Source of the DNA: an uncultured delta proteobacterium
Lineage (GTDB): Bacteria > Desulfobacterota > Binatia > UBA9968
Assembly: GCA_963847445.1 (NCBI GenBank)
Contig: CAWJZV010000006.1
Span: forward strand, 1 to 64,000
Length of the DNA: 64,000 nt
Reading direction: 5' to 3'
The notes beneath the pieces are model-generated. The model saw only the letters and a list, made by a program, of their open reading frames with translations. It ran no database searches and was not told the DNA's origin. A program made the translations under genes and the position numbers. This document shows, in pieces, positions 1 through 64,000 of the stretch; the first letter of the stretch is position 1; each line of letters opens with the position of its first letter.

Positions 1-494
1 CGCGTGGTGAGGTATTGGGGTCGTGTCTGAGTATTGATTCTGCTGAAAAACCCTATTGCAAATCTCGATCTGTCGACAGCCGTGGTTTCCGCCAGTGATA
101 AATTTCATCGTTGGCTATCGTAACGGTGAAAAGTCCTAACTTTTAACCCTCATGCTGGGTGTGCCGTGGCCATTTCAAACTGAAAAGCCAGCCGTCTTAA
201 ATATCGTTTCACATTGCACGGCGCAGCAGTCTGCTGATTACGCTCGCGAACAGCATCGATTGCTGCAAGCGGATTAATAGCGGTCAACCTTAAGCGGAAT
301 TTTCTTATTAGGTAGCTGTTATTCCACGATCGGCTAGACAATGGCTGTGTCGCGAGTCCGGGACAACCTCTTCGCACGATGTTTTGAAATTTGACTCTTC
401 CCAGCAGCGAGACGCTTCAACCAGTATTTGTCCGAAGACTGCAACAGGGGCACCGGCTGACTAACCGCTTTAGCCAATTTATCAGCTTACTTTT

Positions 495-510
495 TGGTAC
501 AGGCTTTGCT
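495..510 (+). promoter_or_regulatory. sigma54 (-24/-12) promoter candidate upstream of ku
   Basis: TGGTAC-AGGCT-TTGCT fits TGGCAC-N5-TTGC with GG-N10-GC spacing; 64 nt upstream of ATG 574, same strand. Confidence 0.6.
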
Positions 511-573
511 GTATAAATCAGCGCGGTTGAATTTTTCGCAGCGCGGCGATCCGTGCACACGGTAAAACAACCT

Positions 574-1449
574 ATGGCTAAAGCGCGTCGAATTAAGAAA
601 CCGGTTAAAAGTGTTAAAAGAACCTCATCTCGTTCCATCTGGAAGGGCGTCATCGGCTTCGGCCTGGTTAATATTCCGGTGGCGCTTTATTCCGCGGAGA
701 CTAAACAGAAGTTGAGCTTTCGGCTGCTCGACCGCCGCGATCTGGCGCCGGTGCGCTATCGGCGTGTCAACGAAAAAAGCGGCAAAGAGGTGCCCTGGGA
801 CGAAATCGTCAAGGGTTATGAATACGAGAAAAATGAATTTGTCGTGCTCAGCGATGCGGATTTCGAGCGGGCCAATGTCGAGGCGACCCAAACCATTGCC
901 ATCACCGAGTTTGTCGACGCGGCGGAAATCAGCCCGGTCTATTTCGAGCAACCCTACTATCTCGCGCCGTTGAAATACGGTGAAAAAGGCTACGCGCTTT
1001 TGCGCGAAGCGATGCGCCGCACAGGCAAAGCCGGAATCGCTCGGATGGTGTTGCGGTCGCGCGAATATCTCGTCGCCGTGCTCGTCCATGGCGATGTTTT
1101 AGTCGTGAATCTTTTGCGCTTTGCTCACGAGCTGCGCCGTGATCGAGGGCTCGAAGTGCCCGGCAAAGACCTCAAGCAATTGAAGATTACCGATCGTGAG
1201 ATTTCCATGGCTAGGCAGCTGGTCGAAACGCTCGAAGAACGCTGGCGCCCCGAGCAGTTCCGCGAACAGTATTATGACGATCTGATGAAGATCATCACCG
1301 CGAAAATTAAAAGCGGTAAAACCAAGACGATCGAAGACCAAGCCCGCCCGGCAGCGCCGAAAACCAGCAAGGTGGTCGATATCACTAAGCTGCTGAAGCG
1401 AAGCGTCGAACAAGCGCAGCAGCCGGCGCGACGGCGCAAAGCCGGCTGA
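574..1449 (+). CDS. ku: Ku protein (NHEJ DNA end-binding)
   Basis: RSIWKGVIGFGLVNIPVALYSA, EIVKGYEYEK, PYYLAP motifs; basic C-terminal tail; start at ATG 574 preferred over GTG 553. Confidence 0.97.
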   Translation: MAKARRIKKPVKSVKRTSSRSIWKGVIGFGLVNIPVALYSAETKQKLSFRLLDRRDLAPVRYRRVNEKSGKEVPWDEIVKGYEYEKNEFVVLSDADFERANVEATQTIAITEFVDAAEISPVYFEQPYYLAPLKYGEKGYALLREAMRRTGKAGIARMVLRSREYLVAVLVHGDVLVVNLLRFAHELRRDRGLEVPGKDLKQLKITDREISMARQLVETLEERWRPEQFREQYYDDLMKIITAKIKSGKTKTIEDQARPAAPKTSKVVDITKLLKRSVEQAQQPARRRKAG

Positions 1450-1464
1450 CGGAGCTGAGTTGCC

Positions 1465-1596
1465 ATGGCGCTCGAAATCTACCGCCGCAAACGTGATTTG
1501 CACCGCACTCCCGAGCCGCGCGGCGTGACCGGAGAAAGCCGTGGCACGAGCTTTGTCATCCGCAAGCATGCGGCGCTGCGGCGCGAAAAAAAATAG
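1465..1596 (+). pseudogene. ligD: truncated LigD N-terminus (start of phosphoesterase domain), 43 aa
   Basis: My translation MALEIYRRKRDLHRTPEPRGVTGESRGTSFVIRKHAALRREKK* matches the LigD start (YRRKRDF..TPEP..FVIQKHAA); GGAG RBS; directly after ku; rest of gene absent. Confidence 0.8.
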
Positions 1597-1629
1597 CCGC
1601 GTGAAAATCTAAAAAAGGAGGAAAACATT

Positions 1630-2094
1630 ATGGCGGCGACAATTGCCAAACATCCGATCCACCCGATGCTCGTTGTGTTTCCCATCGGACTGTGGATTTT
1701 CTCGCTGGTGTGCGATCTGGTTTTTCTCTTCGGACCGGCTACTCCTTTGTGGCGTGACATGGCGTTCTACACCATGGTGGGCGGCTGGATCGGCGCACTG
1801 GCCGCGGCGGTGCCCGGCTTAATCGACTATTTCAGCATGAGCCCGGGCGCAGCCAAGCGCACTGCCACGACCCACATGATTCTCAATCTCGTCGTCGTCA
1901 CGCTCTATACCATCAATCTGTGGATTCGTTGGTCAGCGGTGGTCGGCGGCGGGTGGCCAGTGGGGTTATCGGTGCTTGCGGTGCTGCTGATGGCGGCCGC
2001 CGGCTGGCTCGGCGGCGAGCTAGTCTACGTCCACGGGGGCGAAGAAAAGCCTCAAGCGGCCCGGCCGCAGCGCGATCGGCGCCGGGTGGCATGA
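1630..2094 (+). CDS. DUF2231 family membrane protein
   Basis: HPIHPMLVVFPIGL, GLIDY, H-x-ILN, GWLGGELVY; four TM segments; AAGGAGG RBS. Confidence 0.88.
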   Translation: MAATIAKHPIHPMLVVFPIGLWIFSLVCDLVFLFGPATPLWRDMAFYTMVGGWIGALAAAVPGLIDYFSMSPGAAKRTATTHMILNLVVVTLYTINLWIRWSAVVGGGWPVGLSVLAVLLMAAAGWLGGELVYVHGGEEKPQAARPQRDRRRVA

Positions 2095-2145
2095 TCGCTG
2101 CTCATCAGATTGGTTCACGCAATAATCCAGAAAGGAGGACGAAAC

Positions 2146-2403
2146 ATGGAATTTATCGGCTGGATTTTTTTCGGGTTGGTCGTCGGTGTTATCGGAAAAC
2201 TGCTGATGCCGGGTCGAGATCCCGGCGGATTCGTGGTCACAATTCTGCTCGGTATAGCGGGCGCATTGTTAGGCGGGTTTCTCGGTCGTTCGTTGGGGCT
2301 GTACCGAGAAGATGATCCGGTGGGATTCATCATGGCTGTAATCGGGTCAATCATCTTGCTGGTGATATACCGGTTCGCGGTCGGGCGACGCCATACGGTT
2401 TGA
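2146..2403 (+). CDS. GlsB/YeaQ/YmgE family stress-response membrane protein
   Basis: WIFFGLVVGVIGKLLMPGRDPGGFVVTILLGIAGALLGG; AGGAGG RBS before ATG 2146. Confidence 0.93.
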   Translation: MEFIGWIFFGLVVGVIGKLLMPGRDPGGFVVTILLGIAGALLGGFLGRSLGLYREDDPVGFIMAVIGSIILLVIYRFAVGRRHTV

Positions 2404-2554
2404 TCGCCCGGTGAGAGCCCAGCGGCTAGCCGCCGGGAATTTATTCGCCGGCGGCGAATAGGGCCGGACACGTGACTCCATGGGGAGCGCGTGTCCGGTC
2501 CGCTACTTACTTAAATTAAATGTGAACGCCATGGGGCAACGAGGATTATAGGCA

Positions 2555-4303
2555 ATGGCCAATAGCGCAGCTGATATTCTGCTCGAGACGATTTCCGATT
2601 GGGGCGTGGAAGTTATTTTCGGACTTCCCGGCGATGGTATCAACGGGATCATGGAAGCTCTGCGCAAACGCAAAGATAAGATCCGTTTCATTCAGGTGCG
2701 CCACGAGGAATCGGCGGCATTCATGGCCTGCGCCTATGCCAAGTACACGGGCAAACTCGGAGTATGCCTAGCGACTTCCGGTCCAGGCGGCATTCATTTG
2801 TTGAATGGTCTATATGACGCCAAGCTCGACGGCCAGCCGGTGCTGGCGATCACCGGTCATCATTTTCACGATTTGATCGACACCCATGCCCAGCAAGATG
2901 TCAGTCTTGACCGCCTATTCATGGATGTTGCGGTTTACAACACCCGCGTGATGGGGGCGGCCCATGTCGAAAATATCGCCGATCTCGCCTGCCGAACCGC
3001 GCTGGCTTATCGTGGCGTCGCGCACATTAACTTTCCCGTCGACCTGCAAGAACAGCAAGCGGGTGAACGCTCCAAGCGCAATGTTCCGGGCCATACCTCA
3101 GACCGCGGCGAGCGCCATGCCCAACTGCCGGCGCAAGCGGATCTCGATCGCGCTGCCGAAGTGCTCAACGGCGGCAAGAAGGTGGCGATTTTATGCGGGC
3201 GCGGCGCCCTCAATGCCACCGACGAGTTGGAAGAGATCGCGGAGAAATTAGCCGCACCGATTATCAAGGCGTTGCTCGGCAAAGCGGCGGTACCGGATGA
3301 CAGCGCCTATACTACCGGCGGTATCGGCCTGCTCGGCACCAAACCGTCACAGGATGCGATGGAAAGCTGCGATACGCTGCTGATGGTCGGAACATCGTTT
3401 CCGTACATCGAATTTTTACCCAAGCCGGGTCAGGCGCGGGCGGTGCAGATCGATCTAGACCCGGTGCGCATCGGGCTTCGTTATCCGGTGGATGTCGGCT
3501 TAGTCGGCGACAGCCGGCGCACGTTGCGGGCGTTATGCGATAGCTTGCAGCGCCAAGAAGATCGCAGCTTCCTGGAAAAGGCGCGCGCCGGCATGGCGGA
3601 GTGGTGGCAGCTGATGGAGGAGCGCGGCAGCCGCGCCGACCGGCCGATGAAACCGCAGGTCGTCGCCTGGGAGCTCGGCAAGCGGCTCGCCGATAACGCC
3701 ATCGTCTCATGCGATTCGGGAACGGTGGCGACATGGTTTGCCCGCCAGATCCGCGCCCGGCGCGGGCAGATGTATTCGCTGTCGGGTAACTTGGCGAGCA
3801 TGGCTAATGGTTTGCCATACGCCATCGCGGCGCAGATCGCTTATCCGGCGCGGCAATCGATCGCCTTCGTCGGTGACGGAGGGTTTTCCATGCTGATGGG
3901 CGAATTCGTCACAGCGGTAAAATATCGCTTGCCGATCAAAGTCGTGGTCATCAAAAACAACACCCTGGGCATGATCAAATGGGAGCAGATGGTTTTTCTC
4001 GGCAACCCCGAATATGGCTGCGAGCTCGAGCCCATCGATTTCGCCGGTTTTGCCCGCGCTTGCGGCGCCCAGGGATTTACCATCGACGATCCGGCGCAGT
4101 GCGGCGCGACCCTTGATCAGGCTCTCGAAACGCCCGGCCCGGTATTGATCGAAGCGGTGGTCGATCCGTTCGTGCCGCCGATGCCGGCCAAGGTCACCCT
4201 CGAGCAAGCGGCTCATTTTGCCGAGTCCCTCGCGCGCGGCGAACCCAACCGCAGCAAAATTGCCTGGACGGTGCTGTCGGACAAAGTGCGCGAGCTGGTT
4301 TAA
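2555..4303 (+). CDS. poxB: thiamine pyrophosphate enzyme, pyruvate oxidase/dehydrogenase (PoxB-like)
   Basis: FGLPGDGING, RHEESAAFMA, TSGPGGIHLLNGLYDAKLD, GDGGF...NN TPP motif; 582 aa. Confidence 0.9.
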   Translation: MANSAADILLETISDWGVEVIFGLPGDGINGIMEALRKRKDKIRFIQVRHEESAAFMACAYAKYTGKLGVCLATSGPGGIHLLNGLYDAKLDGQPVLAITGHHFHDLIDTHAQQDVSLDRLFMDVAVYNTRVMGAAHVENIADLACRTALAYRGVAHINFPVDLQEQQAGERSKRNVPGHTSDRGERHAQLPAQADLDRAAEVLNGGKKVAILCGRGALNATDELEEIAEKLAAPIIKALLGKAAVPDDSAYTTGGIGLLGTKPSQDAMESCDTLLMVGTSFPYIEFLPKPGQARAVQIDLDPVRIGLRYPVDVGLVGDSRRTLRALCDSLQRQEDRSFLEKARAGMAEWWQLMEERGSRADRPMKPQVVAWELGKRLADNAIVSCDSGTVATWFARQIRARRGQMYSLSGNLASMANGLPYAIAAQIAYPARQSIAFVGDGGFSMLMGEFVTAVKYRLPIKVVVIKNNTLGMIKWEQMVFLGNPEYGCELEPIDFAGFARACGAQGFTIDDPAQCGATLDQALETPGPVLIEAVVDPFVPPMPAKVTLEQAAHFAESLARGEPNRSKIAWTVLSDKVRELV

Positions 4304-4405
4304 AGAACAAATCGACAGTGAACCGGCTATTAAAAGATTGGACTGTTGCGGCGCAAAGATCTGGAAGAAGAGTGTTAACCCACACCGACCCGTAAGGAGA
4401 AAATC

Positions 4406-4915
4406 ATGACCAAGAACTTCGTAGCGCGAGCCACAGCTTCGATTGAAGCGCCAAAAAGTAAGGTTTGGCAGGCGTTGGTCGCACCGGACGGGAGCAAGCA
4501 ATACCTGTTCGGCGCCGAGGTTGAATCGGAATGGAGTGAAGGAAGCCCGATCATATGGAAGGGCGAAATAAAAGGCCAGCAATACCGGGACAGGGGTGTC
4601 ATTCTAAAAATCGAACCCGAGCAAATTCTCCAGTATAGTCATTTCAGCCCGCTATCCGGCAAACCTGACAAATTTGAAAACCATCACATCATTACAATCC
4701 ATCTGTTCGGCAGTGGCAACAAAACCGAGGTATTGCTTTCTCAAGATAATATCGCCGATGACAAGGCGCGCAGCCAATCGGCGACGAATTGGCGAACAGT
4801 GCTTGCAAGTCTGAAGCGATACGTCGAAAAACCGTTGGGAACCAACCGGTCAATGCATTCAAGCGGAAGCCGAATTGGAGCCCGCCCAATTGGAGCGCTA
4901 GCGTCGGAATCGTGA
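4406..4915 (+). CDS. SRPBCC/AHSA1 domain protein
   Basis: IEAPKSKVWQAL, YLFGAEVESEW, C-terminal NW..VL..LK helix; AAGGAG RBS. Confidence 0.85.
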   Translation: MTKNFVARATASIEAPKSKVWQALVAPDGSKQYLFGAEVESEWSEGSPIIWKGEIKGQQYRDRGVILKIEPEQILQYSHFSPLSGKPDKFENHHIITIHLFGSGNKTEVLLSQDNIADDKARSQSATNWRTVLASLKRYVEKPLGTNRSMHSSGSRIGARPIGALASES

Positions 4916-5110
4916 CGACGACGCATTCACCGCCGGACCGAAGAACCAGCAACGGCTCGTAATCGTGGCGCTCTGGGGCTGGGCGAGTCGCTATGCTGCA
5001 AGAGCGGCGGCGAGTGGATCGTCGGGTAAAAAAATCGGCGCGAAGTTCGCTAGACGAATAACACCGGCCTGATAACAAAGCGTAAGAAACCAGGAGAAGG
5101 AGACACTTTT

Positions 5111-5524
5111 ATGACCGCCAAAGTAAATCCGATTCCCGACCAATATCGCGGCGCGACGCCGTACCTGTGCGTGAAGGACGGGATGCGCGCCATCGAGTTC
5201 TACAAGAAGGCGTTTGGCGCCCGCGAAGTGATGCGCATGGCGGGGCCCGACTGCAAACTCGGCCACGCCGAGCTGAGAATCGGCGACGCTCCGATCATGC
5301 TTGCCGAAGAGCACCCGGAGATGAACTTTCGCAGTCCGCAGTCGATCGGCGGAACCCCAGTGAATATTGTCGTTTATGTCAATGACGTGGACGCGTTGGT
5401 GAAACAGGCCGTGGCCAGCGGCGTTAAGGTACTGAGGCCGCCGGCGGATCAGTTATACGGCAACCGGATGGCGACGCTGGAAGACCCATTCGGCCATTCG
5501 TGGTCCTTTCGCCACGCACGTTGA
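5111..5524 (+). CDS. VOC family (PhnB/glyoxalase-like) protein; C-terminus probably frameshifted
   Basis: TPYLCVKDG..AIEFYKKAFGA, HAELRIGD, DPFGHSW; the expected ATHVEDVPPEE continues in another frame after ~5508. Confidence 0.9.
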   Translation: MTAKVNPIPDQYRGATPYLCVKDGMRAIEFYKKAFGAREVMRMAGPDCKLGHAELRIGDAPIMLAEEHPEMNFRSPQSIGGTPVNIVVYVNDVDALVKQAVASGVKVLRPPADQLYGNRMATLEDPFGHSWSFRHAR

Positions 5525-5666
5525 AGACGTTCCGCCTGAGGAAAAGCAAAGCGCGCAGCTGCCCATCATAATTAGCCGACGATGTGTCGCCGATAAATTC
5601 TCACGCGACTGATATAGAGCAGCGCTGCCTCGATTGGGCGTTCTGCTGACTTTCGAAGAGCGGTTT

Positions 5667-5744
5667 GGGCCGCCCGAGTTGCCGCGCTCAGGAGCGCTAC
5701 ACTCGGGCGGCCCTCGAGACGATCTTTGTCGAGCCGCCCGAGTG
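5667..5744. repeat. A-A'-A inverted-repeat triplet between convergent genes
   Basis: GGGCCGCCCGAGT (5667-5679) pairs with ACTCGGGCGGCCC (5701-5713); CACTCGGGCGGC (5700-5711) also pairs with GCCGCCCGAGTG (5733-5744). Confidence 0.75.
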
Positions 5745-5769
5745 AAAGGCGGTTAAGTCCTATCGGTGT

Positions 5770-6231
5770 TTATTTCGCGTCGATGAAATACCACAGGCCG
5801 GCGCCGATCAACGTCGATTGGAGCGGGTATTTGCGCACCACACCCATGAGATCAGCCGCCATATTTTCAAGGTCGTTGGTTTTCAAATAAGAGCCGGCGG
5901 TTTCAAAGCCGCTAGCGACGCCCGCTTGAGCCTCGCGCGCTTTGCTTGCCGCACTGGCGCCAAACTCGTATGCCTTGTCTTTCAGCTCTCCCACCGCCGC
6001 GACGGCACCGGACAATTTACCGCCGGCCGCGCTTTCTGCTTCCCTGAACCGGCGCTCAACCTCTTGTTGGGCAGTCTCCCGGGAGTAGCCGTATTTCTCT
6101 TGAATTTTACCGATCAGTTTATCTTTTTGACCACCGATCTGTTCGAAGTCATCGTCACTTAAATAGCCCCACCAAGATTTCAGGCTGCCTCTCATTTGTT
6201 TCCACTGGCCGGCAAAAGTATCTTCGTTCAC
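5770..6231 (-). CDS. CsbD family protein with C-terminal extension
   Basis: N.D..AGQWKQMRG..K.WWG.L.DDD..QI.G..D.LIGKIQEKYG; Ala-rich helical tail ending in RKYPLQSTLIGAGL (ElaB/YqjD-like anchor). Confidence 0.9.
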   Translation of the reverse strand: MNEDTFAGQWKQMRGSLKSWWGYLSDDDFEQIGGQKDKLIGKIQEKYGYSRETAQQEVERRFREAESAAGGKLSGAVAAVGELKDKAYEFGASAASKAREAQAGVASGFETAGSYLKTNDLENMAADLMGVVRKYPLQSTLIGAGLWYFIDAK

Positions 6232-6299
6232 GGTTCGATCCTCCTATAATTAAAAGTTAGTTCTGATTTCTCGGAAAATTTACCAAGCTAAGTAGCCAA

Positions 6300-6377
6300 C
6301 TAGCGTAGGCCCAGGTAGCCGAGAATGAACAATACGACAACCACCACTCCGATAATGTAAAAAATGTTAGATCCCAT
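6300..6377 (-). CDS. 25-aa single-TM small protein (MGSNIFYIIGVVVVVLFILGYLGLR)
   Basis: GGAGA RBS, ATG 6377, TAG 6300-6302; co-oriented between the BON and CsbD genes; below ORF-track cutoff. Confidence 0.7.
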   Translation of the reverse strand: MGSNIFYIIGVVVVVLFILGYLGLR

Positions 6378-6443
6378 ATGGCTTTTCTCCGATCACGGTT
6401 TTGTCAACGCTTTAAGTGGCGTCAGACTCGCCGTTCGCTAAGG

Positions 6444-6770
6444 TTATTTTTGCTGAACTTGCAGATTGTTTCTGACCCCTTTAACGCCATCGACCTGACG
6501 AACAAGAGCCTCAACTCGCGATCTTGTTTCGGCAGACTCAACCATGCCGTTGAGCGATACGACGGCCCGAACTGTGTCGACTTCGACGCGCGTGAGGGTC
6601 GACAGTTTCTCGGTGGCCAGCTTAGTCTTGACTGAGGCGGTGATCGTCGAATCATCGACGTTCTGGCCGGCGGTGCTGCCGGTCATAGCTTGGCAACCCG
6701 ACATGAGCGCGACAATCACAACCAGGCTCGTCAGAGTTTGGCGAAGTTTTAATTTGCTGATCAACATCAT
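6444..6770 (-). CDS. BON domain lipoprotein (OsmY-like)
   Basis: lipobox ALMSGC; DDSTITASVKTKL, V.V.T...VV.L.G.V, V.GVKGVRNNLQV; GGGAG RBS. Confidence 0.92.
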   Translation of the reverse strand: MMLISKLKLRQTLTSLVVIVALMSGCQAMTGSTAGQNVDDSTITASVKTKLATEKLSTLTRVEVDTVRAVVSLNGMVESAETRSRVEALVRQVDGVKGVRNNLQVQQK

Positions 6771-6823
6771 AATCTCCCTTTCTTTGCTGGTTAATAAGCG
6801 GTCATAGATAGTTGGCTGAGATG

Positions 6824-6839
6824 AGCAAAGGCCATTCCA
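6824..6839 (-). promoter_or_regulatory. sigma54 promoter candidate upstream of BON-smallORF-csbD operon
   Basis: minus strand reads TGGAAT-GGCCT-TTGCT, 54 nt from the start codon. Confidence 0.55.
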
Positions 6840-7206
6840 ACGCACTGGGCAATTTTATTTGCTGTAGCGCGCAATTTCGTCCTAACTTCGGGATTCTCGC
6901 GGTGATTTTGTCTCAAGCTCGATACAGCGAAGCGCGAATGTTTTTCGCAAACCGCTTGCGCGCAATGGGGTTGGACCATCGATCGCTGCCGTTGTAGTTC
7001 GGTCGGGGCAGAACACCACTGACAGAAACAGCCGCGAATGCGGACGCGCTGGGGTCTCTCGCATCCAGACATTGTTCGGCTTTGGCTGGCGATTGCCGCG
7101 GCTCACGCGCCGCTGGAAATGGCTATACTCGTCGCGGGTTCGTGGCCTTGTCGATACGCGCGCCGCAGTTTTGATCGGAGGAGTAACGCTCGCGTCTCTG
7201 CCATTG

Positions 7207-9259
7207 CTAGTAAGGCAAGATCCCGGTCTCGAGAACCGGCGCACGCGGCAGCCCCGTGACGTCAAGGATCTCCTGCTCGTTGAGCGTCTCGCGCGCCAGC
7301 AGGGCTTCGACGAGCGCGTCGAGTTGCTCGCGGTGCGCGCCCAGGAGGCGCTTGGCCTCGTCGTGGCTCTCGTCGATGATCTTGAGCACTTCGGCATCGA
7401 TGGCTTCGGCGGTCTTCTCGCTGAACGGCCGTCGCGCCGGCGTAACCGTTCGAGCCGCTCAGGTAGGGGTTTTCGCGGGGCGCGAGCTGGACCATCCCGA
7501 GCCGCTCGCTCATGCCCCAGCGCGTGACCATCTGGCGCGCGAGCTCGGTCGCCTGCTCGATGTCGCTTTCGGCTCCGGTCGTCCTCGTGCCGTAGACGAT
7601 CTCCTCGGCCGCCCGGCCGCCGAGCATGCCGACGATCCGCGCGCGCAGGTACGCTTCCGGATAGTTGTAGCGATCGCTATCCGGCCGCTGATAGGTCACG
7701 CCGAGCGCCTGGCCCGCGCGGCACGATCGTCACTCGGTTCACCGGGTCGGCGCCGGGCACCACCAGACCGAGGATCGCGTGTCCGCCCTCGTGGTAGGCG
7801 ATGCGCTCCCTGTCGGCGCGGCTCAGGAGGAGCGGGCGCTCGGGGCCGAGCACGATCTTCTCCAGCGCATCGAGGAAGTCCTTGTGATGGACCTCGTTCT
7901 GCTCGCGCCGGGCCGCCAGCAGCGCCGCCTCGTTGACCAGGTTCTTCAGGTCGGCCCCCGAGAGTCCCGGCGTCGCGGCGGCGAGCTCCGCCAGGCTCGA
8001 CGTCGTTCGCGAGCGGCACGTCGCGGGTGTGGACCTTGAGGATCGCCTCGCGACCGGTCTTGTCCGGCAGGTTGACCACGACGCGCCGGTCGAAGCGTCC
8101 GGGCCGCAGCAGCGCCTTGTCGAGCACGTCCGGCTGATTGGTCGCCGCCAGCACGATGATGCCCTCGCGGCTGGAGAAGCCGTCCATCTCGGTCAGGATC
8201 TGGTTCAGCGTCTGCTCCTGCTCGCTCGAGCCGCCGATCGCGATCTGCCCGCGCGCGCGGCCGATGGCGTCGAGCTCGTCGATGAAGATGATCGCCGGCG
8301 CTTGCTCGCGCGCCTGCTTGAAGAGGTCGCGCACCCGCGCCGCGCCGACCCCGACGATCATCTCGACGAACTCGGCGGCGCTCATCGAGAAGAACGGCAC
8401 CCCCGCCTCCCCGGCGACCGCCTTCGCGAGCAGCGTCTTCCCGGTGCCCGGGCGCGCCGACCAGCAAGCACGCCCTTCGGCGCGGTCCCGCCGAGACGCG
8501 TGTACTTCTTCGGGTCCTTCAGGAAATCGACGATCTCGACCAGCTCGTTCTCGGCCTCGTCGATACCGGCGACGTCGTCGAAGGTGACCTTCGGTCCTTG
8601 CTCCTGGTCGTAGCGGCGCGCCTTGCTCTTGCCGATGCCCATGAGCCCGCCGCCGATGCCGCCGCCCTGCTGGCCGCGCGCCGGAAGAGCCAGACGTAGA
8701 AGGCGATGAGGAGCAGGGCCGGACCGAAGCCGAAGAGGAGCGTCGCCCACGGACTGCCGCCGTCCTGGATCGGTTCGGCGCTGATCTCGACGCCGTTATC
8801 GATCAGAAATGTCTCCAACCCGGCGTCGACGAAAGAAGGCAGGGTAGTCGTGAAGTTGCTCACCGTTTTGGCCACGGCGTCGGCAGCCGGCTTGTCAGCC
8901 TTTTGCGGCTCAGCGCTCGGCGTCGCCCCCTTTTTGTCGGTTGACTGGTAGGCGACCGTGGTCTTGAAGCGGCCCGTGATAGTCTCGCCCTGGCTATAGA
9001 TCGCCGCGACGTTACCCTTGCCGACTTCCGCTTTGAACAACGTGTAGGGCACCGTAATCGGCGCTTCCGGTGGAAAGATGAGCCTGACGAGCAAGTAGTT
9101 GGCGAGCAACGCGCCCAAGAACCACAGCCAGGTTTGGCTCGGCGGCATCTTGGCCTTTTCGGAACCCTTGGCAGCTCCAGGACGACTGATGTCCGGAGGT
9201 AACCGGTTAGGCGGTGCGGCGTCGGCATCCCGTTGTAGCTTTCGTCTTATGAATTTCAT
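7207..9259 (-). CDS. ftsH: ATP-dependent zinc metalloprotease FtsH paralog (several frameshifts)
   Basis: two TM segments, [12 protein letters not shown], Walker A GAPGTGKT, Walker [33 protein letters not shown] spread over ORFs 8519-9298, 8382-8750, 7696-8400, 7262-7699, 7207-7389; AGGAGG RBS. Confidence 0.93.
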
Positions 9260-9567
9260 TCTCACCTCCTCGGCGGCGCGGTGGGCGATATCAGGCAAAG
9301 ATACAGCATCATATAGAAACGGCTACCACTCGCGCCGCCTCACAACAAGATAAAATACTAATGAACGGGGGATCGGAACTGGACCATCGCTTGATTATTT
9401 TTCGGACAGCGGCCGCATATCGATCGCATATCTCGCCTGGAATAGTCCGGCAAAGGTTTACTTTTTTAACAGGGTTATGCTTAGTTAATGCCAACGATTG
9501 AGGTTGCAACACTGTGGAGCTATTCGTGGCGACCGTATCCGAGCACAAGACGCGACTGGAGGAATTG

Positions 9568-10959
9568 ATGGCATCCAGTTTCGATCGAAGTAACCAAGAT
9601 CGTCCGGATATTAACGCCCGAGCGGAACGATCGATGATTCGAACTCAAAAAGCCGCTGAACAGCTAATCGCCCTGGCTGAGCACCTGGTTGAAAGGCGGT
9701 CAGCCATTTTGCAAGCCTGGCGCGAGGCCGTGCAGGCCGATCCGGAATTGACCGTCGTTACTGCGCTTCCGCGCGCGCAGTTCAACGACCACATCCCCCA
9801 AGTGTTAGACTCGTTCGAGCGCAAGTTGCGCCTGTGGAGCCGCCAGGAGAGCGCCGCAGCGCAAGAGCAGCGAAGAGAGGACTCTGCCACCCACGGCTTG
9901 CAGCGCTGGCAGCAGGGCTACCGCTTGCGCGAAGTGACCCGTGAATGGGGTCATTTGCAGTTGTGCTTGGTGACCGAGTTGGAAAATTACACGGCCGCGG
10001 AGACCGAGCTGGAGCCGGGCGTGAGGGCGACCGCAATACTGGCGGTGACGGAACTGTGCAACGAAGGCATCGGCGAAAGCACGACGCGCTACTTTCAGCT
10101 GCAGCAACTCGAGGCCGAGGGGGAAGTCCGCGACCTGCAAGAAACACTGAAAGAAGTCATAGAACTGGACCGCCGTCGCACGGAACTGTTCCAACAGGCC
10201 GCTCATGACCTGCGCGGCAATGTCGGCGTGGTTCGGAACGTCACCTCGGGGCTGACCGAGAATGACATCCCGGAAACAATGCGGGATGAGTTTCTTCGGC
10301 TCCTGCAAAAAAGCGTGTCGTCGCTGCATTCGATGTTGGACGAGGTGCTCGATCTGGCACGCCTGCAAGCCGGCCACGAGGTGCGCGAAGTGAAGCCGTG
10401 CGACGTGGCCGCGCTGTTGAGGGACTTGTGTGATAATTTGCAGCCCCTTGCGACTGACCGTGGCTTATTTTTGCAGGCGGAGGGGCCGGCCACGCTATTG
10501 GTCGAGGGGGATGCCGTTAAGATCCGGCGCATAGCTCAGAACTTGCTGCTCAATGGCTTGAAATACACTCGATCGGGCGGCGTGAACGTGGCATGGGGAG
10601 ACAGCCGTGACAATGATGCCAAACGCTGGATGCTGTTTGTCCAAGACACCGGCCCGGGCTTCAATGCCGGAGTGAACTCTCCAGTGGGGGAGGCATTGAA
10701 AGACGCCACCGCAGAGTCACAGCAGATCGATGAAAAATCTTCCCAAGGCGACCACGACCCCGCCCGTGCCGAACCCAGCGCGCCGGTTGCTGCCGTGCCG
10801 GACCGCCGGCCAGCCCACCAGGAGCACGGTGAGGGCATCGGCCTGTCGATCGTCAAACGGCTGTGCGATCTGCTCGACGCGAGTATGGAACTGGAGTCCA
10901 ATGCCGGCGCAGGCACGACCTGGCGAGTCATGTTCCCGCGCCATTACGATGTCGCGTAA
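9568..10959 (+). CDS. soluble sensor histidine kinase with RsbRD_N-like N-terminal domain
   Basis: H-box AAHDLRG, N-box QNLLLNGLKYT, DTGPG, GEGIGL; N-terminal IL.AW...H..QRWQQGY.L.EV.RE helical domain; start uncertain (9514/9568/9634). Confidence 0.88.
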   Translation: MASSFDRSNQDRPDINARAERSMIRTQKAAEQLIALAEHLVERRSAILQAWREAVQADPELTVVTALPRAQFNDHIPQVLDSFERKLRLWSRQESAAAQEQRREDSATHGLQRWQQGYRLREVTREWGHLQLCLVTELENYTAAETELEPGVRATAILAVTELCNEGIGESTTRYFQLQQLEAEGEVRDLQETLKEVIELDRRRTELFQQAAHDLRGNVGVVRNVTSGLTENDIPETMRDEFLRLLQKSVSSLHSMLDEVLDLARLQAGHEVREVKPCDVAALLRDLCDNLQPLATDRGLFLQAEGPATLLVEGDAVKIRRIAQNLLLNGLKYTRSGGVNVAWGDSRDNDAKRWMLFVQDTGPGFNAGVNSPVGEALKDATAESQQIDEKSSQGDHDPARAEPSAPVAAVPDRRPAHQEHGEGIGLSIVKRLCDLLDASMELESNAGAGTTWRVMFPRHYDVA

Positions 10960-11028
10960 CTCGACCTTGCTTTATGAAGCGGAAAAGCAACTGCGTTGAT
11001 TCATGAGACCAAGCGTACGTATTAGAAG

Positions 11029-12147
11029 CTATAACGCCGCGCTCTTTGCGCGCACAAGCTCGGGCTTGTCGACCGCCGGCCGCTGTTTTGTTTGTTTAAG
11101 CGACGGTCTTTGGTTTTTCCGCAGATATTGGATTTTCACCGGTCTCCGGCGTTTTGCCGAACGATACAGCGCTTCGATGATGCGCACGTCCGCGATTCCC
11201 TCCTGCCCCGAGGGTTCCGGAGTCCGGTCGTTAAGAATACAGTTGGAGAAATAATCCAACTCGGGGGCAAACTGATCGCGCTTGCGAAAGGTTTGCTTGC
11301 GGCTTTTACCCTTGACCGTGACATAGAGATCGATCGGATAAACGTATTCGTAAGCTTGATCGAGCCGCACATCACCTTTGGTGCCGACGATACGATAGCT
11401 GGCGACGTCGGCTGCCCCGAAACTTGAGGTAAATTCCGCCAATCGACCGTCCGGAAAGCGCAGAAGCGCTCCGGTCATTTCGTCGATTTCTTTGAACCGC
11501 TGGTCCTTCTTGCTCGTGGCGGTGAAAGCAAAAACCTCCGTCGGCTCGGCGCCGAACAGATAGCGCGCCGCATTGATGCAATAAATGCCAATATCGTAGA
11601 GTGTGCCGCCGCCTTTTTCCTTATCCGTGCGAATATTGTCCGGGCGCACCTGCATGGAAAAAGCCGACGTGAAGAAGCGCGGATCACCGAGTTTTCCCGA
11701 GCGGACAATGCGCACGGCCGTCATATTCGCGGCTTCGAAATGCAGCCGATAGGCGATCATCAGCTTGACCCCGGCATGTGCCGCGGCGCGAATCATCGCC
11801 CGGCAGTCTTTCTCGGTGACCGCCATTGGCTTCTCGCACAAAACGTGAATGCCTGCCCGTGCCGCCTCAATGGTGTAGGACGCATGGAGATGATTGGGTA
11901 AAGCAATATAAACCGCATCGACCAAGCCGCTGCGTAGGCAATCGCGATATTGCCGGTAAGAAAAGAGCTGATCGACGTGATAACGCCGCCCAAGTATTTT
12001 TAGTTTTTGCCGATCATCGGACACCAAAGCCGCCAGTTGAGAATTTGCCCGCGCATGGGCGAACGCCGGAAGCACGGCGACTTGGGCGATATGTCCCAGT
12101 CCGACCACGGCGTAGCGGATCCGCCGCCGCTCTTTAGAAATACTCAT
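11029..12147 (-). CDS. Gfo/Idh/MocA oxidoreductase (glucose-fructose oxidoreductase-like)
   Basis: YAVVGLGHIA, VYIALPNHLH, VLCEKPMA, GGGTLYDIGIYCINAARY. Confidence 0.92.
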   Translation of the reverse strand: MSISKERRRIRYAVVGLGHIAQVAVLPAFAHARANSQLAALVSDDRQKLKILGRRYHVDQLFSYRQYRDCLRSGLVDAVYIALPNHLHASYTIEAARAGIHVLCEKPMAVTEKDCRAMIRAAAHAGVKLMIAYRLHFEAANMTAVRIVRSGKLGDPRFFTSAFSMQVRPDNIRTDKEKGGGTLYDIGIYCINAARYLFGAEPTEVFAFTATSKKDQRFKEIDEMTGALLRFPDGRLAEFTSSFGAADVASYRIVGTKGDVRLDQAYEYVYPIDLYVTVKGKSRKQTFRKRDQFAPELDYFSNCILNDRTPEPSGQEGIADVRIIEALYRSAKRRRPVKIQYLRKNQRPSLKQTKQRPAVDKPELVRAKSAAL

Positions 12148-12190
12148 AGTGGTTTTTCCCTGGGTGACGCTGACGTTTTGCGGTCTGCCG

Positions 12191-12697
12191 TCATCTGCTT
12201 CCCCTCCTTGAGCCGCTTTGCGGAAATGCCGCTGGATTGGCTGAGCTCTCGGGATCAAAGTCTGATCGGTCGAGCCGGTTGGGCTCTGCGGCAGATTGAC
12301 TCTGGTAGGTCGCTAGCGCGGCGAAGGAAAAATTCAGGTCGCCCAAAGCTTTTATTGACGTTCCGATATGACTTTTGAGGATTCGGTAAACCAGCCGGCA
12401 AAAAGCCGGATTGTCAAACACCAGAACTCCGACATAACGTTCCGCTTCATGCTCGATGACCAGATAACATTGCGTCGAAACACGGCTATCGCCATTCACT
12501 TGCCGTAAAATTCCGACTTCACCGGATGTGCTTTTATCGCGTCCGGTTCCCGCCTGCGTCCACATCGGCGGCCAGTTCGCCGCTCCACGATACTGCATCT
12601 GCGGATGATCTCGCAGCGCCAAGTAGGCAGCGGCGCGCTTCGATTCAACGGTACGGGTGCGCGTCCGATTGGCGGGCGTCTCTAAGTTAAACTGCAT
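12191..12697 (-). CDS. hypothetical protein (LRDHP.M.YRG..NWPP.WT...GEVGIL motif)
   Basis: 168-aa ORF with globular-looking core, co-oriented with the gfo-like gene; no function recognised. Confidence 0.65.
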   Translation of the reverse strand: MQFNLETPANRTRTRTVESKRAAAYLALRDHPQMQYRGAANWPPMWTQAGTGRDKSTSGEVGILRQVNGDSRVSTQCYLVIEHEAERYVGVLVFDNPAFCRLVYRILKSHIGTSIKALGDLNFSFAALATYQSQSAAEPNRLDRSDFDPESSANPAAFPQSGSRRGSR

Positions 12698-12835
12698 TGG
12701 ATTGTTGTTTGCTTTTGGCAGAAGACTTCTTTCTCGGTTTGTTCCATCAGGGCAAGTGCTGCTTCAATCGCACACTCCGCACTCGATCATTACGGCAACA
12801 CTTAGCCTTATTATTGCCTGGCTAGGATCTCGCGA

Positions 12836-12851
12836 CTCAAAAACTGTGCCA
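12836..12851 (-). promoter_or_regulatory. imperfect sigma54 promoter candidate
   Basis: minus strand TGGCAC-AGTTT-TTGAG (perfect -24, deviant -12), upstream of ORF 12697. Confidence 0.35.
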
Positions 12852-13109
12852 GTTTAGCGGGGCATAAGAGATAAAGAATACCGGCGAAATCTCCGCTGAA
12901 CAGTCCCAACGGTGATACATAAACTACTGTAATCGGTACCGGAGTCGGGACTGGATTATTACTGAACCGGATTCGATCGAGTCCAGTTTCGAAGGGTGAT
13001 TACTCGGTTCAAACAACTGGCTCTACGAAATCAACTTGGACGGCTATCGATGTCTGGCGGGAATGACGACAGCTGCGTGAGCCTGTGATGGCGCACAAGC
13101 TTTAATTCA

Positions 13110-15094
13110 TCAGCGCGGCTCTTTGCCATCGATGATGAGGTGCAGTCGCTGGTGATCGATCGGCTTGACGAGATGATGGTTGAAACCGGCGGCGCGCGAG
13201 CGCTCGCGGTCTTCGTCGCGGCCCCAGCCGGTCTGGGCAATCAATATGGTATTATTAAAGCGTGGCTGGGCGCGAATTTGCCGTGCCAGATCGTGGCCGC
13301 TCATGCCGTTTGGCAGGCCAACATCGATGAGCGCGAGATCAGGAACGAAGTCCTCCAGGATCGCCAGCGCGCTCGGGCCGTCGAGAGCAACTTTGACTTC
13401 GTGGCCGCCATACTCCAGCAGCATGCCCAGCGACTTGGTCTGCACGCGGTTGTCGTCGACCACGAGAATACGTTTTCCAGCGGAGGCGACACTCACGGAG
13501 CTCTCGTTGCCACGATCTTCGACGACTTCTCTCGTTGACCGCGGCGGCGATCGGTAAGCGCACGATGAAATCACTGCCTTTGCCGACACCTTCACTGCGA
13601 GCTTCGACGCTCCCTCCATGCAGCTCAACCAGACCGCGCACCAGAGCGAGACCGACGCCGAGCCCGTCGTGCGAGCGGTTCGAAACCGCGCCGACCTGAG
13701 AGAACAGCTCGAATATCCGCGGCAGATGCTCGGCGGCGATGCCAATACCGCTGTCCTTCACAGAGAGGATCAAAATCTTCTCCGTTTCGACCGCGGCTTT
13801 GATCTCAATGCTGCCGTGGTTCTCGCTGTACCTGCATGCGTTGTTGATCAGGTTCGAAACCACTTGGGCGAGCCGCATGGGGTCGCCCTCGAGATAGACA
13901 TTGCCGGGCGGCAGCGACAGTGAAACTCGGTGGCCCGCGGCGTCCACATGCGGCTGTGAGTTTTGCAGTGCTTGATCGACAATCGATTTGACGGTCACCC
14001 GTTCCTTGCGCAGTTGGATCTTGCCGCTGCTGATGCGGCTGATATCCAAAAGGTCGTCAACCAAGCGCACCATTTGGTTCAGCTGACTCTCGGTGATCCC
14101 ACGCGCGATCTGAAAATCCTCGGCCGTCAGATCGGGTCGCTTGAAAATCTCGACGGCGTTGCGGATCGGCGCCAGGGGATTTCTCAGTTCGTGCGCCAAG
14201 GTCGCGAGAAACTCGTTCTTGCGCTGATCGGCTTTCTTCAACTGCTCGGCGTAGTCGCGCAGCGCGTTGCGCGCCTGTACCTCGGCGGAAATATCGCGGC
14301 TGTAGCACACCACGCCATAGCGGCCGTCCGCCAGAGTAATGCGACTGAGCCGCCATTCGTAATACTCGGTCGTGCCGCGGTCGATGCGGCAGTTCGCCCC
14401 GCTCGGGAGCGATATAGGGATCGCCGGTGTCGAGCGTGTGACGGAAGAGGGCGACCATTTCGTCGGCAAAGCGCTGGTGCCAAACTCTATGGATAACTTC
14501 GTCGAAGTCGCGGCCGATCAAATCGGCAATATCGCCAAAGACCGGCCGCGCCAGCGGATTTACTTCTCTGATGCGAAAGTCAGAGTCGACCAAGTACACG
14601 CCAACAGGCGATTGATTGAGCAAAGTCTCGAACTGCGCATGCCGATGGCTCAGCGCGACCTCCGCCTGCCTGCGCTCGCTAATGTCGCGGGCGATCTTCG
14701 AGGCGCCGACAATGCGGCCGTCGCCGTCTCTGATCGGCGAGATGGTCAGCGAAATATGCAGCTTCGATCCGTCTTTTCGCACCCGGATGGTTTCAAAGTG
14801 ATCGACGCGCTCGCCGCGCTTGAGCTGGTCGAGAATCTTCGGCTCTTCGTCGAGACGATCCGGCGGGATGAGCAGCGTGATCGGACGGCCGATTATTTCG
14901 TCGGCGGTGTAGCCGAACAGCCGCTCGGCGCTCTTGTTCCAACTGGTAATGACGCCATTGAGATCCTTGCTGATGATGGCATCGTCGGAGGAATCGACAA
15001 TCGCATGCAGCAACGCGGCTGAGCGCCAGGCGTCCGGCACGACCGCTGCCTGAAAATCATGTTTACTCTCCGAACGCGGGTCGAAAGAAGACAC
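13110..15094 (-). CDS. PAS-PAS hybrid histidine kinase with C-terminal REC (two frameshifts)
   Basis: AIVDSSDDAIISKDLNG PAS, FLATLAHELRNPL, GLGVGLALV, RILVVDDN...DVGLP across ORFs 14057-15094, 13339-14469, 13110-13745. Confidence 0.9.
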
Positions 15095-15348
15095 GGGCTA
15101 ACCTCCGATGCATACGCGCCCCAGCCGCGGCCGCACCCGGCGGTCGCAGAGAACTTTCGCAATCCATGCCATCCGCATTAATTACAGCTACGCCGTTGTG
15201 CACAAGCAGTGGGTTACCAGCAGTTCGTGACTTGCACAACGGGATAGAAAGAAAAACGCCACGGGATATGCGGCTGGGTTGCCGATCCGTTTTAGAGCGG
15301 TTTAGAAATGACATACGTCGCTTGGTGATTTAGCCGGAGGTTCGATAT

Positions 15349-18300
15349 TCACATGCGCGGCTCTTTGCCGTCGAGAATGCGTTGCAGCCGCTCGTGGTCG
15401 ATCGGCTTGACGAGATGATAGTCGAAACCGGCGGCGCGCGCGCGCTCGCGGTCTTCGTCGCCGCCCCAGCCGGTTTGGGCAATCAATACCGTCTTGTTAA
15501 AGCGCGGCTGCTCGCGCATCTGACGGGCGACATCGTAGCCGCTCACGCCGCGCGGCAAACCGATATCGATGAGCGCGTAGTCGGGAACGAAGTCGGCCAG
15601 CACCGCCAGCGCGCCCGGGCCATCATTGGCGGTTTTGACGTCATGGCCGTCGAGTTCCAGCAGCGTGGACAGCGACGAGGCCTGCATCTTGTTGTCGTCG
15701 ACGATGAGCATTTTTTTACGCTCTCGAGCCGTAGCGGGTGTGGCTTGCGGTTGCGATTTTGCCTCCTGCGGCGCTTGCGTCAGCGGCAGGCGAACGATGA
15801 ATACGCTGCCGCGATCAATACCCTCGCTATGCGCCTGAACGCTGCCGCCGTGCAGATCGACCAGGCTTTGGACCAGCGTGAGGCCGACGCCGAGGCCGCC
15901 GCCCTCGGTGGTCCGCTCTCCCTGGCTGAACATTTCAAATGCTCGCCGCAATAATTCATTAGACATACCCACGCCGTTGTCGCTCACGCTGACGGCGACC
16001 TGGTCGTTTTCTCTTTCCGCGGCAACGCGGATGCTGCCGCCTTCGCGGGTAAATTTAGCGGCATTGATCAGCAGGTTGGCAAACACTTGCTCGAGCCGGG
16101 CGCGGTCGGCCTCCACCCAGAGAGCCTCTTCAGGCAGGGCTATTGCCAGTTTGTGATTTTTTTCGTCGAGGTAGGGTTGGCTGGTTTCGATGGCCTCATG
16201 GATTAGGCCGGCGATTTCGAGCGGCTGCTTGCGTAATTCGAGCCGCTGGCGCGTCAGCCGGCTGACATCGAGCAGGTCCTCCAACATGCGACCCATCTGT
16301 TGCACTTCGCGGCGGATGATATTCAACGGTGTAGCCTGTCTGGGATCGGCGGCGCTATAGTTGCGCAGGATGGCCACCGCATTGCTGATCGGCGCCAACG
16401 GATTGCGCAGCTCATGGGCGAGCAAAGCGACAAATTCATTTTTCTGGCGGTCGGCTACTTTGAGCTCTTCGATGCGCTCCTCCAACGCTGCCGCTGCGGT
16501 TTTGCTATCGGTGATGTCTATGCTGGAACCGACGTAGCCCAAAAATTCGCCGCTATCGGACAGCCGCGGCACGCCGAGGGATTTCATCCAGCGGTACTCG
16601 CCGTCATGACGGCGCAAGCGGAAGTTGGCTTCGAAGGGAGCGCGCTGGGTCATCGCGCCCGCATAGTCGTTGATCAAAGCGTCGTAATCCTCGGGATGGA
16701 CGTAACCCGACCAGATATCGCCGGGCAATTCGGCTTCGCTGCCGGCGCCGACAAATTGCTTGAAGGCTTTGTTGACCGACTCACCGCCGTCCACGCCCTT
16801 GAGCCAGATGATTACCGGCGCGCTGTCGGCGAGCAGGCGGAAACGCGCTTCGCTTTCGCGGATCGCTTCGGCGCTCTTTTTGATATCGTCAATATCGATC
16901 AAAAGAATCACCGCGCCTTCAATCTTTTGATTGGCGGCGCGGTAGGGATGGATGCGCAGGCGATGCCAGCGCCCGTCGGCATCGCGCACTTCGCGCTCGC
17001 GCACTTGCGCCTGATCGATGACTTCGCGGATCAAATCATCGAGGTCGGCGATGTCGAGGTTGGTTTTTAAATCGCTGAGCGGGCGGCCGAGGTCGTTGGG
17101 GCGCAGGTTAATCGACCGGCACGCGGCTTCGGTATAGCGCCGGATGCGCAGGTCGGCACCGACCATAACCATCGGAATGGCCATGCTGGCGAGCAGGTTG
17201 GTCAAATCGTTGTTGACGCTCGTTGAGCTCGAGATTGCGAGTCTGCAGCTGCTCGTTGACCGTCGTCAGTTCTTCATTGGTGGACTGCAGCTCTTCCTTG
17301 GCGGTTTCGAGCTCTTCGTTGGTGCTCTGCAATTCTTCGTTGCTGGAGAGAATCTCTTCGTTGGCCGAGCGCAGCTCTTCGTTGGCGGCGTCTTGCTGTT
17401 CGAGCAGTGACTGCGAATATTCTTTGATCGCGACGAGCTCGCGGCGCAGTTGCCCGACCTCGCTTTCTTCTTCAATCAGAGATGGCTGAGACAGAGGCTG
17501 GCGCGCCTCGCCATGGCTATCCGCGGCCCGATCGGACGCCGGTGTGTCGTTGAACAAAATCAGAAAACAGGTTTCCTGGCTGCCCGGCGGCCGCACCGGC
17601 ACCACTTCGAGATCGATGCTGCGGCTATCGCCGCCATCCCAATTGACCCGCAGGCGCACTCCGTGGCGGCGCACGGAGCGGTGGTGCTTGCGCGCCTCTT
17701 CGATGGCGCTGCGCAGTTCGAGGAATAATCCTTCGCGCGCCATCTTGAGCAAATTGGTGGTGGGCTCGCCGGAAGGCAACTCCAGATATTGCCCGGTGCG
17801 GCCGCGAAACTGGAGGATGTCGAGATTGTCATTGACGAGCACGCCCGGCGGCGCATAGCGGCCGAGCAGAAGCCGGTCGACTTCGCGATTAAAGTCCAGC
17901 GGCGTCGACGCCGGCGCCAGGCTGCGCTTCTCGGTAAAATGACCGATGTCGCGAATATCGTCCGGCGCGAAACGCATAATAGACCGGTTCGCCGTCGCTC
18001 TCTTGGCGTAAATTTTGTTCGTCCGGTCGGTCACCTCGAACAGGTCGACGTTATCGCCGATCGATTCGGAGCTGCCGAGCACGAGAAAGCCGGGCGAATT
18101 GAGGGCGTAATGAAACGTCGGCAAAACGCGCTTTTGCAGCGGCGGCGACAGATAGATCAGCACGTTGCGGCAACTCACCAGATCGACATGGGAAAAGGGC
18201 GGGTCCAAGGTCAGGTTGTGGCGCGCAAAGACGCAGAGATCGCGCAGCGATTTGTCGACTCGGTAGACATGGTTGTCCTTTTGAAAAAAACGTCTCAAGC

Positions 18301-19495
18301 GCTCGGGACTGACCTCGGCTTCGATGCTATCGGGGTAAATGCCGGCGCGCGCTTTGTCGAGGGACGTCGGCTCGCTGATATCGCTGGCGAAAACCTGAAT
18401 CGGCGGCCGGCTCGGTTTATCATCGAAGTACTCGATCAAACTCATGGCGATGGAATAGGCTTCCTGGCCAGTGGAGCAACCCGGAACCCACACGCGGATC
18501 GTCGCTAACGGTGGCTTGCCATTGAAGATCTCCGGATAAACTCGCTCTTTCATGGCATCGAACAAAGCCGGATCGCGAAAAAAACTGGTGACGTTGATTA
18601 AAAGATCGTGATAAAGCGCCTTGACCTCTTCCGGGTCTTTCTCCAGGCGCGGGATATAATCGCCAAGGCTGTTGTGGGTATGCAGCGCCATGCGCCGCAG
18701 AATGCGCCGTTTGATCGTCGTGTCGCGATACAAAGTGAAATCGACGCCGGTGACAGCGCGCACCTGGGTTAATATTTTTCGGTATTGGGTTTCGAAATCC
18801 TCGTCAATAATCGGCGCCGGTGGTTGGGCGACCAGATAGGGGTGGGTGCGAATCCGCGCCAACCGACGGGCGATTTCCTCGGGCTCCAGGATCAAATCGG
18901 CGCAGCCGCTCTCCGCGGCGCTGTGCGGCATGCCGCTAAACTTGGCCGAGCGCTCGTCTTGCGCGAACGTGATGCCGCCCATCGCCTTGATCTCGCAAAC
19001 CCCTTGGGCGCCGTCGGATCCGGTGCCGGATAGAACGATGCCCACGGCATAAGTCTTTTGGTCTACCGCCAGGGAGCGAAAGAAAAAATCGATGGGCAGA
19101 TGGAGCCCGCGGGTCTCGGCGCGCGGCGATATTTGAAGCCTGCCCTCGACGATCGCCAGATTTACATTGGGCGGAATTATATAGACGTGATTGGGCTCGA
19201 CCTTTTGACCTTGGTCCGCTTCGCTGACCGGCATTGGCGTAAAGCGAGTCAATATATCGGCGAGCCGGCTTTCATGATGGGGCTCGAGATGTTGGATCAA
19301 GACGAACCCCATGCCGGTGTCGTCCGGCAGATGCGTGAGCAGTTGCTGATAGGCTTCGAGACCGCCCGCCGATGCGCCGATGCCGACGATCGGGAACGAG
19401 CCGTTGCCGTTATCGGCATCGGTGACCGCGCCTTTGTCGTGCATTTCCGGCACCGGAAATGCCGACTCGGGATCGTTGGGATTACTCGAAGTCAA
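15349..19495 (-). CDS. CheB-CheR-coiled coil-PAS-histidine kinase-REC fusion (one frameshift near 17210)
   Basis: CheB GASAGG/QH/LSGTGSDG, CheR INVTSFFRD/PGCSTGQEAYS/SCRNVLIY, NEELQSTNEEL heptads, PAS domains, LAHELRNPL, REC. Confidence 0.93.
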
Positions 19496-19707
19496 AACCT
19501 GCTCCTTAAGGAAATGTCATGCGTGCATACTGTTGCTTGCCGGAGTGTTGGCACAATTACTTCAGCGACCGAGCTGTGTCAATCAGCACACGCGCAGATG
19601 GCGCGCTGCTTTCCCATAATCCCTAAGTGAAAAAGTCGCGCTTGATAGACTCATTTTTGCATCCCAACAACGGCTCGTAAGGTGACGAAAGTTTAGGCCC
19701 ACTGTTT

Positions 19708-19723
19708 TGGCACGAGCGTTGCT
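19708..19723 (+). promoter_or_regulatory. sigma54 promoter, consensus match
   Basis: TGGCAC-GAGCG-TTGCT, 76 nt upstream of the Cys-rich gene. Confidence 0.75.
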
Positions 19724-19798
19724 CATACTTAAAGATTCAATTCTTAGGCCAAAGTTAGAGCGCTCGCATGGGACACCGCGTCGGAAAGGACTGGCCCA

Positions 19799-20155
19799 AT
19801 GGTTAAACAGCAGGAGAAGGTCGATCACAATTTTGAAGATTGCATCGAAAACTGTGTCGACTGTCACCGGGTATGCTTGGAGACGATCCAGTATTGCCTG
19901 CGCATGGGCGGTAAACATGCCGAGGAAAAGCATATTCGCCTACTAACCGACTGCGCGCAGATTTGCCAAATCAGTGCTGACTTCCTGATGCGCGGCTCGG
20001 AACTGCACCAGGAAACCTGCGCTGCCTGCGCGGAGGTGTGCGGGCGCTGCGCCGATGATTGTGCCGCGCTGGGCGCCGAAGACGAGCAGATGCAAGAGTG
20101 CGCCGAATGGTGCGTGCGCTGTGAGGAGAGCTGTGCCGAGATGGCGGGAGAGTGA
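19799..20155 (+). CDS. Cys-rich four-helix bundle copper-binding protein (DUF326/Csp3/YhjQ-like)
   Basis: 16 Cys, mostly in CxxC/CxxxC spacing along helices (CIENCVDCHRVC, CAACAEVCGRCADDC); no signal peptide. Confidence 0.9.
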   Translation: MVKQQEKVDHNFEDCIENCVDCHRVCLETIQYCLRMGGKHAEEKHIRLLTDCAQICQISADFLMRGSELHQETCAACAEVCGRCADDCAALGAEDEQMQECAEWCVRCEESCAEMAGE

Positions 20156-20330
20156 ATCAATAGTGGGAGATGGCACCGTGCAGTGAGTGAGCTGGAGCTG
20201 CTGTCCGAATTATGGGACAAATCGACTGCCATGTGTCTCGATTTCAACACATTCACTTGCATCGACCCTGCGTAATATGTGACATCGTAGATTTTGACGT
20301 TTACAAAACTACTCTCAGGAGGACAAATCG

Positions 20331-20969
20331 ATGATGAAGCGCTGGATTATTGGCTGTCTGGTTTTTTTTCTTTCTTACTACGGCTCGGCGACAATCGCCC
20401 AAGAAAGTCAGACGGCTAACGAGGACGCCAAGCGGCCGGCCGCGGCCAAGCAATTGCGTTCGCCGGACGTGGTCTATGTGCCGACCCCAGTTGAAGTGGT
20501 CGATGCGATGCTCAAGGTAACCAAAGCGGGCAAGGGCGATGTGTTGTACGACTTAGGCTCGGGGGACGGGCGGATTCCAATCATGGCGGTGGAAAAATAT
20601 GGCGTAGCCCGCGCTACCGGCATCGAGATCAATCCGGAGCGCATCGCCGAGGCGGAAGCCAATCGCGCCAAGACCGGCGTTCGCGACCGCGTGCGATTTC
20701 TCAACGAAGATTTATTCGAAGCGAAAATCAGTGATGCCACGGTGGTGACGTTATATTTGTTAAATACGCTCAATCTCAAGTTGTTGCCCAAGCTGCTGAA
20801 TGATTTGAAGCCGGGCACCCGGGTCGTGTCGCATGCCTTCGATATGGGCAGCTGGAAGCCGCAGCAAACACTGACAATCGATGGACGGTCGGTTTATTTC
20901 TGGACGATTCCGGCGAAGGGCACCCCGGAACACAGCGCGGCGCTGGCCGCGGCGGCTGCAAGCCGTTAG
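20331..20969 (+). CDS. class I SAM-dependent methyltransferase with N-terminal signal-like peptide
   Basis: PDVVYVPTP, LYDLGSGDGRI, ATVVTLYL, GTRVVSHAF; AGGAGG RBS. Confidence 0.9.
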   Translation: MMKRWIIGCLVFFLSYYGSATIAQESQTANEDAKRPAAAKQLRSPDVVYVPTPVEVVDAMLKVTKAGKGDVLYDLGSGDGRIPIMAVEKYGVARATGIEINPERIAEAEANRAKTGVRDRVRFLNEDLFEAKISDATVVTLYLLNTLNLKLLPKLLNDLKPGTRVVSHAFDMGSWKPQQTLTIDGRSVYFWTIPAKGTPEHSAALAAAAASR

Positions 20970-21059
20970 GAAAAGAAGGCTCGCAATGGACGCAAAAAAG
21001 ATTGGCCATGACGTCGGGCGGTTTTAAACCAGCTCGCTGCGATTGCGCTGGAACACGAA

Positions 21060-22190
21060 ATGAAAACTAATTTACTTCCCCTGGTTTTTTTACTCTGCGC
21101 GGTTCCGCCTGCCGCCGGTCAGGCGCCGAGTTCGCCGCAACCGAAGCCGATCGAAGGCGCGTTGCGGGCGACCACCGTCGCCAAAGGGTTGGAACATCCC
21201 TGGGCCCTCGAAATTCTCCCCGACGGGCGCATGCTGGTCAGCGAGCGGCCGGGACGCTTGCGCGTCATCGATCGTAACGGGCGCGTCGCCGAGCCGTTGG
21301 CCGGCGTGCCCACAGTAGTCGCGCGCCGGCAGGGCGGGCTGCTCGATATCGCGCGATCGCCTGGCTTTGCCCAGGACCGGCTGATTTATTTTTCCTTCGC
21401 GGAAGAGGGCGAGGGCGGCACCGGCACGGCGGTGGCGCGCGCTGTTTTGGCCGAGCGAGCGCTGGAAAAAGTCCAGGTGATCTGGCGCCAGACGCCTAAA
21501 GTCAAGAGTGATAATCATTTCGGCTCGCGACTGGTGTTTGGCCGCGACGGCAATCTATTCGTTACCTTGGGCGATCGCTTCGCGTACCGTGATCAGGCGC
21601 AGAATCTGGCGACCACGTTGGGCAAGATAGTCAGAATTCAACCGGATGGCGGCATTCCGAAAGATAATCCGTTTGTCGGGCGCGAAGGCGCGCGGCCGGA
21701 GATCTGGTCCTATGGCCATCGTAACGTGCAAGCGGCGACGCTCCACCCGGAGACCGGACAACTGTGGACGGTCGAGCATGGCGCGCGCGGCGGCGACGAG
21801 CTCAATCAACCGCAAGCCGGAAAAAATTACGGCTGGCCGGTGATTACCTATGGCGTCGATTACTCCGGGGCAAAGATCGGCGAAGGCACGAGCAAGGCGG
21901 GCATGGAGCAACCGGTTTATTATTGGGACCCGGTGATCGCGCCGTCGGGGGCATTGCTTTATACCGGCAACCTCTTCCCGCAATGGAAGGGCAATCTGTT
22001 GATCGGTTCGTTGCAGCCGGGCCAGTTGGTGCGGCTGGAAATGACCGCCGGGCGCGTCAGCAACGAGTATCGTTACGGCGGCGAGCTGGGCGCGCGCATC
22101 CGCGACGTGCAGCAAGCGCCGGACGGAGCGATTTACCTCATCACGGACGAGAACAACGGCAGAATTCTGCGCGTCGAACCGGCGAAGTAA
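21060..22190 (+). CDS. PQQ-dependent sugar dehydrogenase (YliI/Asd family), exported
   Basis: GLEHPW, QGGLLD, HFGSRL, YGHRNVQ, EHGARGGDELN, NYGWP, RIRDV; signal peptide. Confidence 0.95.
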   Translation: MKTNLLPLVFLLCAVPPAAGQAPSSPQPKPIEGALRATTVAKGLEHPWALEILPDGRMLVSERPGRLRVIDRNGRVAEPLAGVPTVVARRQGGLLDIARSPGFAQDRLIYFSFAEEGEGGTGTAVARAVLAERALEKVQVIWRQTPKVKSDNHFGSRLVFGRDGNLFVTLGDRFAYRDQAQNLATTLGKIVRIQPDGGIPKDNPFVGREGARPEIWSYGHRNVQAATLHPETGQLWTVEHGARGGDELNQPQAGKNYGWPVITYGVDYSGAKIGEGTSKAGMEQPVYYWDPVIAPSGALLYTGNLFPQWKGNLLIGSLQPGQLVRLEMTAGRVSNEYRYGGELGARIRDVQQAPDGAIYLITDENNGRILRVEPAK

Positions 22191-22203
22191 CAAAAGAAAA
22201 GCC

Positions 22204-22249
22204 CGTTCAAATCGTTCAAACCGTTCAAGCAGTTCAAGTCGTTGTCGGA
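22204..22249 (+). repeat. GTTCAA 9-nt-period array, copy 1 (left arm only)
   Basis: GTTCAA at 22205, 22214, 22223, 22232, then CGTTGTCGGA. Confidence 0.9.
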
Positions 22250-22336
22250 AGAAGAATCGGAACTGGAGAATGAACCGCGAGCCTGCAACGTAACGCGCCG
22301 AAGCTAATGGTTACGATCGGCGCAATCTCTGAAATC

Positions 22337-22364
22337 CGTCATTCCCGTGAAAACGGGAATCCAG
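22337..22364. repeat. REP-like palindrome (CGTCATTCCCG type)
   Basis: CGTCATTCCCGTGAAAACGGGAATCCAG hairpin. Confidence 0.75.
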
Positions 22365-22492
22365 GTTCGGTTGGGGTGGGGTGACCCGCATGCGGAATTC
22401 ATTTTGCGGCAATTCGCCAAATCGTTTTTGCCAAGTCTACGATCCGCGTCGCCGGCGCACATTTCGCAATCACGCGATTGCCAGCCACCCCA

Positions 22493-22515
22493 GGGCGTAT
22501 GCAATACGCCCCTAC
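22493..22515. repeat. GTAG-family REP palindrome
   Basis: GGGCGTATGCAATACGCCCCTAC; reverse complement begins GTAGGGGCG. Confidence 0.8.
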
Positions 22516-22556
22516 GCAGAAAACCGAACTTTGCGTTGTTATCCGTGATCATTTGC

Positions 22557-23542
22557 ATGGCTATCCGGGGTTTTGCGATCGCTGCTTTCGCGCTGATCAG
22601 TTCGAGCTGCAGCGGACCGCAGTCCGCGCTCGATCCCGCCGGTCATGGCGCCCAGTGGATCGCCGATATGTTCTGGTGGATGACCGGTTCGGCGGCGGTA
22701 ATCTGGGTCGCGGTTATCGTCTCTGGCGATCTGGGCGGCGCGCAGCGCGCCGGAAAAGCAAAACCGGCGGCGCACCAACCTGATGATCATCGGCGGCGGC
22801 GCAGTGGTGCCGACGCTGGCGTTGGCGCTGCTGTTGCTTTACGGGCTGGCGCCGCTACCGGCGTTGCTCGCGCCCGCGCCCCACGGCAGCCTGCTAATCG
22901 AAGTCTCCGGCGAGCAATGGTGGTGGCGCGTGCGTTACCGGCCGCCCGGCGCCGCCGTTGTGAGCGTCGCCAACGAAATCCGTCTTCCGGTCGGCGCGCC
23001 GGTGCAGTTTCATCTAGAAAGTCCCGATGTCGTCCATTCTTTTTGGATACCGCCGTTGGGCGGCAAGATCGACATGATTCCCGGCCGAGTCACGCGCCTG
23101 GTTCTGACGCCCACGCGCAGCGGAACCTTTCGCGGCGCTTGTGCCGAGTACTGCGGCACGTCCCACGCGCTGATGGCGTTTCCAGTCGTGATCATGGAAC
23201 CCGCGGACTTTGCCCGCTGGCTGACGGCGCAGGCGGCGCCCGCGCAGCCGCCCACGACTGCGCTGGCTGCGCGCGGATTGGCGGCGTTTTTGGAAAGCGG
23301 CTGCGGCGCTTGCCACAGCATCCGTGGCACCTCCGCCGCGCGGCGTCATCGGCCCTGATCTTACCCACGTCGGCAGCCGGTTGAGTCTCGGCGCAGGAAT
23401 TTTGCCGAACACGCCGGAGGCGTTCGTGCGCTGGCTTAAGCATGCGGATAAGTTAAAACCCGGAGTGCACATGCCGGGTTTTGGCATGCTGGCTGAATCC
23501 GAGTTGCAGGCAGTGGCGGCGTATCTGGACGGCTTAGAATGA
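22557..23542 (+). CDS. coxB: cytochrome c oxidase subunit II with fused cytochrome c (caa3 type; two frameshifts)
   Basis: SALDPAG, QWWW, DVVHSFW, CAEYCGTSHALM CuA site, CGACH, GPDLTH, PGVHMP. Confidence 0.92.
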
Positions 23543-23728
23543 ACACGTTCAAATCGTTCAAGCCGTTCAAGCGCTGCGCTCCGTTCAAGCCGTTGTCGGA
23601 GGTTGTAATAGTTAAAACATTTTGCCAACTCGTTCTTCGTCCCGTTCTTCCGCGCCTTGAACAGAGCGAAGCGGTTGAACGAAGCGTTGGCGATTGAACG
23701 GAGCAACGCGATTGAACGGCTTGAACGT
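23539..23728. repeat. GTTCAA/TTGAAC inverted-array element, copy 2, between coxB and coxA
   Basis: GTTCAA at 23547, 23556, 23565, 23583; TTGAAC at 23657, 23675, 23694, 23712, 23721. Confidence 0.92.
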
Positions 23729-23737
23729 ATTGCAGTC

Positions 23738-26274
23738 ATGAAGAGACCTGATCCCCAACCGTTAGCCGAACCATTGCCCGTCGAACAGCGGCGGGCGCAA
23801 GCCGAGCGACTGATGCGTACCTGGGAGACGCCTGCCGGGTGGCGCTATTGGTCTTCGGTCAACAATATGGATGTCGGTTTGTGGTACACCGGGCTGACGT
23901 TTATCTTCCTGCTCTTCGGCGGCGGCCTGGCGCTTTTGATGCGTCTGCAACTGGCCGTGCCCGATAACGATTTTCTTTCCGCCGAATTTTACAACCAAGC
24001 ATTCACCGTGCATGGCTCGGTGATGATGTTCTTGTTCGCGATTCCGATCTTTGAAGCGATCGCGGTATTATTTTTGCCGCAAATGCTCGGCGCGCGCGAC
24101 TTGCCGTTTCCGCGTCTTTCGGCATTTGGCTTTTGGTGTTTTCTTCTCGGCGGCTTGTTCCTTTGCGGGTCGATCTTCTTCGATGCGGCGCCGCGCGGCG
24201 GCTGGTTCATGTATCCGCCGCTCACTTCCAAGTATCAGCCCGACATCGGCGCGGATATTTGGCTTTTGGGATTTTCATTCATCGAGATCGCCGCCATCGC
24301 CGCCGCCGTCGAGATGATCGTCGGCACGCTCAAGACCAGACCGCCGGGAATGCGGCTTAATTTAATGCCGCTCTACGTTTGGTATGTGCTGGTGGCCGCG
24401 GTGATGATCGTCTTCGCGTTTCCGCCGTTGATCGCCGGCAGCATGCTGCTCGAGCTTGAACGGGCCTTTGACTGGCCGTTCTTCAATCCCGCAGCGCGGC
24501 GGCGACCCGCTGCTGTGGCAGCATTTGTTCTGGCTCTTCGGCCATCCCGAAGTCTACATCATATTTTTGCCCTCGGTGGCGCTGATCGCGATGATCGTGC
24601 CGACCTTCGCGCAGCGCCCGATAGTCGGCTACAGCTGGATCGTGCTGGCTGCGGTGGGCACCGGGTTTCTGAGTTTCGGCCTGTGGGTGCATCACATGTT
24701 TACCACCGGGCTGCCGGGCATCACTCTCGGAATATTTGCCGCCGCCTCGCAGGCGGTGGCGCTGCCCACCGGCGTGCAGATCTTCTGCTTCATCGCTACC
24801 CTTGCCGCCGGGCGAGTGGTGCCGTCGGTGCCGATGCTCTGGGCCTTCGGCAGCCTGGTGATTTTCGTGCTCGGCGGCTTGACCGGCGTGATGGTGGCGG
24901 TGGCGCCTTTCGATTTTCAGGCCCACGACACGTTTTTCGTCGTCGCGCATTTACATTACGTCTTGATCGGCGGCGCGCTGTTTCCGATCTTTGCCGGTTG
25001 CTATTATTTTTACCCGTTGATCGGCGGCAAGCTGCTCTCAGAAAAAATCGGCAAGGTCGCTTTTTGGCTGGCATTTACCGGCTTCAATATTACGTTTCTG
25101 CCGATGCATGTGACCGGCCTGCGCGGCATGCCGCGGCGGGTTTTTACTTACCCTGCGGGAATGGGTTTCGATGGACTGAATCTGGTCTCTACCATCGGCG
25201 CGTTTATCCTCGCCGCCGGCGTCGCGCTGATCTTCTGGGATCTATTCCGGCCAAAGCGCCATCAGCCCTATGCGGAGCGCAATCCGTGGCGCGCCGGAAC
25301 CATCGAGTGGACTCAGGAAATGCCAGCCCATCCCTGGGGCATTCGCTCGATTCCCGAAATCGACAGCCGATATCCTTTGTGGGACCAGGCGAATTTCATT
25401 CGCGACATCGACGAGGGCAGATTTTATTTGCCGGATGCGCAGGAAGGCCGGCGCGAAACGATCATCACCTCGGTGCTCGATGCCGAGCCGCAACAATGCG
25501 CGCGCCTGCCGGGGTCCAGTTTCATCACGCTGTGGGCGGCGCTTGGCACCGGCGGTTTTTTTATTTTCGGCACTTATCATTGGTGGACCGCGGCGCTGAT
25601 CAGTCTGATGGCCGGGCTGGTGGTGATTATCTTTTGGCTCTGGACCGGCACCGGGCAAATTCCCGAGAAAGAAAGCAAAGACGTCGGTCTCGGATTGACC
25701 TTGCCGCTATATCTCTCCGGGTCGGGACTCGGTGGGCTGGTGGGCGATGTTCATCACCATGCTGGCGCTGTTCACGGCATTCATCTGTCTGGTCTTCGGC
25801 TATTTCTTCTATTGGACGGCGCGCGACGACTTTCCTCCCGACCCGATCCCCGGGCCAGGGACTTTCTGGCCGGTGGTCGCAGCGGCGGCGCTGCTCGGCT
25901 CCTGGGCGTTAACGCTTTTGAGCGTGCGCTGGAATCGCCTCGACAACGTCCCGGCCTTCTATCTCGGCCTCGCTTTCGCCATGCTTTGCAGCGCGGCAGG
26001 CGCTGCGGCGCTGCTCGCGGGTCCGTGGCGCACCGGCCTTGACCCGGCGAGCCATGTCTATGGTGCAACGGTTTGGATCCTGGTGATCTGGGCCGCGGTG
26101 CAGGCGCTGCTCGGCATCATCATGCAGCTTTACTGCCTGGCGCGCCGCCTCGCCGGACGCATGACCTCGCGCTACGACATGGACATTTACAACGTCGCGC
26201 TGTACTGGCACTTCACCGCGCTGACGGCGGCGATTACGGTGGCGGTGATTGCCGGGTTTCCGCTACTTTTATGA
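23738..26274 (+). CDS. coxA: cytochrome c oxidase subunit I with fused subunit III-like C-terminus (two frameshifts)
   Basis: FTVHGSVMMF, GWFMYPPL, FGHPEVY, WVHHMF, VAHLHYV, GMPRR; C-terminal GWW...LYWHF subunit III-like segment in ORF 25732-26274. Confidence 0.93.
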
Positions 26275-26494
26275 ATAAACACGTTCAAATCGTTCAAAAC
26301 GTTCAAGCGCCTCTTAGGAATGAAGATGTTCAAACCGTTCAACCGCTGCGCTCGGTTCAAAACGTTCAAACCGTTTCGGAAAAGATTTGACGGACCGGGA
26401 GGCAAGTAAGGGTGAATCTTAACTCGCTTTTTTTAGTCGGCTTGAACGGAGCAAAGCGTTTGAACGGAACGAAGTGATTGAACGGCTTGAACGC
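26271..26494. repeat. GTTCAA/TTGAAC inverted-array element, copy 3
   Basis: GTTCAA at 26283, 26292, 26301, 26328, 26337, 26355, 26364; TTGAAC at 26442, 26460, 26478, 26487. Confidence 0.92.
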
Positions 26495-26514
26495 GTTCAT
26501 AAGTGAAAGGGAAA

Positions 26515-26899
26515 ATGGCCCGGGAAAATTTTCCAGAGCACAAAGATAGCATTTTGCTGCTTGACCCTGGGTCCGCTGATCTGGGCGGCGCACTTGCTGT
26601 TGAGCTATGGCACGGCGTCGATCTGGTGCGGCAAGATGGTTGAGACCGGCGGTTCTCTCGGCACCGTTCGCGGCGCGATTGTGGTTTACACTGTGGCCGG
26701 ACTTGCGGCGACTACCTGGGTCGCCTGGAGGGGCTATCGCCGACATCGCACCGGCGGGGCCAGTTTGCCGCATGACGACGATTCACCTGAAGACCGCCAT
26801 CGTTTTATCGGTTATGCAACTTTTTTGCTGGCTTGTTTGAGCGCCGCTGCGATCGTTTACGCCGGCTCGATCACGCTGTTTTTTCGGAGTTGCTATTAA
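26515..26899 (+). CDS. small membrane protein of the oxidase operon (probable frameshift near 26565)
   Basis: PLIWAAHLLLSY...C and three TM segments; operon position; ATG 26515 is in a different frame from ORF 26561. Confidence 0.7.
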
Positions 26900-26901
26900 C
26901 A

Positions 26902-27344
26902 ATGAAGACAGAGCCGTTCAAAACGTTCAACCGCTACGCTCCGTTCAAGCCGTGCCCTCACCCGAACCCTTCCAAAGGGAGCTTATCGTTGCCCATAGGT
27001 TTTGGTTGGAGACGGCGAGTGCTGCAGACTCAGCAAATTCTGGTAAAGCGCTCAAGCGGCGGCGCGTTTTCCAGTCCCCCTCTTTGGAAAAGAGGGGCTA
27101 GGGGAGATTTTTCGCTTCCATGCGGCTCCATCGTCGTAAGCGTCATTGCTAACGATAGAACCTCCCCTCACCGCAGCCAAATCCCCCTGAATCCCCCTTT
27201 TCCAAAGGGGGAAGGGGTCACTATGAGGCCTCTGCTTCTGTCCAGCCAATGAGATGTGGCGCGTGTTGAGCAAAGAGAGCGGGAACTAGGAACGAAGCGA
27301 AGCGGTTGAACTGAGCGCAGCGCGGTTGAACGAAACGAAGTGAA
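26902..27344. repeat. GTTCAA/TTGAAC inverted-array element, copy 4, with nested REPs
   Basis: GTTCAA at 26916, 26925, 26943; TTGAAC at 27306, 27326; interior holds CCCTCACCC-type and CCCCCTTT-type palindromes. Confidence 0.85.
27075..27212. repeat. inverted pair of CCCCCTTT..AAAGGGGG REP-like units
   Basis: TCCCCCTCTTTGGAAAAGAGGGGCTAGGGGAGATTT (27075-27110) versus AAATCCCCCTGAATCCCCCTTTTCCAAAGGGGGA (27179-27212). Confidence 0.85.
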
Positions 27345-27996
27345 ATGACCCGGCCAATTATTTTCATCATCGCCGTGCTCACGCTTGCGGCTCTGTGGTT
27401 GACGCCTTGGGCTTCATTGGGCATGGCGCCGTTTAGCGCGCATATGGTCGTGCATATGGGGATCGTCGCGGTGGCGGCGCCGCTGTTGGCGCTTGGGGTT
27501 GCCGGCAGCGCTGCTCGATCCAGTAGCGCGCTTGCCGGCGCTGTTTCCGCCGATTCCGGTGTCGCTGGTGGAATTTATCGTCGTGTGGGCTTGGCACACG
27601 CCGGCGCTGCATCACGCCGCGCGCCAACCAGGTTTCGCGTCGTTTGCCGAGCAGGGCATGTTTTTTCTCGCCGGGCTCTGGCTCTGGCTGGCGGTTTTCG
27701 GCGGCACTGGCAACGAGCGCCGCGGCCGGGCTGGCAGCGGCGTGCTTGCGCTCCTGCTGACTTCCATGCACATGACCCTGCTTGGCGCGCTCTTGGCTCT
27801 GGCGCCGCGGCCGCTATTCGCCCATGACACGGCTGATGCGACCCATGCTCTAGATTCCCTAGCTGCGCTCGCCGATCAGCAGCTAGGCGGCGCGATCATG
27901 CTGCTGGTCGGTGGCGTTGCCTATCTCGCCGGCGGTCTGTGGCTGACTGCTGGATTATTGCGCAGGGTGGAGTATCGGCAGAGGGCAAGGACATGA
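27345..27996 (+). CDS. cytochrome c oxidase assembly protein (Caa3_CtaG family; one frameshift)
   Basis: FSAHMVVHM..VAVAAPLL, WAWHTPALH, HMTLLG, DQQLGGAIM. Confidence 0.88.
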
Positions 27997-29113
27997 AAAC
28001 CTGGCTGTGGCGTGGCGCGCTCGCGCTTGCGCTGCTCGGCATGTTGGGAGGTCTCGTCATGCTCTCCGGGATCGTGCCGATCAAAGCCAGCTCGCGCCAC
28101 TGGGCGATTACCGCCTGGCTGCTGGATTTTTCCAAACAGCGCTCGGTCAGCACGCATACTCTTGGCCTGAAAGCGCCGCCGCTTGACGATCCGCGCATGG
28201 TGGTCAAGGGCGGTGCTTACTTTGATGTCGGCTGCCGTCCTTGCCACGGCGGGCCGGAGCTGCGCCAGCCAAGAATCCCGGCGCAAATGACGCCCCATCC
28301 GGTCTATCTGCCGCCGCGTATCGCCGATTGGGCAGCCGAGGAGCTTTTTTACATGATCAAACACGGCATCAAGTTCACCGGCATGCCCGCCTGGCCCGCG
28401 CCCGGTCGCGACGATGAGGTCTGGGCGATAGTCGCTTTTCTCAAGCGCCTGCCGCATCTTGACGCCGCACAGTACGCGCGCGTGACCCGGGGTGAAACCG
28501 CGGACGACCGCATGGACGCGCCGCTGCGCGCGCTGGCAGCCCAAGTCGGTTGCGGCGCGCCGCGCGGTGGCGGATAACTGTTCGCGCTGTCACGGCGCCG
28601 ACGGCATGGGCAGGGACGGCGCATCGCCGGTTATCGCCGGTCAACGGGCAGCGTACATTTTCGCGTCTCTTGACGCCTATGGCCGCGGCAAGCGCCACAG
28701 CGGCATGATGGAACCGATCGCCGCCGGCTTGAGCGTCGCAAACGATGAGCGAACTTGCGCATTTTTACGCCGGGCTTGCGCCCGCTTCGCGGTCCGCCAG
28801 TGCCGACAGCGCCGCCATCGCGCGCGGGCGTGCAATCGCCCTGGGCGGCGTGGCGCAAAACAAAGTCCCCCCTTGCGCGGAGTGTCATGGTCCGGGCGAG
28901 CGCCGCCGCAATCCATTCTATCCCGATCTTGCCGGACAGCATGGCGATTATTTGGTACTTCAATTGCAACTCTTCAAAGCCGGCATACGTGGCGGCAGCG
29001 CCTACGCGCACCTGATGCAACATGTCGCGCCGCACTTGAGCGAAGCGCAAATCCGCGACTTGGCGGCGTATTATAGTGTTGCGGAAAGCAAAAAAGTAGG
29101 AATCGAGAACTAG
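27993..29113 (+). CDS. membrane-anchored multiheme c-type cytochrome (c4/c553-like; two frameshifts)
   Basis: three heme motifs CRPCH, CSRCH, CAECH; HGIKFTGMPAW; P.LAGQ...Y; ATGA overlap with upstream gene. Confidence 0.88.
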
Positions 29114-29334
29114 AAAAATTGTCGGGAGGAATGACCGCCTTGAAATGTGAGTAGTATCTCCTAGCTGTCCTATTATCGGGACAGAATCTGGTCTGCCGTC
29201 TTTTTACAATTATGCGTAGGAAATTTTTGTCTTGCGAACCGGATTTGTTTTGATAGAATAAAAATCTTCCGGTGCGATCTTATGATTCGAGCGAGGGTCG
29301 GCAATACAACTCGTCGGGATAGAGTTTAGCGAAC

Positions 29335-31162
29335 ATGGTAAAGCGAATGAACCGATCTAAAACAACTTTACCGGCGCTGGCCAAGGCACCCACCGGTATC
29401 GGCGGCTTGGACGAAATCACCGGCGGCGGCTTGCCGCGCGGACGGACTTCGCTTATCGCCGGCACCGCCGGCGCCGGCAAAACTCTTTTCGGCATGGAGT
29501 TTATCTACCGCGGCGCCACCGCAGTTCGACGAGCCCGGCGTGGTCATGGCCTTCGAGGAGAGCGAAACCGAGTTGACCGAGAACGTCGCCAGTCTCGGCT
29601 TTGATTTCGACGCGTCTGATCAAACGCAACCAGCTCGCGATCGATTTTGTCCGGGTCGAGCGCAGCGAGATCGAAGAGACCGGCGAATACGATCTCGAAG
29701 GATTGTTTATCCGCCTGGGCCACGCCATCGACCAAGTAAAAGCCAAGCGCGTCCTGCTCGATACCATTGAAGCGCTGTTCGCAGCCTTGCCCAACGAAGG
29801 TGTCTTGCGCGCCGAGCTGCGCCGGCTGTTTCGCTGGCTCAAAGAGCGCGGCGTCACCGCGGTAATCACCGCCGAACGCGGCAGCGGCGCGCTCACCCGC
29901 CACGGCTTGGAAGAGTATGTTTCGGACTGCGTCATCTCTGCTCGACCATCGGGTGATCGAACAGGTGTCGACCCGGCGTCTGCGTGTGGTCAAGTATCGC
30001 GGCACGACTCACGGCACCAACGAGTATCCGTTCCTGATCGATGACGGGGGGATCTCGGTATTGCCGGTGACTTCGCTGGGATTAAACCATGAGGCTCCGA
30101 CCGAGCGCATCTCCTCGGGCATCGACCAACTCGACGCCATGCTCGACGGCGAGGGCTACTACCGCGGCGGCAGCGTGCTGATTTCCGGGACGCCCGGCGT
30201 CCGGCAAGAGTTCGATCTCGGCGCACTTTATCGAGGCCGCCTGCACGCGCGGCGAGCGCTGCTTGTATTTCCCTTTGAAGAGTCGCAGAGCCAGATCGTG
30301 CGCAATATGCGCTCTATCGGCATCGATCTCGGCCGCTGGGTCTGGAGCGCGGCTTGTTGCGTTTCCACCCGGCGCGGCCGCAGTTGCAGGGCTTGGAGTC
30401 GCATCTGGCGCTGATGCTCAAGCAGATCGGCGACTTCGATCCGGCGGTGGTGGTGATCGATCCGGTGACCAACCTCACCGAGATCGGCAGCTCGACCGGA
30501 AGCCAAAACGATGCTTATGCGACTGGTGGATTTTTTCAAGGTCGCGCCAGATCACTGCGCTGTTGACTAGTTTGACCAGCAAATCAAGAGCAATCCTGAG
30601 AACAGCCGAGGTCGGCATCTCGTCGATGATGGACACCTGGCTGTTGTTACGCAATCTGGAAATGAACGGCGAGCGCAATCGCGGCCTATACATTCTAAAG
30701 TCCCGCGGCATGCCGCACTCCAATCAGATCCGCGAGTTCACGTTGACCAACCACGGCGCCCAATTGCGGGAAGTCTACGCGGGAGTCGCCGGCGTCCTGG
30801 CCGGCACCGCGCGGGTGGCGCAAGAAGCGCGCGAGCGCGCCGAAGCGCTGGCGCACCAGCAGGAGATCGAGCGCAAACGGCGCGAACTCGAAAGCAAGCG
30901 TTTAGCCATGGAAGCGCAAATCGCTTCACTGCGCGCTGCTTTTACCAGCGAATCCGTTGAGATCGAGAAAGCCGTGAACGATATGCGCATTGCTGAAGAC
31001 CTTATGACTGGAACGCGCGCTGTGCTCGCCGGTTTGCGCGGCGCCGATGCTGAAGGAAAGTCCGGCAAGCTCCGAAGGAAAGGAGTAAACCATGGCGGTG
31101 AACGAAGAAACGGCGGTAAAGCGAACGGGCGCAAAGACCGGCGCGGCACCCTCGTCGAATAA
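29335..31162 (+). CDS. kaiC: KaiC family double-domain ATPase (multiple frameshifts)
   Basis: [88 protein letters not shown]; C-terminal coiled coil. Confidence 0.93.
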
Positions 31163-31438
31163 GCAGTGGCAACTGCGCCTCTATGTGGCCGGGCAGACAC
31201 CGAAGTGTTTGACTGCCTTAGCCAATCTAAAAAAGATTTGCGAGGAGAATCTGGCCGGGGAGTATGAGATCGAAATCATCGATCTGCTCGAGCGGCCGCA
31301 ATTGGCGCAAGCGGCGATCAAATCCTGGCGATTCCGACCCTGGTGCGCAAGCTTCCCGAGCCGATGCACAAAATCATCGGCGATCTGTCCAACACCGAGC
31401 GCGTGCTCGTCGGCTTGGATTTGCGGCCCGCGGGCTAG
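31092..31438 (+). CDS. kaiB: KaiB (one frameshift near 31311)
   Basis: [24 protein letters not shown], then [23 protein letters not shown] in the shifted frame; AGGAG RBS. Confidence 0.93.
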
Positions 31439-31597
31439 CGAGTTTCGCGAGGTTTAAGTTTCGTTCACGAGGTTCTAGTAGTCCGGAGAGATTCGGACAA
31501 CCGGAGTACGGCGAATGAGTATGCCGATTGGCAAAACGAAAAAATAAATCCGCAGCATTGGAGCCGGCCGCTGAGCGGTGAATCGCAGATTTACCTG

Positions 31598-31873
31598 TTG
31601 AAGCTGTGCATCAGCGGCATGACGCCGCGCTCGCGCCAGGCGTTGATCAACCTCAAGCGTCTGTGCGACGAGTACCTCGCCGGCAACTATTCGCTCGAGG
31701 TCATCGATCTTTACCAGCAACCGGAGCTGGCCGCGCGCCATCGCATCATCGCCACGCCGACACTGCTGAAAAACCTGCCGCTGCCGGTGCGCCAGATGTT
31801 CGGCGACCTTTCCGACACCAAAGCCACCTTGCGCCGTCTCGGTATCGCCGTCGACGAGGAGGAGGGCGCATGA
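31598..31873 (+). CDS. kaiB: second, divergent KaiB; true start probably further upstream
   Basis: YLLKLCISGMTPRS, LEVIDLYQQPELA, IIATPTLLKNLPLP..FGDLSD. Confidence 0.88.
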   Translation: MKLCISGMTPRSRQALINLKRLCDEYLAGNYSLEVIDLYQQPELAARHRIIATPTLLKNLPLPVRQMFGDLSDTKATLRRLGIAVDEEEGA

Positions 31874-33521
31874 CTTCGCCGGCGCAAAATAGCGATCATT
31901 TGCTGGTGGAGAATCACGAGCTGCGAACGCCGTCTCGAAGAGGCGGAAGAGTTGCTGACTGCGATTCGCGCCGGCAGCGTCGACGCGCTGGTGATCGAAG
32001 GACCCCAAGGCCCCCAGGTCTACACCCTCGAAGGCGCCGATCAACCCTATCGCACCTATGTCGAGACCATGAACGAAGGCGCGGTGACGCTTTCGCAGGA
32101 TGGAACCGTTCTCTACTGTAATCGGCAATTCGCCGACTTGACCGGAGCGTCCATTGAAGAGACCATCGGCGAATCGATTTTTAGCGTTCATTGCCAGTGC
32201 CGACCAGGATGCGGTCGCCGCGCTGTTGCGCGCGGTGCGAGGGCGGCAGCGGCCGGGTTGAAATCATACTTGAAGATCGCGCCGGCACGCCGATCCCGGT
32301 GCGGATTTCGGCGCGGCGCACGCGGCTCGGCAGCGACGAATTTATCTGCCTGGTGGTGACGGACCTGCGCGGCCAGAAGCTGCAGGATCAATTGCGCGAA
32401 GCCGACCAGCGCAAGAACGAGTTCCTGGCCATACTCGGACATGAGCTGAGAAATCCTCTGGCGATCATGCACAATGTGCTGCAAGTTCTGCGCAAAAAAC
32501 ATGGCGCGGATGCGTCGGCCGACATGCGCGAGATGATCGAGGAACAGGTGCGCCAAATGGGGCGGCTGATCGACGACCTGCTCGACGTCTCGCGAATTAC
32601 CACCGGCAAGATCCGCCTGGAGTTGGCGCGTTTCGATGTCGCCAAGTTGCTAGCCGAGACGGTGCAAAGCTACCGTGACAGTCTCGAAGCCAATGGTTTG
32701 ACGCTCATCTCTCGAACTGCCGAACCGGCAGTTGTTCGTCAATGGCGACAAAACCCGGATCGCGCAGGTGATCGGTAATTTGCTGCAAAATGCGAGCAAG
32801 TTTACCGAGGGCGGACGGCCAGGTGACGGTGGCTTTGCAGCGCCGATTCTGACGACAATAGCGCGTTGATTCGCGTGCGCGATACCGGGATGGGCATGGA
32901 CAATGAAACTTTGCAGCGTGTGTTCGACGCCTTCGCCCAGGCGGACCGCAGTATCGCGCGCAGCCGCGGCGGGCTCGGTTTGGGGTTGGCGCTGGTCAAA
33001 GGGCTGGTCGAGCTTCATGGCGGCGAAGTGACGGCGGCAAGCGCCGGCCCAGGACGAGGGTTCCGAATTTATCATTCGCTTGCCCATCGAAAGCGCATCG
33101 TTGGAACCCTCGGCCGAAAAAGTAGCGAGCGTTAGGCGAACGCGCTGTTTCCGTATTCTGATCATAGAAGATAACCAAGCCGGCGCCTTGAGCATGCAAT
33201 TGTTGTTGAAGCAGCTCGGCCATGATGTCGAAGTCGCCTATAACGGGCTTCGACGGTCTCGCGGCGGCGGCGCGTTTTAAACCCCAGGTGGTGCTCTGCG
33301 ATATCGGACTGCCGGGGCTTGACGGCTACCAGATCGCTCAGCTGCTGCGCCAGCGTGAAGAAGGCGGGAAAACATTTTTGAGCGCCCTCAGCGGTTATGG
33401 CCAGGACGAGGACAAACGGCGCGCTTTGGCAGCCGGCTTTGACATGCACTTTGTCAAGCCGTTAAAAATCGATCTGCTCGAAAACGTGTTAGCGGAATTA
33501 GAAAAACGCCCAATCGCTTGA
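31870..33521 (+). CDS. PAS hybrid histidine kinase-REC coupled to kaiB (many frameshifts)
   Basis: [54 protein letters not shown]; ATGA overlap with kaiB2. Confidence 0.88.
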
Positions 33522-33697
33522 GGTCGTTGACAGCCCCGCAGTGGCAAAACTTTAGAGGTGGCCGCCTTGCCAAGGTGCAAGCTCGCCGAGTTCGCCACTC
33601 AAAGAGAGTCCCGAAAGGGTAACTCGGCATTCAACCCTTCGTCTCACATGTGAGACGCGCCCCACGTAAGTTCGCGCTTTTATAGTTCAATCTTGCG

Positions 33698-33713
33698 TGG
33701 CACAATCCTTGTT
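33698..33713 (+). promoter_or_regulatory. imperfect sigma54 promoter candidate upstream of rlpA
   Basis: TGGCAC-AATCC-TTGTT, 28 nt before ATG 33741. Confidence 0.45.
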
Positions 33714-33740
33714 TATCTCCCTAGTAGGTTGGAGGTTAAC

Positions 33741-34335
33741 ATGGCAAAGGTGCGATTCAATATTGTTGTTGGTGGTTTTCTGCGCTTGCGCTCGAAGCGA
33801 TGCTAATCAGGACATCAAGGCTACACAAAAAGCCGAAAAAGTTGCTGAGACCGTAAAGCAGAAGGCGCAGGCTACGGAAAAAGCCGAGGGCAGTCAGGAT
33901 CTGGTCAAAGATAAAGTTAGCGTAAAATCATCCGCAGACGGCAAGCCCGTAGTCGAACAAACTGGCGAAGCGTCAAGTTACGGCCAGGGTTTTCACGGTA
34001 AAACCACCGCTAATGGTGAAAAATTCGATAAGAATAATATGACGGCCGCGCACCCGACGTTGCCCTTGGGCACAAAAGCCACGGTGACTAATCTGGAAAA
34101 CGGAAAATCCGTCGATGTGAGAATAAATGACCGAGGTCCTTACGTCAAAGGACGCGATATCGATGTATCGGAAGGCGCGGCGAAAGAATTGGACATGACC
34201 AAGAGCGGCATCGCGCCGGTGAAAATAGAGGCGAAGATACCTGTAAGCGAAAAACCTGCAAGCAGCGAGAGTTCATCGGCGCCAGAAAAAACCGGCGTCA
34301 AAAAATCGCCATCGACGAATCCGCCAGCGAAATAA
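33741..34335 (+). CDS. rlpA: RlpA family lytic transglycosylase (DPBB), probable lipoprotein; start likely frameshifted
   Basis: GEASSYG..FHGKTTANGE, TAAHPTLPLGT, VRINDRGPY, IDVS; GGAGG-ATG 33741 is out of frame with the body. Confidence 0.88.
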
Positions 34336-34343
34336 CGGTAGCG

Positions 34344-35342
34344 CTAATTGGGTGCGGTCCTTAAATAGAGCGGAGTTCGGGTCGGCGCCAAGAAGATGGC
34401 CGGTTTGTCATCGGCTTGTTCACGTCGCGAAAAGAAATTTTCCAGGATATTTTCGATAGAGAGAACGCCGGCGACGTTGTCGCTGCCGTTTACCACGATG
34501 CCAACAGGATTTCCCGTGACATCGAGCACCACGCCGCCGCTCATGTGGTTTTCAACACGCATGCCCCATTTAGTGTCCACGGCAATGCCTGCATTACGCA
34601 AATACGCCGGCGAATAGAGTTCGTAATCCGCGGAAAAGTAGCCGCGATGCTTATCGTCGCGCAGATTCAAGAATCCATGACTGATGTGGAACTGTCCCGG
34701 TTGCGGGTAACCGGCGATAAAGACCTTTTTGGGTGGAAAGAGCGGCTGCAAATCGAAATCCGCCCGTGGCCGGCCGAGGTCGATTGTGCCTTGAGCGAAA
34801 TCTTTGAGCTGCCAGTAGGGAAAACGCGCTGCGGGCCCGGCTTTTAGCCGGGCGATGACAAAGTCGCGTTGTTTGATGATCTCGTCGGGACTGTGGCTCG
34901 ATTTGCCATTGGTCGAGTCGGTTTCGTTCAAATGCGAGAGCACGGTGATTTCATATTCGCCCTCGCCATTTTGGGCCAGATAGCGCATGCGCGGGCGACT
35001 CTCCGAGCAATCGGAAAGACCGGCGAAACGGCTGGTTTCTTTGCTCGCCTCCAAGCAGTATTTCATCACGTGATAAGCGGTGATGAACAGACCGTCGAGC
35101 GAAATCAAGAAACCTGAACCGAGATGAACGCGTTTCTTGGCCGCGCCGTCTTGATACTCAAGCAAAATTTTCACGCTTTTCGACTCAACGTCGGGCCATG
35201 AAAACTCCGCGCCGGCTGATTTGAGCTGCTCCGCTCCGGTCAGATACTCGCCAAGTACCAGAGACGGACAAAGCAACGCAATGATTATGAAAAAAATCGA
35301 ACGTCGCACTGGGAATTCTTCGCAGATTAAAAGACCCCCCAA
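34344..35342 (-). CDS. exported trypsin-like serine protease domain protein
   Basis: GSGFLI, FITAYHV (His), RDFVIA (Asp), NHMSGGVV (Ser); hydrophobic N-terminus; start uncertain. Confidence 0.75.
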   Translation of the reverse strand: MGGLLICEEFPVRRSIFFIIIALLCPSLVLGEYLTGAEQLKSAGAEFSWPDVESKSVKILLEYQDGAAKKRVHLGSGFLISLDGLFITAYHVMKYCLEASKETSRFAGLSDCSESRPRMRYLAQNGEGEYEITVLSHLNETDSTNGKSSHSPDEIIKQRDFVIARLKAGPAARFPYWQLKDFAQGTIDLGRPRADFDLQPLFPPKKVFIAGYPQPGQFHISHGFLNLRDDKHRGYFSADYELYSPAYLRNAGIAVDTKWGMRVENHMSGGVVLDVTGNPVGIVVNGSDNVAGVLSIENILENFFSRREQADDKPAIFLAPTRTPLYLRTAPN

Positions 35343-35528
35343 TAAAAATCAACTAAATTTTCCTCGATTGAATAATTAATGTGCTGCGCGCAAACAGCCC
35401 GGAGTTTTTCGCGCCCTTGAAGCGACAACCAAGTAATGACAGTCGGTGCCTGTGCCTGTGCGTCGATGCAAAGCGGCTTGTCATTGTCCGAGGCAGCATC
35501 AATCACTCTCTTTGCAGTGCGGGCAAAC

Positions 35529-35544
35529 TGGTCTGGAGATTGCA
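35529..35544 (+). promoter_or_regulatory. sigma54 promoter candidate
   Basis: TGGTCT-GGAGA-TTGCA upstream of the ABM gene. Confidence 0.4.
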
Positions 35545-35627
35545 GGTTATAAGTTTATGGTTTTGTCGCCGGCTGTTGGTCTGGGTTGGCGCTGTTCGAC
35601 GTCTGGAGCGAAATGGGTTCTCGAGTT

Positions 35628-36053
35628 ATGGCGAAGTATTTAAAAAAAGTTGTTCCGCCGCCGAGCATACTGCGGCGGCGCAGGCGGATCTTCAGAAAAC
35701 CGCGACTTGCCAAAATCAATCAATCTGCAGAGCCGAAATGGCAAGAAGTTAAGGCGGCACGACTGATTAGATTAGAAGCAAAACCTGGAAAAGAAAACGA
35801 GCTGGCAAGTTGTCTCCGCGCCGGATTGACGCGTGTGCAGCAGGAGCCGGCCACCGCGTCCTGGTATGCGATTCGCTTCGGCCCGTCGACATTTGCGATT
35901 TTCGATGCCTGCGCAGGGGAGGCGAAGCGCCAAGCCCATCCGGCCGGTTCACTCGCGGCAGTGCTCGGAGGCAAATCCGCCGAACTACTGGCTCGGTCGC
36001 CGGTGATCGAAACGGGCGACGTGCTGGCGGCCAAATTGGCCGACTTCGGTTGA
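35628..36053 (+). CDS. ABM (putative quinol monooxygenase) domain protein
   Basis: RLEAKPGKE, EPAT.SWYAIRFGPSTFAIFD, RQAH, DVLAAKL; start uncertain. Confidence 0.8.
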   Translation: MAKYLKKVVPPPSILRRRRRIFRKPRLAKINQSAEPKWQEVKAARLIRLEAKPGKENELASCLRAGLTRVQQEPATASWYAIRFGPSTFAIFDACAGEAKRQAHPAGSLAAVLGGKSAELLARSPVIETGDVLAAKLADFG

Positions 36054-36126
36054 AGAAATACCCAGCTAGCCTGCGCTTTAGTTGCGGCAGTTAGTTAACA
36101 GCGTCTCGAAAAAATTAGGCGGCTTT

Positions 36127-36295
36127 ATGGCTAAAAATAAAAAACCCAAGAAGCAACGCGGCAAAAAAGAAAACTTCCAAAGCTAAAAGACAGCGTCGCA
36201 TCGACGGCTCGCAGACCCGTCAGCCCTTCGAGCAGGATTCTAAACGGCGCATCGGGCAGTACGGCGGAGCAGGCGAGCCACCGATCATGAAGTAG
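36127..36295 (+). CDS. possible small basic protein (needs one frameshift in an A-run)
   Basis: MAKNKKPKKQRGK then KKTSKAKRQRRIDGSQTRQPFEQDSKRRIGQYGGAGEPPIMK* after a 1-nt shift near 36165. Confidence 0.4.
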
Positions 36296-36392
36296 TGTTT
36301 GCGCTCGAGCTGACCGCTCAACGGCAGCAAGTCGAGGGGCCATTAACCAAAAGCAGAAAAGATGGTCTGGCATAAAGCTGGAGACGACGGCA

Positions 36393-36647
36393 ATGCAGAT
36401 ATTTATTAAACTGGCCACCGGGGATTACACTCGATTGAGAAGTCATATCACCCTCCACTCAGTCGCCCACGAGGCGATTGAAAAGGCGACGCGGATTGAA
36501 CATTCGCTCGATGGTTTGTTGTTTGCCGGCTACTCGATTCCTTGTAACGTGGAGCAAGCCCGAACCATACTCGAAACCGCCAGGCGGAATTGCCCCGACA
36601 TGATCGGCAAAATTGAGCAAGCTATATCGCGCTCCCATCAAGGCTAG
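36393..36647 (+). CDS. hypothetical protein
   Basis: 84-aa ORF with GGAG RBS; no recognised motif. Confidence 0.55.
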   Translation: MQIFIKLATGDYTRLRSHITLHSVAHEAIEKATRIEHSLDGLLFAGYSIPCNVEQARTILETARRNCPDMIGKIEQAISRSHQG

Positions 36648-36897
36648 CGTTCGCTGGGTTGAGACAGGGCGGCAATTTCTTGCGCCGACGCATGGCTGCC
36701 CGCGGCGCTGAGGACCAACTGAAGCACTTGAATTTCCTCGCTCGAAACCGGACGGGGCTAGAGCCTAGCCGCCCGAATTAGGCAGACTACTTGATTGATT
36801 TGCCCTTGCCGCGTTTGCGCTTTGGTTTTGGCCGCTTCGGTTCGACGATAACCGCCGGTGATTTCTTGGCCATGAATGGTTTCTCCGATTAACGGTC

Positions 36898-37338
36898 TTA
36901 TCGATTCGGTTCCGACGGCTCCGAGATGTCTTTAAGGGCTTCATCGGCCAGATCCTCGTCTTCGGTGCCTTCGGTGCGCAGGGCGAGATCGCCGAGAGAT
37001 AACATGCCCACCAGCTGTTTGTCTCGGTTTAAAATCGGCAGGCGACGAATCTGCTCGGCCTCCATTAACATCACGGCTTCTTCGACCGATTGATCGTCGA
37101 AACAATAACTCACGCCGGGAGTCATAATGTCGCTCACCTTGGTGCGCGCGGGGTCGCGCCCTTCGGCGACCAGACGTATCGCTAAATCCCGGTCAGTGAT
37201 CACTCCTTGAATTCGCTCGCCGTCGCACACCGGTAACGCTCCGACATCGAGTTCGCGCATTTTCGCCCCGGCTGCTTGGGCCGCGTCATCCAAGTAAACC
37301 ACCTCCGCGCCTTGAGTCATGATTTCCCTAATTTGCAT
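36898..37338 (-). CDS. CBS-pair protein (Hrp1-like)
   Basis: IREIMT, VGALPVCD, GVITDRD, IRRLPIL, GMLSLGDLA; GGAGG RBS. Confidence 0.93.
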   Translation of the reverse strand: MQIREIMTQGAEVVYLDDAAQAAGAKMRELDVGALPVCDGERIQGVITDRDLAIRLVAEGRDPARTKVSDIMTPGVSYCFDDQSVEEAVMLMEAEQIRRLPILNRDKQLVGMLSLGDLALRTEGTEDEDLADEALKDISEPSEPNR

Positions 37339-37468
37339 AAAGCACCTCCGATTGATTTTTTACAGTCTTCGATGGTTTGCTAAATTTGTCAGTGGTGGGT
37401 GCTCGCACCGCGCGAACCATTAGCGAGCTTTACAGTCGCGCCGGCGCGTTTATTACGGAGTCATGGAG

Positions 37469-37484
37469 CGCAAGAAGAATGCCA
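37469..37484 (-). promoter_or_regulatory. sigma54 promoter candidate upstream of the CBS gene
   Basis: minus strand TGGCAT-TCTTC-TTGCG. Confidence 0.65.
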
Positions 37485-37896
37485 CTGCTGCACAATTGAA
37501 GGCGCTGCTCAATACGTGGCACGCGCGGAGCGATAGATATGAATAGCAGAGTGAAGAGAAGGTTTTTTGACGAGTTAGTGTCCCGAATCTGGGTCATTTC
37601 TAACTGGGCAATCCCATTTATAGTAATTTGCACTCTCGATTCGATTCCAATTCGAACCTTCGCCGTGATAAACGGGAGCGCGCCTCAGCACAACCCAACG
37701 TGGAGATTGACCTGCCGTAGCGACTCCCCAAGAGGCGTTCCCTAGCGAAATTAATGATTGGCTTTGCCGCTCCAAGCTAACCGCGCCCCTGTTACTGTGA
37801 ACGGGACAGAATCTTGCATGCAAAAAAACGGGATTGAACTGCGCCGAGCAGTTTATTCAATTGGGTCAGCGAATAGCTTCAACATCGAGAGTGGCC

Positions 37897-39048
37897 ATGG
37901 CTAAGAAATCTGTGATCGGCTTGATCTTATTGACGCTGATCGCTTGCCAGCGCGCAGAGCCGCCTCAGAGCAAGCCCGAAAGCCCGCCGGCGGCGCCGTC
38001 GCCGCGGCTCGATCGCGACTCCACCCCGGCGGGATCTTATGCGCCAATCGTCGATCGAGTCGCGCCGTCGGTAGTGACGATTCGCTCGGCTAGACGGCTG
38101 CGCGCGCCGCGGCAGTTTCCATTTTTCAACGATCCTCGTTTGGGCGAACTTTTCGGCGGTCTGTTCGGCGCGCCAGGCGGGCGCGAACAGATTCGCACGG
38201 GGTTGGGCTCCGGCGTCATCGTGCGCGCGGACGGCTATGTTCTCACCAATCATCACGTGATCGACGGCGCGGATGAAATTACCATCGAGCTGCTTAACCG
38301 GCGCAGTTTTTCCGCCAAAATAATCGGCAGCGATCCGCCGAGCGATCTTGCCGTGCTCAAGGTCGAAGCTAGCGATATGCCGGCGCTGGCATTGGGCAAC
38401 TCGGATGAGACGCGGGTCGGTGACATCGTGCTCGCGCTAGGGAATCCATTGGGCATCGGCCAAACGGTTACCGCCGGAATCATCAGTGCCAAGAGCCGCT
38501 CGACCGGATTGAGCGATGGCAGCTTCGAAGATTTTCTCCAGACCGACGCGCCGATCAATCAAGGCAACTCCGGCGGCGCGCTGGTTAATACCGCCGGTTT
38601 GCTGGTCGGCATCAACTCGCAAATTCTCTCGCCCACCGGCGTTAACATCGGTATCGGTTTCGCGGTGCCGGTCAACATGGCGCGCAACGTCATGGACCAA
38701 CTGATCAGCAACGGCAAGGTTGAGCGCGGCCATTTAGGCATCGGTATTCAGCCGGTGACACCGGAGATCGCCGCCAGTGTCGGATTGAAGGAAACCGGCG
38801 GCGTGATCATCAATGAGGTCCGTCCCAACAGCGCCGCCAGCCGCGCCGGCATGCGGCGCGGCGATGTCGTCGTCGCCTTCAATGGCGCACCGGTTGTCGA
38901 CGGCAACGCGTTGCGCAACGCCATCGCCGGCAGCAAACCCGGTACGGCGGTCAAGCTGACGATTCTCCGCGATGGCACAGAGCAAACGATCGAGGCCAAG
39001 CTGGACGAGTACCGCGCCGAGAGCGCGCCGGCGCGGCGAGAAAGGTAA
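37897..39048 (+). CDS. HtrA/DegP-family serine protease with one PDZ domain, lipoprotein
   Basis: LGSGVI, LTNHHVI, SDLAVL, QTDAPINQGNSGGAL, PDZ; LIAC lipobox. Confidence 0.95.
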   Translation: MAKKSVIGLILLTLIACQRAEPPQSKPESPPAAPSPRLDRDSTPAGSYAPIVDRVAPSVVTIRSARRLRAPRQFPFFNDPRLGELFGGLFGAPGGREQIRTGLGSGVIVRADGYVLTNHHVIDGADEITIELLNRRSFSAKIIGSDPPSDLAVLKVEASDMPALALGNSDETRVGDIVLALGNPLGIGQTVTAGIISAKSRSTGLSDGSFEDFLQTDAPINQGNSGGALVNTAGLLVGINSQILSPTGVNIGIGFAVPVNMARNVMDQLISNGKVERGHLGIGIQPVTPEIAASVGLKETGGVIINEVRPNSAASRAGMRRGDVVVAFNGAPVVDGNALRNAIAGSKPGTAVKLTILRDGTEQTIEAKLDEYRAESAPARRER

Positions 39049-39331
39049 CTCGCACTAGCTAAATCATGACCGCGCATTGGTCGGTATCGCCGCCGGTTTG
39101 GATAATTCTTTACGCTGGCTGTCGCATTTTTGGGACAAAAGCACGGCTAATTATTAAGGTGATTTTTATAAAAATGGTTTACCGCAAAAGAGTTCTTGTC
39201 CCCGAGAAAAATTTTGATAACGTCGGAGCAGCGGTCAGTAGAACGATTGAAATTCGATACCACCGACGCCACCGGCGTTTTGTCGCGGTGGCGGTGACGC
39301 AGCAAACCGCTCAAGCCTGAGGAGAGCTTCC

Positions 39332-45661
<6,330 letters not shown>

Positions 45662-45685
45662 CGGAACACGACCGAGGGGCGATTG

Positions 45686-46825
45686 ATGAATCGCCCCCGC
45701 CTTGATTCTTATGGTATGAGCGAACCGACCAACATTCTCCTCGTCGACGATCAGGCGCGCAATCTCGACGCGCTCGAGGCGGTATTGGCTGCGCCGGACT
45801 ACCGGCTGGTGCGCGCCCAATCGGCCAACGACGCGTTGCTGGCGCTGCTCACCTACGACTTCGCGGTCCTCGTGCTCGATATCCGCATGCCGGAGATTGA
45901 CGGCTACGAGCTCGCGCAGATGATCAAGCAGCGCAAAAAGAACCAGCATCTGCCGATCATTTTCTTGACCGCCTATTTGCAGGATGATAGGGCCGTGCTC
46001 GAAGGCTACGGCGCCGGCGCGGTGGACTACTTAACCAAGCCGATCAACCCATTGATCCTGAGATCCAAGGTCGCTGTCTTTGTCGATCTGTTTCGCAAAA
46101 CCCGCGAGCTGGCGCGCCTGAACGAAATCATGGAGAGCGAGATCGAAGAGCGGGTGGCGCAGGTGCGCGCGAGCCTGCGCGAAAAAGAGATATTGCTCAA
46201 GGAAGTCCATCACCGGGTAAAAAATAACATGCAGATCATCTCGAGCCTGCTGAGCCTGCAAGCCGAGCGCGCCGGCGCAACCCAGCGCGACTTTCGCGAC
46301 GTGCGCGATCGCGTGCGCTCGATGGCGCTGGTGCACGAGAAGCTCTACCAGTCGGAGAATTTAGCGTGCGTGCAGATCGCCGAATATGCGCGCAGTTTGA
46401 TCAACGATCTGTTTCAAGCCTACGCCAGCGGCCTGCCCAAGGTGCAACTCCGCCTCGATCTCGAGAGCGCCGAGCTGCCGGTGGATCGCGCCATCTCCTT
46501 CGGGCTGATCCTCAACGAGTTGGCGACCAATGCCTTCAAGCATGCGTTTCGCGACCGTGACAACGGCGAAATCGAGATCAAACTGCAAACTGTGCCGCAG
46601 GGAGAAATCCGCCTGCGTTTCGCCGACAACGGCCGGGGTTTTGCCGCGCCGTCGAGCTGGGAGAGCGCCGATTCGCTGGGGCTGCGCTTGCTGCGCATGC
46701 TGACCCGCCAGCTTGGCGGGCAAATCGAAATGCGCAGCGACCAGGGCACGACCGTTGAGCTGAGCTTTAAAATCGATCCGGCGCGCGATTCGCCGGGCGG
46801 TAATGAGCCGCGGGTGAGCTCATGA
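45686..46825 (+). CDS. REC + HisKA_2/HWE-type histidine kinase
   Basis: ILLVDD, LDIRMPEIDG, KEVHHRVKNNMQIISSLL, NELATNAFKHAF, SLGL. Confidence 0.92.
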   Translation: MNRPRLDSYGMSEPTNILLVDDQARNLDALEAVLAAPDYRLVRAQSANDALLALLTYDFAVLVLDIRMPEIDGYELAQMIKQRKKNQHLPIIFLTAYLQDDRAVLEGYGAGAVDYLTKPINPLILRSKVAVFVDLFRKTRELARLNEIMESEIEERVAQVRASLREKEILLKEVHHRVKNNMQIISSLLSLQAERAGATQRDFRDVRDRVRSMALVHEKLYQSENLACVQIAEYARSLINDLFQAYASGLPKVQLRLDLESAELPVDRAISFGLILNELATNAFKHAFRDRDNGEIEIKLQTVPQGEIRLRFADNGRGFAAPSSWESADSLGLRLLRMLTRQLGGQIEMRSDQGTTVELSFKIDPARDSPGGNEPRVSS

Positions 46826-48816
46826 GCAGCGCCAACATTCTAGTGGTCGAAGATGAAGCGATCGTCGCGCTTGATCTTAGCCAACGCTTGACCGGCCTGG
46901 GTTACCGAGTCGTCGACACCGTCGCCGAAGGGGAAAAGGTCGTCGCCGCGGTGCTTGAGCACAAACCGGACCTGGTGCTGATGGACCTGCGACTGGCCGG
47001 TGCCCTGGACGGTATCGCCGCAGCGCGACAGATCGCGCAAGTGCGCGACGTCCCGATCGTTTTCTTGACCGCCCATTCCGACCCCGAAACCCTTGCCCAG
47101 GCATGCTTAACCGGCCCCTTCGGCTATATTTTGAAGCCCTTCGATGAGCGCGAGCTGCACACCCAGCTTGAAATCGCGCTCTATCGCCATGGCGCCGAAC
47201 GGCGCGTGCGCGAAAGCGAGGCGCGGCTAAGGTCGATCATGAACACGGCGGCCGATTGCATCATGGAAATCGACGATAACGGCACGCTGCTTAACAGCAA
47301 CCCCGCTGCCGCCCATTTATTCGGTTACGCCGCGGCTGAAATGGCCGGCCGCAACGCCTGCGACTTGATGCCGGAGTTTGCCCGCATCATGCAAAAGGAC
47401 GAGGCGCAGTGGTCGCATAAAACCAGCGGGGGAAAAATTTTTGGCGAGGTTCAGGAACTTAGCGCCATCCAAAAAGACGGGGCGGTCATTCCCGTCGAGC
47501 TTACGGTAAGCCGCAAAGACGATGCGCACGAGCGCAGCTATATCACCATCGTTCGCGATCTCAGACGGCGCAAGCAACTTGAGAACAAACTCACACAGCT
47601 GGTTGACGATCTGCGTGAGACCGACCGGCGCAAGGATGAATTTTTAGCGACGTTGTCGCACGAACTACGCAATCCCCTGGCGCCGATCCGCAATGCCGTG
47701 ACTATTTTGAAGAGTGTCCAACCGGCCGACGACAAATTTAAATGGTGCTGCGAAATCCTCGATACCCAAGTCGATCAGATGAGCTGCGTGTTGGAAGACC
47801 TGCTCGACGTTAGCCGGATCGCCCGGGGCAGTCTATTGCTGCGCCAAGAATGGCTCGGATTTCGCGAAATCATGAGTCATATCGTTGCAATCGCGCGTGC
47901 CGATGTCGAAGCCGCAGGGCATAAGTTGGTCGTTGACCTGCCCGAAAACGACGTCAGTCTGTTTGCCGATCGTGCCCGGCTGACGCAAATCTTCTCCAAC
48001 CTTTTAAACAATGCCGCGAAATATACCGAGGGCAACGGCGAGGTTCGGCTCTCGGCAAAATATGACAACGGCGCAATCGTCGTGCAAATCGAAGATACCG
48101 GCATCGGCATCTCGGCTGAACTATTGCCCCATGTGTTCAAAATGTTCAAGCAAGCCGACAGCAGTTTGGAACGCGGCCGGGGCGGCCTCGGCATCGGTCT
48201 CGCTTTGGTGAAAAGCCTGGTCGCGCTACACGGTGGCACGGTTGAGGCTAATAGCGCCGGCCTTGGCCAAGGTAGTGTGTTTACGGTGCGGTTGCCGGTG
48301 GCGCCGGTCAGCCCGGTTGCAGTTGAGATGCCCACAACCATCGTCGAGGCGGACGGCCGGCCAGCGCAGTTGGTTAGACCGATACGGATTCTAATCGTCG
48401 ACGATAATAAATTACAGGCCCAAAGCCTCGGGCTTCTCGTCGAGCTATGGGGCTTTGATGTCCGGCTCGCTTTTGACGGGCCGCAAGCGCTTGCGGCTTT
48501 AGCCAACTACTCGGCTGATGTCGCGCTTATCGATATCGGCCTGCCGGGTCTCAGCGGTTTTGAAGTCGCGCGGCAGATCCGCGCACAGCCGCAATGGCGC
48601 CACATGACCCTGATTGCCCAGACCGGTTGGGGCCGCGACAGCGATCGCGGTAATTCGGGACAAGCGGGGTTTGATCATCATTTCACCAAGCCGCTCAACC
48701 ACGAGGCTTTGGAAAAAGTGCTCAATCAGACCGCGGCAAAAAAGTTTGGCACAGCTAGCGTTTTCGACAAATTTCAACGCCTTGGTCGAACCAGTCCAAC
48801 GAAACCTAGCGATTGA
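46822..48816 (+). CDS. REC-PAS-histidine kinase-REC hybrid
   Basis: ILVVEDE, PFGYILKPF, PAS, FLATLSHELRNPL, GGLGIGLALV, ILIVDDN; ATGA overlap with upstream gene. Confidence 0.93.
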   Translation: MSSANILVVEDEAIVALDLSQRLTGLGYRVVDTVAEGEKVVAAVLEHKPDLVLMDLRLAGALDGIAAARQIAQVRDVPIVFLTAHSDPETLAQACLTGPFGYILKPFDERELHTQLEIALYRHGAERRVRESEARLRSIMNTAADCIMEIDDNGTLLNSNPAAAHLFGYAAAEMAGRNACDLMPEFARIMQKDEAQWSHKTSGGKIFGEVQELSAIQKDGAVIPVELTVSRKDDAHERSYITIVRDLRRRKQLENKLTQLVDDLRETDRRKDEFLATLSHELRNPLAPIRNAVTILKSVQPADDKFKWCCEILDTQVDQMSCVLEDLLDVSRIARGSLLLRQEWLGFREIMSHIVAIARADVEAAGHKLVVDLPENDVSLFADRARLTQIFSNLLNNAAKYTEGNGEVRLSAKYDNGAIVVQIEDTGIGISAELLPHVFKMFKQADSSLERGRGGLGIGLALVKSLVALHGGTVEANSAGLGQGSVFTVRLPVAPVSPVAVEMPTTIVEADGRPAQLVRPIRILIVDDNKLQAQSLGLLVELWGFDVRLAFDGPQALAALANYSADVALIDIGLPGLSGFEVARQIRAQPQWRHMTLIAQTGWGRDSDRGNSGQAGFDHHFTKPLNHEALEKVLNQTAAKKFGTASVFDKFQRLGRTSPTKPSD

Positions 48817-49048
48817 GTCGGTCAAAGCGCAATCTCCCCGACGCGGCGAAGCCGCAATCCAAGCAGCTAAGGCGACAGGCAAAGCGCGCCAATCCAATCG
48901 GACTGGTAGGGCGGTGTTGAAATCCGCCCTGACCGCCAGTCGCCGCCCGGCGGGCGGGTTGGCGCGGTTGGCGACGCTTTTCCGTTATGCTAGTCTGCGG
49001 CAGTTTTCACTTCCGATGATTCGCCAATCCGGCCTTAGGCAGGAGAGC

Positions 49049-49759
49049 ATGGTCTGGAACAGAATTAGCATTGTGAAATTGTCGTTCGGTTTGATTGTCG
49101 CTAGCACTGCGATGATGTCCTGTTACCTGACGCCGAAAATTCCGATCGTTGCCGATGAGCAAGTCGAGAGGATGGTTAACGACGAAGCCGGTCGGATCCT
49201 CAACGCGGCCGATCCGCGCGCCGAGTTTTCCCGTTATAGTTTTCAGCTTTCGGCGTTTCCGCGGCAGGATCTGCTCGGTGTAAGCATTGGCCGCGGGCGG
49301 ATCTATATCAGTTATCAGCTCGCGCAGCTGGCGCTCAAAAAATCCTATTATCGCTGGTTGCTGCGGCAGACCCTGGCCCATGAAATCGCCCACGAGCTTG
49401 CCGGACATGCGAACCAGCGCGGCGCCGTCGCTAACAACCCGTCATTACAAGCGGGGGTCACGGCACGCCATCTCGGGCTCGATGGGCTGGTGCAATTCCA
49501 AAACTATTCCGTCGAAAAAGAGTTGCAAGCGGACTTTTACGCAATGAGTTATTGGGCCACGCTTGGCTGGGATTGCGCCATCTGGGTCAATATTCTGCGC
49601 GGCTTTCAAAAGCAGAATTATGCCGGAGATGCTTTCCACCCGACCGATCGCCGCCTGGAGCAGGCGTCAATCAAACTGTCCCGCGATCCGCCCGCCGCCC
49701 ACGCTTCCGCCTGCCTAGACTGCGGGCTTGGCTTAATCTCTCACGAACATACTTGGTGA
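49049..49759 (+). CDS. M48-family metallopeptidase-like lipoprotein
   Basis: LAHEIAHE HExxH, YS..KELQAD, FHP...R; AGGAG RBS. Confidence 0.75.
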   Translation: MVWNRISIVKLSFGLIVASTAMMSCYLTPKIPIVADEQVERMVNDEAGRILNAADPRAEFSRYSFQLSAFPRQDLLGVSIGRGRIYISYQLAQLALKKSYYRWLLRQTLAHEIAHELAGHANQRGAVANNPSLQAGVTARHLGLDGLVQFQNYSVEKELQADFYAMSYWATLGWDCAIWVNILRGFQKQNYAGDAFHPTDRRLEQASIKLSRDPPAAHASACLDCGLGLISHEHTW

Positions 49760-50015
49760 CGCGCTCAAATTGCTGAACAGAGAAGCGGTCTCAGCTTGGA
49801 TTCGCTCGCCTAAAGTCAGTGGAATTTTCACCCGCGGTCGCTTGCCAGGTTTTCGAATTGCCAATCTGCATACGCTGTGGCTCTTGCGACCAATGTCTTG
49901 CTCCCTTATTGATTGTCGAAAGGGAGCGGAATTTTTTGTTGCGAAACTGAATGATTTTAACTTTGGCCCTGTCAAAATATCGGACAGCGCAGCAATCCCG
50001 CGCTATTATTTAGTG

Positions 50016-51431
50016 ATGGCAGGTCGTTATGACGCGGTGGTGATTGGCGCCGGACCGAACGGCTTGGCGGCGGCGATCACGCTGGCGCAGGCGGGCCGGT
50101 CGGTGGTCATCTATGAGGCTGAAGCGATCCCCGGCGGCGGGGCGAGCTCGCGGGAGCTTACCTTGCCGGGTTACGTGCACGATGTCTGCTCGACGGTTTA
50201 CCCGCTGGCCATCGGCTCGCCGTTTTTTCGCACCCTGCCGCTTGAGCAGCATGGGCTTCAATGGATCCATCCGCCGGCGCCCCTGGCGCATCCGCTCGAC
50301 GATGGCACGGCGGTGATCGTCGAACGTTCGATCGATGCCACTGCGGCTAATCTCGCTGGCGACGCCGGCTGCTATCGCCGCTTGATGAATTATTTCTGCG
50401 CCCGCTGGGACGGATTGGCGGTGGACCTGTTGGGTCCGCCGCGACTGCCACACGGCCCATGTGCGCTGGCGCGCTTCGGCCTTCTTGGCATTCGTCCGGC
50501 GGCGAACTTTGCCCAGAGCTATTTCAAAGGGGTTCGGGCACGCGCGCTATTCGCCGGATTGGCGGCCCATTCCATGTTGCCGCTCGAGGCATTGGGCTCG
50601 GCGGCATTCGGCCTGGTCCTGGCGATTGCCGCCCATAGCGTCGGTTGGCCGGTGGCTCGCGGCGGCGCGCAAAGCTTGACCGCTGCTTTGACTTCTTACG
50701 CGCGCGCGCTGGGCGTGGCAATTATCACGCGCCGGCGCATTGTCGCGCTTAGCGAGTTGCCGAAAGCGCGCGCCGTGTTATGCGATGTGACGCCGCGGCA
50801 ACTTTTGGCGCTCGCCGGAAATGGCTTGCCGCACAGGTTTCAGCGCCGCTTGCGAAACTATCGCTACGGCATGGGCGTGTACAAAGTCGATTGGGCGCTC
50901 TCGGCGCCCGTGCCTTGGCGAGCCGCCGAGTGCGCGCGCGCAGCCACCGTCCACGTCGCCGGCACGCTGGAAGAAATTGCCCGGTCGGAACGCGCGGCGT
51001 GGCGCGGCGAACAGAGTGCCCGGCCCTTCGTTCTGATTGCGCAGCCCTCGCTCTTCGATGCGTCGCGCGCGCCGCCAGGCAAACACACGCTGTGGGGCTA
51101 CTGTCATGTGCCCCATGGCTCGAAGCAAAGCATGCTCGATAGCATTGAAAATCAGATCGAACGATTTGCGCCGGGGTTTCGCGATATAGTGCTGGCGCGG
51201 CACATGATGGGACCGGCGCTTCTCGAACAGCGCAATGCCAATCTGGTGGGCGGGGACATCAACGGCGGCTCTGCCGATCTGCGGCAGCTATTTTTGCGGC
51301 CGTCCTGGCGCATGTATGGGACGCCGGTAAGGGGTCTTTATCTGTGCTCGGCGTCGACGCCTCCCGGCGGCGGCGTGCACGGCATGTGCGGCTATTTTGC
51401 GGCGCGCCAGGCACTCAGCGAAATGGAATAA
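50016..51431 (+). CDS. phytoene dehydrogenase-like FAD-dependent oxidoreductase
   Basis: DAVVIGAGPNGLAAA, HDVCS, GGDINGG, LCSASTPPGGGVHGMCG. Confidence 0.92.
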   Translation: MAGRYDAVVIGAGPNGLAAAITLAQAGRSVVIYEAEAIPGGGASSRELTLPGYVHDVCSTVYPLAIGSPFFRTLPLEQHGLQWIHPPAPLAHPLDDGTAVIVERSIDATAANLAGDAGCYRRLMNYFCARWDGLAVDLLGPPRLPHGPCALARFGLLGIRPAANFAQSYFKGVRARALFAGLAAHSMLPLEALGSAAFGLVLAIAAHSVGWPVARGGAQSLTAALTSYARALGVAIITRRRIVALSELPKARAVLCDVTPRQLLALAGNGLPHRFQRRLRNYRYGMGVYKVDWALSAPVPWRAAECARAATVHVAGTLEEIARSERAAWRGEQSARPFVLIAQPSLFDASRAPPGKHTLWGYCHVPHGSKQSMLDSIENQIERFAPGFRDIVLARHMMGPALLEQRNANLVGGDINGGSADLRQLFLRPSWRMYGTPVRGLYLCSASTPPGGGVHGMCGYFAARQALSEME

Positions 51432-51645
51432 AGTCATTGGCTTAGCTGGCGCGATGACCCCAGCGAGACTTTGGTAAATCGTTGGCGCAAACCAGCGCGA
51501 CACGAGATCGGGTGATCGTGAGAGATGAAAAAAAGTCCGGTTATGTCGAACAAAAGGGGCACGATTTCGAGAATTTTTTCGCCCAGGATGGTGCCAATCC
51601 CGGCCACCGCACCGTTGCCAAGTCTCTGTGAATAGTTCGCTTTAA

Positions 51646-52062
51646 CTATTTTTTCAGCGCGCTAATCATTACTCCCCAGAGCACGGCGAGCACGCCGCAT
51701 GCCGCCAGTGTCAGACCGACAAATGGCAGCAAGAGCGTTATCGCCGCGCCAACCATAATCAATCCAATACCGGCGGCGAGTGGATTGAGCGGACGGCGCC
51801 GTGCGTCAGCTACGACTTCATCGTTTACGGATGCGGGATTCAGGCGCAGCCCCTGCTCGCGAAGCAGTGAATTTGCGCTTTGTGCGAGTTCTTCGCGGCT
51901 CTCAGGGTCAGAGTCTTGAATCAAACGGCCGATTTCGCCGGCTAGCCGCTCGATTTCCGCTTCGCGCAGCGATTGCGAAATCAGTTGCGCTTCAACCTTC
52001 GTTGGTAAAATCTCATCGGGCGAAGTTGAGGGTTCCATAACTAATTTGTGAGCAATGCTCAT
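51646..52062 (-). CDS. hypothetical membrane protein (two C-terminal TM segments)
   Basis: 138-aa ORF; helical soluble region then NPLAAGIGLIMVG...GVLAVLWGV. Confidence 0.65.
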   Translation of the reverse strand: MSIAHKLVMEPSTSPDEILPTKVEAQLISQSLREAEIERLAGEIGRLIQDSDPESREELAQSANSLLREQGLRLNPASVNDEVVADARRRPLNPLAAGIGLIMVGAAITLLLPFVGLTLAACGVLAVLWGVMISALKK

Positions 52063-52208
52063 GCCAGCGGGTGGCCGCGGTTGGTGGACGACTCGTGCCG
52101 ATGCGCCAAACTTACGGGTGGATTAAGTTTTGCGAAGAAGGTGGATTGAGTTTTGCGAAGGTTGTTGCGAAGGAACGGTGGTTTGAAAGAAATATCAAGG
52201 CAAGTGCT

Positions 52209-52427
52209 ATGATGAAAATGAAGAAAACATCCGCTGAAAATGCCGGACAAAATCGCGCGGCCGAGCCTCTGCTTATCGAGCTCAGCCCAGCAGCAAATAC
52301 CAATCTGAAAACGCTCCAGTTACTCTCTTTAGATCGCCAGGGGCGGCAACCGAGTCCGTCACAGATTATCGAGAAACTGATCAACGCTGCTGCGGTTAAC
52401 GGCCCTGATGCGCCTTATCCGGGGTGA
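52209..52427 (+). CDS. small hypothetical protein, possibly ribbon-helix-helix-like
   Basis: LLIELSPAANTNLKTL...SPSQIIEKLIN pattern; weak support. Confidence 0.35.
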   Translation: MMKMKKTSAENAGQNRAAEPLLIELSPAANTNLKTLQLLSLDRQGRQPSPSQIIEKLINAAAVNGPDAPYPG

Positions 52428-52486
52428 ACGGGAGATTCATGAAGCGCCCGTTCCGGTTATCTAACCCGCCGCCCCAGGGGTAATCT

Positions 52487-53756
52487 ATGCATCGGATCGT
52501 AACGATCGGCGGCGGCTTTGGCGGGCTTTGCGCCGCGCAGTCGCTGAAAAATTTACCCGTGCAGGTCACGCTGATAGATCGGCGCAATTTCCATCTTTTT
52601 CAGCCGCTACTTTACCAGGTTGCAACCGGGTGGTTGTCGCCCGCCAACATCGCGTCGACTCTGCGAGCGGTGCTGCGTTACCAAAAAAATGCGCAAGTTC
52701 TGCTGGCAGAGGTGACCGACATCGACGCGGAGCGGCGTAAAGTGATTTTTGCCGGCGGCGAGCTCGGTTACGATACGTTAATCGTTGCCACGGGATCAAG
52801 CCACGATTATTTCGGACATGACGATTGGAAGGAGGTTGCGCCCGGTCTTAAAACCATCGAAGACGCGACGGAGATGCGCCGACGGATATTTTCCGCGTTC
52901 GAATCCGCCGAGCGTGAGCACGATCCGGCGAAGCTTAGAGCCTGGCTTACTTTCATCATCGTCGGCGGTGGCCCGACTGGAGTCGAGCTCGCCGGGGCAT
53001 TGGCCGATATCGCTAACAAGACCTTAACCCATGACTTTCGTAGTATCGATCCCGCCGACGCGCAGATTCTTCTAGTCGAAGCGTCGGACCGCATCCTGTC
53101 GACTTATCCTGAGGATCTATCGAGCAAAGCGCAAAGTTTTTTAAACCATCTTGGCGTTTCAGTGCAAACTCGCACCGCGGTCGCAGCTATCCGTCCCGGT
53201 CAGGTCGCGGTCAGGCGCGGTAAGATCTATGAGACGATTCCATGTCAGACCGTGCTCTGGGCCGCCGGGGTGCGCGCCTCCCAGCTTGGCGCAGCGCTGG
53301 CGCGGCGCGGCGTTGCGACCCTGGATCGCAGCGGCAGAGTGATCGTTCAGGACGATTTTTCGCTTGCCGAACATCCGGAAATTTTTGTGATCGGCGATCT
53401 GGCCAACTATACGCCATCGCGGCGGCAAGCCATTGCCAGGCATCGCCCCGGTGGCGCAACAGGCGGGTCGCTATGTCGCCAAAGTCATTGGCTCCCGGCT
53501 TACGGGCAAAACCTTACCGCGATTTGAGTATCGCGAGCGAGGCAGCATGGCCATAGTCGGCCGGGCGACGGCAATCGCCGATTTGGCAGGATTCCATCTC
53601 GCCGGATTTACCGCATGGATCGCCTGGTTGTTCGTTCATCTGATGCAGCTGGTTGAATATCAAAACCGTGTGCTGGTACTGGTGCAATGGGGCTGGTTTT
53701 ATTTTCGCCGCAGCCGTGCCGCGCGGTTAATCACCGGCGATAAGTTTAAATCGTGA
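52487..53756 (+). CDS. ndh: type II NADH dehydrogenase family FAD oxidoreductase (one frameshift near 53415)
   Basis: IGGGFGGL, FQPLLYQVATG, GLKTIEDA, VGGGPTGVELAG, WAAGV, IGDLA, APVAQQ, WLFVHL. Confidence 0.93.
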
Positions 53757-54007
53757 CGCGGCAGGGCGAAATCAGCGCCGTAATAGTCACGCCTCTGTGA
53801 AGTTGCTGCGGCAAGTTTGATAAAAATGGACCATTCCATATAGTACGCCGCCATGCCTGCGGGTAGATAATTCGTCGCGGTACTAGCGTCTCGTTTTCGA
53901 TACACGCCCAAGCTTTTCGTATCGTTTTTGGGATAGCCCCACTGACCGCGGAATTTTGGAACCAATTAATCTTCGTTGATTATTCCTCTTCCAGCGACGA
54001 TTAGTGC

Positions 54008-54023
54008 TGGCATGTCGGTTGCA
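54008..54023 (+). promoter_or_regulatory. sigma54 promoter candidate
   Basis: TGGCAT-GTCGG-TTGCA upstream of ORF 54171. Confidence 0.65.
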
Positions 54024-54170
54024 GCCTTGTCGTTGCGCGCGATTTAAATTATCCGCCGTCAGCGGATTTCAACAACAATCGCATCGGCGGAAATTGGCGG
54101 AAAATTGTATCGTCGAGAATGCCGAAAAAATAATTAAAAAAGTCAAAAGGAGAATTAAGGAGATCTGAAC

Positions 54171-54491
54171 ATGGCGAATTTTGCTGCAAACGACCGCTTG
54201 AGCCTATGGTTGCAGGTGTTCAACAATAGCAAGGTCAATGGGGCGCCCTATTTGGGTGACGATTTGCCGGCGCACCGTTGGACATGGCCAACCGATACTT
54301 ACATGCGCCGCCGCTTGCGCAGTTTGCACGCCGATGGGGGCGACGAAACGACCACTCCTAATTTCGTTAACCGTCGAGACAATGTTTTGTTCAATAGTTT
54401 GGCGCGTGAAAGACCCGACCCACGAGCAGGCGACCCGAAAAAAGCTCGGAGACGACAAATTTTGCGCGATGCTGAAGCGATCGAGCCGTGA
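54171..54491 (+). CDS. hypothetical protein
   Basis: 106 aa; AAGGAG RBS; downstream of a sigma54 motif. Confidence 0.55.
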   Translation: MANFAANDRLSLWLQVFNNSKVNGAPYLGDDLPAHRWTWPTDTYMRRRLRSLHADGGDETTTPNFVNRRDNVLFNSLARERPDPRAGDPKKARRRQILRDAEAIEP

Positions 54492-54595
54492 AGCCACAGT
54501 CGTTGCAGCAAGCCGTGATTTTGCGCGCACCGCTAGCCAATTCTGAGCCTGGGATTGGAAGTTATAAAAGTATGGAATTGACGAGGAGGTAAACT

Positions 54596-54784
54596 ATGAT
54601 GCACCACGCGAATCGCGAATTACCGGCCGGCGACGGTCCAGCCATGCCGATTGGTTTGATCTGTTCTTCTTGCGGACTCGGTTTTACCTGCGAGAAGGAG
54701 CTGCGCGACCATCAATTGATTTGCCGCAGCAGCGGCGAGTTTCTCAACCAGTTCAACATCGAGATCGAAAGGTGTAACAACTGA
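54596..54784 (+). CDS. small zinc-finger-like protein (CxxC-x12-H-x3-C)
   Basis: LICSSCGLGFTCEKELRDHQLIC; GAGGAGG RBS. Confidence 0.6.
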   Translation: MMHHANRELPAGDGPAMPIGLICSSCGLGFTCEKELRDHQLICRSSGEFLNQFNIEIERCNN

Positions 54785-54909
54785 CAACGTTCCAGTGCAA
54801 AGAGCGCATCGTTGATCACATGATAACTAGGAAAATTGTGATTCAACCGGGCGAAACAGATTTTTTATTTCTCTTGCGGCGGCGATCCTGTCGTTGCCGA
54901 TAGGTATCG

Positions 54910-55746
54910 TTAAGAATACGCGGTGGTGATTTTCGCTTGGATCGGCAGGTGGTCGGAAGCGCTACGTGCCGGGGTGCGCCGGTGCACTCTGGTTTCGACT
55001 AGCGCTTGTCCGGGCCAAACCCAGATGCGGTCGAGCGCAAACAGCGGCATCCATGAAGGAAAAGTGCGCAATCTAGCGGATTTGCCAAAATGGCGCGCCA
55101 TGCTCCGGAGTGAACGGCCATAAGGGTGCCATTCGTTAAGGTCGCCCAGGACAACGACCATGTTATTGTCGCGACGTTTGGCAACCAGATTGCTGAGCAT
55201 GTTGGTCTGGCGCCGCCGTTCGCGGCCGCTGAGGCCCAAATGCGTCACGATGACGCGCACGATGGCGCCGCCGATGTTCAGGTCGACGTCGATGGCGCCA
55301 CGCGGTTCGCGCCGGGACACGCTCAAGTCGACGTTTCTCACCTCAAGAATCTTATAGCGTGTCAATAACACATTGCCAAAGTCGCTATCGCGACGGCGCA
55401 GCGTCGGGCCGGCGACCGCTTTAAAATCGGTCTCGCGCGTAAGATATCTAAGCTGAAAGATTTCATTCTCGCCGGTCTGGCTGTCGACTTCTTGCAAACC
55501 GATGATTCCAGCATCGAGGTTTTGCAGCACCTGCACGATGCGCCGGTCATCACGCCTACCGTCCGGGCCGACACCTTGATGGATGTTGTAGGAAGCCGCC
55601 GAAAAAATCAGCGGTGCTTGAGCAACGGTCGGATTCGAATTCGTCAAAAGTCTCTCTCTGAAAATCTTGTTGATAATATTTTTGACATTTCTCGGGCGCC
55701 GATTCAATGTGCAATCGCGCAGCACGGAACGCGATTTCATCCGCAA
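54910..55746 (-). CDS. endonuclease/exonuclease/phosphatase family protein (YbhP-like)
   Basis: SYNIH, GLQEVD, FGN..L, THLGL, LGDLNEW, LDRIW, ASDHLP; true start probably downstream of 55746. Confidence 0.92.
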   Translation of the reverse strand: MRMKSRSVLRDCTLNRRPRNVKNIINKIFRERLLTNSNPTVAQAPLIFSAASYNIHQGVGPDGRRDDRRIVQVLQNLDAGIIGLQEVDSQTGENEIFQLRYLTRETDFKAVAGPTLRRRDSDFGNVLLTRYKILEVRNVDLSVSRREPRGAIDVDLNIGGAIVRVIVTHLGLSGRERRRQTNMLSNLVAKRRDNNMVVVLGDLNEWHPYGRSLRSMARHFGKSARLRTFPSWMPLFALDRIWVWPGQALVETRVHRRTPARSASDHLPIQAKITTAYS

Positions 55747-55823
55747 ATCTGGGACGCTAACTTATTTAAACAGAGGCACGGGTTTTGGCCCAAACGCCGT
55801 CGGGAACTCGGCCAAGGGTATTT

Positions 55824-55839
55824 TGGCACGTCTGTTGCT
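55824..55839 (+). promoter_or_regulatory. sigma54 promoter, consensus match
   Basis: TGGCAC-GTCTG-TTGCT, 39 nt before ATG 55878. Confidence 0.72.
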
Positions 55840-55877
55840 GAACTTAATGCCGATAAAAGGAATCGTCGGCTCGACAT

Positions 55878-56190
55878 ATGAGTGAAAAAAGAAACATCCG
55901 GGTTGCCGCTGTCGGGGATTTGCATTGCACCAAAACCTCGCAGGGAAATTTGCAAGTATTGTTCCAGCAGATTTCTGAAAATGCAGATATTTTGCTGCTA
56001 TGCGGCGATTTGGTTGACTAAGGTCGACTCGAAGAGGGCCGATCAAAATTCCCATGCTGGCGGTTGCTGGGGAATCATGGGTATGAGTCTGGCCAGCAGT
56101 TGAGGGTCAACGTGTCTTAGTCAACGCTGTGGTGACTTATCCTCGAGCCTGGCTGGTGGCTCGAAGAGCTTTGGCGGCGATGCAGCAGGA
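55878..56190 (+). pseudogene. decayed calcineurin-like metallophosphoesterase
   Basis: MSEKRNIRVAAVGDLHCTKTSQGNLQVLFQQISENADILLLCGDLVD*(TAA 56019-21)GRLEE; later IKIPMLAV/LGNHGYESGQQ in shifting frames: DxH, GD and GNH motifs. Confidence 0.8.
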
Positions 56191-56515
56191 ATAAACCTCT
56201 GCGGGCCGTTCAATAGTTCAACCTCAATTTCATCGACAACTTTTTATCCTGGTGACAATTTACATTCAGCAAAAAACCAACCGAGCGCACTTCCGATCAG
56301 CGATGCGATGAGACGACTACTTAACGGTGCGCATAGGTTTAATTGTCATCATTGGACTGACGGCCCGGTGGGATACTATCGGCCAGCGTTCCACGCTGCT
56401 AGTGAACGGAGAAAGCAAACAAGGCAAGGCCTTGCGCCGTCAACCGGCGCGAACAGCGTCACAGTCACAGGCGTAACCGCTTGAACCCCATTTCGCTTAA
56501 ATGTAGAAGCGGCCA

Positions 56516-59338
56516 ATGAAACGATTGCTCGGCTATCAATTTCTACGCCAGCGCCTTGGCACCCTTTCGCTGCGCGCGCATCTGTTTGCGCTAGTAGTGG
56601 TGTCGATGGTGCCGTTTCTGCTATTTGCGTTGCTGGTGCTGAATCTTTTCGCGAGCCGGGAGAAAGCGTCGCTCGCGACCGGCTTGCGCGAAACGACGCG
56701 TGCGCTGTCCTCCGCCTTGGATCGCGAATTCGAAGCGACTAAAACGCCCCTCGAGTCGTTGGGCACTCTGGAGGATTTCGATAGCGGCGATCTCGGCCAG
56801 ATCCAACGCAAGCTGCGGCGCGTCTTACAGAGCCGTCCCACTTGGCGCACCATTGCGCTCCACGACCCGTCCGGCCAGCAGATTTTGCAGTTGGTCAATC
56901 CATTGGGTGAATCCCTGCCCGAGACCGACTTTGAGCAGGAGAGTTTCCGGGCCACGGTAACCACTAAACAGTCCATGCCGATCAATTTTCATCGCCATCC
57001 GACTGCCGGTCCCATGGTCGGATATCGCGTGCCGGTGCTGCGCGCCGGCGAATTGCGCTATGTGCTCTCGGTGGAAATTGCCCCGGCGGTGTACGGCGAA
57101 ATTCTTGCGCGCCAGAAATTGCCGGCCCAGGCCGTCGCGACCGTGGTCGATGGGCGCAATACTATCGTCGGCACGAGCGGGCGCCAGGAACTGGTCGGTC
57201 AGCGCGCGGGACCGCTGGTGCGCCGCGCTACGCCGGGCCAGCTCGAAGGCTGGTTCGAAGGGCCTGACCGAGACGGCGTGCCCTCCTACGCGGCAGTCAG
57301 CCGTTTGCCGACCAATGGCTGGGCGGTCGCACTGGCGATTCCCGCCGCACATCTCGAGGAGCCTCTAACGCGTTCTTTGGGATCCTTATTGGGTGCGGGG
57401 GCGGTCTTTCTAGTCGTTGGCATCCTGCTCGCCGTGATCGTCGAAGCGCGCATTAGCGAACCGCTCGATGAATTGACGCGCCAGGCCGGCGCGCTCGGGC
57501 GCGGCGAAACGGTGGTCATGGGCGGCCATTCTCGGGTGACTGAGGTGGAGAATCTCAGGCGTGATATCGGCCGAACGGCCGGACTGCTTGAGCAGCGCGG
57601 CCAGGAGCGCGACCGCGCGGCAGCGGCGTTGCGCGAATTAAACGACCGCTTGGAGCTGCGCATCGTGGAGCGCACCGAAGAATTGGAAGAAGCCAACAGC
57701 GAGCTCAGGAGAGAAATCCGCGAGCGTCAGCTAGCCGAAGCGGCGCTGCGCGCCGAGCATGTTTATTTAAATCTGCTGCGCAGCACCGAGCAGGTGATCC
57801 ATGAGGCGGCGAGTATAGAGGGCGCCTTGAACGCAGCCCTCGAGCAAATCTGCGGCCATTTGGGGTCGCCGGTTGGATACTGTGCGATGTTGGCTGTTTC
57901 CCAGCAGGAGCGACACACTTCGCTCTGGTATGGCGAAGCAGACCGGGAACGCTTTGCCGCACTGCAACTTGCGCTTGAGCTGGCCGCTGCCGACGGTAGT
58001 GACCCGGCCAGCCTGGCGGTATCGGGCCGTGGACCAAACTGCTTGAACGATCTAGCGGCGCAACCTGAGCCTTGGGCGCGCGCGGCGACCGATGCAGGAC
58101 TGGTATCGGCGTGCGTTTTTGCGGTGTTCGGCGGCGGCGAGCCGGCCGGCGCTCTGGCTATTTTTTTCGACCGCGCGATCGCTTTAGATCAGCGGCTGTC
58201 GGCGTTGTTAGCGCAGTTGGCCATGCAACTAGGCCGGGCCGTCGATCGCCAGCAGGCCGATGAGGCGCTGCGGCTAAGCGAAGAGCGCTTTCGTTCGGCC
58301 TTTGACGAAGGGCCGATCGGCATCGGCATGGTCGATCTCGAAATGCGCTATTTGCGCGTCAACCAAGTGCTTTGCGCGATGCTCGGATTGCGCGGCGAAG
58401 AATTATTGGGGCACGAGTTTTTCGCGAACGTGCATCCCAGGGATCTCAATGAAATTCGCCGCCATGCCGAACGATTACTGCGTGGAGAGACAACAAATTA
58501 TCGCCACGAAACCCGGCTGATCGGGAAAAACGGCGAAGTGCTTTGGTGTTTCATCACCGCCACTCTGATCGCGGTGCGCGGCTCCATGCCCAATTATGCT
58601 CTCTACTTGATCGAAAATATTACCGAGCGGAAACGCATCGAGGAAAAATTGCGCGAGAGTGAACGGCTTGTCGCGGTCGGCGCCACCGCGGCCATGTTTG
58701 CCCATGAAGTGGGGAATCCCCTCAACGGCATTTCCACCACCGTGCAGATGATCGAGCGCGATCTAGCGCGCATGCAAAACGGGGTTAAACCCTCGGTGTT
58801 CTCGGCCCTGGGCGATATCAAAAGCGAGATCACCCGTTTAGGCGCGCTACTCCATGAATTTCGCTATTTAGCACGGCCGCAGCGCTTAGAACAAAAACCG
58901 GTCCGCCTGGACAGTTTAATCGGCTCTGTGTTGATGCCGAATGCTTATAGCGAACGGGGTGTGGCGCTTGAAATCGATGTTCCCGACGATCTGCCGGCCA
59001 TCAGCGGTGACGAAGAGCGGCTCAAGCAGGTGGTGGTGAATCTTGCCGACAATGCCGTCGACGCTATGCCCGAAGGCGGCACGCTGACGGTGCGCGCTTA
59101 CCGCGACGGGAATGAACTTTGCCTGGAGCTCGCCGATACCGGCATTGGCATCCCGCCGGGCGTGAATATTTTTGAGCTATTCACCACGACCAAATCCCAT
59201 GGCACCGGGCTCGGCCTCGCCGTGGTGCGCCAAATCGTATCTGCTCACGGTGGCCGGGTCGATTATCGCACCGTACCCGGAACCGGCACGAGCTTTACCG
59301 TTAGGTTGCCGCTCAGCAATTTTGAAATTGCAAATTAA
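56516..59338 (+). CDS. membrane sensor histidine kinase (Cache-like, HAMP, GAF, PAS, NtrB-like kinase core)
   Basis: two TM segments, coiled coil, GAF, SEERFRSAF PAS, FAHEVGNPL, NLADNAVDAM, FTTK.HGTGLGL. Confidence 0.92.
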   Translation: MKRLLGYQFLRQRLGTLSLRAHLFALVVVSMVPFLLFALLVLNLFASREKASLATGLRETTRALSSALDREFEATKTPLESLGTLEDFDSGDLGQIQRKLRRVLQSRPTWRTIALHDPSGQQILQLVNPLGESLPETDFEQESFRATVTTKQSMPINFHRHPTAGPMVGYRVPVLRAGELRYVLSVEIAPAVYGEILARQKLPAQAVATVVDGRNTIVGTSGRQELVGQRAGPLVRRATPGQLEGWFEGPDRDGVPSYAAVSRLPTNGWAVALAIPAAHLEEPLTRSLGSLLGAGAVFLVVGILLAVIVEARISEPLDELTRQAGALGRGETVVMGGHSRVTEVENLRRDIGRTAGLLEQRGQERDRAAAALRELNDRLELRIVERTEELEEANSELRREIRERQLAEAALRAEHVYLNLLRSTEQVIHEAASIEGALNAALEQICGHLGSPVGYCAMLAVSQQERHTSLWYGEADRERFAALQLALELAAADGSDPASLAVSGRGPNCLNDLAAQPEPWARAATDAGLVSACVFAVFGGGEPAGALAIFFDRAIALDQRLSALLAQLAMQLGRAVDRQQADEALRLSEERFRSAFDEGPIGIGMVDLEMRYLRVNQVLCAMLGLRGEELLGHEFFANVHPRDLNEIRRHAERLLRGETTNYRHETRLIGKNGEVLWCFITATLIAVRGSMPNYALYLIENITERKRIEEKLRESERLVAVGATAAMFAHEVGNPLNGISTTVQMIERDLARMQNGVKPSVFSALGDIKSEITRLGALLHEFRYLARPQRLEQKPVRLDSLIGSVLMPNAYSERGVALEIDVPDDLPAISGDEERLKQVVVNLADNAVDAMPEGGTLTVRAYRDGNELCLELADTGIGIPPGVNIFELFTTTKSHGTGLGLAVVRQIVSAHGGRVDYRTVPGTGTSFTVRLPLSNFEIAN

Positions 59339-59708
59339 ATATTCAAACACAACATCGGATGGTCGTTAAAGAACGAGTTTATAAATTTATCCTTAAATTT
59401 GCTTTCCCAGCGACTCAACCGCCGCCTCCAAGCAGCCGCTCCAGACCAGGACAAAGTATTGCTTTGTCGACCTCTCACCGTAAAAACTATATCCCAAAAA
59501 TTGTCCCGGTTCCGATACATCAGCGAAAAGCCTGATTGCAAGTCCGGGACAGCAGTTGCCAGTTCATTGCAGCTCGTGTGAGTTTCGCGCTCTTGTGTCG
59601 GGAAAAAGCCTCGTGACGCGGGCTCGAGACCAGCGTCGGCGCGATGAATTCGCTGGTCCGGGTTTTGCTGTTTCACCTGAGACATTTTCCTCGCACATAG
59701 GAGTGATC

Positions 59709-60716
59709 ATGGTCATGGCCGATAAAAATACCTGGGGTATCGTCCTCGCGGCCGGCGAAGGCAATCGGGTTCGGGAGTTTTTCTCCGCGCTGTGCGGCGG
59801 GCGAGGTATCAAACAATTTTGCTCGGTTCTTGGCAAACGCTCTTTGCTACAAATGACCTTGGATCGTGTGCAGCAACTGATTCCACGCGAGCGCATTCTT
59901 ATCATCGTCGACAAACGCCACCGGCCGGAAGCGGCCGCGCAGCTCGCCGGCTGGCCAGAAGAGAATATTATCTATCAGCCAGCTAATCGCGAGACCGCTC
60001 CCGGCATCCTGTTGCCCCTGGCCCATGTCAGCCATCGCTGCCCGGACGCGACCGTGGCAGTGTTTCCGTCAGACCATTTCATCTCTAACGAGCGCGGCTT
60101 TATGTCCCATGTGGCGAAAGCCGTTGAGGAAACCAAAATGTTCCCGGCCAGCGCGGTTCTGTTGGGGATGACACCGGACCGGATCGAAGAGGGCTACGGC
60201 TGGATTAGCAGTCTGGAGGACGGCAAAGATAAATGCAGCCGCGCAGTGCGCGGATTTTGGGAAAAACCGTCCCTACCCCATGCTGAGAAATTGATGCAAG
60301 ACGGCGCTCTATGGAACACTTTCGTGTTTGCCGCGCGCGCGGCAACGCTGTGGGAGATGACGCGTCAAACCGTCCCAGAGCTCTACGGAGCATTCACGGG
60401 CGTCCGGATCATGCTAGGGACAAACCATGCGGACAAATATATCGATCAAACCTATGAGCGCCTATGCGCGGTCAATTTCAGCTCGGCGATTCTCGCCCGG
60501 TGCGCGGCGCGCCTGCGAGTGCTCCCTGTGCCGGAGATCGGCTGGAGCGACTGGGGTAGCGCCGATAGAATCCTCGACTCAGTAATGCGCATGGGACGTG
60601 TCGGCGAACTTGCTGCGCGCCTGGAGAAACATAGTGTCGGCGACCCGTCGTTGGCAAATCTGCTTTCGCGTTTTCAAACGTATCGGAAGCAGGTAGCGTA
60701 CGAAGCGCAGTTATAG
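59709..60716 (+). CDS. sugar-phosphate nucleotidyltransferase (mannose-1-phosphate guanylyltransferase-like, no isomerase domain)
   Basis: IVLAAGEG.R, KQFC, QP.NRETAPG, FPSDH, YGWI, FWEKP, WNT, WSDWG. Confidence 0.88.
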   Translation: MVMADKNTWGIVLAAGEGNRVREFFSALCGGRGIKQFCSVLGKRSLLQMTLDRVQQLIPRERILIIVDKRHRPEAAAQLAGWPEENIIYQPANRETAPGILLPLAHVSHRCPDATVAVFPSDHFISNERGFMSHVAKAVEETKMFPASAVLLGMTPDRIEEGYGWISSLEDGKDKCSRAVRGFWEKPSLPHAEKLMQDGALWNTFVFAARAATLWEMTRQTVPELYGAFTGVRIMLGTNHADKYIDQTYERLCAVNFSSAILARCAARLRVLPVPEIGWSDWGSADRILDSVMRMGRVGELAARLEKHSVGDPSLANLLSRFQTYRKQVAYEAQL

Positions 60717-60861
60717 AGCAGAGCTCCGCGCTCACGACAAGTGATGACTTCACATGGGTTAGAAAACCCATCCGCTAAAAACTGACGCGCCAACGGCGCG
60801 ATTCAGCCGTTTGCGTGGAGGCGGGGCAGCACCCGTTAGATTGCTGCGGCAACCGTAAAAT

Positions 60862-61548
60862 TTACTTTCTCAATGCCGCGATACGGTCTTCCGTGGCAGG
60901 ATGGCTTGATAAAAACCCACCACCGCCGCCGCCGCGTTTTTCCTGGCTGAGAATCCATTGGAGAGTTCGTTCCATGGTTTGAGGAGGAAACCCGGCCCGG
61001 TCTAGCAGTTCCATGCCGTGGCGATCGGCGGCGAATTCTTCTTTACGGCTGTACCCCCGGGCAATCAGAGTACCGGCAATCGGTGTTACCGCACTGCTGC
61101 CGGGGATCAATTGCTCCAACAGAACTACACCAATATTCAATCCGGCGCCGAGCACCTGCGCCTTGGCCACGTGGCCGAGATCGTCATGGGCGATTTCATG
61201 GGCTAGCACGCCGCGCAATTGCTCGTCGCTAGCTTTCTGTAGTAATCCGGTCGTAACGTAAAATTCGCCGCCACCGGCATTGGCCGCATTGATGCTCGGA
61301 TCGTCAATCAATCCGATGCGCACCTGGTTGGCCGATTTGCGCTTATCTGTCGCCTGTAGGAGCGGTATCATTGTGCGCTTCAGCCGTTCAGCCTGGCGGC
61401 TATCGAAGGGAACCGTGCGAACGCTAGACTGCGGCTGCGCCCCAGAGCCGGCGCCTCCCGAACTCGTGACCAGCTCGGCGCATCCGTTGCCGAGCAAGAG
61501 GGCCAGAGCTGTCCCCGCCGCTGTATTCATCATAAATTTCAGCTTCAT
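60862..61548 (-). CDS. M48 family metalloprotease lipoprotein
   Basis: LGNGC lipobox, INAA..GG, VLAHEIAH, YSRKEEFAAD, LSSHP.TEDRI. Confidence 0.92.
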   Translation of the reverse strand: MKLKFMMNTAAGTALALLLGNGCAELVTSSGGAGSGAQPQSSVRTVPFDSRQAERLKRTMIPLLQATDKRKSANQVRIGLIDDPSINAANAGGGEFYVTTGLLQKASDEQLRGVLAHEIAHDDLGHVAKAQVLGAGLNIGVVLLEQLIPGSSAVTPIAGTLIARGYSRKEEFAADRHGMELLDRAGFPPQTMERTLQWILSQEKRGGGGGGFLSSHPATEDRIAALRK

Positions 61549-61713
61549 TCGTGACTCTCAGGTCGCAGCAGCGCTTTGTTTCAATGCGACATTATTGCGC
61601 CCATCAAGATGACGCTCAGGCGGGATACCGATAGCGTTGCCCTACGCCGCGGTCCGGCTCCGGGCGTCAACGTTTAGGCGGTTGTAAGAATGTTTGCCTC
61701 TTTACTTTATTTT

Positions 61714-61956
61714 TTAATAGATGATCGACCCTTTTTCGATTTGCTCCTTGCGCTGTTCGTACTCGCGGCGCTCGATGCGGCCGGATCTCAGGTCATCGTC
61801 CAATTGATCCATCTGCCGTTTTGATTGAACTTCGTAACCGGCTCCGGTCCCCAGCACTCCTGCTGCCGCACCGCCCCAAAACGCGGGGCTGCACGCGCTA
61901 AATCCCAGTGTCGATGCAAGTAATCCCAGCATGGCAAACTGTTTCAATCTTTTCAT
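61714..61956 (-). CDS. small lipoprotein, hypothetical
   Basis: FSAC lipobox, Gly/Ala-rich segment, charged helical C-terminus; GGGGG RBS. Confidence 0.75.
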   Translation of the reverse strand: MKRLKQFAMLGLLASTLGFSACSPAFWGGAAAGVLGTGAGYEVQSKRQMDQLDDDLRSGRIERREYEQRKEQIEKGSIIY

Positions 61957-62011
61957 AGTATCCCCCTGTTTATTTTTGCGCCGCCAATTGCGGCCTCATA
62001 AGAGCAAGGGG

Positions 62012-62027
62012 AGCAAAAGAAATGCCA
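62012..62027 (-). promoter_or_regulatory. sigma54 promoter candidate upstream of lipoprotein-M48 pair
   Basis: minus strand TGGCAT-TTCTT-TTGCT, 56 nt from the start codon. Confidence 0.68.
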
Positions 62028-62154
62028 TCGTGCTGACAGAGAAATTAAAAAGACTCATCAATTGAACTCAAGTTTTGCTGCCGCACTGTCCTACAAACGA
62101 GAGCATTATATTAAAAACAATTGCGGGAGTGGGACGTTGTTAGACGGAATAATG

Positions 62155-62278
62155 GGTAGTGGTTCAGTTTCGAAATCATCTGTAGGGGCGACCCCCCTGT
62201 GGTCGCCCGTCCCAGAGGGCAGACACAGGGGTCTGCCCCTACATTGGGGATTGGTTGAAATCAAAGTGAACCACTACC
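62155..62278. repeat. nested MITE/REPIN-like element
   Basis: outer IR GGTAGTGGTTCAGTTT / AAAGTGAACCACTACC; inner inverted GTAG-REP pair TGTAGGGGCGACC..GGTCGCCC (62181-62208) and GGGCAGAC..GTCTGCCCCTACA (62217-62243). Confidence 0.85.
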
Positions 62279-62362
62279 GAATAATGGCGTGACTGGCGAT
62301 AACTTGTTGGTCCGCAGTTTGCTGGACTCTTTCTTCATAACAATTACAAGGGGAATAAAATT

Positions 62363-62980
62363 ATGCATGCTCAATCCTATCGCCCGAAAAAATTCAATAT
62401 CGCTGGACTCAAGGGAATTTCCGATAAGACCGTTGAAATGCATCTGAAGCTCTACGACGGCTACGTGAAAAATACCAATCTCATAACTGAGCAATTGGCC
62501 GAAATGATGCGCCAGAAAAAAGCGGCAGCGACAAACCCTGCGTATGCCGAACTTAAGCGCCATCTCGGCTTCGAATATGGCGGCATGGTCCTGCATGAGT
62601 ATTACTTCGGTATTCTTGCGTCCGACGGCGGCACGCCGACTGATAATTTTAAAAGCGCAGTCGAAGAGAGTTTCGGCAGCTTTGAGAACTGGAAGACGGA
62701 TTTCGTCGGCGTCGGCAATATGCGCGGCGTTGGCTGGGCGATCCTTTACCAAGATCCGGTAACCGAGCAGCTTTCTAATCACTGGATCGAACTTCATCAG
62801 CAAGGTGTGCCCTCCGGCTTCAAACCGATTGTGGTCATGGATGTCTGGGAACATGCTTTCCTGCTCGACTACAAGCCCGCCGAGCGTGATAAATATATCG
62901 ACGCGTTCTTTGCCAACGTCGATTGGCACAGGATCGACGACAATCTGACGAGCGCGGCCGCGACCCGCCCCGTGGGTTAA
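62363..62980 (+). CDS. Fe/Mn superoxide dismutase family protein
   Basis: metal ligands in MHLKLY, LHEYYF, MDVWEHAF; FGSFENWK..F, GWAIL. Confidence 0.92.
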   Translation: MHAQSYRPKKFNIAGLKGISDKTVEMHLKLYDGYVKNTNLITEQLAEMMRQKKAAATNPAYAELKRHLGFEYGGMVLHEYYFGILASDGGTPTDNFKSAVEESFGSFENWKTDFVGVGNMRGVGWAILYQDPVTEQLSNHWIELHQQGVPSGFKPIVVMDVWEHAFLLDYKPAERDKYIDAFFANVDWHRIDDNLTSAAATRPVG

Positions 62981-63692
62981 AATTACCCCGCGATGTAAAA
63001 CCTGGCGGGTTATGTGCGCAGTAATTTACCGGGTTGGTGGCCGAGAATTACTGGTTAGGACAATCCCAATTCGTCGCCGTGAATCCGAAACAGCTGTCTC
63101 AATAACAATACACTGACTTAATACAAGTCCTGTTTATAGCACATTCAGCGAACCGGCTTGGCCAAATTGAAAGGTTGGCGTCGGCACACTGTTTGCACCA
63201 ACTAAGACCATGGAATTCGTATGTCGACATTGTGATGAACTTTGCAACGACGAGGCTTACCGAGTAGTCAGCGTCGAAAACGACATAGTTTTGCTGAACA
63301 TGATCGTCTGTCACCGATGTGCACAGGTGGCCCGCGGCTTAAATCTGCCAACGCTGAAAATCGACCTTCGTTCCCACCTAGTAACCTAACGCACGACAGA
63401 TTTTAAACCGTCACGTAAAATAGTTTGCCTTTTCGCCGGACGGAGTTCATAAAGCCTGCCCGCGTAGTTTGTAATGTCGGGTAGCGCATCCCATTAGGAT
63501 AAATCATTAAGGCCTATGATTAATGCAAGAGGTTAAGAATTCTTTTAATTTTGTCCCTGGTAAATTTGTAGATCCCAGTTCCTCCGATCGTTGCTCAAAA
63601 TAATTTCTTGCGGGAGTCCTGCAAGAAGGGCCATGGCGAACCTGCTCGCGAAAGAGATACCGCAATATTCCACGCGATAGGTTTGCGGAATC

Positions 63693-63708
63693 TGGCACGT
63701 GCTTTGCC
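63693..63708 (+). promoter_or_regulatory. sigma54 promoter, consensus match
   Basis: TGGCAC-GTGCT-TTGCC. Confidence 0.62.
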
Positions 63709-63875
63709 ATTTCAATTCGACTAATGGATTGCGACCAGCATGGTCTATCGACTTCGTGGAATTGCGCGCAACGGCGATGGAAAGGTGTAAGCCTCGAGTA
63801 ATCATGCGAGCGACAAGATCAACGTCGTGGGTCACTAGTTTAGCGAAAGCGCCATTAAGAATGGAGGTCGTCGCC

Positions 63876-64000
63876 ATGTCAAGCCTGGTTTTCATTCTGG
63901 CCCAGGCAGTGGCGCCACTAGGCGGAACACAGGTTCACGGTGGCGAACCGGCGCCGGCGGCGACTCAAAAATATGTCGATGCTGAAACCGCGCAACGCCT
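63876..64000 (+). CDS. 5' part of a hypothetical protein running off the window
   Basis: GGAGG RBS, ATG 63876, open frame MSSLVFILAQAVAPLGG... to window end; downstream of a sigma54 motif. Confidence 0.45.
   Translation, partial: MSSLVFILAQAVAPLGGTQVHGGEPAPAATQKYVDAETAQR

Follow-up and report, generated by a model that had tools for sequence, protein, structure and literature searches.

The 64,000-nt stretch of DNA analysed here (the window) carries, at four gene junctions around a cytochrome c oxidase (cox) locus, arrays of GTTCAA and TTGAAC hexamers which, judged from their sequence, are very probably gene-less derivatives of a four-helix-bundle cassette. This cassette is laid out as [GTTCAA-N3]n, ribosome-binding site, four-helix-bundle (PF05635/TIGR02436) gene and [N3-TTGAAC]n, and the window arrays share its arms, linker and tail. 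The assignment is based on the same arms being found around PF05635 genes, on a series of gene-bearing and gene-less forms at the lexA site, and on the variable state of the orthologous cox junctions. As a whole, the explanation that the arrays are gene-less derivatives of a cassette living as a selfish passenger is the best one, and we give it a probability of about 0.6. The features of the region are the following.

21060..22190, + strand: glucose/sorbosone dehydrogenase family gene (GSDH; PF07995)
22205..22248, + strand: junction 1 left arm, four GTTCAA units at 9-nt spacing, CGTTGTCGGA tail
22338..22364, no strand: short hairpin in junction 1, unrelated to the 9-nt arms (sequence identity)
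22442..22535, no strand: second unrelated dispersed repeat in junction 1, about 95 nt (copies in the host genome, G000)
22557..23542, + strand: cytochrome c oxidase subunit II, frameshifted in this assembly (PF00116)
23547..23602, + strand: junction 2 left arm, four exact units, CGCTGCGCTCC linker, TCGGAGG end
23657..23726, + strand: junction 2 right arm, five exact TTGAAC units
23738..26274, + strand: cytochrome c oxidase subunit I (cox1) with C-terminal extension, frameshifted in this assembly (PF00115)
26283..26369, + strand: junction 3 left arm, seven units in two blocks, 8 nt past the stop
26442..26492, + strand: junction 3 right arm, four units
26515..26899, + strand: small conserved ORF, no family match (conservation; family search negative)
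26916..26948, + strand: junction 4 left arm, three units with linker
26979..27283, no strand: nested dispersed element of about 300 nt in junction 4 (repeat copies in G000)
27290..27331, + strand: junction 4 right arm, two exact units plus degenerate ones
27345..27996, + strand: Caa3_CtaG assembly factor, frameshifted in this assembly (PF09678)
27993..27996, + strand: junction 5, bare ATGA overlap (sequence; armless in the five compared relatives too)

The initial annotation had counted about 29 hexamers in inverted arrays of 9-nt period at four junctions, and we found exactly 29 in the arms, between 22205 and 27331, distributed as 4, 4+5, 7+4 and 3+2 over junctions 1 to 4; a single stray hexamer lies outside the four arrays, inside cox1 (24456). 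The motif GTTCAA-N3-GTTCAA occurs 13 times in the window and was never obtained in 100 shuffles. Twelve of these occurrences are in the four junctions and the thirteenth, at 48135, is inside an open coding frame. The sequence also bears out that the left arms of junctions 1 and 2 both end in CGTTGTCGGA. At junction 2, TCGGAGG is a Shine-Dalgarno-like tail, which in gene-bearing cassettes precedes the four-helix-bundle start codon, and the linker or tail of this junction recurs in three of these cassettes (L012, L021 and L022). The right arm of junction 2 ends 11 nt before the cox1 ATG and is about 26 nt longer than its counterparts in the relatives G003 and G022.

The interiors of the two-armed junctions 2, 3 and 4 measure 68, 72 and 357 nt. 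They had been described as unrelated, which has to be corrected at junction 4, where the interior is a separate dispersed repeat of about 300 nt. This element has imperfect inverted ends and a CCCCC/GGGGG hairpin resembling those flanking DUF559 genes; G000 has 11 copies that reach 150 nt or more, window copy included, the longest others being 71-82% identical, and the element is missing at the same junction in G003 and G004. At junction 1 the left arm starts 14 nt past the GSDH stop, a right arm is absent, and G003 and G004 have this left arm in the corresponding position. Of the junctions attributed to one operon, junction 1 is a doubtful member, with a 366-nt gap holding two other repeat families and a GSDH gene that was not found upstream of the cox locus in G013, G019 and G011. 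Within this gap, the 22338..22364 hairpin is identical to the sequence directly upstream of a GIY-YIG gene (G000:C24:23893), and the 22442..22535 repeat occurs 10 times in G000 at a length of 60 nt or more, the window copy being counted. The cox1 homologue of G004 is a single open frame of 903 aa. The host is described as a soil bacterium.

The suggestion that the same arms may flank a gene elsewhere in the genome proved right. In G000, two GTTCAA..TTGAAC pairs enclose four-helix-bundle genes of PF05635 ('23S rRNA intervening-sequence protein'), a gene which is absent from all four window copies. The cassette protein matches TIGR02436 and also the XCC0516 structure 2GSC (E 3.8e-13), and all 11 PF05635 matches in G000 have, judged by eye, periodic arms of their own type. 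Among 16 distinct homologs of at least 72% identity, the 9-nt left arm is present in 15 and accompanied by the right arm in 12, against 2/48 homologs with such arms below 60% identity; arm type tracks the four-helix-bundle clade. Gene-bearing copies in this lineage are located behind lexA or an imuB-like gene, in the SOS operon. The lexA 3' junction is a single orthologous site that we observed with the cassette gene, with arms alone and empty: of 19 genomes, nine have the gene, seven gene-less 9-nt arms, two gene-less 7/8-nt arms and one nothing. The imuB-site and lexA-site proteins group together (support 100/99 and 100/91), implying moves or conversion between the sites. The 16 closest gene-bearing cassettes are confined to two sites, which gives no indication that the full cassette has spread recently. 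The protein is conserved and under purifying selection, with a median dN/dS of 0.054 over those 34 of 120 pairs that were not saturated. In these incomplete genomes, the number of arms shows no clear relation to the presence of the gene; G004, for example, has 245 motif matches and no four-helix-bundle homolog at E 1e-35.

The arrays are not special to this operon: G000 holds about 150 sites of the 9-nt arm type, and the motif was found in 24/24 relatives of the genus. The arms are abundant, intergenic and form inverted doublets, their 6-nt cores being separated by 3-nt spacers drawn from a narrow set of triplets. Their strong bias to positions directly after stop codons was confirmed by the genome scan: 92/231 arms start at most 40 nt past a stop, compared with 41/1500 random places and 9/231 orientation-flipped arms, these counts being lower bounds given the crude gene calling on a frameshifted assembly and the 94/231 arms without assignment. 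Active targeting of junctions, as first proposed, is not separated by these data from selection against in-gene insertions, and one arm lies in frame inside a gene. We observed no fixed outer ends, no outer-flank position exceeding 52% for one base in 199 arms, and a partner arm within 520 nt is absent for 118/190 arms, junction 1 included. Gene-less composites, with both arms and a nested palindrome, occur at eight sites on four contigs, several of the sites being unrelated, and account for 8 of the 13 palindrome copies. We detected no clear remnants of four-helix-bundle coding DNA in gene-less interiors; one copy (C7) matches the stretch after the stop. We rejected the idea of a conserved leader peptide spanning the left arm, as ATGs by the window arms open different frames and an ATG is found at only 16/92 stop-adjacent arms.

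Clustering of the sites is modest, 28 having a neighbour within 3 kb (null 15.0 +/- 4.9, maximum 33), and interiors are similar in 12.7% of 110 near pairs and in 0.65% of 17,795 far pairs. Since three clusters supply all 14 high-scoring near pairs, scores are low for the pairs of the window itself and the linker subtype shows no clustering, this is a weak hint of local hopping. Among 121 metagenome loci, a partner arm is present in 50 and a long interior in five, three of which hold the four-helix-bundle gene. Of 121 pattern loci in viral contigs, none has a partner arm or a four-helix-bundle gene and 95 have an open frame across the match. The Rfam search gave two chance-level matches only. 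Two sequencing runs held 0.05-0.07 of the words, and the contigs represented other strains and repeats, with listed joints that were short-sided.

The arms could be REP- or MITE-like substrates of a different trans-acting enzyme (a Y1/HUH transposase, a GIY-YIG or DUF559 nuclease, or an SOS-linked integron integrase), the four-helix-bundle gene being merely their usual passenger. We consider this rather unlikely, although several observations point to it. The GIY-YIG and DUF559 genes of G000 carry hairpin arms of their own, which nest inside or replace the 9-nt elements; a cupin gene is enclosed by the arms at one metagenome locus; and 7/16 close, 4/29 mid-range and 0/48 distant cassettes have an integron integrase (TIGR02249) or a remnant of one at a distance of up to 1.5 kb. 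However, the arm type goes with the four-helix-bundle clade, and the integrase link may reflect shared SOS-operon ancestry. In G000 no integron integrase passes the cut-off, and behind its cassette there is only an integrase remnant. Integron attC cores consist of RYYYAAC followed by GTTRRRY, whereas the cores of the present arms differ and their order is mostly the reverse (GTT first, 37 vs 4 in G000). The four Y1 transposase (PF01797) matches in G000 are not linked to the arms either, the flanks of the three above the cut-off being without them, and an RT-like match was found near 1/101 cassette loci, the sole reverse transcriptase of G000 being on a different contig. Thus none of the mobilising enzymes examined (RT, Y1 transposase, integron integrase) is linked to the arms.

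When we folded the junctions as RNA, junctions 2 (z -5.16; 0/200 shuffles equally stable), 3 (z -3.02; 2/200) and 4 (z -4.15; 0/100) were stable, and junction 1, which has the left arm only, was not significant (z -1.46). A long terminal inverted-repeat stem is therefore present in 3/4 window copies, and the long hairpin postulated in the initial annotation is supported for junctions 2-4 (z -3 to -5) and not for junction 1. In the gene-bearing cassette the arms are paired in both MFE and centroid structures, and its whole 546 nt are not more stable than shuffles (z -0.76). In 36 pairs, left arms match the right arm of the same copy no better than those of other copies (p 0.75), giving no sign of selection on individual gene-less stems. 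Element-specific covariation in gene-less arms is absent, which argues against maintenance by the host.

Aligned among relatives, some orthologous cox junctions are bare, some contain the element and some contain a hairpin of another type, and the unit number differs in slippage-like steps. The hairpins could be kept by the host as sites of mRNA processing or translation control tuning subunit ratios, which we consider improbable and, at most, secondary to the cassette origin. In favour of a host role, the position after stop codons is strongly biased; in 11 cases a solo left arm terminates with a Shine-Dalgarno-like word and a host-gene start; both arms have switched jointly to GTTCCA/TGGAAC in several orthologous copies; and 0/43 comparisons at 13 junctions gave a bare overlap, the junctions staying occupied by some hairpin. 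A translational role has also been proposed for intergenic TAACTGA repeats (PMC4679880). Against it, element type, length and interior vary freely at a given junction, and G019, with the same operon and 419 motif matches, has junctions 2 and 4 bare. The ATGA and TGATG overlaps of G019 indicate that empty ancestral states exist, as had been supposed from the bare ATGA at 27993-27996. As to a target-site duplication, at junction 2 an ATGA is found on both sides of the element and a single one in the empty allele, but a stop and a start are required there anyway. G003 and G022, which were assembled separately, also contain this junction-2 element, and its interior is closely similar there; the element is real and no assembly artefact.

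That the arrays are independent slippage-made simple repeats, LexA boxes or an assembly artefact is very improbable and largely refuted, despite the slippage-like steps, the SOS-operon location of intact cassettes and the many frameshifts of the assembly, by the paired inverted layout, the shared linker and tail, the narrow spacer-triplet set, the same arms around a conserved gene and the same elements in other assemblies. The palindrome conserved upstream of lexA is TACTG-N10-CAGTA, not GTTCAA.

The arrays were rightly regarded as a non-autonomous hairpin element of gene junctions that is neither a CRISPR nor a classical IS. CRISPR repeats are about 24-48 nt long with unique regular spacers, in contrast to the 6-nt core and few spacer triplets found here. 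A MITE or IS derivative has defined ends made up of fixed terminal inverted repeats, which the element lacks. It does derive by deletion, but from a parent encoding a four-helix-bundle protein and not a transposase. REPINs carry a GTAG or CGTC tag and a palindrome in each arm, whereas the present arms lack these tags and a single arm is periodic; the gene enclosed here is not a tyrosine transposase (RAYT). REP and BIME palindromes with RAYT (PMC3733652), and likewise REPINs, resemble the present elements in being abundant, lineage-restricted, intergenic, stop-adjacent, in inverted pairs, mosaic, sometimes in frame inside genes, and descended from sequences flanking a small gene. The Beggiatoaceae TAACTGA heptamers likewise form more than 100 short oriented tandem arrays of 2-6 units, intergenic and near starts or stops, but with a period of 7 and almost no inverted pairs reported in the part available (PMC4679880); their exchange mechanism is given there as not known, and the main text, from which S23 and 23S are absent, does not connect them with a four-helix-bundle gene.

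The cassette is also similar in layout to ORF-bearing 23S rRNA intervening sequences (IVS; S23p/PF05635; Coxiella, Leptospira), in which a terminal inverted-repeat stem surrounds a co-oriented four-helix-bundle gene inside a host transcript; their terminal stem of 28 bp and their excision by RNase III have been shown (PMC4990558). In contrast to these, the present elements lie between protein-coding genes, their arms consist of 9-mers in tandem, each genome has about 150 copies, most of them gene-less or one-armed, and the protein is under purifying selection; excision is shown only for the IVS. We found no description of such a cassette class in the literature searched, most subscription journals and supplements being outside its coverage.

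In the most likely model, the cassette would be a selfish passenger of operon transcripts, whose arms form a long RNA stem that tolerates shifts in register and keeps the cassette clear of the flanking genes. By analogy with rRNA intervening sequences, the odds are about even that RNase III, whose gene is present in G000, cleaves this stem. Gene-less hairpins would be copied in trans to new junctions, with DNA insertion by some host or co-resident enzyme. The four-helix-bundle protein perhaps takes part in this spread, at slightly worse odds, probably as an Avd-like nucleic-acid-binding accessory; PF05635 is described as homologous to Avd of diversity-generating retroelements, which is essential for retrohoming (accessible part of PMC10053308), although the cassette is without an adjacent reverse transcriptase. 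Once opened, a coupled overlap would then tolerate further insertions, with other hairpin families nesting in the first or replacing it. Against the cassette explanation speak the variable outer ends, which a defined mobile unit would not have, the missing link to any of the mobilising enzymes examined, the many arms without a partner, the lack of preferred pairing within a copy, arm numbers that do not clearly follow the gene, and the restriction of the closest gene-bearing copies to two sites.

This case ties PF05635, a widespread family of solved structure and unknown function, to short-period intergenic repeats in one lineage, with a full allelic series of gene-bearing, gene-less, replaced and empty forms. 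Several gene-wrapping hairpin families rework operon junctions in this genus, and they are able to uncouple translation and to provide new ribosome-binding sites. The system is directly testable, with a defined protein, a 9-nt binding candidate, a natural GTTCCA variant and a damage-inducible setting. A bolder and doubtful reading is that of a transposase-free class of mobile element, in which the Avd-like protein, expressed from the SOS operon under DNA damage, would recognise its own periodic RNA or single-stranded-DNA arms and drive the copying of gene-less hairpins to just past stop codons, competing arm types then replacing one another. If true, PF05635 would gain a function, and one class of intergenic repeats with short periods would be explained.

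Seven arms, built of GTTCAA-N3 repeats on the left side and of N3-TTGAAC repeats on the right, hold 29 hexamers between 22205 and 27331, as the initial annotation had described, plus one stray hexamer in cox1. The window has 13 matches to the two-unit pattern; 100 shuffles gave none. Twelve of these matches fall within four gene junctions and the remaining one in an open coding frame. The host genes are those of a GSDH-family dehydrogenase, cox2, cox1, a small unnamed ORF, ctaG and cytochrome c; cox2, cox1 and ctaG are frameshifted, probably through assembly indels, since relatives show open frames or breaks at other places. Folding as a long hairpin, also proposed initially, is supported at junctions 2, 3 and 4, where long stems are predicted (z = -5.16, -3.02 and -4.15 against shuffles), and not at junction 1, which has a left arm alone. 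An additional hairpin of 27 nt in junction 1 matches the flank of a GIY-YIG gene exactly, and two dispersed sequences lie within the junctions:

22442-22535, ~95-nt dispersed repeat in junction 1, ending ~20 nt before the cox2 start
26979-27283, ~300-nt dispersed element in junction 4, with imperfect inverted ends

Other copies of the ~95-nt repeat run on into a CTTTGCG-periodic tail, and the region upstream of cox2 is wholly unlike that of the relatives G003 and G004. The ~300-nt element, of which the source genome has 11 copies 150 nt or longer, carries a hairpin resembling the arms of DUF559 genes. At 39887-42844 the window also holds an apparently coding 276-nt tandem repeat (10.7 copies), presumably of HAMP-like repeats as judged by eye.

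The source genome (G000, 7.19 Mb) contains 224 arrays in all. From these come 158 sites of the 9-nt family, of which 65 have left arms only, 51 right arms only, 37 a left-right pair, 4 a right-left pair and 1 a left-left pair. Requiring three or more units leaves 190 arms at 145 sites. The pattern matched 391 times against 4 for the reversed control; it was found in 24/24 genomes of the genus, and 16 genomes from two other families gave 0-6 matches each. Record titles of close homologs indicate Candidatus Binatia-type deltaproteobacteria.

Arms are oriented towards their flanking genes. In 92/231 cases the start of an arm lies no more than 40 nt past a stop codon on the same strand (41/1500 at random places, 9/231 with orientation flipped), and in 48/231 its end lies no more than 45 nt ahead of an ATG (150/1500 and 20/231, respectively), by a heuristic that left 94/231 arms without assignment. 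This junction bias may stem from selection instead of targeting. Six of 231 arms lie in open coding frames; five resemble chance two-unit matches and the sixth is a true arm within an imuB-like gene. That right arm is translated in frame (locus L002:3240-3320, contig C30), and likewise in the relative G014.

On contig C30, two left-right pairs surround a four-helix-bundle gene, intact behind lexA and frameshifted behind the imuB-like gene; the intact protein matches TIGR02436, PF05635 and the structure 2GSC. Judged by eye, periodic arms accompany 11/11 PF05635 matches in the source genome, with a unit differing by match. When we compared arm types at 93 distinct homolog loci, we observed a 9-nt left arm in 15/16 homologs of at least 72% identity and both arms in 12/16, against 6/29 at 60-72% and 2/48 below 60%, where period 7 predominates. 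The window's linker and its TCGGAGG tail turn up again in gene-bearing cassettes, whose enclosed gene uses the tail as its ribosome-binding site. In the source genome, 11 solo left arms terminate in a Shine-Dalgarno-like word immediately ahead of the start codon of a host gene, as though the next gene had taken over the ribosome-binding site of the cassette.

All 16 closest cassettes are placed behind lexA (7) or an imuB-like gene (9), the labels imuB and imuA being based on context together with a weak match to DNA polymerase IV. The protein is under constraint, since its median dN/dS is 0.054 (range 0.022-0.128; 34 unsaturated of 120 pairs). In a tree of 54 rows, made after removing duplicates and the majority of those under 55% identity and without a clade test, imuB-site proteins cluster with lexA-site proteins twice (support 100/99 and 100/91), and one clade is marked by a GTTCCA arm variant. 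The arms are probably not SOS boxes, because the palindrome conserved upstream of lexA (loci L113-L131) has the form TACTG-N10-CAGTA, itself a candidate SOS box of the genus; the cassette is carried in a presumably damage-induced transcript. An integron integrase lies downstream in 7/16 close cassettes, a lead for the mechanism, though the source genome keeps a C-terminal remnant only. Such integrases are co-oriented within the genus's lexA/imuB SOS region (L013:2308-3390 and L012:1982-3076), and the L013 protein clears the TIGR02249 cut-off. Contig C30 also holds, at 577729-596074, seven TTGAAC arrays whose 8-9-7 spacing is identical, several of them separated by ~1.1 kb; they probably belong to a tandem gene array with a related arm.

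On the 3' side of lexA in 19 genomes, we found the gene in 9 (clear 9-nt arms in 6), gene-less 9-nt arms in 7 (some eroded), gene-less 7/8-nt arms in 2 and nothing in 1. This series gives direct evidence for an origin of gene-less pairs by deletion from the cassette. The cox operon was found in 7 relatives among 40 genomes searched, and its junctions proved polymorphic, with bare, armed and other-hairpin states.

States of orthologous cox junctions in relatives
Junction 2: G003, G004, G022 and G013 carry 9-nt arms, G002 has another hairpin, and G019 and the distant G011 show a bare overlap
Junction 3: G004 and G002 carry 9-nt arms, G003 and G013 carry heptamer arms, and G019 has a plain, short spacer
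Junction 4: G003 and G004 have arms, those of G002 are eroded, G013 has other sequence, and G019 shows a bare TGATG overlap
Junction 5: arms absent in all five relatives compared

The family is not missing from G019, whose genome has 419 motif matches elsewhere, so its absence does not explain the bare junctions there. At 13 other junctions, all chosen because filled in the source genome, 43 comparisons gave 25 GTTCAA-type states, 8 GTTCCA-type (one of them a different hairpin by eye), 10 with neither (eroded, mis-anchored, other-period hairpins, one gene pair) and no bare overlap. Near 482579 of contig C46, G000 and G004 have a hairpin; G003 has there (ortholog L390) a two-gene insert without arms that looks like a small toxin-antitoxin-type pair.

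A composite of two 9-nt arms surrounding another palindrome recurs at 8 sites on 4 contigs, which suggests that gene-less units are copied as such; repeated nesting could look identical. Among at least 121 metagenome loci (full flanks for 80), 50 have a partner arm, which in 45 is no more than 186 nt away. Long interiors number five and hold a four-helix-bundle gene (three), a cupin gene (one) or no clear gene (one). At L170:990-1460 the cupin-like ORF, so labelled by eye, is bracketed by a left and a right arm, and is possibly captured cargo or flanked by two separate junction elements.

The arrays and cassette derivatives are real, and their cassette origin, polarity and polymorphism, with the constraint on the protein, are shown within this genus, where our claims were tested; the mechanism is still a proposal. 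The arms would pair within the transcript and probably be cut by RNase III, whose gene is present in the source genome, by analogy with ORF-bearing rRNA intervening sequences, for which PMC4990558 reports excision by RNase III in vitro. Gene-less copies would spread in trans; the four-helix-bundle protein, of a family whose Avd homology is stated in PMC10053308, would probably be accessory, with insertion by another, putative enzyme. Against this mechanism stand 118/190 arms without a partner, and we found no fixed outer ends, no covariation of arms with their own partner, no reverse transcriptase linked to cassette loci and no clear dependence of arm number on whether the gene is present.

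We did not find this cassette class described in the literature searched, which covered few subscription journals. The closest published phenomenon found, the intergenic TAACTGA repeats of PMC4679880, is not tied to this four-helix-bundle gene family in the main text of that paper. The cassette misses a defining feature of every known family tested; it would work like an rRNA intervening sequence relocated into mRNA operons, and has multiplied in the manner of the REP/REPIN family.

Follow-up and report, generated by a model that had tools for sequence, protein, structure and literature searches.

In a soil bacterium, hairpin-forming repeats occupied the gene junctions of a respiratory (cox) operon. 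The three arrays found there are gene-less copies of a periodic-arm hairpin family that occurs throughout the genus (Candidatus Binatia). We think it probable that the mini-ORFs opening at the left edges of these gene-less copies are by-products of a relic start codon combined with a repeat that contains no stop. A preliminary description of the window (the whole 64-kb stretch of DNA analysed) had treated the mini-ORFs as an element-encoded feature and a mark of the insertion mechanism. They appear instead to be mostly leftovers of old stop/start overlaps. Their frames differed between orthologues, and no enrichment of ATG was found at the arms.

The three mini-ORFs and their ATG/stop overlaps were located as previously described when checked on the sequence, ORFs and translations, and both reported duplicates, ATGAA at 23539 and 23738 and ATGA at 26902 and 27345, were present. 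All features lie on the forward strand. At junction 1, the ATGA at 23539..23542 consists of the coxB stop (TGA, 23540-23542) and a putative relic of the ancestral coxA start. It opens mini-ORF 1 (23539..23697; 52 aa, F-K frame, MNTFKSFKPFKRCAPFKP...), which crosses the left arm and the loop and ends at a TGA within a right-arm TTGAAC unit, 40 nt 5' of the coxA ATG. The left arm of element 1 (23547..23594) has GTTCAA at 23547, 23556, 23565 and 23583, with a CGCTGCGCTCC variant unit in between, and the right arm (23657..23726) has TTGAAC at 23657, 23675, 23694, 23712 and 23721. The current coxA start, an ATGA at 23738..23741, lies 11 nt 3' of the right arm and has no Shine-Dalgarno-like motif upstream. 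At junction 2, the ORF for the C-terminal part of coxA runs to 26274 and its TGA is overlapped by the ATG at 26271, from which mini-ORF 2 (26271..26390; 39 aa, V-Q frame, MNKHVQIVQNVQ...) runs into the loop and stops 124 nt before the ATG of the next gene (26515). Element 2 comprises left arms at 26283..26375 (three units at 26283-26306, then four units and one variant at 26328-26375) and a right arm at 26442..26492 (TTGAAC at 26442, 26460, 26478 and 26487). GCGTTCA follows, which is the TGAAC-like unit of the left edge in inverted form. At junction 3, mini-ORF 3 (26902..27252; 116 aa, F-K frame, MKTEPFKTFNRYAPFKP...) begins 2 nt past the TAA (26897-26899) of a small membrane protein gene. The left arm of element 3 (26916..26948) has GTTCAA at 26916, 26925 and 26943 plus a variant unit, the right arm (27290..27331) has TTGAAC at 27306 and 27326, and nested in the loop is a separate, unrelated hairpin with 33-nt arms (27078..27211; CCCTCTTTGGAAAAGAGGGG...). 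The gene for the Caa3_CtaG assembly factor currently starts at an ATGA (27345..27348) 13 nt 3' of the right arm, also with no Shine-Dalgarno-like motif. A lone left-type arm of four GTTCAAnnC units was present at 22205..22243, 14 nt 3' of the TAA of a glucose/sorbosone dehydrogenase gene (21060-22190), and this stop carries no ATG. In the metagenome-assembled genome (MAG), 1-nt indels, located at 22722/3, 24492 and 25717, break coxB, coxA and the small gene, so reading frames within the window may suffer from assembly errors.

The sequence GTTCAANNNGTTCAA occurred 13 times in the window and in none of 100 shuffles. The right arms repeat the left ones in inverted orientation, and the predicted fold of 23520-23760 reached -89.7 kcal/mol (z = -4.4). 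Each arm is made up of about four 9-nt units (GTTCAAnnC). A total of 181 arms in 139 loci were counted in the genome, with the loci comprising 30 L..R pairs, 4 R..L pairs and 101 lone arms, and the three-unit pattern was present in all 24 other genomes of the genus that were searched (G005 included) and gave a single match in each of 2 among 16 further genomes from the order. Arms in the studied genome were almost all extragenic. Of 136 classed loci, 91 lay between co-directional genes, 18 between convergent and 8 between divergent ones, and of the 84 arms whose outer flank was confidently coding and co-directional, 74 began 2-28 nt (median 10) past the stop. Full-length copies of the family enclose a small PF05635 gene (‘23S rRNA intervening-sequence protein’, Avd-like). 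The genome has 11 PF05635 matches (10 above the family cut-off), eight of which are bracketed by inverted repeats of at least 20 nt, and two of these eight, at C30:274553-274867 (114.3 bits) and C30:251591-251869 (79.9 bits), sit between GTTCAA/TTGAAC arms. Of 180 arms, 21 had a GGAGG no more than 22 nt from their inner end, compared to 1 of 180 for the outer end, which is compatible with a remnant of the ribosome-binding site of the cassette gene. PF05635 was the sole gene type found between GTTCAA-type arms and is not, to our knowledge, a known transposase. No RAYT association was seen, as none of the four PF01797 (Y1 transposase) matches in the genome had GTTCAA arms or matching inverted repeats around it, Y1 transposases being the only transposases looked for.

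The cox operon of a relative (G019) has no arms anywhere, and in it the coxB/coxA overlap is ATGA and the small gene/ctaG overlap is TGATG. A survey of coxB-coxA junctions (80 loci examined, 6 undeterminable, 74 counted) identified an NTGA overlap in 67 of the 74, spread over many phyla (48 ATGA, 15 GTGA, 4 TTGA), and a 4-nt NTGA overlap is thus the rule for this operon type. Given this rule and the ATGA of G019, we interpret ATG 23539 as the stranded ancestral coxA start and the ATGA at 23738 as the displaced working start; in every Binatia copy with an insertion, the coxB stop still stood in an ATGA or GTGA and coxA had a further ATGA of its own. ATG 26902 is probably the stranded relic of an ancestral ctaG start that overlapped the stop, and at the small gene/ctaG junction all six genomes have kept an ATG, either sharing 1 nt with the stop or standing no more than 2 nt past it. 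The overlap of ATG 26271 with the coxA stop is fortuitous: the last coxA codon before the TGA is TTA, the next gene starts with ATGG, and in G019 a GCA TAA is followed by a 41-nt spacer. The suggestion that ATGA was duplicated by insertion at a start codon therefore holds in part: the element-free coxB/coxA junction does carry ATGA and the 26902/27345 pair is plausible, but 26271 does not belong with them.

We propose that the operon originally had overlapping stops and starts at coxB/coxA (ATGA) and small gene/ctaG (TGATG), and that elements would have settled in those junctions, typically 2-28 nt past the upstream stop. The old start codon would remain joined to the stop it had overlapped, and the displaced gene would be served by another ATG(A) on the far side. 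All forward frames of the unit are free of stops. From any stranded ATG a frame would therefore open through the left arm and end in the loop or at a right-arm TGA; the right arm always holds TGA in one frame. Stops were found in the three forward frames of 8, 22 and 15 of the 181 arms, compared to approximately 31% of random 42-nt stretches, and this openness is due to the GTTCAAnnC unit itself. The earlier remark that left arms are stop-free therefore carries no evidential weight. Ribosomes terminating on coxB would probably resume translation at the relic ATG, as in the ancestral operon, and mini-ORF 1 would thus likely be translated to some extent. One point against this reading is the origin of a 4-5-nt duplication, as no duplication was visible at leuC/leuD.

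The coupled ATG had also been put forward as a trait of the element family, and a genome-wide enrichment was looked for and not found. Gene ends were called with our own codon-bias frame caller rather than with a validated gene-finding program. By these calls, 10 of 76 arms following a co-directional stop (13%) had an ATG on that stop or up to 4 nt away from it, compared to 131 of 918 convergent gene ends (14%; Fisher P = 1.0), and one of the ten cases (C4) has its real stop 8 nt upstream of the called stop. At all gene ends the count was 1328 of 6079. Where a TGA stop adjoined an arm, ATGA was somewhat frequent (8 of 19 compared to 69 of 323 for convergent ends; uncorrected P = 0.047), a point against the by-product reading. 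It is improbable, in our assessment, that the family targets start codons (ATGA) and generates a short target-site duplication in the manner of a MITE-like transposon. ATGA(A) flanks both sides at two window junctions and the empty coxB/coxA site holds the ATGA overlap, both of which would suit such targeting. However, the outer flanks of the arms had neither conserved bases nor a conserved ATG(A), 66 of the 76 stops preceding arms were without a coupled ATG and 57 of 76 of those stops were TAA or TAG, and none of the four Y1-transposase matches was flanked by arms. ATGA occurred on both sides in three of nine co-directional cases, close to what, by our estimate, the common A after ATG would give. 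Across the 30 paired elements no target-site duplication in general was found and no shared flank word reached 7 nt, duplications of 2-5 nt being below what the paired-flank comparison could exclude; a 4-5-mer common to two 20-nt flanks is the chance expectation. The longest shared word was slightly longer than in shuffled pairings, in favour of targeting (mean 4.2 compared to 3.8, with 0.016 of 500 shuffles reaching the observed value). At leuC/leuD, where the empty site in 16 genomes reads stop + 10 nt + ATG, the insertions were GTTCAA-family elements, CGCAAAGGCGC-family elements and one short hairpin. All types lay 3' of the stop and 5' of the ribosome-binding site, keeping the complete 10-nt ancestral spacer on their right, and no duplication was visible against the 16 empty sites. 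A look-alike ATGAG...ATGAG pair at this junction is a coincidence, given the form of the empty sites.

Selection could also have acted on the relic or coupled ATG together with the stop-free arm, such that ribosomes restarting after the upstream gene would translate into the hairpin, melt it and be released near the displaced start, preserving coupling and avoiding polarity. We regard this as rather unlikely, although several observations point towards it. A Shine-Dalgarno-like motif was absent upstream of coxA in all nine Binatia copies and upstream of ctaG in four of five copies checked (G002 has GGGA), so that the start of these genes must depend on something besides a ribosome-binding site, and in this operon, which lacks Shine-Dalgarno sites, the mini-ORFs may possibly ferry ribosomes. 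Among the three frames, that of the stop-proximal ATG was the longest in 13 of 16 junction-by-genome cases, with a median span of approximately 0.77 of the insertion. These cases were drawn from only 7 related genomes, however, and in 12 of the 16 the overlap of the ATG with a TGA stop necessarily closes the +1 frame. Several mini-ORFs end near the displaced start (40 nt from coxA in G000 and 14 nt in G022; 11 nt from ctaG in G013). In G002 one ORF of 179 codons covers the entire 526-nt junction and overlaps the next start, and another ORF with a stop-overlapping ATG traverses a GTTCAA-type arm in frame into ctaG. At junction 3 the ATG at or near the stop was retained in all five insertion-bearing genomes despite differing neighbouring bases, and a constant ATG with a varying frame is expected if translation and not the peptide matters. 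The longest-frame bias, the G002 ORFs and the ATG retention at junction 3 hint at selection on open frames, which would not be expected of a pure by-product. Against this, coupled ATGs were not enriched at arms genome-wide (10/76 compared to 14.3%), most element-bearing junctions have an ordinary ribosome-binding site 3' of the right arm, the remaining mini-ORFs stop 74-157 nt before the next start, the coxB relic is GTG and not ATG in two Binatia copies, and at junction 1 the coxB stop codon itself fixes two of the three relic bases. The RNA runs yielded short contigs only, none of which bridged a junction. That the mini-ORFs are genuine small repeat proteins (FKPF/VQxVQ peptides) is very improbable. 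They are open frames of 39-116 codons, each with an ATG, but openness is uninformative on coding, given that none of the three frames of the arms is closed by stops, and a Pfam search of all three matched no family. The peptide was not conserved between orthologous copies, with the junction 2 frame being V-Q in G000 and F-K in G004 and G002, and the junction 3 frame F-K in G000 and V-Q in G003 and G004. It is set by a DNA repeat that is found in both orientations and also in non-coding contexts.

Translational coupling by stop/start overlap (ATGA, TGATG) operates through termination-reinitiation. The ancestral cox junctions belong to this class and the mini-ORFs would act as a ribosome-passing upstream ORF; in contrast to classic coupling, 110-445 nt of hairpin now separate the two sides of the former cox overlap, and reinitiation after a mini-ORF is conjectural. 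Rickettsia palindromic elements are a case of a palindromic repeat tolerated in translated sequence, to which the G002 ORF reading through an arm into ctaG is comparable, whereas arms in the studied genome lie nearly all outside genes. With the REP, BIME and REPIN sequences of enterobacteria and pseudomonads the family shares the presence of short intergenic palindromes by the hundreds, mainly between co-directional or convergent genes and near stops, but its arms are strings of tandem units and none of the four Y1 matches is flanked by arms. A REP lying no more than about 15 nt from a stop can reportedly affect translation of the upstream gene, a result attributed to Liang, Rudd and Deutscher in 2015.

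Intervening sequences in rRNA are excised by RNase III. Those of 23S rRNA likewise have a small PF05635 (S23p/Avd-like four-helix-bundle) gene within a long stem, but the copies studied lie between protein-coding genes, and the gene-less ones of the window would have lost PF05635. PF05635 is described as resembling the DGR accessory protein Avd, with some members encoded in 23S rRNA intervening sequences (PMC10053308). Dispersed tandem-unit repeats of at least four units have been reported in Xanthomonas (GGGAATC) and Nostoc (GGGGA(C/T)T), 89-93% of them intergenic, mostly between same-direction genes and on average 28 nt from the upstream ORF, much nearer than to the downstream one, and 70-75 cases per Xanthomonas genome are convergent pairs able to form stem-loops (Rehm et al., 2015; PMC4692102). 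In the sections of that paper on which we draw, these repeats are not linked to a PF05635 gene or to stranded start codons. The Binatia unit differs in being 9 nt long with a GTTCAA core, not G-rich and without quadruplex potential, and the arms are similar to the Xanthomonas and Nostoc repeats in being runs of a short unit that are intergenic, close to the upstream stop and mainly co-directional.

The window is C6:1-64000 of the studied MAG (7.19 Mb, 48 contigs). Its positions 21060-28577, which include the cox operon, encode a glucose/sorbosone dehydrogenase, coxB (COX2 + cytochrome c), a long coxA (COX1), a small membrane protein without a Pfam family and a Caa3_CtaG assembly factor (ctaG), with gene names taken from the intact orthologues in the related genome G019. 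The coxB, coxA and small genes are each split by 1-nt frame shifts (window 22722, 23330-23360, 24490, 25730, 26560). Single-base differences from related contigs, which have one base fewer, fall at 22722/3, 24492 and 25717, so the breaks are probably assembly indels rather than signs of pseudogenes. Arrays of 9-nt GTTCAAnnC units (left arms) were present at coxB/coxA (junction 1), coxA/small gene (junction 2), small gene/ctaG (junction 3) and the junction upstream of coxB, and three of these arrays were paired with inverted TTGAAC units (right arms). The coxB/coxA element folds into a single long hairpin (-89.7 kcal/mol, z = -4.4). Mini-ORFs of 52, 39 and 116 aa open at ATG 23539, ATG 26271 and ATG 26902, respectively, and run through the left arms; their coordinates, stop/ATG overlaps and translations in the preliminary description were all correct on re-examination. 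An Rfam search of 21900-27600 (E <= 1) returned just two chance matches, both to eukaryotic families. Two soil RNA runs, used as contigs only, contained 6-8% of the sampled words and no contig bridging a junction; contigs from other element copies were drawn to the arms, with loose ends at 23546/7 and 23588.

We compared the orthologous operon in six further genomes of this genus (coxA N-terminal identity 85-96%). Insertions were found at the same junctions in five of the six, not always of the GTTCAA family, with other elements in G002 (junction 1) and in G003 and G013 (junction 2). The whole operon of G019 is free of arms. Its coxB and coxA overlap as ATGA, its small gene runs into ctaG with a TGATG overlap, and its coxA stop is TAA followed by a 41-nt spacer. 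Across many phyla, 80 surveyed loci of this coxA type gave 74 determinable junctions, 67 of which carry a 4-nt coxB/coxA overlap (48 ATGA, 15 GTGA, 4 TTGA), indicating that the stop/start overlap is ancestral; two of the seven exceptions are Binatia contigs with insertions. At junction 1, the former coxA start persists as ATG 23539, still joined to the coxB stop, and coxA now starts at the displaced ATG 23738. On two further Binatia contigs the relic at coxB is GTG (AAG TGA) and the working coxA start is ATGAA. At junction 3, an ATG lies at the stop in every genome compared, either sharing 1 nt with it or following it within 2 nt. This stop-proximal ATG has been kept although the five filled genomes have their true ctaG start at a distance of 110-445 nt, which makes ATG 26902 probably a relic as well. 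At junction 2, the sole reason for the ATG is that the last codon ends in A before TGA. Coupled mini-ORFs at repeat edges can thus be fossils of old junctions rather than features of the element, which calls for caution in small-ORF annotation of repeat-rich MAGs.

A genome-wide search for arms of at least three in-phase units yielded 181 arms at 139 loci, comprising 101 lone arms, 30 left..right pairs, four right..left pairs and four complex loci. Across all arm flanks in the genome, no conserved positions were found outside the arms. The coding frame of the outer flanks was called from local six-frame codon bias with a model trained on the studied genome. A gene read confidently towards 84 arms, and its stop lay 2-28 nt (median 10) before the arm in 74 of them. 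With a looser threshold, 76 arms followed a co-directional stop, and an ATG was counted from -2 to +7 nt of the first base of that stop. Such an ATG was present at 10/76 arms (13%) compared to 14.3% of 918 convergent gene ends, the chosen control because a stop-proximal ATG there cannot be a downstream start, and 21.8% of all 6079 gene ends. Gene ends with a gap of at least 100 nt (18.3% with ATG) were dropped as a control, being contaminated by uncalled downstream genes. There is thus no enrichment, and the genome-wide test that the preliminary description proposed is negative. Both the claim that the coupled ATG is a property of the whole family and the claim that elements insert at start codons are refuted. 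Among TGA stops, ATGA occurred at 8/19 arms compared to 69/323 convergent ends (p = 0.047, uncorrected). The arms are almost stop-free in all three forward frames (stops in 8, 22 and 15 of the 181 arms), so that any nearby ATG opens an ORF through a left arm; on the reverse strand, one frame holds TGA in 181/181.

Several further features of the arm edges were observed. TAA was the stop at 39/76 gene ends preceding arms compared to 1930/6079 overall (p = 0.0005) and 311/918 convergent ends (p = 0.004). The commonest stop-to-arm spacing was 4 nt (10 arms), many of these edges reading T(A/G)A(A/G)C(A/G)C GTTCAA, which looks like a degenerate extra unit containing the stop codon, and ATGAAC(A/G)CGTTCAA was found at four arm edges. 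At 7/84 arms the upstream frame had no stop before the arm and extended 59-174 nt beyond the arm start (C28:81245, C46:474146, C46:323715, C48:206899, C42:124512, C46 215259 on the minus strand and C46:302741); here the arm may supply C-terminal residues, or the frame may have been miscalled. For lone arms located between co-directional genes, the sense strand carried GTTCAA 43 times and TTGAAC 23 times (binomial p = 0.019). Of 136 classed loci, eight lay between divergent and 18 between convergent genes.

The preliminary description had also suggested a short duplication at the start codon. This is real at one junction, and probably at two, as the splitting of a stop/start overlap, and was not found elsewhere. 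At coxB/coxA, a stretch of 4-5 nt occurs in two copies, as must follow when an overlap is split. At junction 2 the downstream start is ATGG, so there is no duplication. The leuC/leuD junction of the studied genome has a look-alike ATGAG...ATGAG pair, which was rejected as a coincidence of GAA + TGA and ATG AGC. The empty site, found in 16 genomes, consists of the stop, 10 nt (GCGAGGnnnC) and ATG, and the site is filled in other genomes by a GTTCAA element (five), a CGCAAAGGCGC-unit element (three) or a short hairpin (one). Compared to the 16 empty sites, the leuC/leuD insertions showed no repeated bases, and all lay between the stop and the ribosome-binding site with the full ancestral spacer on the right. 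G003 (locus L128; flanks 89-94% identical) is empty where the studied genome and G004 are filled, and its stop codon, last codon and spacer all differ from theirs beside the insertion. This suggests that recombination of a larger segment, and not clean transposition, may bring in the leuC/leuD element. In the flanks of the 30 paired elements, the longest shared word averaged 4.2 nt compared to 3.8 nt for shuffled pairings, with a maximum of at most 6. Other arms with ATGA on their left were compared at C13, C4, C24 and C28. C13 was rejected as a relic, since the element, whole or as a stump, is present in 5/5 genomes searched, flanked by A/GTGA to the left and ATGC/ATGT to the right, and so was C4, where the true stop is a TAA lying 8 nt further upstream and relatives lack the ATG. 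For C24 and C28, the search for an empty site found synteny lost in the five genomes searched. Junctions of the tctA-tctC region (flank identity 70-96%) are too diverged for placing insertion points.

The mini-ORFs are probably by-products of a relic start and a stop-free repeat. Ribosomes likely still restart at ATG 23539, because the ancestral overlap context is intact, and the alternative is that the mini-ORFs have a selected bridging role in the cox operon. The stranded start and the intrinsically stop-free arm, with its 9-nt (3n) period, would together form one frame that takes terminating ribosomes across the hairpin to the displaced start. In favour of such a role, no Shine-Dalgarno-like motif precedes the displaced coxA starts (9/9) or four of the five ctaG starts checked, and the ATG frame is the longest of the three in 13/16 junction-by-genome cases; however, the seven genomes behind these cases are related, and an ATG overlapping a TGA stop (12/16) closes the +1 frame by construction. 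Also in favour, one 179-codon frame in G002 covers a whole 526-nt junction, and an ORF of 256 codons from the TGATG overlap (L006 4026-4152) crosses a GTTCAA-type arm and enters ctaG in frame, so that this arm may form a translated N-terminal extension of ctaG. Many mini-ORFs, however, end 74-157 nt before the next start, frames differ between orthologues (though assembly indels may affect those of the window) and the family lacks ATG enrichment. On balance we regard a selected bridging role as unlikely. Unlikely too is the wider proposal that hairpin cassettes are tolerated, thanks to the bridging ORF, in stop/start-overlap operons without ribosome-binding sites, with selection keeping the ATG and the open frame and not the peptide; its traces would be the junction-spanning frame and ctaG fusion of G002 and the junction 3 ATG of every genome. 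The operon shows how a compact, translationally coupled gene set can absorb large hairpin insertions without gene loss, and bridging, if true, would be a new way to preserve translational coupling across an inserted structure.

The three-unit pattern was found in 24/24 other genomes of the genus searched (including the unpublished G005) and, outside the genus, as one match each in 2/16 other genomes of the order. The studied genome has 11 PF05635 matches, eight of them bracketed by inverted repeats of at least 20 nt, each with its own unit sequence. Two matches lie between GTTCAA/TTGAAC arms, and each of these has a strong ribosome-binding site after its left arm, then the PF05635 start. The other nine are at C11:71004, C11:91824, C27:131380, C15:91834, C46:369664, C2:15804, C2:147325, C27:91191 and C9:83390; periodic arms around these further matches have units such as CTCGTG, GAGATA, TGAGATC, AATTCCA, AAAGGT, CGAGTGA and TTCGGAT. 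At gene-less arms, GGAGG occurred at 21/180 inner ends and 1/180 outer ends. Because PF05635 genes lie between such arms and GGAGG is commoner at inner than at outer arm ends, the window arrays are best read as gene-less members of a PF05635 cassette family, a new Binatia repeat family tied to these little-understood cassettes. A RAYT/REP link was rejected, as the genome search found no Y1 transposase associated with the arms.

Variation within the elements was also seen. The C4:64431 region (L118) was compared to G003, G014, G022 and G002, and L011:18764-18891 to L019. At one and the same junction, close relatives with flanks 82-96% identical and a similar adjacent loop have arms whose four units are all GTTCCA rather than GTTCAA. 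It seems that all units of an arm change together or that the arm is replaced. An inner GC-rich hairpin (CCTCCCCCGCG ... CGCGGGGGAGG) is present in many loops (L011:16354-18891, L012, window 27078-27211), and another nested element (…TGTCATTTCGA…GAGAAATCTC…GGGATGACAG) is repeated in loops of G002 and G014.

Judged by title or abstract, the literature retrieved on intergenic palindromic GTTCAA repeats contained nothing relevant, and the publications on 23S rRNA intervening sequences/PF05635, as far as their available text goes, described no such cassettes between genes. The closest description found in print for the window arrays is of the Xanthomonas/Nostoc heptamer repeats (PMC4692102), which likewise lie near the upstream ORF and are in some cases convergently paired.
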